Position numbers and translations under genes: made by a program
In this document: in pieces, positions 1 through 8,945 of the stretch
Numbering within the stretch: the stretch's first letter is position 1
Layout of the letters: each line of letters begins with the position of its first letter
Notes under the pieces: generated by a model
Seen by the model: the letters and a program-made list of their open reading frames with translations, nothing else
What the model was told of the DNA's origin: nothing
Databases searched by the model: none
From: a virus
Taxonomy: Duplodnaviria > Heunggongvirae > Uroviricota > Caudoviricetes
IMG/VR virus record: IMGVR_UViG_2585427729_000015
Span: 1-8,945 of that record
Direction: 5' to 3' (one strand)
Length of the DNA stretch: 8,945 nt

Positions 1-380
<380 letters not shown>

Positions 381-679
381 TAGACAAAGACACTATCACG
401 CAGTGGATACGAAGTGGACGACTTCAGGCCGCAAAGATAAATCCAGATAAACCTAAAAGCCCATATCGCATTTGCAAGTCAGACTGCATTGCGGCGCTTA
501 AGTCTGTAAGACACAATAGCGCGGTGAATGCGGTTGATGTGCAGGAGGTTAAAGCATGTCAATCAAACTACGCGGTGGCACGTGGCACTGCGATTTCGTC
601 GCGCCAGATGGATCAAGAGTTAGACGCTCACTTAAAATATCGGACAAAAGGCAAGCGCAAGAATTTCACGATCGTCTGA
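381..679 (+). pseudogene. Excisionase / AlpA-like DNA-binding gene, 5'-truncated by the IS insertion; 3' end overlaps the integrase start
   Basis: Frame of track ORF 308-679 translates from 381 as ...TITQWIRSGRLQAAKINPDKPKSPYRICKSDCIAALKS..., resembling the helix-turn-helix of phage Xis/AlpA-type excisionases. No start codon or N-terminal helix remains because the IS terminus abuts at 380. Position immediately upstream of, and co-oriented with, the integrase is the canonical xis-int arrangement. Confidence 0.5.
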
Positions 680-1716
680 AAGCAGAAGCGTGGAGAGTAA
701 AAAATCTCGGGGAATCACCGAAAAAGCTATTCAAGGAAGCCTGCATACGGTGGCTGCGTGAGAAATCGGATAAGAAGTCCATTGATGATGACAAGAGCAT
801 TATATCGTTCTGGATGTTGCACTTCAGAGAAACCATTCTCTCTAACATAACAACAGAAAAAATAATGGAGGCGGTAGACGGGATGGAAAACCGCCGCCAT
901 CGCCTGAACTGGGAGATGAGCCGGGACAGGTGTTTGCGGCTTGGCAAGCCAGTGCCGGAGTATAAACCAAAGCTGGCAAGCAAAGGAACGAAGACGCGGC
1001 ATCTGGCAATACTTCGCGCTATTCTCAATATAGCTGTTGAATGGGGATGGCTTGACAGGGCGCCCAAAATATCAACACCACGCGTTAAGAATGGACGAAT
1101 CAGATGGCTTACAGAGGAGGAATCGAAGCACCTGTTTGCAGAAATTGCTCCTCATTTCTTCCCTGTGGTCATGTTTGCAATCACGACAGGCCTTCGCCGT
1201 TCCAACGTTACAGACCTTGAGTGGTCACAGGTCGATCTGGATAAGAAAATGGCATGGATGCACCCTGATGAAACAAAAGCTGGCAATGCGATCGGAGTTC
1301 CTCTTAACGAAACCGCATGCCAGATATTAAGAAAACAGCAGGGGCTCCATAAGAGATGGGTATTTGTCCACACCAGACCTGCCTACCGAAGCGACGGAAC
1401 AAAAACAGCAGCGGTAAGGAAGATGAGAACCGACAGCAACAAGGCATGGAAGGGAGCGTTAAAGCGGGCGGGCATTAGCAACTTCCGCTTCCATGACCTG
1501 AGGCATACCTGGGCAAGCTGGCTGGTTCAGTCCGGTGTCTCTCTTCTTGCACTTAAAGAGATGGGAGGATGGGAAACTCTCGAAATGGTTCAAAGATACG
1601 CCCACCTTTCAGCCGGGCATCTCACCGAGCACGCGAGCAAAATCGATGCGATTATAAGTCGCAATGGCACAAATACGGCACAAGAGGTGAACGTGGTTTA
1701 CTTAAATGTGAGGTAA
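556..1716 (+). CDS. int: Tyrosine-type site-specific integrase (phage integrase family, P22-like)
   Basis: 386 aa with GGAGG Shine-Dalgarno at 543-547. Catalytic signature residues are visible: box I arginine in TTGLRRSN, HxxR in FRFHDLRHTWASWL, and catalytic tyrosine context EMVQRYAHL. The gene ends 14 bp before a tRNA-Thr 3' fragment (att core). Confidence 0.9.
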   Translation: MSIKLRGGTWHCDFVAPDGSRVRRSLKISDKRQAQEFHDRLKAEAWRVKNLGESPKKLFKEACIRWLREKSDKKSIDDDKSIISFWMLHFRETILSNITTEKIMEAVDGMENRRHRLNWEMSRDRCLRLGKPVPEYKPKLASKGTKTRHLAILRAILNIAVEWGWLDRAPKISTPRVKNGRIRWLTEEESKHLFAEIAPHFFPVVMFAITTGLRRSNVTDLEWSQVDLDKKMAWMHPDETKAGNAIGVPLNETACQILRKQQGLHKRWVFVHTRPAYRSDGTKTAAVRKMRTDSNKAWKGALKRAGISNFRFHDLRHTWASWLVQSGVSLLALKEMGGWETLEMVQRYAHLSAGHLTEHASKIDAIISRNGTNTAQEVNVVYLNVR

Positions 1717-1730
1717 TTTATTGATTTAAA

Positions 1731-1776
1731 TGGTGCCGATAATAGGAGTCGAACCTACGACCTTCGCATTACGAAT
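1731..1776 (-). tRNA. tRNA-Thr(CGT) 3' fragment, 46 nt (anticodon loop to CCA end); att core copy, not an intact tRNA gene
   Basis: Reverse complement of 1731-1776 is ATTCGTAATGCGAAGGTCGTAGGTTCGACTCCTATTATCGGCACCA, identical to my recollection of the 3' 46 nt of E. coli thrW including the CGT anticodon and CCA end. Sequence beyond 1776 does not continue into an anticodon stem, D-arm or acceptor 5' strand. Confidence 0.75.
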
Positions 1777-2523
1777 TATAAGAATCCGCTTCTAATTCAA
1801 AGTATTACCCCATCAACACTGTGCTCACACGTCCCACCACATCAAAACATGTAAAGCCTTGCAAGCCATTGTGAGGCCTTATGTGTCTCAGTTTTGTCCC
1901 ACCTTGTATTATGACTTGCATAGCCAATGAAGATAAACGTGACGACAAACAGCGCAGCAGTCTTCTTTTCTTTCACACTTTCCCCAATCAGCATACATAC
2001 TTTCTACCATAACTGTAGTGAATGTCTGTTATGAGCGAGCAAAAGAGATTCAATTACCGGGGAATTACTCCGACATAAGCTCTCCCAGAAACACCGGAAC
2101 AGCGATTCGCATATTCTCTTCTATACTTTCAGTCTGACCGGCTGGAGATTTCATAGCAAGAAAATGGATGCGCCAAGACCTATGCGGGAAAGAGGCTGAG
2201 GAAATAATTGCCGATAGCACTGTGCCCGCCGAAAAGTTAATCTGGCACGCAATGACGCGCGTCCTTGGGGCATCAGGAATCAGAGAGCCAACTTAACAAC
2301 CCATTATATATTATTTAACAGGACCGTTACATGTACAAAGTTCAATGATTAGTGATTCTGTGACGCCACATACAACCTAAGCCCCTGATATAAAACCAGT
2401 CTATGCAACACCTAAAAATCATATATGATAGGGTGATAAGTCAACGCGCAGTATAAAAATCAAGCTAAAAAATGCTTTCAGCATAGTGAATCTATTTCAC
2501 ACTACATAATTAAGGATGAAAAA

Positions 2524-3369
2524 ATGACTGCACCAGTAATTAGTTTTATCAATATGAAAGGTGGGGTTGGTAAAACAACTTTATGCGTTGGGATTGCTGA
2601 GTTTTTAGCCAACCATATGGGGCGCAAGGTTCTAGTTATCGATATTGATCCTCAATTTAATGCCACTCAGTCCTTAATGGGGCATTATGATCGAGTAGAA
2701 GAATATATGACTGCCCTTCGCCCTAATAATCAAACCATTCGAAAGATTTTTGAGCTTCCAAATTCATTAATGGAAGATGAAAAGAAAGTGACACCAGAAC
2801 AGGTCATTACTAAAGTTTCAGACAATCTTGATATTATCTTAGGTGATATAAACATTATCTTTGATACTAACCAAGAGGGTATTAGAATAAAAATGTTGCG
2901 TAAATTCATCACCGAAAATGACTTAAAAGAAAGTTACGACTATATCTTTATCGATAGCCCCCCAACAATCTCATTATTTACAGATACCGCACTCCTTGCT
3001 TCTGATTATTATCTTACTCCGGTTAAAATTGATCACTACTCGGTGCTTGGAGCAAGCAGTTTAAATAGCGTTATAAGAAATATGCGCACACATCATGAGA
3101 AAGAAATCAAGCAAGTCGGTTACATTTATACAAACACTGATGCTGAAATGACCAATAAAACAAGGGAAATTAAAGAACAATTCGAAAACCATACTCAATT
3201 TACAAATTTTTATTTCTTTGAAAATCAATTAACCTACGTGCGTGATTTAATGGTAGGTTATCAAGGAAATATTCCTTCTTGTTATTCAAAGTCACGCCAA
3301 GATATAGAAAAGATCTGTAACGAATTTATTAACAGAGTGGCTCACTTGGAAGGTAACACAAATGAATAA
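2524..3369 (+). CDS. ParA/MinD/Soj-family P-loop ATPase (deviant Walker A)
   Basis: 281 aa; N-terminal ISFINMKGGVGKTTL matches the deviant Walker A KGGxxK[ST]; VLVIDIDPQFNATQ (A' box) and YIFIDSPP (Walker B) are present. AAGGA Shine-Dalgarno 7 nt upstream of the ATG. Visibly AT-rich, roughly one-third GC by eye. Confidence 0.85.
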   Translation: MTAPVISFINMKGGVGKTTLCVGIAEFLANHMGRKVLVIDIDPQFNATQSLMGHYDRVEEYMTALRPNNQTIRKIFELPNSLMEDEKKVTPEQVITKVSDNLDIILGDINIIFDTNQEGIRIKMLRKFITENDLKESYDYIFIDSPPTISLFTDTALLASDYYLTPVKIDHYSVLGASSLNSVIRNMRTHHEKEIKQVGYIYTNTDAEMTNKTREIKEQFENHTQFTNFYFFENQLTYVRDLMVGYQGNIPSCYSKSRQDIEKICNEFINRVAHLEGNTNE

Positions 3370-3760
3370 ACAATTAATTAAAGCGCTCAATAAAGCTAAC
3401 AATATGCCCATGACCAAAGAAAACTTCTTAGGCTTGGTAATTATGTTGATTCTTTCAAAAGAGGTTTTTAGATCAAATTTTGATGTTAGTAAATTTATTA
3501 ACAAAACCTTCAAAATATCTTTTTTGAATTATGCTGTACGGTCAAGAACTTTGATGTGCGCTAAAATTTGCAAACATATTAATGAATTAAGTGAGAATGA
3601 CATAAAGATGGCTTATACGCATTTCTTAAACAACATTAACACATTAGACATTATTTTTAATGATGCAAATAAAACAAGCCAAAAATCCACATCTAAAAGC
3701 AAGCATGCTATAAGGAATTTAAATATTTGGATTAATGCAAATAAAAAGGAAGAAGAATAA
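3362..3760 (+). CDS. Hypothetical protein (132 aa), translationally coupled to the ParA-like gene
   Basis: Start ATG overlaps the upstream stop by 8 nt; GGAAGG Shine-Dalgarno 8 nt upstream. Lys/Asn-rich AT-rich coding sequence with no recognisable motif. Same strand and composition as its neighbours. Confidence 0.6.
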   Translation: MNKQLIKALNKANNMPMTKENFLGLVIMLILSKEVFRSNFDVSKFINKTFKISFLNYAVRSRTLMCAKICKHINELSENDIKMAYTHFLNNINTLDIIFNDANKTSQKSTSKSKHAIRNLNIWINANKKEEE

Positions 3761-4425
3761 TGCTCACGCAGGATCCCTTCAACATTGGAAGAGATGTAAA
3801 TTATTTTAGAGCGGAGGTGCAAAAGCACCTCAGAACCACTGATGAAATAAACAAATCAGTATCAATATTTAGGCAAATAAGTCTTTGTAATACAATTTTA
3901 AGTCACAATCCTAATCTAAATCACTCTTCTTATATAAAAGGTTTTATATATGATACCTTAAACTCCTTAATTGCCATTATAAAAAAAAGAGAACGGTATC
4001 TCCAACTGAACTTCCGCTCAATGGTGGAGCATGTGGCCAGAATAAGCCTCAATAAGAACTACAATGGTGGGGATTTTGACCAAACTGTACGTCGTAGAGA
4101 CTTTGACTTCTTAAAAGCCCAACAAGTCGATGAAGGCTGGTCTTATTTACATAATGTCTATATCAACGCCTGTTATTATGTTCACTCCTCCCCCCAAGCG
4201 AACCTAAATGTTACATCAACATTTATATCACTTATGGAGGGAGATTGTAATTCAACACAGCATAAAATGGTGAAAAAACTTCATGAGGTAGTATCGGCGC
4301 TGATGAGAATCATTATAAAGTATTATCATCAGCATATCTCAAACATTTTCTTTAGAAACAAAAAGGATTTAGAGAAAATAATGGGAAAAAGCCTTTATTC
4401 ATATTATACCAGCTTAGACAATTAA
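3760..4425 (+). CDS. Hypothetical protein (221 aa), translationally coupled (TAATG overlap); contains a possible HEPN-like Rx4H motif
   Basis: Start ATG shares one nucleotide with the upstream stop (TAATG at 3758-3762); AAGGAAG Shine-Dalgarno upstream. Contains RSMVEH (residues 86-91). No other recognisable domain by eye. Confidence 0.6.
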   Translation: MLTQDPFNIGRDVNYFRAEVQKHLRTTDEINKSVSIFRQISLCNTILSHNPNLNHSSYIKGFIYDTLNSLIAIIKKRERYLQLNFRSMVEHVARISLNKNYNGGDFDQTVRRRDFDFLKAQQVDEGWSYLHNVYINACYYVHSSPQANLNVTSTFISLMEGDCNSTQHKMVKKLHEVVSALMRIIIKYYHQHISNIFFRNKKDLEKIMGKSLYSYYTSLDN

Positions 4426-4462
4426 TTCTCTCATATTCATTGCGTAGAGCATAAATATCTAT

Positions 4463-4958
4463 CTAACCACCTAAAATGCCAGAAAATCTAGTTGTATACC
4501 GGTGCGAAAATATCTCGCGTTTCATCTGCCACTGCTGCTGAATGCCCTGCCCAGCGAAACAGAGTGTTTCCTTCCCGTCTTTTGCGTTGAGGTGCTCCAG
4601 CACGCTCATTAACTTTTCGCTCCCAGGACCCAGCGCGTTATCGTCGAATAGGTTAGGGCATGCTCTGACTGAAGAAGTCCCCCAGCATTACCCCGGCTTT
4701 CTGATATCGGTGTCCGTCTTTCCATATTGCATCCAGACTCCCCGTTGCTACTGCAATGATATCCCGACTGTCCTGTGTCGGGATGAGGAGCTTCACCGAC
4801 GCGTTGTTACAGTAGTACGACTCGTTCAACGCAAAGGGTATCGTGTAAAACCGATGATGACACTGCCGGCAATCAGCACTGACGTCAGCAAACGTGAGAA
4901 AGAACAGATAAGCCGAACGATTTAGGAAATGTTTGAAGAGACTGATATGTGGATGGTT
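4463..4958 (-). pseudogene. umuC-like (Y-family translesion polymerase) 3' remnant, 5'-truncated and frameshifted
   Basis: Minus-strand translation gives ...DSRDIIAVATGSLDAIWKDGHRYQKAGVMLGDFFSQ in one frame, ending at a stop at 4654-4656, then in the +1 frame ...NLFDDNALGPGSEKLMSVLEHLNAKDGKETLCFAGQGIQQQWQMKR...RYTTR... to a stop at 4463-4465. This matches my recollection of the UmuC C-terminal region. There is no in-frame start and the N-terminal roughly 300 codons are absent. Recognisable similarity is clearest for 4463 to about 4870. Confidence 0.55.
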
Positions 4959-5355
4959 TCAGTTTAAACGCCTTGAACCGTCATATTACCTAAGTACAAT
5001 CCGCTGTGACTGGCAATCATTCAATACTTGCACTATCAAAAGTGCATCAGCCAACCGCAGCACGTCTTGCATACGACCTGTCTGCGGTTTCAATCACCTC
5101 TCACCACCAGTCCCATCAATAATAATTAAACAGCGCCTAAACAAAATAAATAACAACAAGTCAACAACCTCGACAGGATGCCGATGGGATGATGAAGAGA
5201 TAAGAAAGAATAACTAGTAAAGCCCTAAAACGTCAGCGTTCAGACGCGTTTTTTACTTAACCGGTAACAAATACGTTGTATCATAGCAACATAAAATGAT
5301 TGTTCTAAATCAGATTAACTCCTCACTTTTGTACAATGTCGCTTACAGGTATACC

Positions 5356-7245
5356 ATGAAATCCGAGACGCTAACTGTCCAACAACTTTTTCAAGACCGC
5401 CGACAATACTGTGTTCCATTCTATCAACGTGCCTATGTATGGACTCAGCGAAACCAATGGTCAGCTCTACTGGAGGATATCCTAGAGAAAGCACAATCCC
5501 GGCTCTCGGGTACAAAACCAACTCCCCATTTCCTTGGTGCAGTTGTACTGGAACCTCAACCAAAAAAAGGATTATTCGGTGTAGATTCCATACATATTAT
5601 TGATGGTCAGCAACGATTGACCACTCTTCAATATGTTCTGGCATCCATCCGATTAGCATTACGTGCAACAGATCTTTCCAACTTAGAGCCTCTCATTTCG
5701 TCTTGCCTGAAAAACTCAAACGAAGACACAATGCGAAATAAAGAAGTAGAGCGCTTCAAACTGTGGCCAACTTTTCGGGATCAAACTCATTTTATTCAAA
5801 GTTTTAATGTTGAAAATATTGACGATATCCGGAATGTATTCTCTGATAGTTTCACGCAGCATGGTACGTTGCGTAAGCATTTTAATCACCCGCCATCACT
5901 AGAAGCATTATGTTTTTTTACTGAAGCCTTTATAAAGTGGATTAAAATAGAAAATCACTCACCACGAGAAAATGCTGTAGCATTAATTGAGGCTGTCTTG
6001 ACGGATCTGAAACTAGTAAGCATATTTCTCGAGGCTGAAGATGACGCTCAAATAATTTTTGAAACATTAAATGGCAGAGGTGCGGAACTTCATGCCACAG
6101 ATCTTATTCGCAATTATATTTTTATGTGCGCTGAACATGAAAATATTAATGCTGTTGAATTATATGAGAATGAGTGGAAGATCTTTGAAGATACGTACTG
6201 GTCAGAAAGACAACGTCGTGGTCGTATTAATAAACCACGCATGGAGTGGCTAGTGCATGCAACATTGCAATCAGAAAGGCAACGTGAAATCGATCTGTCT
6301 CGTCTTTACAATGAGTATCGTGATTATGTAAGTAAGGACTTGCCTTCACAACGAGCAGATCTGCAAGTAAAGCGCCTCAAACAATATGCATCACAATATA
6401 AAGAATTGGTTGGTGGTTTTGGCACAACCCCCATCTCACACTTTGGACATCGCATCGCAGCCTATGATGTGACGACACTTTATCCGCTTGCTTTGTTCAT
6501 TTCGATAGCTAACATCGCCGATGATGAGAAAGCAGCCATGTATAATGATCTTGTCTCCTACGTAGTACGAAGAGCCGTATGTGGCCTGACGCCAAAGAAT
6601 TACAACAATGTATTTATGAATGTATTGCGGCACTTGTCTAAAACAGAAATTTCCAGTGTTGAGTTACGTAATATCCTCAATAGCTTAAATGGCGAAGCCT
6701 CACGTTGGCCTGGGGACTCAGAATTTCTCAACGCTTGCATCAATGCTCCACTTTATCCTGGCAGGCTCGACGCACCGAAAATGCGCTCAATGTTAACGGA
6801 ACTTGAAAGAGAACTTTGTCGCCAAGTGAAGACAGAGAAGCCTGATGTTCCAAATCTTTCTAACCTCGATATCGATCATCTTATGCCTCAAAGTTGGTAT
6901 TCCTGTTGGCCTCTCGAAAATGGTCATATGGTGACAAATTCAGATGCTACGGTATTGAACCAAATTGTTCTGTCTGGAACCGATCTTACCCCAGAACAGC
7001 TACTGGTAAGGAAACGGCAACAAGCGATAACTACGTTGGGAAATCTAACTTTGCTTAACCTTAGCGTAAACCGTTCTGTTCAGAATGCTGTATTTCTGAA
7101 AAAACGTGATGCTCTCATCGTCCACACCAATCTACGACTGAACATTCCACTTATAGTTAAGGATAAATGGGATGAGGATGAAATCCTGGAGCGGGGTAAA
7201 AAGTTGGGGGAAATTGCATTGAAAGTATGGCCAAAACACGATTAA
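5356..7245 (+). CDS. DUF262 (ParB-like NTPase/nuclease) + DUF1524 (HNH-like) protein, GmrSD-family candidate type IV restriction endonuclease
   Basis: N-terminal YCVPFYQRAYVW and IIDGQQRLTTL (DGQQR) are the hallmark of DUF262; C-terminal NLDIDHLMPQSW and LGNLTLLNLSVNRSVQN resemble the DUF1524 His-Me finger. Start placed at the ATG at 5356 (AGG 6 nt upstream); an in-frame ATG at 5296 with no Shine-Dalgarno would add 20 residues. Confidence 0.8.
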   Translation: MKSETLTVQQLFQDRRQYCVPFYQRAYVWTQRNQWSALLEDILEKAQSRLSGTKPTPHFLGAVVLEPQPKKGLFGVDSIHIIDGQQRLTTLQYVLASIRLALRATDLSNLEPLISSCLKNSNEDTMRNKEVERFKLWPTFRDQTHFIQSFNVENIDDIRNVFSDSFTQHGTLRKHFNHPPSLEALCFFTEAFIKWIKIENHSPRENAVALIEAVLTDLKLVSIFLEAEDDAQIIFETLNGRGAELHATDLIRNYIFMCAEHENINAVELYENEWKIFEDTYWSERQRRGRINKPRMEWLVHATLQSERQREIDLSRLYNEYRDYVSKDLPSQRADLQVKRLKQYASQYKELVGGFGTTPISHFGHRIAAYDVTTLYPLALFISIANIADDEKAAMYNDLVSYVVRRAVCGLTPKNYNNVFMNVLRHLSKTEISSVELRNILNSLNGEASRWPGDSEFLNACINAPLYPGRLDAPKMRSMLTELERELCRQVKTEKPDVPNLSNLDIDHLMPQSWYSCWPLENGHMVTNSDATVLNQIVLSGTDLTPEQLLVRKRQQAITTLGNLTLLNLSVNRSVQNAVFLKKRDALIVHTNLRLNIPLIVKDKWDEDEILERGKKLGEIALKVWPKHD

Positions 7246-7265
7246 TGCAATTAATAAAATGATTA

Positions 7266-7293
7266 TAGCGGCCTTACATTAGTAAGGCCGCTA
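7266..7293. terminator. Perfect 12-bp stem / 4-nt loop hairpin; possible intrinsic terminator, orientation unclear
   Basis: TAGCGGCCTTAC-ATTA-GTAAGGCCGCTA at 7266-7293, 21 bp downstream of the GmrSD-like stop. U-rich flank is present on the minus-strand side (complement of AATAAAATGAT), not clearly on the plus side. Confidence 0.4.
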
Positions 7294-7495
7294 CTCACTA
7301 TTAAATCCTTTAATTTGCAATAAGAACAGCAGTGTCAGCCCTAGGTTTCGGACTTTGTACCGCTTATCTTGTCTTCAAAAATCAGCTCGCATCCTGCACA
7401 GCTCAACGCATTACGTTGTAGATCGGTGTTCTGGTCATTTGTTGATACGCGTACATAGCCAATAAGCATGGTAGCGCCCCCTGACAAAAGCAGGA

Positions 7496-7846
7496 ATGAT
7501 GCCATTTGCTCGTTATTTCTGCATTTTCATAAATGTTGGTTTAAGAGCAAGCGGGCAGTACACCGATAATTTGTTATTTACAGGTCCTGATGGTCTTAAG
7601 ATTCAGGTGTTTCGCCGGACGCTCGCAAATTTGACTACTGTCGGTGTAGTAAATTCTGTGCCAGTGACTTTCCCTGTCCCGTTCCCTGTTAATTGCTGGG
7701 GCGTTTTTTCTACCAAATTAACATGGGTTCAGATAACTAACTCATGCGAGTGGGTAAGCAATACAGGATTTACCGCTCAGGTCATGATGAATATTGCTGT
7801 AAATACAAACACCTCAGACGCTATGTTTTTAGCTATAGGATATTAA
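7496..7846 (+). CDS. Tail-fibre C-terminal (variable) segment, probably a silent or truncated alternative distal tail-fibre coding block
   Basis: Frame is open only from 7475; no convincing ribosome-binding site for the ATG at 7496. Stop at 7844-7846 lies 1 nt before the ATG of a tail-fibre-assembly gene, the typical stf-tfa junction. Sequence is Thr/Asn/Val/Pro-rich (VTFPVPFPVN). Confidence 0.45.
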   Translation: MMPFARYFCIFINVGLRASGQYTDNLLFTGPDGLKIQVFRRTLANLTTVGVVNSVPVTFPVPFPVNCWGVFSTKLTWVQITNSCEWVSNTGFTAQVMMNIAVNTNTSDAMFLAIGY

Positions 7847-7847
7847 T

Positions 7848-8288
7848 ATGAATCGTTTTGTGTTCAGTCCATCTGAGTCCCGTTTTTATGCCATCGAGTG
7901 GCAGGCTGATTATGTTGATAATAATTGTTGGCCGCATGATGCCATTAACGTTAGTGACAGCATTTATTATGAGTTTTCCGGCACTCCCCCTACAGGTAAG
8001 CAACTTATAACTTTAAATAACATGCCATCATGGGGTGATATTCCTCCACCTACACGAGAAGAATTAATTGTCACCGCTGATGTCGAGAAGCAAAAAAGAA
8101 TAGATTTAGCCAATGATTACATGAACGGTAAGCAATGGCCTGGTAAAGCAGCTATTGGTCGTCTGAAAGGTGAGGAACTGGCACAATATAATTTGTGGCT
8201 GGATTATCTGGACGCACTGGAGCTGGTCGATACCGCCAGTGCGCCAGATATTGAATGGCCTACGCCTCCGGCAGTTCAGGCCAGATGA
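7848..8288 (+). CDS. Phage tail fibre assembly protein (Tfa/U-like chaperone)
   Basis: 146 aa with the characteristic C-terminal region ...YNLWLDYLDALELVDTASAPDIEWPTPP shared by lambdoid/Mu/P2 tail-fibre assembly proteins. AGGA Shine-Dalgarno 7 nt upstream. Confidence 0.75.
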   Translation: MNRFVFSPSESRFYAIEWQADYVDNNCWPHDAINVSDSIYYEFSGTPPTGKQLITLNNMPSWGDIPPPTREELIVTADVEKQKRIDLANDYMNGKQWPGKAAIGRLKGEELAQYNLWLDYLDALELVDTASAPDIEWPTPPAVQAR

Positions 8289-8862
8289 CATCCGGCGCGG
8301 TGCTCGTATCTGTTGCTGTCACCGCGTCAATGTAATCCAGCACAGTGTTAAGGCTGGTTGTTTCTGCCTGCGTCAGTTTACGTCCGGCCTGCAATTTCAG
8401 CTGAATCAGACTGATTGAATCCATTACAGTATCAATCAGTGACTGGCGCTGTGCTTCTGCTGCATCTACTGCGGCGCTATGCTGTGCTTCGGTATCCGTC
8501 ACCCATTTCTCACCATCCCATTTATCGTATGGCGTTAACGGGGCGATAGTGGTTGTATTATCAGGGTAATCACCCGGAACTGTGATTTCTTTTGATTCTC
8601 CTGTTTCGGTGCTAAAGACGATTTCACCGCGATAGTCTGGCACATATTCCCATGAGTTAAAATCTACAGATCGGCAGATTGCATAACCAGCTTTGTATGT
8701 GACAGGGGCATCTAAACAGGAATATGCAGGGATACCGACACCAACGGCAAGATATTCAGTTGATGTGGAAATATATTCCCGTGTTTCACCATCATAGTTA
8801 TAGACGGTAATATTCCCCGCCTTTGTAGCAATAAACTCGCTATTTAATACAGCGTTATCCAT
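8260..8862 (-). CDS. Phage tail fibre assembly protein (Tfa/U'-like), convergent with the plus-strand tfa
   Basis: 200 aa; ...PYDKWDGEKWVTDTEAQ... and C-terminal ...DAVTATDTSTAPDVIWPELPEA match the Tfa family pattern. GAGGG Shine-Dalgarno upstream; start ATG overlaps the stop of an upstream minus-strand ORF (TAATG). Confidence 0.8.
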   Translation of the reverse strand: MDNAVLNSEFIATKAGNITVYNYDGETREYISTSTEYLAVGVGIPAYSCLDAPVTYKAGYAICRSVDFNSWEYVPDYRGEIVFSTETGESKEITVPGDYPDNTTTIAPLTPYDKWDGEKWVTDTEAQHSAAVDAAEAQRQSLIDTVMDSISLIQLKLQAGRKLTQAETTSLNTVLDYIDAVTATDTSTAPDVIWPELPEA

Positions 8863-8945
8863 TATGCAGCCCTCACGATATAGTTAAATGCAATATTCCG
8901 TGGACGGGTTTCATTTATCCCATATGCTGTTGTTCTCTGATTCCC
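8862..8945 (-). CDS. 3' end of a minus-strand tail-fibre gene (partial; continues beyond the window end)
   Basis: Open frame across the final 27 codons (...GNQRTTAYGINETRPRNIAFNYIVRAA-stop) with its TAA overlapping the ATG of the downstream tfa. Too short for independent confirmation. Confidence 0.4.
   Translation of the reverse strand, partial: GNQRTTAYGINETRPRNIAFNYIVRAA

Follow-up and report, generated by a model that had tools for sequence, protein, structure and literature searches.

Comparison of the DNA analyzed here with E. coli genomes and phage records revealed that the 46-nt tRNA fragment at positions 1731-1776 is very likely the internal seam of a two-element tandem array at the E. 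coli thrW tRNA-Thr(CGU) gene. The DNA, hereafter the window, is the whole 8,945-nt stretch of IMG/VR record IMGVR_UViG_2585427729_000015 (positions 1 to 8,945). The fragment combines three characteristic features of an internal junction: (i) the attachment core is partial, (ii) mobile DNA lies on both sides of it, and (iii) its two arms come from different elements. A preliminary description of the window had proposed two elements in tandem at one tRNA-Thr; comparison with close relatives supports this arrangement, which we infer rather than read directly.

The tRNA fragment is a thrW attachment core

On the minus strand, positions 1731-1776 read ATTCGTAATGCGAAGGTCGTAGGTTCGACTCCTATTATCGGCACCA, which is identical at 46 of 46 positions to nucleotides 31-76 of annotated thrW tRNA-Thr(CGU) genes, including the gene at L004 13387-13462 and thrW of K-12. 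The fragment covers the anticodon loop with CGT, the variable loop, the T arm, the 3' acceptor strand, and CCA. The preliminary description had allowed that the fragment might prove degenerate when aligned to authentic thrW; the alignment shows none of this. The core pattern has one match in the window and none in 200 shuffles, with up to three mismatches allowed.

The fragment had been described as a minus-strand 3' half of tRNA-Thr with its CCA end 14 nt from the stop codon of a plus-strand integrase, and this geometry is exact: the stop codon of the integrase gene, here called int1, ends at 1716, and the gap to the CCA end is the 14 nt at 1717-1730. This spacer constitutes the integrase-side att arm and is identical to the sequence between int1 and intact thrW in five other loci (L004 and L009-L012). 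The 5' half of the tRNA is indeed missing. Positions 1777-1806 differ from it at 23 of 30 positions, so that the 5' 30 nt are absent; ARAGORN found no complete tRNA in the window, and the Rfam search of the window gave no tRNA match at E <= 1. The full 76-nt cloverleaf of a functional tRNA-Thr is not present at 1731-1776.

The published 46-bp att core of SfI, SfII, SfV, SfX, and P22 is the same 46 nt, letter for letter (PMC3636060), and a tyrosine integrase adjoins the fragment and points at it, which is the arrangement of a P22/SfX-type thrW site. The fragment at 1731-1776 is a P22/SfX-type thrW attachment core rather than an arbitrary half tRNA.

The left element is a decayed thrW prophage

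The first 380 nt of the window (minus strand) are the end of an IS3-family insertion sequence, with OrfA at 6-344 (PF01527, HTH_Tnp_1, 6.9e-14); an 'IS3 family transposase' is annotated at the same place in NZ_CP027550. The insertion sequence terminates with ...CA at 379-380, and relatives without it begin matching at window position 381. A xis-like helix-turn-helix gene (381-679, plus strand) starts at this boundary and lacks its start and first 16 codons, as determined by alignment to the intact helix-turn-helix gene at L003 19952-20299; its counterpart is annotated as an excisionase in phages mEp213 and HK542. The loss of these codons to the IS3-family end at 380 bears out the earlier claim that the left element is damaged by an insertion sequence. 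The int1 gene (556-1716, plus strand) is intact, encodes a 386-aa tyrosine integrase (PF00589, 3e-34; phrog_1), and reads toward the core. It shares ~98.3-98.5% nucleotide identity with the int genes of mEp213, HK542, mEpX2, and SfX, and 725 blocks of the assembly collection list exactly this 386-aa protein.

Several genomes (L004, L009-L012) match window positions 1-1776, including the IS junction, with 99.9-100% identity; in them, the IS3-cut xis/int1 is followed by 14 nt, a complete thrW, and proA. These are thrW loci of related strains with the left element only, the kind of locus to which the preliminary description had pointed for comparison. It had also anticipated a further core copy bounding the left element, and such a copy is found in a relative, strain 2015C-4136CT1 (NZ_CP027550): the IS3-int1 element ends there ~19.6 kb off at a second perfect 46-nt core. 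This distal core (L025 6200-6245), which corresponds to DNA outside the window, adjoins an integrase relic and yagU. Since the IS3-int1 unit is found with its own ends in other genomes, the left element exists alone as an ordinary decayed thrW prophage. It is best explained as a decayed lambdoid prophage with an mEp213/HK542/SfX-type integrase.

Two loci (L007 8385-11221 and L008 8385-11221) contain an int1 element of which only ~2.7 kb is left, from a distal core to int1-thrW. Beside yagU, both lack the pao operon and yagP, which suggests a deletion reaching from the prophage into the chromosome.

The int1 gene is perfectly intact despite the IS-destroyed excisionase gene, and it might therefore be kept because its product still acts in trans on the array's cores. 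We regard this as very unlikely; if true, the decayed int1 element would be a resident 'array manager' shuffling, deleting, and capturing neighboring prophages and satellites at thrW.

The right part matches an SfV/SfI-like prophage

The 263 nt that follow the core (1777-2039) form the far-side att arm of the right element, which is conserved in several different thrW prophages. This arm is common to the SfV-like prophage of L003 and the NleB/NleF prophage of L005 and L014, with divergence after 2039, and it is absent from free phages with the int1-type integrase. From 1662-1730 (the start differs by record) to 7542, the window shares ~99.5% identity with the far-end portion of an SfV/SfI-like prophage that is present in many E. 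coli (matching core-cargo loci L001 and L015-L024). The genes to the right of the core are phage-derived, in accordance with the prophage-like cargo described there initially.

The cargo includes a ParA-like ATPase (2524-3369, plus strand; Pfam AAA_31 and CbiA; phrog_164) and two overlapping plus-strand ORFs of unknown function (3362-3760, phrog_6264, and 3760-4425, phrog_7540). The same trio is found at the far end of the thrW prophages in L001 and L015-L024. No convincing PADLOC match was obtained for the ATPase or its two partner ORFs. At the att-proximal accessory end, the trio has a type IV restriction enzyme as its neighbor, and it is ~99% conserved in many strains; it may be an uncharacterized accessory or defense operon. 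The restriction enzyme (5356-7245, plus strand) belongs to the GmrSD family of type IV, modification-dependent enzymes (PF03235 and PF07510) and matches the full PADLOC mREase_IV profile with 1437 bits. The only Rfam match in the window falls inside this gene: positions 6517-6591 resemble the archaeal C/D-box snoRNA sR41, scoring 26 bits where the gathering score is 54, and this sub-threshold match was dismissed as chance.

Pseudogene debris is scattered through the cargo, comprising an SOS-response peptidase gene fragment (~2155-2295) and fragments of umuC (DUF4113) and dinI (4462-4924). The debris is conserved and persists in the complete W21 prophage as well.

The last part of the window carries a truncated invertase fragment together with tail-fiber and tail-fiber-assembly cassettes (7347-8862, with ORFs at 7496-7846 and 7848-8288 on the plus strand and 8260-8862 on the minus strand; Pfam Gp53-like_C and Caudo_TAP). 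The invertase fragment is annotated as a recombinase fragment in L001, and relatives run on into Mu-type baseplate genes. The match to relatives breaks at ~7542 and resumes at window positions 8109-8917 with ~90% identity, and the tail-fiber stretch is inverted in L015 (16144-16549) and L016 (14632-15439). Given the inverted matches, the truncated invertase fragment, and the opposed tail-fiber-assembly genes, the segment at 7347-8945 looks like a Gin/Cin-type invertible tail-fiber cassette frozen through loss of the invertase.

Two relatives reveal how this prophage ends on its other side, beyond the DNA covered by the window. In strain W21, the cargo prophage is ~41 kb long. Leaving the core, it passes through genes for the Mu-type baseplate, tail, head, and terminase and for lysis and immunity and reaches yfdRST, a helix-turn-helix gene, and a second integrase gene, int2, which is followed by 14 nt, intact minus-strand thrW, and proA. 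In strain 23CRST010 (L001), a 12-kb remnant retains both prophage ends, with an integrase and, again after a 14-nt gap, an intact minus-strand thrW ~12 kb away. The preliminary description had expected exactly such a pair on the right, a second integrase together with an intact thrW on the minus strand. The identity of int2 to int1 is only 56%.

The two arms of the core belong to different elements

The window was compared in a six-way alignment with genomes of the int1-thrW type and genomes of the yagP-core-cargo type. The match is with the int1-thrW type up to and including the final core base, and with the yagP-core-cargo type from the next base on. The core is identical in all six aligned sequences, and the match changes partner exactly at its two edges. 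These breakpoints and the anatomy of the segment are read from the sequences themselves, and both parental states exist in sequenced genomes. In free phages that have an int1-type integrase and an annotated attP, the similarity to the window ends exactly at 1776. A free-phage attP has both arms from one phage genome, and this is not what was found at 1731-1776; the stop of the free-phage match at 1776 argues that the junction is a hybrid of the att arms of two elements and no plain attP. Taken together, the comparisons support the core as a putative internal junction, in which the far-end junction of the right element is fused to the junction that the left element formerly had on its thrW side. 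When the surroundings of the core were searched for repeats that could be arm-type sites, nothing but short two-copy matches emerged, and these were not trusted.

Among 5,426 complete E. coli genomes, not one matches the window over 80% or more of its length, and none of the complete E. coli genomes contains a record of the IS3 junction joined to the ParA/GmrSD cargo arm. An exact scan with the 100-nt junction gave no matches in GTDB species-representative genomes and JGI metagenomes and two matches in IMG/VR. One of the two, and the sole identical contig in public collections, is UViG_2693429677_000014 (L028, 10.8 kb), which is 100% identical to the window over positions 1-7542 and extends 1.7 kb further on the left; the intact thrW and second integrase seen in W21 and 23CRST010 correspond to DNA beyond this contig as well. 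Exact-protein look-ups for int1 and for a 132-aa cargo ORF returned many contexts, none of them with the combination found in the window.

Proposed history of the array and alternative explanations

The identical IS3-cut int1 unit has different neighbors in different strains: the thrW 5' half and proA in some, the NleB/NleF prophage in L005 and L014 (both of which share window positions 1-2039), satellite-like elements in L006 and L013, and the ParA/GmrSD prophage in the window and L028. Because the same scar recurs with these different neighbors, the left IS3-int1 element is probably the older resident, and later newcomers would have entered at its attL.

One of the satellites beside IS3-int1 encodes a DUF6538-type integrase, and the other is P4-like with a primase, Ogr/Delta, and YoeB/YefM. 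The tRNA 3' end retained beside them is 19 nt long in L006 (11176-11194) and ~16 nt in L013 (~11176-11191), which suggests that other integrases target thrW via a much shorter core.

The following scenario is proposed for the array. The int1 element would have arrived first and become resident with int1 14 nt from intact thrW, and an IS3-family element would later have broken its excisionase gene, locking the element in place. A second phage, an SfV/SfI-like myovirus with att-proximal ParA-like and GmrSD cargo, would then have entered the same intact thrW, its own integrase, 56% identical to int1, presumably using the same 46-bp core. Recombination inside the core would have rebuilt an intact thrW beside the integrase of the newcomer and left the old tRNA 3' half behind, between the cargo arm of the newcomer and int1. 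Under this scenario, int2, thrW, and proA should lie past the right end of the window in the source strain, which should also contain the distal core.

A real array could also have been assembled in another order or by another mechanism: a ParA/GmrSD prophage might have been the resident and received the int1 element at its far-end core, or the array or half of it might have come with a large chromosomal segment imported by homologous recombination. Both arrival orders give one final map, the att arms and the core are common to many strains and would provide flanking homology for recombination, and the thrW region is highly mosaic among strains. We nevertheless consider these routes unlikely, since the identical IS3-cut xis/int1 lies directly at intact thrW in some strains and has elements of at least three other kinds as neighbors there in others, for which an older resident is the simplest explanation, and the laboratory precedent is integration at a tRNA-bearing attL (PMC3306764).

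It is extremely unlikely that one mosaic phage or episome, either non-integrated or located elsewhere, accounts for the whole segment as its attP region, with no tandem array involved. The order integrase, 46-bp core, and accessory genes is indeed the attP layout of SfI, SfV, and SfX (PMC3636060), a ParA-like gene lies close by, and the window is a short contig recovered from a collection of viral contigs. Against this, the xis gene is cut by the insertion sequence, and the identical IS-int1 unit is chromosomal beside thrW-proA in many genomes; moreover, the far-side arm differs in free phages with the int1 type, and the cargo arm is tied to a different, 56%-identical integrase in complete genomes. 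A plain attP was rejected, as the phage matches stop at window position 1776.

An assembly chimera, in which int1-core (beside the thrW 5' half) was wrongly joined through the 46-bp repeat to core-cargo (beside yagP), is hardly credible: the window does start within a repeated insertion sequence, as is typical of draft contigs, and both real junction types share the 46-nt core and a partly similar stretch of 69 nt, but the usual read and k-mer lengths exceed a 46-nt exact repeat, L028 repeats the junction at 100% identity over 7.5 kb, and equivalent integrase-core-prophage junctions occur in closed genomes (L003) and in a 1.16-Mb scaffold (L005).

Relation to known thrW elements

The closest counterpart of the proposed tandem array was obtained in the laboratory in Shigella flexneri, where SfI enters the attL of an SfX prophage already residing at thrW and forms a tandem array (Sun et al. 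2011, PMC3306764). Integrase recombination at the thrW core has been shown for related phages (PMC3306764, PMC3636060). The SfI + SfX lysogens and the window have in common the thrW gene, the 46-bp core, and the integrase type of the resident, with 98.3% nucleotide identity between SfX int and int1; in the Shigella lysogens, the newcomer enters the tRNA-bearing attL of the resident and an internal core is left between the prophages, as proposed for the window. Several differences separate the two cases: (i) the resident in the window is a decayed, IS-cut remnant, unlike the SfX resident, (ii) its newcomer carries ParA-like and GmrSD cargo, whereas SfI carries gtr O-antigen genes, and (iii) the event was observed in Shigella flexneri, whereas for E. 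coli it is deduced from the window. P22, SfI, SfII, SfV, and SfX have the same 46 nt with an integrase adjoining the core and pointing at it, as in the window; the core itself offers no difference, and only its arms, which in the window derive from two elements, are unlike theirs.

In E. coli K-12, the cryptic prophage CP4-6 occupies the same locus (proA-thrW ... yagP) as the relatives of the window, and its far end carries these 46 nt without a mismatch ('ptwF', NC_000913.3 297209-297254). The CP4-6 integrase, intF, is different from int1 and lies beside the distal copy, reading away from it. The distal copy in K-12 borders chromosomal yagP, whereas the core in the window borders a second element. 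In several records of int1-type phages, the attP annotation reads 'similar to thrW and ptwF'.

A ~70-nt frameshifted relic of an integrase 3' end is found between yagP and the distal core in K-12 (L029 ~3756-3830) and in L001 (6001-6068), and such a relic between yagP and the distal 46-nt core occurs in most strains. Thus, the 'bacterial' side of thrW is itself an old integrase scar.

The xis-int-attP module of the lambdoid phages mEp213, mEp043, HK542, HK446, mEpX2, HK75, and ECP1 is 98.1-98.5% identical to window positions 381-1776. These phages are free and complete and have an intact xis and another far-side arm, whereas the window contains an IS-cut integrase end only.

Elements stacked at thrW are already known, as are the locus, the core, and the integrase family, and two elements at one thrW are common and documented both in Shigella phages and in E. 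coli K-12; the present reading is correct but ordinary and is no discovery. Its consequences are mainly for annotation. The 46-nt fragment should be labeled as an att core, an internal attR/attL junction between two mobile elements, and not as a degraded tRNA, and the right-hand prophage, rather than the adjacent int1, should be named as the carrier of the ParA-like and GmrSD cargo. For the biology of the locus, the window illustrates how thrW gathers stacked elements.

Follow-up and report, generated by a model that had tools for sequence, protein, structure and literature searches.

The window, by which we mean the whole stretch of 8,945 nt analysed here (positions 1 to 8,945 of the tailed-phage record IMGVR_UViG_2585427729_000015, Caudoviricetes), contains an insertion sequence and an integrase gene at its left end, a copy of a tRNA 3' end, a series of accessory genes and gene remnants, and a tail-fibre cassette at its right end. 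The features are listed in Table 1.

Table 1. Genes, gene remnants and other features of the window, with strand and basis of assignment
Feature	Position	Strand	Basis
IS3-family orfA (presumably IS911-like), context outside the interval	6..344	-	ORF
xis remnant and intact tyrosine integrase (556-1716), element A	381..1716	+	Phage_integrase domain, homology
att core, 46-nt copy of the thrW (tRNA-Thr) 3' end	1730..1775	-	sequence identity
arm of prophage B on the att-distal side, flanking the variable slot on the left	1776..2038	.	conservation across genomes
small conserved ORF, 44-50 aa, hydrophobic N-terminal stretch	1842..1994	-	ORF call
SRAP (YedK-like SOS-response-associated peptidase) C-terminal stump, left block end	about 2156..2296	+	tblastn
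ParA/MinD-type P-loop ATPase, 281 aa, KGGVGKT deviant Walker A, trio gene 1	2524..3369	+	AAA_31, CbiA
132-aa helical protein, invariant Y-x2-RSRTLM-x-AK motif, trio gene 2	3362..3760	+	
221-aa all-helical protein, putatively HEPN-like, trio gene 3	3760..4425	+	
umuC (Y-family polymerase) C-terminal stump, frameshifted, right block end	4463..4871	-	tblastn
candidate DinI-family C-terminal stump, 28 codons	4842..4925	+	PGAP annotation in relatives only
dispersed intergenic repeat of about 80 bp, block joint	5010..5090	.	genome counts, breakpoints
gmrSD, single-chain Type IV modification-dependent restriction endonuclease, 629 aa	5356..7245	+	GmrSD_N, GmrSD_C domains
hairpin with 13-bp stem, terminator-like insulator between gmrSD stop and pin stump	7265..7294	.	
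pin (serine invertase) 5' stump, 41 codons	7347..7469	-	Resolvase domain
invertible tail-fibre cassette	7496..8862	.	Gp53-like_C, Caudo_TAP domains
alternative fibre C-terminal segment	7496-7846	+	Gp53-like_C
pix-like 26-bp inversion crossover site, edge of the invertible segment	7524..7549	.	similarity; putative function
tfa, tail-fibre assembly	7848-8288	+	Caudo_TAP
tfa, tail-fibre assembly	8260-8862	-	Caudo_TAP

The insertion sequence, which we take to be IS911, ends near 380 and interrupts the xis region of the adjoining element (element A); in strain 2015C-4136CT1, an IS3-family transposase is annotated at the identical IS/int junction. Homology to phage int-xis begins at 381, and the int-xis-attP segment is 98.1-98.5% identical to those of mEp213, mEp043, HK542, HK446, mEpX2, HK75 and SfX. 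The integrase itself is only about 69% identical to that of the e14-like prophage of E. coli BS74R-D. It comes from a different, tandem lambdoid prophage of the mEp213/HK542/SfX type, and not from the prophage that bears the cargo (prophage B). The att core (TGGTGCCGATAATAGGAGTCGAACCTACGACCTTCGCATTACGAAT) is identical at 46/46 positions to the reverse complement of the last 46 nt of thrW in BS74R-D, and the window contains a 31-nt part of it just once, with no occurrence expected by chance. As ARAGORN found no full tRNA in the window, the core is a displaced half-site; att duplication at tRNA sites leaves such a 3'-end copy at the end of the prophage that lies away from the intact tRNA. The same core adjoins yagP'/paoD in single lysogens, and in the window it is hybrid, joining element A to prophage B.

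To the right of the core lies a conserved arm. Core and 263-bp arm together are found in 3,811 of 5,426 complete E. coli genomes, and similarity drops sharply past 2038 in all six loci that were aligned. The distal part of the arm (1842-2038) also adjoins icd' in another lambdoid prophage. The small arm ORF has no Pfam match, and a hairpin follows it at 1856-1877; of the six aligned loci, five have it open and the sixth, BS74R-D, lacks the search peptide.

Between 2165 and 4838, the window is colinear with, and over these 2.7 kb 85.5% identical to, a prophage slot of the Enterobacter cloacae complex (loci L009/L010) that reads SRAP, ParA, 132-aa protein, 221-aa protein, umuC, umuD, Pin, tail fibre. 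The three cassette genes, their order and their neighbours are the same, and the Enterobacter slot likewise lies between a host junction and a pin/tail-fibre module; it differs in its host genus, in its intact SRAP, umuC, umuD and pin genes, in its lambda-type tail (GpJ) and in the absence of gmrSD. In tblastn, the SRAP stump of the window aligns with residues 172-209 of L009 SRAP, an intact protein of 225 aa, and the umuC stump with residues 285-419 of the 422-aa UmuC from that locus. In relatives, PGAP annotates the former as a pseudogene and the latter as a frameshifted DUF4113 pseudogene; for the candidate DinI-family stump, a further search gave no confirmation beyond the PGAP annotation. 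All E. coli copies of the ParA block are at least 99% identical to that of the window, with no intermediates, and occur once per genome. By these comparisons, the AT-rich cassette arrived as a single piece (2165-4838) together with its flanking stumps of SRAP and umuC.

This bears on the first-pass annotation, which had described at least three independently acquired blocks of contrasting composition, an AT-rich cassette, a umuC remnant of roughly 50% GC and an intermediate-GC GmrSD-like gene. The SRAP, DinI and pin stumps and the dispersed repeat of about 80 bp were not in that list. The contrast itself is confirmed: GC content is 33.1% in the ParA trio (2524-4425), 51.6% in the umuC stump (4463-4838) and 41.4% in gmrSD (two-proportion z of 5.3 for trio against gmrSD, 6.8 for umuC against trio and 3.6 for umuC against gmrSD), so that the interval spans 33-52% compared with about 44-48% in neighbouring phage genes. 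The independence of the three blocks does not hold, since cassette and umuC are parts of the one 2.7-kb piece. Because the two came together and the GC contrast between them was already present in the Enterobacter source, two arrivals are demonstrable at this locus, not three.

The first gene of the trio matches AAA_31 (130.6 bits), CbiA and phrog_164, falls below the cut-off of every NCBIfam partition equivalog, and has no significant PADLOC model; neither does the trio as a whole match known defence models. In the third protein, the sequence R86-S-M-V-E-H91 (Rx4H) is invariant in 30 homologues, down to 49% identity, which together with the putative HEPN-like fold makes the protein a putative RNase effector. 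The trio stays together in E. coli, Enterobacter, Erwinia, Dickeya and Yersinia, is AT-rich relative to its surroundings in all contexts, and has been found in chromosomes only, among them a P4-type integrase island of Dickeya, Erwinia, and a site next to a giant LPD/MuF protein in Yersinia. Its sub-slot holds a retron in another strain, and in the window it adjoins a restriction enzyme of a validated type. Judging only by location and fold, the ParA/132-aa/HEPN-like cassette is probably another defence or addiction module. We propose more tentatively that 2524-4425 is an undescribed three-gene anti-phage or addiction system, in which the ParA-type ATPase and its small helical partner may control the HEPN-like RNase effector.

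A somewhat less likely reading takes the trio as the leftover partition module of a plasmid or phage-plasmid, a ParA with a small centromere-binding protein and no role in defence or addiction. The best-matching families are indeed partition ATPases, albeit at scores far below cut-off (ParA_partition 77 vs 180 bits, PrgP 74 vs 400); PHROG 164 is annotated as "ParA-like partition protein", and the small downstream gene is laid out as in type Ib par loci. However, the third gene is present in every context seen, always conserved with the first two, and its putative HEPN-like fold and invariant Rx4H fit an effector and not a partition protein. The 132-aa protein has no ParB, RHH or HTH match, nor do the partners of ParA give any such signal, and there are no iterated, centromere-like repeats beside the operon, so that the features of a ParABS system are missing. 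The exclusively chromosomal contexts and the retron in the equivalent sub-slot also speak against partition.

The restriction gene to the right of the trio is better understood. Its annotated start is at 5356 (5296 for the longest ORF), and the product matches PADLOC mREase_IV over 629/629 positions (1437 bits) as well as PF03235 (118 bits) and PF07510 (72.4 bits), both above cut-off. An N-terminal DUF262 domain, with DGQQR at residue 83, and a C-terminal DUF1524 domain are joined in one chain, in which D507-H508 were located by script and N522 by counting along the sequence. D507, H508 and N522 are catalytic in Eco94GmrSD, where mutants are inactive (PMC4437046). Eco94GmrSD is encoded on an SfII-like prophage, directly downstream of the genes for the tail fibre, and its restriction of T4 lacking ip1 exceeds 10^6-fold (PMC4437046). 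Like the window protein, the Eco94GmrSD, CT596 and UTI89 enzymes are single chains of 629 aa with both domains and D507-H508-N522 (He et al., 2015, PMC4437046), in a report that contains neither the pin truncation nor the att context nor the variable region past the gene. By analogy with these close homologues, the window GmrSD would cleave the glucosyl-hmC or hmC DNA of T-even phages, in a reaction stimulated by NTP; close GmrSD alleles differ in substrate range and in sensitivity to the Ip inhibitor. It is 94-96% identical to the versions found at the icd and ssrA sites.

Next to gmrSD, the pin stump corresponds to Pin residues 1-38 (tblastn) and shares 93-98% identity with the 5' end of pinE from O157 and K-12 e14, where the gene is intact; homology stops at 7346. 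This 5' end is found in 1,616 genomes, and the junction between gmrSD and the truncated pin is identical at the thrW, ssrA and icd sites. In the window, gmrSD replaced the 3' two-thirds of pin, from codon 42 to the end. Beside pin, at the pix position, L001 and K-12 e14 share an identical 26-mer, TTCTCCCAAACCAACGTTTATGAAAA, from which the window copy differs at four positions; homology among prophages stops at 7542-7554, making the pix-like site the right flank of the conserved block. The tail-fibre module posited in the first-pass annotation is real, with its Gp53-like_C segment, two Caudo_TAP genes and the pin stump alongside. As pin is reduced to 41 codons and is thus not a functional invertase, inversion would need an invertase in trans, even though both tfa genes and the pix-like site remain. 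In W21, MINF_8D, IHE3034, Jnd12 and L018-L024, Mu-like baseplate and tail genes lie directly beyond the cassette, in a region outside the window.

Comparison of related prophages shows that the content between these flanks varies. Of the 5,426 complete genomes, 47 have the whole interval, 52 the ParA block and 299 the block of gmrSD and truncated pin. Between identical flanks (the arm end at 2038-2042 on one side, the repeat with gmrSD from 5012-5016 on the other) we found four fillings: the ParA block of the window; a 4-fold-beta-flower/IS3/FlxA-like/ydfV' stretch in MINF_8D; a retron RT-Toprim I-C (736 bits), placed exactly between arm and gmrSD, in L017; and 854 bp with an 89-aa ORF in L023/L024. 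Each block is absent from some relatives: ampC_0069 has the ParA block without gmrSD and adjoins a lambda-type tail, and variants with gmrSD but without ParA also exist. In its wider form, the slot holds pinE, a GIY-YIG gene (PD-T4-3, 464.7 bits) and AraC in O157; Pin, GIY-YIG, M78/HTH, Bro-N and trypsin, followed by yagP', in L020; pinE-mcrA-icdC in K-12 e14; and tfa-gtrV-gtrB-gtrA-attP-int in SfV. About 20 loci were sampled for their cargo, out of 3,811 genomes with the arm. GmrSD, McrA, PD-T4-3 and retron I-C amount to an enrichment of defence genes, although several other fillings have no defence match. Promoter signal in the interval was not above chance (20 sites, 17.8 expected).

The breakpoints between loci coincide, at 2038-2042, at 5012-5016 or 5060, and at 7542-7554. 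Those at 5012-5016 and 5060 fall into a repeat of about 80 bp that is present in 5,394 of the 5,426 genomes, with a median of 3 copies. In at least four loci, the gmrSD block is bounded on the left by this repeat, and in ampC_0069 the ParA block is bounded by it on the right. In L019, L020 and L021, where pin is intact, the repeat is found a short way downstream of that gene.

Conserved flanks and variable content, as expected of a prophage cargo hotspot, are thus both present. We consider it very probable that 1776-7469 forms a cargo slot, presumably non-essential, at the att-distal end of a thrW prophage of the e14/SfV family, and that the slot is layered, defence-bearing and prone to exchange. 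The first-pass annotation had placed a variable cargo hotspot between an att core and the tail-fibre genes of a lambdoid or P22-like prophage. The hotspot is supported by the conserved flanks and at least four fillings, and the att core by its thrW match, the proposed start at 1777 being the first or second base beyond it. Of the two observations that were named as contradicting a hotspot, an interval that is intact across relatives was not seen (it is whole in only 47 of 5,426 genomes), and neither were tail fibres and att core from unrelated elements, which in BS74R-D belong to one element. The likeness to P22 has to be replaced by one to e14 and SfV, given the lambdoid early genes, Mu-like baseplate and Pin-invertible fibres.

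Could the interval instead be a fixed, vertically inherited island, whose mosaic records ancient events and not an active hotspot? The 47 genomes with the whole interval are 99.3-99.8% identical, and the ParA block, single in each genome, lacks copies of intermediate identity in E. coli. This stability within a sub-lineage indicates that turnover is not fast. A fixed island is nevertheless improbable, since at least four other fillings, and a variant without gmrSD, are found between identical flanks, and the block of gmrSD and truncated pin occurs in prophages at three att sites. The left neighbour varies as well, being IS911-int in the window, a mobilisable island in W21 and no more than 55 bp of int in BS74R-D. 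The sampled loci also suggest that the fillings have spread incongruently with phylogeny.

The assignment of the cargo to prophage B is supported by BS74R-D, where the interval is 99.5% identical and lies at the far end of a prophage that carries ymfK/ymfT/ymfL early genes and its own integrase abutting thrW; in W21, a full Mu-like tail adjoins the interval. Slightly less credible than a fixed island is the idea that the cargo is part of the left integrase element, or that the window is the attP region of a single hybrid phage (int-attP-cargo-tail fibres). The order xis-int-core-cargo-tail fibre is that of vegetative SfV, and the thrW core is common to both elements. However, free phages that share the integrase lose homology at the core (1776) and so have a different other arm, an IS interrupts xis, and in other strains the IS-int unit directly adjoins thrW without cargo. 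In BS74R-D, the left integrase is reduced to 55 bp where the cargo meets host yagP', and prophage B has its own, 69%-identical integrase beside thrW. Least probable is that the interval, or its ParA block alone, moves autonomously (as a satellite, mobilisable island or integron-like array) by site-specific machinery of its own, as the trio's unrelated contexts in Dickeya, Yersinia and Erwinia might suggest, since the interval has no integrase, transposase or relaxase, no second att core, only short and probably fortuitous flanking direct or inverted repeats, no repeated sites of an integron-like array, no recombinase genes other than the neighbour's integrase and the dead pin stump, and block ends that cut SRAP and umuC in the manner of illegitimate or homologous exchange and not of site-specific insertion.

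Together, the comparisons suggest a model for a cargo slot that, on the phage map, would lie between the tail-fibre/pin module and attP. In the layer near the fibres, gmrSD with its own terminator would have taken the place of the lost pin codons. The layer near the att arm would be a piece from the slot of another enterobacterial prophage, a complete ParA/132-aa/HEPN-like operon between its SRAP and umuC stumps, and the third layer would be the arm itself, which carries the small conserved ORF. To the left, element A, with its integrase and IS, would be a second, decayed lambdoid prophage in tandem at the shared att. Turnover could proceed by two routes: by homologous recombination at short shared sequences, to which the coincident breakpoints point, and by illegitimate joins, which would leave truncated genes at every junction. 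The shared joints would be the arm (1842-2038, about 195 bp), the 80-bp repeat at 5010-5090 and, on the right, the pix-like site together with the 5' end of pin. Protection of the lysogen would be the pay-off. It is a more speculative extension of this model that the arm element of about 195 bp and the 80-bp repeat are dedicated joints for a trade in cassettes among many lambdoid prophages.

Known prophages resemble the window in part. K-12 e14 shares the ymfQ-type Mu-like baseplate, the invertible stf/tfa segment and pin, the 5' end of which is 93.4% identical to window 7346-7542; its slot also lies between pin and the distal att and also holds a Type IV restriction gene. In contrast to the window, e14 sits in icd, has intact pinE, carries the HNH enzyme McrA as cargo and lacks a second layer. 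SfV, SfII and SfX (and P22) have gtr genes between the tail genes and attP-int. The first three share with the window the order of tail fibre, tfa, terminator, cargo, attP and int-xis, and integration at thrW; SfX int-xis is 98.3% identical to window 381-1776. Their cargo serves O-antigen glucosylation (lysogenic conversion, superinfection exclusion at the level of the receptor) and does not encode intracellular nucleases, and SfV has no pin or invertible segment. The P2 and P4 hotspots, as summarized in PMC13492144 (citing Rousset et al., 2022), combine conserved phage flanks with a hypervariable anti-phage payload of restriction enzymes, retrons and unassigned genes, with one to a few systems per element. 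Their logic is that of the window slot, but phage families and flanks differ, and the window slot has the dispersed 80-bp repeat and the truncated invertase as joints, as well as decayed SOS-type genes (SRAP, umuC, dinI).

Lambda, P22/SfV, e14 and P2/P4 are earlier examples of cargo that lies next to att, beyond the genes for the tail fibres. Since such hotspots are textbook prophage biology and the position of GmrSD has been published, our findings mainly confirm that the window is well explained. Its anchors, namely the end of the arm at 2038, the repeat (5010-5090), and the pix-like site beside the pin stump, allow payloads to be harvested from thousands of E. coli genomes. Because the payloads found to date are rich in validated defence genes, those that are uncharacterised, and the ParA/HEPN-like trio in particular, are good candidates for testing. 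The locus also indicates that a restriction gene can disable the tail-fibre switch (pin) of the very phage that carries it, and yet spread over three integration sites.

The interval between the thrW att core and the stump of the invertase gene pin combines conserved flanks with variable content in related prophages, in agreement with the first-pass annotation, which had placed an accessory-gene hotspot at 1777-7474. Over 5,426 complete E. coli genomes, the arm adjoining the core is present in 3,811 and the pin 5' end in 1,616, compared with 299 for the block from gmrSD to the pin 5' stump (pin'), 52 for the imported ParA block (2165-4838) and only 47 for the whole interval, which begins with the first base past the core and ends at the start codon of the defunct pin. 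Between the same flanks (arm end at 2038-2042, start of the repeat and gmrSD at 5012-5016) there are four alternative fillings: the ParA block (the window and strains W21 and BS74R-D), a 4-fold-beta-flower gene with an IS3, an FlxA-like gene and a ydfV stump (MINF_8D), a type I-C retron RT-Toprim (locus L017; PADLOC 736 bits), and 854 bp with an 89-aa ORF (L023 and L024). Strain ampC_0069 lacks gmrSD but carries the arm, along with the ParA block and the DinI stump; its homology stops at 5060, within the 80-bp repeat, and a lambda-type GpJ/stf tail comes next. The wider slot holds pinE-mcrA in K-12 e14, gtrV-gtrB-gtrA in phage SfV, pinE, a PD-T4-3 GIY-YIG gene and AraC in O157:H7, Pin, GIY-YIG, M78 peptidase/HTH, Bro-N and trypsin genes in L020, a 1,083-aa protein of no assigned function in DETEC-P80, and, at the icd site of the ST131-type M24, sitABCD behind an arm-like element. 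The MINF_8D filling (L003 8263-11237, about 2,973 bp) and the corresponding segment of the window (2039-5014, about 2,976 bp) are nearly equal in length, as are the whole intervals (5,562 and 5,565 bp), and their content is unrelated; the agreement in length is probably a coincidence.

The earlier description and its coordinates are accurate. The core reproduces 46 nt of the thrW 3' end without a mismatch and occurs once in the window, and GC content differs between the ParA trio (33.1%), the umuC stump (51.6%) and gmrSD (41.4%), with pairwise z of 3.6 to 6.8. The window contains no tRNA gene, and a promoter scan gave no signal above chance. As the Rfam scan of the window returned no credible family (the sole match was a chance, sub-threshold snoRNA inside gmrSD), an RNA gene does not account for the conserved arm or the 80-bp repeat. 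Both tblastn with the intact DinI of L021 and a Pfam scan were negative for the DinI stump.

Features of the window, mapped from six-frame ORFs, domain scans and comparisons
Feature	Position	Strand	Remark
IS3-family orfA	6-344	-	presumably IS911-like; IS end near 380
xis remnant and intact tyrosine integrase	381-1716	+	
att core	1730-1775		
Conserved arm	1776-2038		
SRAP (YedK-like) C-terminal stump	about 2156-2296		
AT-rich operon (ParA trio)	2524-4425		ParA-type ATPase (281 aa), 132-aa protein, 221-aa protein
umuC C-terminal stump	4463-4871	-	frameshifted
DinI stump	4842-4925		28 codons; from PGAP annotation in relatives only
Dispersed repeat	5010-5090		about 80 bp
gmrSD	5356-7245		
Strong hairpin	7265-7294		3' of gmrSD
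pin stump	7347-7469	-	41 codons
pix-like site	7524-7549		
Invertible tail-fibre cassette	from pix-like site onward		fibre C-terminal segment and two tfa, opposite orientations

Judged by homology, the integrase adjoining the core does not belong to the cargo. The segment 381-1776 is 98.1-98.5% identical to int-xis-attP of the lambdoid thrW phages mEp213, mEp043, HK542, HK446, mEpX2, HK75 and SfX, and homology to phages of the mEp213/HK542/SfX type ends exactly at the core. Starting at 1776 and going right, the window shares 99.5% identity with the distal end of another prophage, in E. coli BS74R-D. There, paoD, yagP' and a 55-bp remnant of an integrase precede the core and arm; the same cargo, pin', remnants of the tail and the early genes ymfL/ymfT/ymfK come next, followed by an integrase of the prophage itself (69% identical to that of the window), thrW and proA. 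In W21, the region left of the core is a mobilisable island with MobC/relaxase and a DUF4365 gene but no lambdoid integrase, and the fibre cassette is followed by a complete set of Mu-like genes for baseplate, sheath and tube. In some strains, the same IS-interrupted integrase as in the window directly adjoins thrW. These comparisons identify the window as the junction of two tandem elements at thrW, and the interval as the att-distal end of an e14/SfV-type prophage. Within the collection, no single complete E. coli genome covers more than 72% of the window, so that its tandem arrangement is either rare or stems from a strain outside that collection.

The left element retains only an IS-cut xis and the intact integrase (98.5% identical to mEp213/HK542/SfX), and in BS74R-D no more than the final 55 bp of such an integrase remain beside yagP', which suggests repeated occupancy and decay at the outer att. 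In O157:H7 86-24, a P4-like satellite with the gene set of an 'ABC-three component system' and an AAA ATPase occupies the same att in tandem, to the left of the thrW core (L007 1-8800). This satellite and the W21 island indicate that a second variable site, also rich in defence genes, lies on the outer side of the core.

Of the at least three independently acquired blocks that the first-pass annotation had proposed, the gmrSD block is indeed separate, but the AT-rich cassette and the umuC stump arrived together. The gmrSD block (5012-7542) behaves as one unit, with an identical pin' junction at thrW, ssrA (IHE3034) and icd (Jnd12). Since the 80-bp repeat lies directly downstream of pin in relatives in which pin is intact (L019-L021), the gmrSD segment has taken the place of pin from codon 42 to the end, with the repeat on one side and the pin 5' end on the other. 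The other unit, 2165-4838, is colinear with and 85.5% identical to a prophage slot of the Enterobacter cloacae complex, ordered intact SRAP, ParA, 132 aa, 221 aa, intact umuC, umuD, Pin and tail fibre; this colinearity implies that the cassette and the 50%-GC umuC stump entered together, clipped at both ends. The GC contrast is already there in the Enterobacter source (28-35% versus 50-55%). Yersinia, Dickeya and Erwinia carry the trio without SRAP or umuC, so its insertion between these two genes took place earlier and elsewhere. Each of the 52 E. coli copies of the ParA block matches the window at 99% identity or more, and there are no intermediates, which points to a single recent entry into E. 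coli. The intact SRAP-ParA-132-221-umuC-umuD-Pin array of Enterobacter (L009 5910-11120) lies at a lambdoid prophage end, and SOS-linked genes (SRAP and umuDC; dinI in other relatives) repeatedly occur beside pin in such slots.

Three short sequences that are common to many prophages mark the shared breakpoints of independent variants: an approximately 195-bp element (1842-2038), the 80-bp repeat, and the 5' end of pin with its pix-like site. A gene is cut at every junction (SRAP, umuC, dinI and pin). Within the interval, a domain scan and repeat search found neither an integrase nor a transposase, and no second att core or repeats of the cassette type. This pattern fits a probable exchange of cargo between co-resident or superinfecting prophages by homologous recombination, with occasional illegitimate joins as its seeds, and does not fit site-specific cassette capture. 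A 22-nt similarity between 1633-1654 and 2035-2056 in the repeat search was judged to be chance.

The 195-bp element adjoins att, is 91-98% conserved in about 70% of E. coli genomes, and is found at thrW and icd prophage ends, with a sharp drop in similarity at 2038. It is partly present in K-12 strains at about 0.58 Mb, which we take to be the DLP12 region. On the minus strand, from 1994 to 1842, it has an ORF of 44-50 aa with a hydrophobic stretch (..KEKKTAALFVVTFIFIGYASHNTRWDKTETHKASQWLARLYMF), followed by a hairpin at 1856-1877. The element may be a gene for a small membrane protein, an att-arm binding region or a plain recombination joint. The 80-bp repeat, unannotated and without an Rfam match, occurs in 5,394 of the 5,426 genomes (median 3, up to 9 copies), once between ecpE and ykgJ, and marks breakpoints of both cargo blocks in the window.

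Although pin is cut to a stump, the tail-fibre segment (7496-8862) has the opposite orientation in IHE3034, Jnd12 and K-12 e14, where the 200-aa tfa is pin-proximal rather than pin-distal as in the window. Either inversion preceded the truncation, or an invertase acted in trans; a 2025 paper reports that PinQ inverts cryptic prophage DNA. A search allowing up to 3 mismatches did not find the distal, second crossover site of the invertible segment, which would in any case be located outside the window.

GmrSD, 629 aa from the ATG at 5356, has both family domains and DGQQR at residue 83. It also has D507-H508-N522, the positions at which mutants of Eco94GmrSD are inactive (PMC4437046). The longest ORF begins at 5296, 20 codons before this ATG, which is the start in the PADLOC model and in all annotated homologues. 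Identity is 96.3% to the ssrA-site version and 94.1% to the icd-site version. Eco94GmrSD, reported from an SfII-like prophage in which it lies "immediately downstream" of the genes for tail fibres, restricts T4 without ip1 by a factor of more than 10^6 (PMC4437046). Close GmrSD alleles vary in sensitivity to phage Ip inhibitors.

For the ParA trio, fold, operon conservation and genomic company suggest that it may have a role in defence or addiction. A degenerate partition module is a live alternative. The ParA protein, a deviant-Walker-A ATPase, does not reach the cut-off of any partition equivalog. When the trio was scanned with PADLOC, Pfam and NCBIfam, the matches were generic P-loop ones only, and a PD-T4-2_B match (E=0.0027) was dismissed. 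The 132-aa protein is helical, and a fold search with its model gave no informative match. The 221-aa, HEPN-like protein had no tblastn match in 50,697 phage records, though a PHROG family exists, and a profile search of genome contigs returned one species representative only, Erwinia sp. S63; by these searches the family is rare. Neither a profile search of PDB sequences with the family nor a Pfam scan of its 30 members gave a match. In a partial literature library, no paper described the ParA/HEPN trio or defined the thrW slot.

In its architecture, the interval corresponds to e14 (pinE-mcrA-att), to SfV/P22 (tail, gtr, attP, int) and to the P2/P4 defence hotspots summarised in PMC13492144. 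The interval is an ordinary feature that had been correctly read, and the position of GmrSD is already published (PMC4437046). The interest that remains lies in the ParA trio and in the addressable anchors for mining the slot.

What the first reader, a model, noticed from the sequence alone, without database searches (positions are those of the whole stretch)
2524..4425. AT-rich three-gene cassette (ParA/MinD-type ATPase plus two orphan proteins): candidate undescribed defence or abortive-infection module
Three co-oriented genes are tightly coupled: an 8-nt overlap at 3362-3369 and a TAATG overlap at 3758-3762. Their composition is far more AT-rich than everything around them, which indicates separate horizontal acquisition. 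The first product is an unambiguous ParA/MinD-family ATPase, but the partners do not look like a ParB or centromere-binding protein, and I see no parS-like repeat array nearby. The cassette sits between an att core and a tail-fibre module, beside a GmrSD-like restriction gene, which is the kind of prophage locus where anti-phage systems accumulate. I do not recognise a described defence system with this ParA-like plus two-orphan architecture.
Basis: partly seen in the sequence, partly recalled or inferred. Interest (0 to 1): 0.8.

Follow-up and report, generated by a model that had tools for sequence, protein, structure and literature searches.

The report
ParA-type ATPase plus HEPN-like effector cassette
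This AT-rich three-gene cassette is real and is a widely spread, uncharacterised module of mobile elements that pairs a ParA/MinD-type ATPase with a small helical protein and a HEPN-like (probable RNase) protein, so it looks like a toxin/abortive-infection-type conflict system and not a DNA-partition locus, but its function is untested.

Summary
There are three co-oriented, overlapping ORFs (2524-3369, 3362-3760, 3760-4425) at 33% GC against 44% for the rest of the window.

- **Gene 1** is a ParA/MinD-type ATPase with intact catalytic motifs. Its clade is almost absent from 72,556 plasmids.
- **Gene 2** is a small all-helical protein with no informative fold match.

The same triad, in the same order, recurs from 98% down to about 25% identity. 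It occurs in Enterobacterales, Vreelandella, Fusobacterium, and Streptococcus and Lactococcus temperate phages, with a likely diverged copy on a Clostridium plasmid. It always sits in cargo positions of prophages, P4-like satellites or integrative elements, and twice lies directly beside known defence genes. No centromere repeats or DNA-binding partner were found.

PADLOC 2.0 and the searchable literature describe no such system. The nearest precedent is a 2013 computational prediction of ParA/Soj-HEPN toxin-antitoxin dyads.

Best reading: a three-component HEPN-effector conflict module (Abi/TA type). Function is inferred, not shown.

The parts
2300..2523 (+). AT-rich upstream region with Shine-Dalgarno AAGGA (2512-2516). 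It is the presumed promoter region of the operon.
   Evidence: Sequence. Only weak sigma-70-like matches, no more than chance. No upstream element is conserved across eight homologous loci apart from the ribosome-binding site. No repeat array.
2524..3369 (+). Gene 1: ParA/MinD-type (deviant Walker A) ATPase, 281 aa, with no N-terminal DNA-binding domain.
   Evidence: Pfam AAA_31 7.9e-38, CbiA 7e-17. The closest solved relatives are Soj/ParA at E 1.5e-18. N10-M-K12-G-G-V-G-K17-T-T, D40xD42PQ and D139/D144 are invariant across nine triad-linked homologues down to 38% identity. All NCBIfam partition equivalogs score far below their cut-offs.
3362..3760 (+). Gene 2: 132-aa all-helical protein of unknown fold. 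Proposed adaptor or regulator between the ATPase and gene 3.
3760..4425 (+). Gene 3: 221-aa HEPN-like helical protein, the predicted effector (probable RNase). Motifs are R86-S-x-[IV]-E90-[NH]-x2-R94 and Y134-x3-C138-x-[YF]-[VI]-H142.
3362..3369 (+). 8-nt overlap of gene 1 stop and gene 2 start (ATGAATAA), suggesting translational coupling.
   Evidence: The same kind of 8-nt overlap occurs in L002, L006, L009, L012 and L025.
3758..3762 (+). TAATG stop/start overlap of gene 2 and gene 3.
   Evidence: The same junction is present in L002, L003 and L012.

Best explanation
The cassette is a self-contained, horizontally mobile three-component conflict module of the toxin/abortive-infection type, carried as cargo by prophages, phage satellites and integrative elements.

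Gene 3 is the effector. It is a divergent HEPN-fold protein, most likely a metal-independent RNase that uses the invariant His142 with Arg86/Glu90/Arg94. Gene 1 is a ParA/MinD-type ATPase that acts as an ATP-dependent dimerisation switch. It either holds the effector in check or licenses it. Gene 2 is the small partner that couples the ATPase to the effector, in the way ParB, MinE or McdB couple to their ATPases. A trigger, most plausibly infection by another phage or entry of a competing element, would change the ATPase state and free or activate the HEPN effector. That would arrest the cell's translation and block spread of the invader.

**Inferred:** RNase activity, which protein senses, the direction of control (ATPase as inhibitor or activator), and the anti-phage outcome.
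For: 1. **The triad is conserved.** ParA, then a protein of about 120-140 aa, then one of about 220-250 aa, in the same order and mostly with overlapping junctions. It was found in:
   - E. coli: 52 of 5,426 complete genomes at 99% identity or more, and 16 more at 60-80%;
   - a second E. coli lineage;
   - Erwinia and Vreelandella;
   - Dickeya, Yersinia and Cronobacter-type prophages, and a P4-like satellite;
   - a low-GC assembly with ParA at 50%, g2 at 31% and g3 at 25% identity;
   - Fusobacterium;
   - Streptococcus phage Javan1 and Lactococcus phage PLg-TB25;
   - a probable diverged copy on a C. tetani plasmid, where g2 matches and the third gene keeps the R-S-x-I-E motif.
2. **Selection.** dN is far below dS for all three genes.
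4. **The ATPase is intact.** Its catalytic motifs are invariant.
5. **The cassette sits in cargo positions:**
   - next to the att core and GmrSD in the window;
   - next to type I REase, ZorC and ZorD in L012;
   - between repressor and integrase in Javan1;
   - directly after the integrase in lambdoid prophages and in an integrative, mobilisable-type element;
   - in a P4-like satellite.
6. **Precedent.** ParA/Soj-HEPN gene pairs were predicted to be toxin-antitoxin systems (PMC3710099).
Against: - There is no experimental evidence of toxicity, RNase activity or phage protection.
- The canonical Rx4-6H is not conserved. The R86-x4-H91 of this subclade is N at position 91 in 67 of 88 members, and the position 4-6 residues before H142 is Cys, not Arg. 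The protein could therefore be non-catalytic.
- I had no model coordinates, so I could not check that the invariant residues cluster in space.
- Most neighbours of the cassette are unknown genes rather than recognised defence genes.
- ParA is disrupted while g2 and g3 stay intact in three genomes. That argues against a simple 'ParA is an essential antitoxin' model, unless the insertions are polar on the downstream genes.
Confidence: 0.55

Rival explanations
1. A pure addiction (toxin-antitoxin) module. It would stabilise the carrier element through post-segregational killing, with the HEPN-like protein as toxin and ParA (with or without gene 2) as antitoxin, and would have no role in phage defence.
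For: This is the model proposed for ParA/Soj-HEPN dyads in PMC3710099. The cassette always sits on mobile elements, often beside the integrase. Another toxin-antitoxin pair (TacAT) lies in the same Dickeya island.
Against: ParA is broken by IS903B, by IS1 or by a frameshift while g2 and g3 remain intact. That is unexpected for an essential antitoxin, although polarity could explain it. Many toxin-antitoxin systems also act in defence, so the two readings are not exclusive. Two loci sit directly beside defence genes.
Confidence: 0.2
2. A partition or positioning system. The ParA would segregate or position the excised prophage, satellite, integrative element or phage-plasmid, with gene 2 or gene 3 as an unconventional centromere-binding adaptor.
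For: Gene 1 is a bona fide ParA/Soj relative and PHROGs label the family 'ParA-like partition protein'. One probable diverged copy lies on a 51.8-kb C. tetani plasmid. Some ICEs are known from the literature to need a Soj-like ATPase for maintenance of the excised form (my own knowledge, not tested here).
Confidence: 0.05
3. A non-catalytic regulatory module of the carrier element. The HEPN-like protein would be an RNA- or ligand-binding regulator, as MtlR and other motif-less HEPNs are, and the ParA switch would control lysogeny, excision or superinfection exclusion rather than killing.
Against: Four polar or charged residues (R86, E90, Y134, H142) are invariant over 88 sequences at about 20% identity. 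That pattern is typical of an active site. The cassette moves between unrelated element types (lambdoid phages, a P4-like satellite, integrative elements, Gram-positive siphophages) whose regulatory circuits differ.
Confidence: 0.12

Closest known systems
ParA/Soj-like ATPase + HEPN (MAE_18760 family) gene dyads predicted as toxin-antitoxin systems (Anantharaman et al. 2013, PMC3710099)
   Same: A small ParA/Soj-type ATPase is encoded immediately next to a HEPN-fold protein on mobile or defence-type loci. The proposed logic is the same: the ATPase controls a HEPN RNase toxin.
   Different: This cassette has three genes with an obligatory small middle protein, not a dyad. The HEPN-like protein lacks the canonical Rx4-6H that the paper lists as conserved in MAE_18760. 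No MAE_18760 sequence was available, so family identity could not be tested. The prediction was never, to my knowledge, tested experimentally.
HepT/MntA (type VII) and other minimal HEPN toxin-antitoxin/Abi systems (e.g. SO_3166/3165, PDB 5yep; AbiV; AF0298-type HEPN, PDB 2hsb)
   Different: There is no MNT nucleotidyltransferase partner. The partners are a ParA-type ATPase and a novel helical protein. No sequence similarity to any Pfam HEPN family was detected. Extra N- and C-terminal helices make the protein about 220 aa long.
Type Ib ParABS / ParFG plasmid partition systems
   Same: Gene 1 has the deviant Walker A, switch and Walker B motifs and the size of small ParA/Soj/ParF ATPases. It comes first in a tightly coupled operon with a small partner.
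   Different: There is no centromere repeat, no DNA-binding partner and no association with plasmids. All NCBIfam partition equivalogs fall far below their cut-offs, for example ParA_partition at 77 bits against 180.

Membership tests
ParABS / ParFG-type partition locus | Walker-type ParA ATPase with deviant Walker A | tested here: met
   KGGVGKT at residues 12-18. Pfam AAA_31 7.9e-38. Soj is the closest solved structure.
ParABS / ParFG-type partition locus | Adjacent centromere-binding partner (ParB HTH or ParG/omega RHH) | tested here: not met
ParABS / ParFG-type partition locus | Iterated centromere (parS/parC) repeats next to the operon | tested here: not met
   No family with more than two copies was found in the window or in the flanks of five other loci, and there is no conserved upstream element.
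ParABS / ParFG-type partition locus | Carried mainly by plasmids or other low-copy extrachromosomal replicons | tested here: not met
   Gene 3 matches 1 record of 72,556 plasmids, and that record is an excised lambdoid prophage. ParA matches 5 records at E 1e-20 or better, of which 3 are chromosomes filed as plasmids.
HEPN superfamily | [quoted passage not shown] | tested here: inconclusive
HEPN superfamily | Rx4-6H motif at the end of helix 3 | tested here: not met
   H142 is invariant and lies at the end of helix 127-142. The residue 4-6 positions upstream is C138, N or A, not Arg. R86-x4-H91 lies in the preceding helix, and position 91 is N in 67 of 88 members. Variant motifs are known in AbiV, AF0298 and paREP families (PMC3710099).
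HEPN superfamily | Conserved acidic residue in helix 2, typically Ex3[KR] | tested here: met
   E90 is invariant and R94 is present in 80 of 88 members (K in 4 more), within helix 78-96.
HEPN superfamily | Metal-independent endoribonuclease activity | not testable with these tools
   Needs biochemistry.
ParA/Soj-HEPN (MAE_18760) predicted TA dyad | HEPN protein belongs to the MAE_18760 family | not testable with these tools
   No MAE_18760 sequence or profile was available. The paper's supplement holds only links. The listed conservation of Rx4-6H in that family is not seen here.
ParA/Soj-HEPN (MAE_18760) predicted TA dyad | Two-gene ATPase + HEPN arrangement | tested here: not met
   A third protein of about 120-140 aa lies between them in every complete locus examined.
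Any system in PADLOC-DB 2.0.0 | Significant full-length match of the component proteins to a system model | tested here: not met
   There are only P-loop-level hits (PDC-M28B 1.9e-6 over residues 3-42) and a 15-bit hit for gene 2, and none for gene 3. GmrSD next door scores 1437 bits as a positive control.
HepT/MntA type VII TA | MNT nucleotidyltransferase antitoxin adjacent to the HEPN toxin | tested here: not met
   The neighbours are a ParA-type ATPase and a helical protein, with no NTP_transf domain.

The most novel reading that the evidence does not exclude
The triad is a previously unrecognised, cross-phylum immune or inter-element competition system. A ParA/MinD-type ATPase, a class otherwise known for positioning cargo on the nucleoid or membrane, would be repurposed as the sensor or switch. 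It might read out invading DNA, nucleoid disruption, or a competitor's partition or replication machinery. Through a dedicated adaptor it would release a HEPN-like RNase with a non-canonical active site (R-S-x-I-E-x3-R ... Y-x3-C-x3-H).
Probability: 0.35. Interest if true: 0.75.

Novelty: new variant of a known kind. Interest (0 to 1): 0.58.

Why it matters
If it is functional as proposed, it would add a new regulatory principle to HEPN-based abortive-infection and toxin-antitoxin systems: control by a ParA/MinD dimerisation switch. It would also give the first testable example of the ParA/Soj-HEPN association predicted in 2013.

The work defines a family signature:
- a distinct ParA clade;
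- a middle protein of about 130 aa with an S-R-T-L core;
- a protein of about 220 aa with R-S-x-I-E-x3-[RK] and Y-x3-[CS]-x2-V-H.

That signature lets annotation pipelines stop calling these genes 'plasmid partition protein'. The module occurs in pathogens (E. coli, Klebsiella, Enterobacter, Yersinia, Salmonella, C. tetani, Fusobacterium) and in dairy and streptococcal temperate phages. A defence role would therefore bear on phage therapy and on starter-culture phage resistance.

Tried and rejected
- **Partition locus:** rejected. No repeats, no DNA-binding partner and no plasmid association.
- **Known defence system:** PADLOC 2.0 has no match. Pfam, NCBIfam and PHROGs give no function for genes 2 and 3.
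- **Canonical HEPN motif:** I first read R86-x4-H91 as the HEPN motif. The 88-member alignment shows position 91 is usually Asn, and the secondary-structure map puts that motif in helix 2. I re-interpreted it as R...E-x3-R plus H142.
- **Sequence links of gene 3 to solved structures:** none with either the narrow or the broad profile. Foldseek/PDB was not significant. The afdb50 library was unavailable.
- **Gene 2 fold search:** uninformative.
- **Literature:** searches for accession numbers, ParA-like + HEPN + anti-phage, SIMIBI and AAA_31 found no description of the system. Three of these queries were poorly targeted and returned noise. Brenes & Laub 2025 (E. coli prophage defence screen) is not held, so I cannot exclude that it or DefenseFinder updates after 2023 list this system.
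- **IMG/VR scan with the broad alignment:** The genome-contig scan found only 2 species representatives.
- **Disruption pattern as a test of toxin against antitoxin:** 3 hits in ParA and 1 in gene 3. It is inconclusive because insertions in the first gene are probably polar.
Full report
**1. Observation**

The window has three co-oriented ORFs at 2524-3369 (281 aa), 3362-3760 (132 aa) and 3760-4425 (221 aa).
- The junctions are ATGAATAA, an 8-nt overlap at 3362-3369, and TAATG, a 1-nt overlap at 3758-3762.
- An AAGGA ribosome-binding site lies 7 nt before the first ATG.
- The cassette is 33.1% GC against 44.1% for the rest of the window, and gene 2 is only 27.1%.
- The stated surroundings are correct. 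A partial tRNA-Thr gene (att core) lies at about 1721-1776 (ARAGORN finds no complete tRNA). A GmrSD type IV restriction gene lies at 5296-7245 (Pfam GmrSD_N/C, PADLOC mREase_IV at 1437 bits). Tail-fibre assembly genes follow.

**2. The three proteins**

Gene 1 is a ParA/MinD-type ATPase.
- Pfam AAA_31 scores 7.9e-38 and CbiA 7e-17.
- The closest solved relatives are Soj/ParA at 1.5e-18.
- In nine homologues that are each linked to the other two genes, and that go down to 38% identity, three motifs are invariant: the deviant Walker A (N-M-K-G-G-V-G-K-T-T), D-x-D-P-Q and the Walker B aspartates. The ATPase is therefore expected to be active.
- It is not a standard partition ParA. Every NCBIfam partition equivalog scores far below its cut-off.
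- Only five records of 72,556 plasmids match at E 1e-20 or better. Three of those are chromosomes filed as plasmids and one is an excised lambdoid prophage.

Gene 2 has no Pfam, NCBIfam or PADLOC family. Its only family is PHROG 6264, of unknown function.
- The AlphaFold model built on 38 sequences has pLDDT 81 and is all-helical with a disordered linker.

Gene 3 (PHROG 7540, unknown function) gives a confident model with pLDDT 89.5 and pTM 0.87.
- A profile search of 1.84 billion representatives found 102 clusters of proteins, mostly about 215-235 aa long.
- In an alignment of 88 of them at 16-47% identity, R86, E90, Y134 and H142 are invariant. K38, D65, S87, R94 and C138 are nearly so.
- I first took R86-x4-H91 for the HEPN Rx4H motif. 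Position 91 is Asn in 67 of 88 members.
- Mapping onto the model's helices and the description in Anantharaman et al. 2013 gives a better reading. E90-x3-R94 is the 'Ex3[KR]' motif of HEPN helix 2. Residues 97-126 are the usual helix-2/helix-3 insert. Invariant H142 sits at the end of helix 3, where the catalytic His lies. Arg is replaced by Cys138 four residues upstream.
- That paper notes similar departures in AbiV, in AF0298 (my top hit) and in paREP families.

Caveats on gene 3:
- Foldseek against PDB finds nothing significant (best E 0.17; HepT appears only at E about 1).
- No sequence-level link exists to Pfam HEPN families or to PDB.
- I had no coordinates to confirm that the invariant residues cluster.
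- I put HEPN-superfamily membership at roughly 0.7 and catalytic activity lower.

**3. Conservation as a unit**

The cassette occurs at 99% identity or more in 52 of 5,426 complete E. coli genomes, and a divergent lineage occurs in 16 more. The same gene order, mostly with the same overlapping junctions, is found in the following places.

| Locus | Host or element | Context |
|---|---|---|
| L002 | E. coli, circular lambdoid phage filed as a plasmid | integrase, then triad, then tail fibres; g3 38% identical |
| L003 | Erwinia | island carrying an antirestriction-type gene (my reading of its sequence); ParA frameshifted |
| L004 | Vreelandella (56% GC flanks) | integrase, then triad, then a relaxase-like gene (my reading) |
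| L005 | Dickeya | island after a P4-type integrase; ParA split by IS1 |
| L006-8 | Yersinia | next to a giant MuF/LPD polyvalent protein |
| L009-11 | P4-like satellite | integrase, AlpA, D5 primase, then triad |
| L012-14 | Cronobacter-type lambdoid prophages | integrase, then triad |
| L017 | low-GC assembly | with serine recombinase, FtsK and Phage_rep_O; ParA 50%, g2 31%, g3 25% identity |
| L024 | Fusobacterium vincentii | chromosome filed as a plasmid |
| L026 | second E. coli lineage | chromosome filed as a plasmid |
| L020 | Streptococcus phage Javan1 | between repressor and integrase; g2 unannotated |
| L021 | Lactococcus phage PLg-TB25 | third gene 251 aa |
| L025 | C. tetani 51.8-kb plasmid | beside a serine recombinase and ImmA/HTH genes; third gene 253 aa |

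- The longer third genes of L021 and L025 fall below the HMM threshold but keep R-S-x-I-E-x3-[RK]. L021 and L026 also keep the downstream Y-x3-[CS]-x2-V-H by pattern search, and the L025 sequence reads YSDLSEIVH.
- dN is far below a saturated dS for all three genes.
- The cassette stays at 30-35% GC in every host, as expected for a module that moves horizontally.

**4. What it is not**

It is not a partition locus.
- No repeat family with more than two copies lies in or beside the cassette in six independent loci.
- No upstream element is conserved apart from the ribosome-binding site.
- There is no DNA-binding partner and no plasmid association.

PADLOC 2.0 recognises nothing beyond P-loop-level similarity.

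**5. What it most likely is**

A HEPN-like protein with an invariant polar constellation is coupled to an NTPase and a small partner. The module is carried as cargo at integrase-proximal, att-proximal or lysogeny-module positions of unrelated mobile elements. Twice it lies immediately beside recognised defence genes: GmrSD in the window, and type I REase with ZorC and ZorD in L012. This is the signature of a toxin/abortive-infection-type conflict system.

My model has three parts.
- Gene 3 is the effector, a probable RNase.
- The ParA-type ATPase is an ATP-dependent dimer switch that restrains or licenses it.
- Gene 2 is the coupling partner, analogous to ParB, MinE or McdB partners of this ATPase class (established knowledge of ParA/MinD ATPases; inference here).

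The trigger and the polarity of control are unknown. ParA is knocked out with g2 and g3 intact in three genomes, and g3 is knocked out in one. That speaks weakly against 'ParA is an essential antitoxin', but polarity makes it inconclusive.

The rivals are a pure addiction module (0.2), a non-catalytic regulatory module (0.12) and partition (0.05).

**6. Comparison with the known**

The nearest precedent is the computational prediction of ParA/Soj + HEPN (MAE_18760 family) dyads as toxin-antitoxin systems (PMC3710099).
- This cassette differs in having an obligatory third component and a non-canonical motif.
- Membership of MAE_18760 could not be tested.
- Structurally it resembles minimal HEPN toxins (HepT, AF0298-type) but has no MNT partner.
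- Literature searches found no experimental description. Brenes & Laub 2025 and defence catalogues after 2023 could not be consulted.

**7. Verdict**

The feature is real, conserved and cross-phylum. The cassette is a unit, it is not a partition locus, and its anatomy is that of a conflict system. Defence itself remains unshown, and the architecture has a published computational precedent.

I rate it a new variant of a known kind (HEPN-effector TA/Abi modules), of moderate to good interest as a well-defined candidate for experiment.

Noticed in passing
window 1721-1776: A partial tRNA-Thr gene (3' part, minus strand) immediately after the integrase gene (556-1716). The same bases are annotated tRNA-Thr in many E. 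coli genomes. ARAGORN finds no complete tRNA, so it is an att-core remnant.
   Followed up: partly
window 1-1661 versus 1662-8945: No E. coli complete genome carries the whole window contiguously. Matches to cassette-bearing genomes begin at 1662-1733. The junction between the IS-fragment/integrase part and the cassette part is therefore specific to the source strain.
   Followed up: no
window about 2156-2296, 4463-4829 (-), and on to about 5200: Pseudogene debris surrounds the cassette. Homologous E. coli loci annotate fragments of an SOS-response-associated peptidase, a UmuC C-terminal DUF4113, DinI and an HTH protein. The next cargo gene varies: GmrSD in the window, serine acetyltransferase in strain PM4, ISCro1 in SCEC020023. 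This points to a hot spot with repeated cargo turnover.
   Followed up: partly
window 5296-7245: An intact GmrSD-family type IV (modification-dependent) restriction enzyme, with a full-length PADLOC mREase_IV match of 1437 bits.
   Followed up: partly
window 7341-8862: A 54-aa N-terminal fragment resembling a Pin/Hin-type invertase (7341-7505, minus strand) is followed by two opposed, overlapping tail-fibre-assembly genes (7848-8288 plus strand, 8260-8862 minus strand). It looks like the remnant of an invertible tail-fibre host-range segment.
   Followed up: no
window 6-344 (-): A 112-aa ORF that I read as an IS3/IS911-family orfA transposase fragment, at the left edge of the window.
   Followed up: no
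L020 4372-4740 (Streptococcus phage Javan1, MK448665): An unannotated ORF homologous to gene 2 (HMM E 5.5e-24) lies between the annotated 'partitioning protein ParA' and a 226-aa hypothetical protein that is a gene 3 homologue. The deposited annotation therefore misses one gene and mislabels the module as partition.
   Followed up: yes
L021 4734-5489 (Lactococcus phage PLg-TB25); L025 5275-6036 (C. tetani plasmid): The third gene is longer (251-253 aa) and falls below the gene 3 HMM threshold. Both keep R-S-x-I-E-x3-[RK], and both carry a downstream Y...V-H stretch (YTDLSGNVH in L021, YSDLSEIVH in L025). This is a more diverged effector subfamily of the same system.
   Followed up: partly
L022 (E. 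coli SCEC020023), L005 (Dickeya), L003 (Erwinia), L023 (E. coli NRZ95651): Four independent inactivations of the cassette: IS903B in ParA, IS1 in ParA, a frameshift in ParA, and IS1A in gene 3. This may indicate a fitness cost of the intact module.
   Followed up: partly
L012 9387-16420: In one lambdoid prophage the triad is followed directly by a type I restriction R subunit and by genes matching ZorC and ZorD (the last also matches DpdE), so the neighbourhood is a defence island.
   Followed up: partly
PLSDB records NZ_CP084075, NZ_CP154629, NZ_OL790696, NZ_CP148393: Three 'plasmid' records of 2.1-4.8 Mb are evidently chromosomes. One 44.6-kb 'plasmid' is a circular lambdoid phage genome. 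Counts of plasmid hits must be corrected for this.
   Followed up: partly

Follow-up and report, generated by a model that had tools for sequence, protein, structure and literature searches.

A frameshifted umuC fragment and a truncated dinI fragment form the probable scar of an SOS module in an Escherichia coli prophage arm

The interval 4463–4958 of the DNA analyzed here (a stretch of 8,945 nt, positions 1 to 8,945 of the IMG/VR virus record IMGVR_UViG_2585427729_000015, hereafter the window) is very probably the non-functional scar of a prophage-borne SOS module. An initial annotation, made without database searches, had read this interval as a frameshifted, 5′-truncated umuC pseudogene left behind by an earlier module that was later deleted or overwritten, and this reading is supported by synteny with two E. 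coli prophages, 100181 and UTAK-5. The map of the interval is corrected here: it contains fragments of two genes, one on each strand, and the ORF that spans them on the plus strand is not to be called a gene. The individual features are as follows:

4463–4489, minus strand: replaced 3′ tail of umuC, i.e., the last eight codons and the stop (R-F-S-G-I-L-G-G-stop); the blastn match to intact umuC begins at 4490
4490–4654, minus strand (frame −2): distal umuC segment, UmuC residues 359–413, DUF4113 (Pfam DUF4113, tblastn)
4653–4660: frameshift site, net loss of 5 nt compared with intact umuC (MAFFT and blastn alignments, codon map)
4659–4844, minus strand (frame −1): proximal umuC segment, UmuC residues 294–355, C-terminal part of the little-finger domain IMS_C (Pfam IMS_C, tblastn, BLASTP)
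4839–4845: deletion junction; here the shortened 5′ end of umuC directly meets that of dinI (adjacent blastn matches)
4841–4967, plus strand: dinI remnant, DinI residues 40–80, without start codon and without promoter (blastn, Pfam DinI)
4542–4925, plus strand: chimeric open frame in which 100 codons antisense to umuC are followed, in frame, by 28 genuine dinI codons

On the minus strand, 4463–4844 corresponds to a C-terminal fragment of UmuC (approximately residues 294–414 of 422), and the split of this sequence across two frames is visible in the six-frame translation. Pfam matched profile positions 56–99 of 109 of IMS_C in the 4844–4659 frame (E 1.8e-6) and positions 1–49 of 51 of DUF4113 (PF13438; E 3.1e-17). 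The 126 residues obtained by repairing the frame matched the NCBIfam UmuC model NF002955 at positions 294–419 of 422 (E 1.6e-56); the score of 192 bits does not reach the full-length cut-off of 431, which is to be expected of a fragment. They were 76% identical to the intact Y-family polymerase of UTAK-5 (422 amino acids; BLASTP, E 1e-66), and the DNA at 4490–4839 was 81.4% identical to the intact umuC of that prophage, with five gap positions (blastn, E 2e-95). The alignment to Y-family polymerases was thus highly significant. A tblastn search with UmuC, which had been proposed for defining the frameshift and the truncation points, located both: residues 285–355 of intact UmuC aligned in frame −1 (4871–4659) and residues 359–419 in frame −2 (4654–4472). 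The homology to UmuC ends at 4839–4844, at residue T294; the minus-strand translation of 4845–4958 showed no similarity to UmuC (E 2.3). Thus, the assignment of the minus strand of the whole interval to the C-terminal region of a UmuC-like protein holds for 4463–4844 and fails for 4845–4958. The upper boundary of 4958 was wrong for umuC, and ∼23% of the interval is dinI, on the other strand.

The two umuC frames are 62 and 63 codons long, the first being closed by a stop, and the uninterrupted frame of ∼420 codons is absent. Compared with E. coli K-12 UmuC (Pol V's catalytic subunit; NF002955), the remnant covers the end of the little finger, the region of the β-clamp motif and the DUF4113 C-tail, but it lacks the catalytic palm, fingers and thumb, the sequence QLNLF, an intact frame, the native last eight residues, umuD and an SOS box. 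Even the little-finger domain (IMS_C) is incomplete. For the palm, fingers and thumb (∼residues 1–240), there was no tblastn match in the window and no Pfam match to the IMS catalytic domain. The absence of umuD and of the N-terminal catalytic region of UmuC, which the initial annotation had pointed out for the fragment, extends to the whole window, where all tblastn matches to either of them had E > 1.

The two frames had been thought to part near 4657–4668, which is close enough to the position obtained from the alignments (4653–4660). The bases lost there fall in UmuC residues 356–358; Q357 and L358 of QLNLF are removed by the 5-nt loss, and a TAA is created in the upstream frame. Where intact relatives read FFSQGIAQLNLFDD, one frame of the window gives FFSQSMP-stop and the other NLFDD. 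QLNLF at residues 357–361 is the internal β-clamp-binding motif of UmuC (PMC3716654), and this motif is destroyed in the remnant. For a single draft sequence, one could in principle imagine that frameshift and truncation stem from errors of sequencing or assembly and that the real genome carries an intact umuDC, but no support for such an error was found. The 551-nt stretch 4440–4990 is present in two carrier genomes, L001 and L003, with one and four substitutions, respectively, and without indels, and both frameshift and deletion junction are identical there base for base. The same stretch occurs at an identity of at least 99% in 52 of 5,426 complete E. coli genomes, which were assembled independently. 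Furthermore, the missing piece amounts to 1.5 kb and not to one base, and umuD is absent from the whole window. An assembly error, the probability of which is practically nil, is already refuted by the independent assemblies.

The upper part of the interval is the 3′ half of a dinI gene. Positions 4841–4958 aligned without gaps to the 3′ half of UTAK-5 dinI (L002 6855–6972) at 87.3% identity (blastn, E 3e-37), and position 4958, given initially as the end of the umuC fragment, coincides exactly with the end of the dinI homology. (The dinI half was misplaced when the full 2.1-kb reference was aligned with MAFFT; blastn resolved its placement.) When the stop was read through, Pfam DinI (PF06183) matched at positions 26–63 of 63 (E 3.2e-9). 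This stop is an in-frame TAG at 4923–4925, which is CAG in intact relatives; the dinI frame of the window reads RVKPMMTLPAISTDVSKREKEQISRTI-stop-EMFEETDMWMVSV-stop, compared with RVKPMMTLPAINTDASKHEKEQISRTVQEMFEEADMWLVEN in intact DinI. With residues 40–80 only, the remnant has neither a complete ORF of ∼80 codons nor a start of its own. The plus-strand ORF 4542–4925 had been considered the antisense shadow of umuC. This is correct for its first 100 codons, the antisense frame of which is open in the intact UTAK-5 umuC too, but not for the last 28, which belong to the true dinI frame. Since a Pfam search of the whole ORF gave no family match, and since the antisense frame is open in intact umuC anyway, the ORF was rejected as a real gene; it is an artefact of the deletion.

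The intact module is known from the two E. coli prophages mentioned above, 100181 (L007, NZ_CM128595.1) and UTAK-5 (L002, NZ_CP157152.1). In 100181, the order is tRNA-Pro, SRAP(+), umuC(−), umuD(−), a 77-nt spacer, dinI(+), a HipA kinase gene, a DUF3037 gene, pinE(−) and tail-fibre genes, umuC overlapping SRAP tail to tail; UTAK-5 has the same order, but its umuD is frameshifted. The module has the attachment site on one side and the pin/tail-fibre genes on the other, in the orientation observed in the window. Its copies are intact or nearly so, encoding UmuC of 422, UmuD of 139 and DinI of 80 amino acids, and the spacer between umuD and dinI holds two LexA-type boxes of the form CTG-N10-CAG, which is the LexA consensus. 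The comparison with prophages carrying an intact umuDC-like pair, suggested in the initial annotation, showed the window to be collinear with both. In order and strand, the remnants of SRAP, umuC, dinI, the pin flank and the pin N-terminus agree with the two prophages, with a DNA identity of 81% for umuC and 87% for dinI, and the upstream region of SRAP and the pin flank are conserved as well. In contrast to 100181 and UTAK-5, which hold HipA and DUF3037 between dinI and pin, the window has lost 1.5 kb of the module, and it carries a GmrSD gene inside pin and a ParA cassette that separates SRAP from umuC. Among 80 species-representative loci, those of Citrobacter werkmanii, C. youngae and a few others share the gene order dinI-umuD-umuC-SRAP; in Klebsiella pneumoniae (L071), dinI-umuD-umuC is found without a match to SRAP. 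The remaining features of the arm in the window are as follows:

1731–1776, minus strand: attachment core, 3′ 46 nt of a tRNA-Thr gene of the thrW type (match to the annotated tRNA-Thr in L004)
2120–2269, plus strand: SRAP remnant, upstream region (2120–2152) joined to residues 172–209 (2156–2269) (blastn and tblastn against 100181 and UTAK-5; pseudogene in RefSeq)
2270–4489, plus strand: AT-rich cargo slot (GC 0.33, 2.2 kb), bounded by SRAP and umuC, both with clipped 3′ ends
2524–3369, plus strand: ParA-like ATPase, followed by two ORFs without assigned function (3362–3760 and 3760–4425)
4957–5100: homologue of the pinE 3′ flank and last pinE codons (blastn to UTAK-5, L002 8673–8822, and to 100181)
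5296–7245, plus strand: GmrSD-type (DUF262/DUF1524) type IV restriction enzyme (Pfam GmrSD_N and GmrSD_C; PADLOC mREase_IV, 1437 bits)
7338–7469, minus strand: remnant of the pin invertase, residues 1–44 only (tblastn, 93% identity; Pfam Resolvase)
from 7496: tail-fibre and tail-fibre-assembly genes

Compared with UTAK-5, ∼1,499 bp are missing (L002 5356–6854), which encompass UmuC residues 1–293, all of umuD, the spacer with the LexA boxes and DinI residues 1–39. The blastn match to umuC ends at 4839, and that to dinI starts at 4841; because the closest intact relatives are only 81–87% identical in DNA, the junction can be placed no finer than 4839–4845. No closer intact allele was found among 185,579 species-representative genomes (at most 78% amino acid identity) or in phage and plasmid collections (at most 76%). 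No exact LexA site (CTGT-N8-ACAG) is present in the window, in which sites with one mismatch occur at chance level. Neither repeats nor inverted repeats nor target-site duplications were detected around 2270, 4489 and 4840; because none flank the junction, we infer that it arose by illegitimate recombination, probably using at most 1–3 nt of microhomology. As synteny with the intact relatives shows, the ancestral prophage contained SRAP(+), umuC(−), umuD(−), a divergent promoter region with two LexA boxes, and dinI(+), flanked by the attachment site and the pin/tail-fibre genes. From this arrangement, ∼1.5 kb is missing in the present lineage, reaching from UmuC codon ∼294 to DinI codon ∼40, and the 3′ halves of umuC and dinI are left head to head at 4839–4845. 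The loss was probably a single illegitimate-recombination event; with intact relatives so divergent, a single deletion would look the same as several successive ones. The 5-nt loss in umuC, the nonsense codon in dinI and the replacement of the umuC tail at the edge of the ParA cassette would presumably be later lesions.

The initial annotation had attributed the fragment to an earlier cargo of the umuDC/rumAB type. That it derives from an umuDC-type module is borne out, but this module looks like the prophage's own attachment-proximal arm rather than a captured rumAB or mucAB. The plasmid-type operons mucAB, rumAB and impAB are homologous mobile-element genes for Y-family polymerases, the C-terminal regions of which share 72–74% amino acid identity with the remnant. 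A plasmid umuC reached 73.8% over the C-terminal 126 residues, near the 76–78% of prophage and chromosomal genes, so that identity alone would be compatible with a fragment of separately acquired plasmid or ICE cargo. Unlike such cargo, however, the remnant is syntenic with the prophage arm and not with a plasmid or ICE backbone: its neighbours (the SRAP pieces, the dinI half, the pin flank, the pin N-terminus and the tail fibre) are collinear with the arm of 100181 and UTAK-5. Mobile-element boundaries, i.e., flanking inverted repeats or target-site duplications, are absent, and the best family model is that of chromosomal-type UmuC. A mucAB, rumAB or impAB operon is therefore a most improbable source of the fragment.

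The decay of the umuC remnant was quantified over codons 294–417 in an alignment with 80 intact genes. Its dN/dS against the three closest intact genes was 0.14–0.19, compared with a median of 0.05, a 95th percentile of 0.09 and a maximum of 0.154 for 860 pairs of intact genes, and its median dN was the highest of all 81 sequences. At the 71 columns conserved in at least 95% of the 80 intact genes, the remnant had 12 replacements, compared with 0–2 (maximum 5) when each intact gene was left out in turn. These values show relaxed constraint on the remnant; some of its extra divergence could be older than the inactivation. Of the 12 replacements, five (D378E, G387E, M406I, L407F and P409H) reside in the DUF4113 part, at near-invariant columns, which speaks against the idea that the pieces were co-opted, with either a 48-amino-acid, DUF4113-only ORF (4463–4609) or the chimeric ORF 4542–4925 modulating RecA, UmuD′ or the host Pol V. 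In favor of co-option, the block is kept in 52 genomes, and the 48-amino-acid ORF begins with ATG and retains a significant match to DUF4113, a RecA-NT-like C-terminal extension of UmuC with a motif thought to contact RecA (PMC6511836). However, recent common descent accounts for the presence of the block in these 52 near-identical genomes, the native C-terminal eight residues have been replaced, and the native LexA-controlled promoter has been deleted. A crude consensus scan around the remnant revealed no promoter signal enriched above shuffled controls and no terminator, and the plus-strand ORF is, as described, an antisense frame without family match. Co-option is thus very unlikely. A polymerase fragment without catalytic domain, UmuD partner, promoter and intact reading frame is predicted to be inactive, and nothing in the interval is likely to be expressed or active.

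Among the complete E. coli genomes, no intermediate alleles (90–99% identity to the 551-nt stretch) were found. Relatives at 80–90% occur in only three E. coli genomes; the two examined, UTAK-5 and 100181, carry intact Y-family polymerase genes. The scar is an ordinary prophage pseudogene that has already been annotated: at the corresponding coordinates of the same sequence, RefSeq (PGAP) lists a [quoted passage not shown] (4463–4844, minus strand) and a “DinI family protein; incomplete” (4839–4925, plus strand). These calls do not link the fragments to one deletion, and the dinI call ends at the nonsense codon, unlike the remnant as delimited here. By itself, the scar is of little weight, being textbook prophage decay with both pieces flagged by the NCBI pipeline. 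It does, however, date and order the remodelling of the arm, in which loss of the SOS module went along with a gain of defence-type cargo (the ParA operon and GmrSD).

The lower edge of the scar borders on one of these acquisitions. After RYTTR, the protein alignment diverges (RFSGILGG-stop in the remnant versus RYEDLIHVK-stop in intact UmuC), and 4463–4489 has no DNA homology to intact umuC (blastn) and lies at the right-hand edge of the AT-rich ParA slot. The last eight umuC codons were replaced upon arrival of the ParA cassette, the left edge of which clips the 3′ end of SRAP. As noted initially, the GC content of the umuC remnant (0.526; intact UTAK-5 umuC, 0.493) is higher than that of both neighbours, the ParA slot on the left (0.332) and the GmrSD slot on the right (0.405). 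This contrast is that of old backbone sequence between newer, AT-rich cargo. The ParA cassette was detected in 52 E. coli genomes, each time alongside the remnant, and in no other genome between intact SRAP and umuC. Its proteins belong to the PHROG families 164, 6264 and 7540; the two partners of the ATPase (132 and 221 amino acids) matched no Pfam domain and no PADLOC system. The same three-gene architecture is found beside a prophage integrase in E. coli pZ1323HEC0010-3 (L088 4744–6666), with amino acid identities of 58, 37 and 38%, respectively. The operon, which is thus conserved as a unit and resembles no known defence system, is a candidate for an uncharacterised prophage accessory or defence operon.

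Inserts between convergent umuC and SRAP genes are also found elsewhere. At species level, 9 of 36 loci with this arrangement overlap tail to tail, and the other 27 hold inserts of 0.5–5.9 kb, mostly AT-rich (examples among loci L006–L086: L082 1415–2455, L086 7131–8789, L067 7221–8639 and L008 8242–10857). Sampled inserts encode a type III-A retron reverse transcriptase, a PtuA-type (retron I-A) ATPase and a UG17 defence reverse transcriptase; others encode an AIDA-type autotransporter, a serine recombinase or several unknown ORFs. In these enterobacterial prophage arms, the site where umuC and SRAP meet tail to tail behaves as a hotspot for cargo, including defence-type genes. A literature search for an umuC-associated defence hotspot in prophages returned nothing. 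It is conceivable, though on balance rather doubtful, that the ParA operon (2524–4425) is a new anti-phage or superinfection-exclusion system. SRAP, umuC, dinI and pin are conserved landmarks that delimit cargo slots worth mining for defence genes.

To the left of the SRAP remnant, the tRNA-Thr core at 1731–1776 separates a newer, integrase-bearing prophage end (556–1716) from the old, decayed arm. Window positions 1–1776 contain a fragment of an IS3-family (IS911-like) transposase gene and a gene for a tyrosine integrase of 386 amino acids, ending at this core; in strain 2015C-4136CT1, the same integrase adjoins a complete thrW-type tRNA-Thr gene beside proA. The window contains no complete tRNA gene (ARAGORN) and no Rfam family, the 46-nt 3′ fragment of tRNA-Thr being discernible by homology only. 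The exact combination of this integrase end with the decayed arm occurs in no complete E. coli genome of the collection, and the window seems to join a newer prophage end to an older, decayed arm. The YedK-like SRAP gene has suffered an internal loss of ∼515 nt, separate from the umuC-dinI deletion.

On the other side of the scar, the homology at 4957–5100 shows that dinI and pin were direct neighbours in this lineage. This pin 3′ flank and the pin N-terminus (7338–7469) bracket the GmrSD gene, which took the place of pin codons 45 to ∼181, i.e., most of pin, and the true start of which is likely at 5356. The block 5012–7542 is 96% identical to a region of APEC O1 (L090 4501–7033), where the GmrSD gene is frameshifted; the region upstream of GmrSD is mostly common to ∼190 E. 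coli genomes. In other strains, the slot beside pin is occupied by HipA and DUF3037 genes (UTAK-5 and 100181) or by McrBC-type genes (L089). The latter case, E. coli Ecol_517 (L089 156–3580), has an 80-nt match to 5011–5090 directly 3′ of a pseudogene for a pin-type recombinase, followed by the McrBC-type genes. This suggests that the slot adjacent to pin repeatedly hosts type IV restriction systems, and mcrA in the K-12 prophage e14 is presumably another such case beside pin. We take the arm to resemble the right end of e14, where mcrA lies beside pinE. In strain W21, the arm runs on into Mu-type baseplate genes (YmfQ, baseplate J, gp46 and V). The region 7338–8862, containing the C-terminus of a tail fibre and two convergent tail-fibre-assembly genes, has the look of a Pin-invertible segment; as far as it lies within the window, it contains no long inverted repeats. 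With the invertase cut down to 44 residues, this segment should be locked in one orientation.

Follow-up and report, generated by a model that had tools for sequence, protein, structure and literature searches.

The gene and its two-domain product

The stretch of phage DNA analyzed here (the window, 8,945 nucleotides in full) raises the question of whether one of its genes encodes a restriction enzyme that acts on its own, as proposed in an earlier note that described a stand-alone, GmrSD-like candidate of Type IV. GmrSD was described in the 2000s, and a single-chain version of the enzyme was purified in 2015 (He et al. 2015, PMC4437046). The window gene is very probably an intact natural allele of this prototype E. 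coli Type IV restriction endonuclease, sitting as an accessory gene at the end of an e14/SfII-like prophage. The proposal was therefore right about the family but understated the relationship: the window protein aligns without gaps over 629 aa with the enzymes that define the family, at 96.3% identity to EcoUTI89GmrSD and 94.0% each to Eco94GmrSD and EcoCT596GmrSD, which places it in the prototype group (full-length, gap-free and at least 90% identical to a characterized GmrSD). For this comparison the three references were copied out of Suppl. Fig. S1 of PMC4437046, and the transcribed UTI89 copy agreed with the product of the UTI89 gene in RefSeq at 100% of residues. The PADLOC model mREase_IV likewise spans residues 1–629 of 629, with 1437 bits, while NCBIfam holds no model for the protein. 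Eleven residues of the window allele are unlike those of all three characterized enzymes. As a kind of enzyme it is already known, and the finding is correct but ordinary, because GmrSD, already characterized in E. coli, is known to cleave T4-like phage DNA that bears sugar modifications; it has models in Pfam and PADLOC, the structure of one homolog, BrxU, has been solved, and as a discovery the gene carries little weight. Its practical value is in annotation: in all loci seen RefSeq gives only "DUF262 domain-containing protein," despite 94–96% identity to named prototypes.

The boundaries first proposed for the gene hold. Counted from the first ATG, the open reading frame runs from 5296 to 7245 on the plus strand and encodes 649 aa; a start at 5356 gives a product of 629 aa opening MKSETLT, with AGG 8 nt upstream, and its equivalent is the RefSeq start in every related locus. 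The expressed, active Eco94GmrSD uses the same start (PMC4437046). A candidate promoter upstream, inside the conserved module that surrounds gmrSD (Table 1), is weak evidence, because such matches are no more frequent in the region than in shuffled sequence.

Table 1 Features of the gmrSD locus, in window coordinates
Feature	Position	Strand	Basis and remarks
AT-rich three-gene cassette (context, not part of the enzyme)	2524..4425	+	ParA-like ATPase of 281 aa, 132-aa protein, 221-aa predicted HEPN protein
Conserved gmrSD module: upstream leader, gmrSD, hairpin, pin stub, to the edge of the invertible tail-fiber segment	5012..7554	+	blastn
Candidate sigma-70 promoter, TTAACC-16-TATCAT	5257..5284	+	Consensus scan, 9/12 matches; ~70 nt upstream of the start codon
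gmrSD coding sequence	5356..7245	+	629 aa plus stop; exact protein WP_032344426.1
DUF262/GmrSD_N domain, residues 8–256	5377..6123	+	Pfam PF03235, E 6.7e-34; ParB/Srx-like NTP-binding and hydrolysis domain
DGQQR motif, residues 83–87	5602..5616	+	Invariant in 94/94 family representatives
Codon 280, Thr here versus Lys in Eco94, CT596 and UTI89	6193..6195	+	Protein alignment
DUF1524/GmrSD_C His-Me finger (HNH-type) nuclease domain, residues 451–619	6706..7212	+	Pfam PF07510, E 4.2e-20
Catalytic stretch D505-I-D507-H508 ... N522 (DHxxP ... N)	6868..6921	+	Residues confirmed in translation
Hairpin, 13-bp stem with 7 G-C pairs	7265..7294	.	Terminator scan, called on minus strand; palindromic; 20 nt past the stop codon
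Pin-type serine invertase 5' stub, 42 codons (MLIGYVRVSTNDQ...) then stop	7344..7469	-	Translation
Invertible tail-fiber segment	7496..8862	.	Pfam Gp53-like_C, and Caudo_TAP twice
Alternative fiber C-terminus	7496-7846	+	In the invertible segment
Tail-fiber assembly gene	7848-8288	+	In the invertible segment
Second tail-fiber assembly gene	8260-8862	-	In the invertible segment

The fusion of DUF262 and DUF1524 regions that had been claimed for this protein was borne out by Pfam, which finds both domains on the single 629-aa chain of an intact reading frame, with scores far beyond chance (118 bits against a cut-off of 33 for GmrSD_N, and 72.5 against 23 for GmrSD_C). The motifs singled out at the same time, DGQQR and DIDH...N...N, are also where they should be, the latter at residues 505–508 with N522, N528 and N535; the nuclease motif reads D507-H508-L-M-P511, accompanied by N522 and N563. 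In Eco94GmrSD, D507A, H508A and N522A each abolish cleavage (PMC4437046), and all three residues shown to be essential there are present in the window allele. The role of DGQQR in positioning the NTP gamma-phosphate is known from mutagenesis and structure of BrxU (PMC8565348). More broadly, the window protein keeps 25 of the 25 columns that are invariant across 94 diverse family representatives, including P21, Q24, R25, W29, N239 and D249 in the N-terminal domain and H508, P511 and N563 in the C-terminal domain; R554, G562, N572 and K583, conserved in 92–93 of the 94, are present as well. Family members fuse both domains in a chain of some 600–650 aa, and among the 150 best-matching representatives the majority align over about residues 1–626.

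Fold comparison leads to the same enzymes. An AF2 model of the window protein (pLDDT 94.9, pTM 0.90) was compared with the PDB by Foldseek, and the ten significant matches (E <= 0.001), together with the next one, are all DUF262/DUF1524 enzymes, namely DndI (9jfl), SspE (7drs, 6jiv) and BrxU (7p9k), each at a probability of 1.00. Global TM scores are low, at 0.25–0.5, as expected when the relative placement of the two domains differs. A phmmer search of PDB sequences returned, besides DndI (9jfl, E 1e-7), only two weakly matching DUF262 chains, and missed the BrxU and SspE chains even at E <= 10; these were recovered by fold comparison only. BrxU (7P9K), SspE (6JIV, 7DRS) and DndI (9JFL) share with the window protein the two-domain fold, DGQQR and a (D/E)HxxP nuclease motif, although identity over the structural alignments is only 11–16%, in keeping with the 13% published for BrxU versus GmrSD (PMC8565348). 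They differ in that their genes lie inside BREX, Ssp or Dnd loci and that they sense other marks: 5mC as well, or phosphorothioate.

Mosaic alleles and the activity of this one

The window allele is itself an uncharacterized mosaic, with a UTI89-type N-terminus, a middle of a third type, and K280T. It differs from UTI89GmrSD by 23 substitutions. Codons 1–200 and 321–629 are near-identical even at synonymous sites (dS ~0–0.13 per 40-codon block), whereas codons 201–320, which contain K280T and K285R, show dS of 0.34–0.60 and represent a separate lineage. Against Eco94 and CT596 GmrSD there are 38 substitutions, 26 of them within residues 1–160, where dS climbs to 0.7–1.0 and the N-terminal lineage therefore differs; the C-terminal half is almost identical to that of these 629-aa enzymes, which have the same D507, H508, N522 and DGQQR. 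Synonymous divergence shifts sharply near codons 200 and 320 across alleles. In the variable N-terminus no diversifying selection was detected, sliding-window dN/dS being 0.1–0.25 where divergence is high; blocks whose values approach 1 contain just one to four changes. The pattern is that of old lineages having recombined, and no excess of replacements was detected. Whole-gene dN/dS between allele groups (0.11–0.17) points to purifying selection on gmrSD.

Could the allele nonetheless look intact but be functionally dead or weakened, a relic in a decaying prophage, through K280T and other substitutions? An Eco94GmrSD double mutant, E278A/K280A, is almost without activity, and no conditions tried gave in vitro activity with purified UTI89GmrSD, the closest characterized relative (supplement of PMC4437046). 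Pseudogene debris also surrounds the gene, namely the pin stub and remnants of UmuC, DinI and an SOS peptidase. Yet dN/dS between alleles is low, the 629-aa frame is intact in all seven copies translated (the window and six loci), 300 genomes carry a near-full-length match, and every invariant family residue is in place. K280T itself was set aside as an unlikely inactivating change: across the family position 280 is variable (P/R/S/K/D), whereas E278 is conserved, 93 of 94 representatives having D or E there. Moreover, T280 recurs in loci L001 and L002 and in the CT-like allele of L006, and so on two allele backgrounds. We regard a dead or weakened allele as unlikely.

Predicted function and phage range

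An intact enzyme, to return to the favored reading, would most likely be a stand-alone, NTP-stimulated, modification-dependent His-Me nuclease with which the prophage excludes T-even phages. The mechanism proposed is borrowed from near-identical characterized enzymes and from BrxU, in which the NTP-driven cycle and the roles of the nuclease motif were established and NTP-dependent activation was shown (PMC8565348). The DUF262 domain, via DGQQR and its QR..W motif, would bind and hydrolyze NTP, thereby licensing the enzyme; the DUF1524 His-Me finger (D507-H508 ... N522, plus N563) would then cut duplex DNA containing 5-hydroxymethylcytosine (hmC) or glucosyl-hmC. Host and prophage DNA, being unmodified, would be spared, and a methyltransferase or immunity partner would therefore be unneeded. 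In essence, the prophage would use GmrSD to exclude superinfecting T-even-type phages, which counter it with injected inhibitors such as Ip1/IPI*. Eco94GmrSD indeed shows ATP-stimulated cleavage of glc-hmC and hmC DNA and spares unmodified DNA (PMC4437046). The prototypes act without a companion: Eco94 and CT596 GmrSD, cloned alone, restrict T4 delta-ip1 more than 10^6-fold in heterologous hosts (PMC4437046).

Which phages this allele would restrict is a finer matter. IPI* sensitivity and T4 restriction are not safely transferable from Eco94 and CT596, because the N-terminal lineage differs. For the UT enzyme, insensitivity to IPI* has been reported, along with restriction of T2 and T6 and none of T4 (cited from earlier work in PMC4437046). 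Because the window allele has UTI89-type codons over its first 200, we infer that it would behave more like UT than like CT596 or Eco94, assuming that the determinants lie within residues 1–160. The window allele is a natural three-part chimera that ends in the C-terminal half common to the alleles. More speculatively, the three allele groups among the 300 E. coli genomes may serve as a ready-made swap panel, with phage range (T4 versus T2 and T6) and Ip1/IPI* sensitivity then mapping to the divergent residues 1–160. We hold this only tentatively; if true, the window allele could differ from both characterized enzymes in restriction or inhibitor escape.

The prophage slot and its neighbors

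Among 5426 complete E. coli genomes, 300 (~5.5%) carry gmrSD, always on the chromosome, where a genome was counted if its match spanned 80% or more of the gene; this frequency bears on the host range of T-even-type therapeutic phages. In a tblastn search of 50,697 phage records every full-length match fell below 28% identity and two short N-terminal fragments reached 42–43%; with all matches this distant, gmrSD is absent from the sequenced free phages of that collection. Its home is instead the prophage: it closes an e14/SfII-like element as its last gene in nine of nine related loci, and in these and the window the pin stub and tail-fiber segment follow directly. The prototype genes, too, are prophage-borne and adjoin tail-fiber genes (PMC4437046). 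The locus had been read as a defense island, and this stands insofar as different defense genes, such as retron Ec67, fill the slot in other strains and the neighboring cassette ends in a predicted HEPN protein; it is, however, the variable terminal (moron) slot of a prophage beside its tail-fiber genes, not a classical chromosomal island. The prophage that carries it is possibly defective.

The gene has no obligate partner, because what lies upstream differs among the nine related loci: the ParA cassette, a GIY-YIG gene, retron Ec67, IS2 or a remnant of icd. The adjoining AT-rich cassette, noticed from the first, is real (29–36% GC), and it could be asked whether GmrSD is one component of a larger system in which the ParA, 132-aa and HEPN proteins regulate or back up the nuclease. 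The cassette and gmrSD share a strand, are no more than about 900 bp apart and travel together at >=99% identity in a set of E. coli genomes. Against this, the cassette is found full-length in only 52 genomes versus 300 for gmrSD, is separated from it by UmuC and DinI pseudogene remnants, and lies outside the conserved module, which starts only at about 5012; the trio also occurs without gmrSD in Dickeya and Yersinia, and Eco94 and CT596 enzymes act alone in heterologous hosts. A joint system is thus highly improbable. Least probable, and effectively dismissed, is that the enzyme senses phosphorothioate (like SspE or DndI) or belongs with BREX (like BrxU) and is not directed at hmC: DndI and SspE are the best structural matches and PADLOC gives weak SspE matches over residues 8–120 (E 6e-16), but identity there is 12–16% versus 94–96% to the hmC/glc-hmC enzymes, and no ssp (sspABCD), dnd (dndBCDE) or BREX genes occur in the window or the nine related loci, as the claim of stand-alone status had held for Ssp and BREX in the window.

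As for the cassette in its own right, it may be an undescribed defense module. A literature search for a defense system combining ParA and HEPN found nothing relevant, and its 221-aa protein has no match in the phage collection.

The preferred reading, a GmrSD allele in a moron slot, gains detail from the flanks. From blastn of the window against seven loci, homology begins at 5012–5189 and stops at 7542–7554 in UTI89, AST240, TUM17668 and MS20649, beyond which the flanks differ. The UTI89 gene (UTI89_C2960, WP_000834402.1) lies in the same arrangement—DinI remnant, gmrSD, pin stub, invertible tail-fiber segment, ymfQ and baseplate genes—but its prophage sits at ssrA and a LEM-3-like GIY-YIG gene takes the place of the ParA cassette. 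In locus L005, a copy 99.8% identical to the Eco94/CT596 type occupies the e14 slot at icd. The K-12 cryptic prophage e14 fills that slot, the last gene beyond the pin invertase and invertible tail-fiber segment, beside icdC, with EcoKMcrA, likewise a Type IV, HNH-type, modification-dependent nuclease. EcoKMcrA is nevertheless an unrelated protein of another family, about 277 aa long and targeting 5mC sites; moreover, mcrA is co-oriented with an intact pinE, whereas gmrSD runs toward a converging pin gene that is cut short after 42 codons. For specialists, the points of note are this slot shared with mcrA, the mosaic alleles and the variable cargo site upstream of gmrSD.

Downstream, the hairpin that separates gmrSD from the converging pin stub is likely a terminator. 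In nine of nine related loci the stub position carries the RefSeq annotation "recombinase family protein, incomplete." Inverted-repeat search of the window did not recover the pin crossover sites, and the right-hand one is probably located past the end of the window. No tRNA was detected in the window by ARAGORN, although in genomes that match window 300–1776 at 100% identity RefSeq has a tRNA-Thr at the matched stretch. Two stretches match e14: window 7346–7542 is 93.4% identical to the K-12 e14 pinE upstream region and the first ~124 nt of the gene, and window 8133–8912 is 89.6% identical to e14 tfaP/tfaE.

Sequence identity and conserved residues

By its sequence, the gene at window positions 5356-7245 is an allele of the prototype Escherichia coli GmrSD, a firmer placement than the "GmrSD-like candidate" of the earlier note. 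Compared without gaps, its product matches EcoUTI89GmrSD (UT) at 606/629 residues (96.3%), and Eco94GmrSD and single-chain EcoCT596GmrSD (CT) at 591/629 each (94.0%); it is this 94-96% identity that assigns it to the family's name-giving enzyme. The three references were transcribed from Supplementary Fig. S1 of He et al. 2015 (PMC4437046), a transcription validated by the UTI89 copy, which is 100% identical to the RefSeq UTI89 gene product. The PADLOC single-gene model mREase_IV (PDLC03655) aligns over positions 1-629 of its 629-position profile at 1437 bits, and every feature of the GmrSD family and of the prototype orthologous group that is testable in silico was found. The finding itself is already known; slightly new, and descriptive, are the equivalence of the mcrA and gmrSD slots in e14-family prophages, the mosaic alleles, and the variable upstream cargo site.

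In the ORF list of the window, a long frame spans 5296..7245 (+). The ATG at 5356, preceded by AGG 8 nt away, opens an intact 629-aa protein beginning MKSETLT; RefSeq uses the same start codon in all related loci inspected, and Eco94GmrSD, which was expressed and active, has the same first residue (PMC4437046). The earlier note's gene boundaries therefore stand, as does its fusion of DUF262 and DUF1524 regions with DGQQR and DIDH motifs, both domains being recovered by a Pfam search. The G+C content of gmrSD, 37-44% versus 45-49% at the window ends, fits horizontally acquired cargo.

Features of the window and of the GmrSD protein
Feature	Position	Strand	Remark
IS3-family orfA fragment	6-344	-	
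Small ORF	308-679	+	helix-turn-helix by annotation in similar genomes
Tyrosine integrase	556-1716	+	intact, 386 aa
SOS-response-associated peptidase remnant	~2150-2300		transferred from RefSeq annotation of 99%-identical loci
ParA cassette	2524-4425	+	AT-rich, tight three-gene unit: ParA-like ATPase, 132-aa protein, 221-aa protein
UmuC C-terminus (DUF4113) remnant	~4463-4844	-	transferred from RefSeq, 99%-identical loci
DinI remnant	~4842-4925	+	transferred from RefSeq, 99%-identical loci
Promoter-like site	5257-5284		weak consensus match only
GmrSD_N/DUF262	residues 8-256	+	Pfam E 6.7e-34, far over curated cut-off
DGQQR	residues 83-87	+	translation
GmrSD_C/DUF1524	residues 451-619	+	Pfam E 4.2e-20, far over curated cut-off
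DIDH	residues 505-508	+	translation
Hairpin	7265-7294		13-bp stem, 20 nt 3' of gmrSD stop
pin-type invertase stub	7344-7469	-	42 codons then stop; MLIGYVRVSTNDQNTDLQRNAL...
Invertible tail-fibre segment	7496-8862		alternative fibre C-terminus, two opposed tail-fibre assembly genes

The exact protein is WP_032344426.1, named "DUF262 domain-containing protein [Escherichia coli]"; its cluster at 90% identity counts 1185 members. RefSeq uses only that domain name in the nine other loci inspected, from strains W21, WCHEC025985, UTI89, AST240, TUM17668, MS20649, VTB96929v, EC_J_9 and H22 (in order, L001-L003, L005-L007 and L011-L013), and a search of NCBIfam with the GmrSD protein found no model. 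Given 94-96% identity to published GmrSD enzymes, this naming is an annotation gap.

Residues D507, H508 and N522, whose individual replacement by alanine inactivates Eco94GmrSD (PMC4437046), are intact, and C517, N528 and N535 are likewise kept. Among 1.84 billion cluster representatives searched, 12,813 relatives score E <= 1e-3 and 963 of them reach E <= 1e-30; of the top 150, most match over the full length. An alignment of the window protein with 93 of these relatives (29-53% identity) contains 25 invariant columns, P21, Q24, R25, W29, D83-G-Q-Q-R87, N239, D249, H508, P511 and N563 among them, and the window protein agrees with the family at 25/25. It also has R554, G562, N572 and K583, each kept in 92-93/94 sequences; at position 507 only E or D occurs. 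The AlphaFold2 model made from this alignment is of very high confidence (pLDDT 94.9, pTM 0.90) and finds only DUF262/DUF1524 enzymes among its ten PDB fold matches at E <= 0.001 and the next one after them, namely DndI (9jfl), SspE (7drs, 7drr, 6jiv, 7dri) and BrxU (7p9k, 7p9m), with probability 1.00 each at 11-16% identity.

The sole substitution touching a mutagenised site is K280T, and the Eco94 E278A/K280A double mutant is almost inactive. Position 278 is D/E in 93/94 sequences, position 280 may be P, R, S, K or D, and T280 recurs in W21, WCHEC025985 and the otherwise CT-like TUM17668 allele. From this pattern, the double-mutant defect more plausibly stems from loss of E278, which the window protein retains.

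Mosaic alleles and predicted activity

With a match of at least 80% of its length, gmrSD occurs in 300/5426 complete E. coli genomes, always on the chromosome, at a median of one and at most two places per genome; 50,697 deposited phage genomes held no close homologue. Sorted by their nucleotide identity to the gene of the window, the 306 matching records form three bands: 69 at >= 99%, where the alleles sampled are of the window type, 154 at 95-99%, including UTI89 at 96.6%, and 83 at 90-95%, where the alleles sampled are Eco94/CT-like. Whole-gene dN/dS (Nei-Gojobori) is 0.15 for window against UTI89, 0.11 for window against an Eco94-like allele, and 0.17 for UTI89 against Eco94-like, a clear sign of purifying selection. 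That the allele is dead, as K280T might suggest, is unlikely in view of these ratios (0.11-0.17), its presence in 300 genomes, the conservation of family residues and the variability of position 280.

Synonymous divergence per 40-codon block is patchy. Against UTI89, dS is 0-0.13 over codons 1-200 and 321-629 and 0.34-0.60 over codons 201-320; against the Eco94-like allele, it is 0.67-0.97 over codons 1-120 and 0-0.09 over codons 321-600. These sharp shifts at codons ~200 and ~320 identify the alleles as recombinant mosaics: that of the window is UT-type over codons 1-200, of a third lineage over 201-320, and shares a C-terminal half (321-629) common to all. The block-wise comparison among alleles gave no convincing excess of replacements along the gene.

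Published work suggests how a functional allele may act. Eco94GmrSD cuts T4 (glc-hmC) and T4gt (hmC) DNA with Mg2+ or Mn2+, is stimulated by hydrolysable NTP or dNTP, and restricts T4 and T4gt 15-20-fold, T4 delta-ip1 >10^6-fold, and lambda not at all (PMC4437046). In BrxU, the gamma-phosphate is positioned by the glutamines and arginine of DGQQR, an interlocked dimer separates into monomers once NTP binds, and hydrolysis by the N-terminal domain is needed before the C-terminal DHxxP His-Me finger cleaves (PMC8565348). By analogy, the window allele would perform the same NTP-licensed, modification-dependent cleavage, and self DNA, having no hmC, would be spared. Reports describe the UT enzyme as insensitive to IPI*, an injected T-even inhibitor, and as restricting T2 and T6 but not T4; in vitro, the purified UT protein showed no activity (PMC4437046). 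Differences between window and CT proteins concentrate in residues 1-160 (26/38), the stretch distinguishing UT from CT, and since the window allele is UT-type there, its phage range is probably UT-like.

A stand-alone enzyme beside variable cargo

The window's 1662-7542 recurs at >= 99% identity in many E. coli chromosomes, and blastn against related loci delimits a conserved gmrSD module at ~5012/5189 to 7542/7554. What lies upstream varies. The window, W21 and WCHEC025985 carry the ParA cassette with UmuC and DinI remnants; UTI89 has a LEM-3-like GIY-YIG gene at ssrA (L003 14004-14777 (-)), and TUM17668 the retron Ec67 RT-endonuclease (L006 4369-6045 (-)). MS20649 and EC_J_9 have IS2—inserted in MS20649 165 bp before the gmrSD start codon (L007 5594-6822)—or only a DinI remnant beside tRNA-Pro, and in AST240, VTB96929v and H22 an icd remnant directly precedes gmrSD. 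With such variable neighbours, and a cassette full-length in only 52 genomes, gmrSD has no conserved partner in the nine loci; the earlier note's stand-alone claim is borne out, and embedding of homologues in a larger system was not seen there. The CT596 and Eco94 genes, which restrict phage when cloned alone (PMC4437046), match this reading.

Adjacency could instead suggest one composite system of gmrSD and cassette. This is unlikely: the cassette is found in 52 genomes against 300 for gmrSD, pseudogene debris separates the two, and the trio is also found apart from gmrSD. Despite the shared fold, genomic context and 94-96% identity to hmC-directed enzymes exclude a role in phosphorothioate sensing or one linked to BREX.

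The cassette has the appearance of an abortive-infection or toxin-type module not described before and merits its own follow-up. For its 132-aa and 221-aa proteins, Pfam and NCBIfam gave no match and PADLOC no meaningful one (a single marginal hit for the former, E 0.0027); both match PHROG families of unknown function. The 221-aa family is restricted to Enterobacterales, and the trio, with overlapping stop/start codons, is kept in other island contexts in Dickeya and Yersinia. A literature search for a ParA plus HEPN defence system turned up no description of it. Pseudogene remnants (SOS-response-associated peptidase, UmuC, DinI) lie on both sides of the cassette, and the mechanically called ORFs at 4542-4925 and 4933-5217 probably do not represent genes.

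At the left end, RefSeq places integrase, tRNA-Thr and IS3 in stretches of other genomes that match window 300-1776 at 100% identity, although ARAGORN detected no tRNA in the window itself. In no complete genome is the entire window present as a single stretch (best 72%), which makes the junction between integrase and gmrSD block unusual.

The e14 slot downstream

All nine loci share one downstream order: first the hairpin, then an incomplete "recombinase family protein", next a tail-fibre C-terminus of gp53-like type and a gene for tail-fibre assembly, followed in most by a second assembly gene in opposed orientation. In seven of the nine, ymfQ and baseplate J genes of an e14/SfII-like myovirus tail module come next; the baseplate module of TUM17668 is a different one, and WCHEC025985 runs on into lambda-like tail genes (gpJ, Lom). 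The recombinase remnant shares 93.4% DNA identity with the start of pinE from the K-12 prophage e14. The gmrSD module cuts this pin-type gene to 42 codons, a truncation annotated in 9/9 loci, yet the invertible segment remains; presumably it can no longer flip unless some other Pin/Gin-type enzyme works on it in trans.

The K-12 order is stfP, tfaP, tfaE(-), stfE(-), pinE, mcrA, icdC; that of AST240, VTB96929v and H22 is icd remnant, gmrSD, pin stub, tail-fibre segment, ymfQ. Comparison of the two places gmrSD exactly where the rest of pinE and mcrA lie in e14, in the opposite orientation to the slot's genes and converging on the pin stub. This placement agrees with that of Eco94 gmrSD, directly downstream of tail-fibre genes in an SfII-like prophage (PMC4437046). 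In icd-integrated e14-family prophages, the terminal slot by the icd remnant thus holds either pinE and mcrA (K-12) or gmrSD and the pin stub: one slot, two unrelated Type IV restriction enzymes, in opposite orientations (L004, the e14 locus, 5686-7180, versus L005, AST240, 7001-9115, with L011 and L013).

Follow-up and report, generated by a model that had tools for sequence, protein, structure and literature searches.

The P segment of e14 in E. coli K-12 and its invertase PinE were reportedly described by Plasterk and van de Putte in 1985. In K-12 the genes are laid out as stfP-tfaP-tfaE-stfE-pinE (Kirigo et al. 2025, PMC12529663), with mcrA past pinE. Din invertases cross-complement one another. 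Besides PinE, the PinQ and PinR enzymes from other cryptic prophages invert the segment, but deletion of the whole pinE ORF in K-12 leaves it locked with pinQ and pinR present (PMC12529663). Hin/Fin of Salmonella and PinQ/PinR on e14 are precedents for a segment flipped by an invertase encoded elsewhere (PMC12529663). Wild-type invertases of this kind require a 65-bp enhancer bound by Fis, and the Hin enhancer natively lies ~100 bp from hix (PMC3798978).

The G segment of Mu and the C segment of P1 are organized alike. A constant Sc is followed by two sets, Sv/U and Sv′/U′, placed tail-to-tail between inverted 26-bp sites, and the invertase gene adjoins the segment. These segments are ~3 and ~4.2 kb long, their invertases are intact, and U and U′ are 28 bp apart without overlap. 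In P1, the recombinational enhancer is annotated within the 5′ portion of cin.

The window (the whole stretch of 8,945 nt that was analysed) contains at 7475–8945 a region which we read, with a probability of roughly 0.8, as an allele of an e14-type P segment, i.e. a tail-fibre inversion switch of the Din family (Hin/Gin/Cin/Pin), that would still be inverted occasionally by a Din-family invertase acting in trans. A tail-fibre inversion switch is in itself a textbook system of a known kind. The locus is an orphan derivative of the Din-family segments and an incomplete member of them, being without an intact adjacent invertase. Its non-routine aspect is that a truncated stub, retaining the enhancer interval, occurs in ~5% of complete E. 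coli genomes, and that the orphan segments were inverted nonetheless.

Gene layout of the fibre segment

The features of the locus are listed in Table 1. Two tfa genes face each other, and both products scored above the Pfam gathering cutoff of 22.1 bits over the full domain (91.9 and 109.7 bits). As the earlier note had claimed, they converge with a 29-bp overlap of their 3′ ends (8260–8288), seen both in the ORF list and in the sequence. The gene order and a 29-bp tfaP/tfaE overlap are the same in e14 of K-12, whereas U and U′ of Mu and P1 do not overlap.

Table 1. Features of the P-segment locus in the window
Feature	Position	Strand	Evidence
GmrSD-type (DUF262 + DUF1524) type IV methyl-directed restriction enzyme	5296–7245	+	GmrSD_N E=7.8e-34, GmrSD_C E=4.4e-20
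5′ stub of PinE-type serine invertase gene, ~146 nt; ORF 7341–7469, 42 codons	7324–7469	-	Resolvase PF00239 E=4e-9
Interval homologous to recombinational (Fis) enhancer, pin nt 19–90	7380–7451	-	P1 Cin enhancer annotation at cin nt 19–90
Pin-proximal ORF, 116 aa: short leader MMPFARYFCIFINVGL continuing across the crossover into variable fibre C-terminus a	7496–7846	+	Gp53-like_C PF21882 E=1.3e-7
Pin-proximal 26-bp pix-type crossover site, TGCTCTTAAACC AA CATTTATGAAAA on minus strand	7524–7549	-	Breakpoints, half-site swap, dix consensus
In-window part of invertible segment, ~1,408 of ~1,825 bp	7538–8945		L002/L003 inversion; L001 coordinate offset
Tail-fibre assembly chaperone a, 146 aa, TfaP-type; partner of fibre end a	7848–8288	+	Caudo_TAP PF02413 E=4.8e-26
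Tail-fibre assembly chaperone b (TfaE orthologue, 200 aa)	8260–8862	-	Caudo_TAP PF02413 E=1.5e-31
Final 27 codons of variable fibre C-terminus b (StfE-type), continuing off the window	8862–8945	-	Translation ...ETRPRNIAFNYIVRAA*, 94% identical to K-12 StfE end

Each tfa gene stands after a fibre C-terminal block, forming the tail-to-tail pairs gp53-like_C + Caudo_TAP on the plus strand and Caudo_TAP + StfE-type end on the minus strand. The couplings previously proposed for these pairs were also present: on the plus strand a single nucleotide separates the end of the fibre block (7846) from the tfa ATG (7848), and on the minus strand the TAA (8864–8862) and the ATG (8862–8860) share the A at 8862, giving TAATG.

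On comparing with e14 of K-12, the TfaE-type protein was 87.5% identical to K-12 TfaE. Arm a of the window differs in being another allele: over its C-terminal 105 aa, its Tfa shared 55% identity with K-12 TfaP, and the variable fibre end a had no BLASTP match to K-12 StfP. Among deposited phages, only the tfaE-type part (~8109–8916) was matched, at ~90–92% to P2-like phages, and the whole segment was found in none.

The leader MMPFARYFCIFINVGL of the pin-proximal ORF lies outside the segment and is 87% identical to the leader of K-12 StfE. In line with the earlier description of this fibre block, its frame is open only from 7475, after a TAG at 7472–7474, and only a poorly spaced AGGA abutting the ATG at 7496 could be considered as a ribosome-binding site. 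A promoter/terminator scan of 7150–8945 gave counts near shuffle expectation, with neither a pin promoter nor a promoter for the pin-proximal ORF. A leader outside the segment running into a variable end is the classical silent arrangement, as in Mu S′. The term “silent copy” used before for this block therefore agrees with its arrangement, but is questionable as to function, since its positional equivalent in e14, StfE2, was reported in 2025 to be functional and to block T2 adsorption when produced (PMC12529663).

End b is the end that appears to be ON in the window orientation. The switch would join one constant tail-fibre N-terminus to either of two receptor-binding C-termini, each of which would bring its own Tfa chaperone. 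In the orientation of the window, the StfE-type end and the TfaE-type chaperone (minus strand) would be attached to the constant part beyond the right end of the window, and the gp53-like end a and its Tfa (plus strand) would adjoin the invertase gene behind the short leader.

Crossover sites and extent of the segment

The crossover sites of the window allele were located by blastn breakpoint mapping between E. coli genomes. On searching 5,426 complete E. coli genomes, matches broke at three query positions, and these three classes were explained by the annotated contexts of three relatives. L002 has an intact pinE beside a segment in the orientation of the window. In L003, the segment is flipped and lies between pinE and an e14/Mu-like tail module. 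L001 (TUM17668) has a truncated recombinase of the window type adjoining a DUF262 gene, and only baseplate and fibre genes are left of its prophage.

The blastn match of the window to L003 changed strand at 7536–7542. Pairwise blastn of L002 versus L003 revealed a clean inversion of a 1,834-bp block, with 7–12 bp of shared sequence at the breakpoints. When the four junctions were printed, the half-sites were seen to swap between orientations exactly at the central TT/AA. The exchange point in the window is the central dinucleotide 7536–7537, which separates an outer half-site (7524–7535) from an inner half-site within the segment (7538–7549). The outer half matched the published pixR at 11 of 12 positions and the inner half matched the left half of cix, also at 11 of 12 (both from Table 3 of PMC3241671). 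The 7524–7549 sequence was the sole match in the window to the published dix consensus (0.17 expected by chance). The earlier note had found no hix/gix-like site in the window; a 26-bp Din-family site is present, at the position where the inversion breakpoints map.

The partner (right, tail-proximal) site in L001 and L002 is TTCTCCCAAACC AA GGTTTTCGAGAG, which equals the published pixL at 26 of 26 positions (PMC3241671). It also occurs in L005 (PK8276); L001, L002 and L005 are relatives with 98.5–99% identity. From the geometry of L001, the partner site of the window allele is predicted at ~9351–9376 in window numbering, ~410 bp past the end, as the inverted TTCTCCCAAACCAAGGTTTTCGAGAG, so that the window would end inside the segment. 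Two inverted 26-bp pix sites, 7524–7549 and the predicted one, would then exchange strands at their central TT/AA.

On the extended loci, a generic search for inverted repeats missed the crossover sites of the window allele, because these share only ~7 bp. They differ in this respect from K-12, which has a 16-bp repeat; the inner half-site of the window (TGCTCTTAAACC) is cix-like, and the segment is ~1,825 bp as against 1,797 bp in K-12. Similarities to K-12 at the crossover are the pixL of the relatives, the pixR-like outer half-site of the window, and the position of the crossover within the codons for ...ALENLGL. The distance from the crossover to the pin ATG is 67 bp, as from the G-segment boundary to the gin ATG in Mu, but the core of gix is GA and that of the window site is AA/TT.

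By the position of the crossover in the ...ALENLGL codons, either variable end would be fused in frame to one constant N-terminus. Intact fused ORFs were found for both ends. The ORF of end b runs from the constant N-terminus across the crossover in L001 (289 aa) and L002 (270 aa), and end a is fused to the constant fibre N-terminus in the flipped genomes L003 (199 aa) and L005 (WP_089075133.1).

The truncated invertase gene and its neighbour

It had been claimed that the window had no recombinase gene and that the invertase might lie to the right. The remnant was found to the left of the segment, truncated rather than missing: the minus-strand ORF 7341–7469 encodes a Resolvase fragment. Its translation, MLIGYVRVSTNDQNTDLQRNAL..., is identical to residues 1–41 of K-12 PinE at 40 of 41 positions (97.6%). 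This ORF ends at a TAG (7341–7343) made by a 1-nt deletion in the window. The stub retains the catalytic-Ser motif YVRVST but has lost the rest of the catalytic domain as well as the DNA-binding domain. Its homology to intact pinE ends ~146 nt past the ATG, at a junction that the window shares with L001 and L005 (alignment A1); by blastn, the limits of pin homology were 7324/7346. With pin truncated after ~146 nt, the locus is unable to flip itself, and in this it differs from e14 of K-12, where pinE is intact. Gene order, the 29-bp overlap, the identity to TfaE and the pix-type sites uphold the proposal of a Gin/Pin-type invertible segment like the e14 P segment. Membership of the Mu G segment or the Shigella B segment was rejected on the core dinucleotide and on the identity of the stub (97.6% to PinE, 53 of 72 nt to gin nt 19–90).

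The stub aligned to cin without gaps, and the interval homologous to the enhancer, whose position was taken from the annotation of the P1 record and from PMC3798978, is wholly kept in it, 85–157 bp from the crossover centre. Over this interval the stub was identical to K-12 pinE at 69 of 72 nt, while identity was only 55 of 72 nt to cin of P1 and 53 of 72 nt to gin of Mu. The stub of L001 and L005 has five substitutions in the enhancer-equivalent interval, yet their segment has flipped. We infer from its sequence that 7380–7451 is a putative enhancer and that the stub may persist as a cis enhancer.

Next to the stub is the GmrSD-type gene, whose product was assigned by PADLOC to mREase_IV over its full length (1437 bits). 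A strong terminator-like hairpin (7265–7294) lies between this gene and the pin junction. Arrival of the GmrSD-type cargo gene, taking over the place of the cognate invertase gene, replaced the 3′ three-quarters of pin, i.e. all after ~146 nt. The slot beside pin was occupied by mcrA in K-12, by GIY-YIG, Dcm and a type II system in L003, by retron Ec67 and DUF262 in L001 and L005, and by GmrSD in the window; its defence cargo varies from strain to strain. Past pin, both K-12 (mcrA) and the window (GmrSD) have a type IV restriction gene, but the locus lies in an island context near thrW here and at icd in K-12.

Both orientations behind the same truncation

The DUF262–Δpin junction (window 7180–7535) was detected in 288 of the 5,426 genomes (~5%). 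Both orientations occur with an intact pinE, as in L002 versus L003 and in the strain pairs Z1323PEC0013/0011 and ZH49/ZH48. For the truncated loci, a synthetic flipped junction was built (DUF262, Δpin, the site, then arm b) and searched in the E. coli genomes. For the window allele, at least 7 genomes had the full-length flipped junction and 4 had the observed one. The proteins that flank the segment are the same in L001 and L005; the left flanks, with Δpin, were 100.000% identical over 7,346 bp and the right flanks 99.987% identical over 7,570 bp, and the segments between them were 100% identical over 1,829 bp but inverted. In the IHE3034/UTI89 group, which has a different segment allele, 79 genomes carried the synthetic flipped junction at full length and 100% identity, and 24 carried the observed one. 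Both orientations behind the same truncation in two allele groups prove at least two inversions after the invertase was truncated; they do not prove an ongoing high rate. The 3,014-bp record pTST3_5 was considered as evidence of inversion within a culture and was rejected, being a different allele with an IS insertion.

These genomes bear on the suggestion that the switch is defunct, i.e. that the segment was locked in its orientation once the invertase was truncated and is now a dead switch in a decaying prophage. An invertase reduced to 42 codons, the reduction of the L001 prophage to baseplate and fibre genes, and the locked ΔpinE mutant of K-12 (PMC12529663) would all agree with this. However, one truncation followed by freezing should leave one orientation per allele, and both were found, behind the same junction with 100% identical flanks (the left flanks of L001 and L005) and, within one allele group, at 100% identity in 79 versus 24 genomes. 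A frozen segment is thus unlikely, and the switch is unlikely to be defunct.

A second explanation is that the host has adopted the segment as a phage-defence switch, as reported for e14, the 116-aa ORF being made in the window orientation and blocking adsorption of some phages. The persistence of segment and enhancer stub beside a restriction gene would then be accounted for. e14 StfE2, which has the same leader, a gp53-like end and the same position, was reported to block T2 adsorption after inversion (PMC12529663); the leader of the window ORF is conserved, and the neighbouring slot carries defence cargo (GmrSD in the window, mcrA in K-12, a retron in L001). But the T2 result is not transferable, because end a has no BLASTP match to K-12 StfP; no convincing promoter or ribosome-binding site was found for the 7496–7846 ORF, and the StfE2 evidence consists of overexpression and docking in one paper (PMC12529663). 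We consider this explanation improbable for the window.

RecA-dependent homologous recombination between inverted repeats, or exchange with other prophages, is a very improbable source of the orientation differences: related fibre/tfa cassettes, as possible partners, occupy 2 places in the median E. coli genome and 9 at most, but the sites of the window allele share only ~7–12 bp, too short for efficient homologous recombination, the swap falls exactly at the centre of the 26-bp pix sites, and flanks and segment interior are otherwise identical (L001 versus L005).

Returning to an e14-type P segment without its own invertase, inversion of the orphan segments was probably driven in trans. Occasional inversion would still be brought about by a Din-family invertase supplied from another prophage, and the segment may continue to flip in the source strain. 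No trans invertase was identified in the Δpin genomes; in UTI89-type records a search at megablast sensitivity gave no second pinE-like copy, only one place matching the pin stub. The situation differs from Hin/Fin and PinQ/PinR, which act beside a cognate invertase; the 288 complete genomes lack theirs, so that action in trans, if any, would be obligatory in them. As to the locked ΔpinE mutant of K-12, one possibility is that the enhancer matters, the other that invertases at their native expression level invert only weakly in trans.

As a tentative reading, less likely than its opposite, these widespread orphan P segments of E. coli (288/5,426) would be ones in which a type IV restriction gene replaced the invertase and the 146-nt stub persists as a cis-acting carrier of the Fis enhancer, so that invertases from other prophages could still flip the segment. 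If so, control of the switch would pass to whichever resident or incoming phage brings a Din invertase, and the switch may benefit the host (e.g. by StfE2-like receptor masking) rather than any virion. The ~5% of complete E. coli genomes that share the truncation, with the segment inverted in at least two allele groups, are a natural experiment. They offer a genomic handle on two questions that recent e14 work has raised: what share of natural P-segment inversion is due to invertases from other prophages acting in trans, and whether it is the enhancer within the invertase gene that has to be retained.

Orientation and annotation of the invertible segment

Two pairs of E. coli isolates (Z1323PEC0013 and Z1323PEC0011; ZH49 and ZH48), each pair from one study and with nearly equal genome sizes and locus coordinates, had an intact pinE (serine invertase gene) and carried the P segment in opposite orientations within the pair. 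These opposite orientations fit active switching with an intact invertase.

The fibre gene that is "ON" in the window's orientation, in which a variable C-terminus is joined across the crossover site to the constant N-terminus, was called a pseudogene with a missing C-terminus by PGAP in both L001 (13614–14453, minus strand; E. coli TUM17668, truncated pin) and L002 (13529–14320, minus strand; E. coli, intact pinE). The ORF across the crossover was intact in both, encoding 289 and 270 aa, respectively. Chimeric fibre genes of invertible segments are mis-handled by annotation pipelines. Another record, L010 (NZ_CP154410.1), was pTST3_5, a 3,014-bp sequence deposited as a circular plasmid and made up entirely of ISKpn26 and a P-type segment that carries two tfa genes and two fibre ends. 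Its segment allele differed from that of the chromosomal locus with truncated pin in the same strain. pTST3_5 probably represents either an excised circle or a bubble that an invertible segment produced during assembly.

An imperfect inverted repeat of 33 nt with 73% complementarity extended across the 3′ ends of the convergent tfa genes (8229–8310 in the window, 12981–13062 in L001). The C-terminal motif conserved in Tfa was encoded on both strands of this region, as SAPDIEWPTPP on one and TAPDVIWPELP on the other. In Mu and P1 a 28-bp gap separates U from U′, whereas the two tfa genes of the window overlapped at their 3′ ends.

Genes left of the restriction gene

As shown in the table, an integrase and a ParA-type ATPase gene lay in the left part of the window. 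In both L001 and L002, the sequence matched by 1725–2042 bp of the window comes after the att repeat of tRNA-Thr; no tRNA was detected in the window by ARAGORN. The layout of 1–2042 bp is suggestive of integrative elements arranged in tandem at thrW.

Features of the window
Feature	Position	Strand	Evidence or remark
IS911-like orfA	6–344	-	HTH_Tnp_1
Tyrosine integrase	556–1716	+	
ParA-family ATPase	2524–3369	+	
Two small ORFs after the ATPase	3362–3760, 3760–4425	+	starts/stops overlap
GmrSD-type type IV restriction enzyme	5296–7245	+	PADLOC mREase_IV, 1437 bits

The ParA gene and the two small ORFs (2524–4425 bp) were ~99% conserved across many E. coli genomes, and searches with Pfam and PADLOC assigned neither small ORF to a family. 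Together, the three genes may form a module for partition or defence that has yet to be characterised. In the W21 locus, a close relative, the counterpart of ~4450–5290 bp was annotated as decayed remnants of DUF4113 (UmuC C-terminal) and DinI genes, with a fragment of an SOS-response-associated peptidase farther left.

The slot beyond pin

The position occupied by the GmrSD-type gene in the window was compared with L001, L003, L004 and L005. It held retron Ec67 and DUF262 in L001 and L005 (E. coli loci with truncated pin), and GIY-YIG, Dcm and a type II restriction-modification system in L003 (intact pinE). The corresponding slot in e14 of K-12 is occupied by mcrA. The slot just past pin is a variable position for defence cargo.
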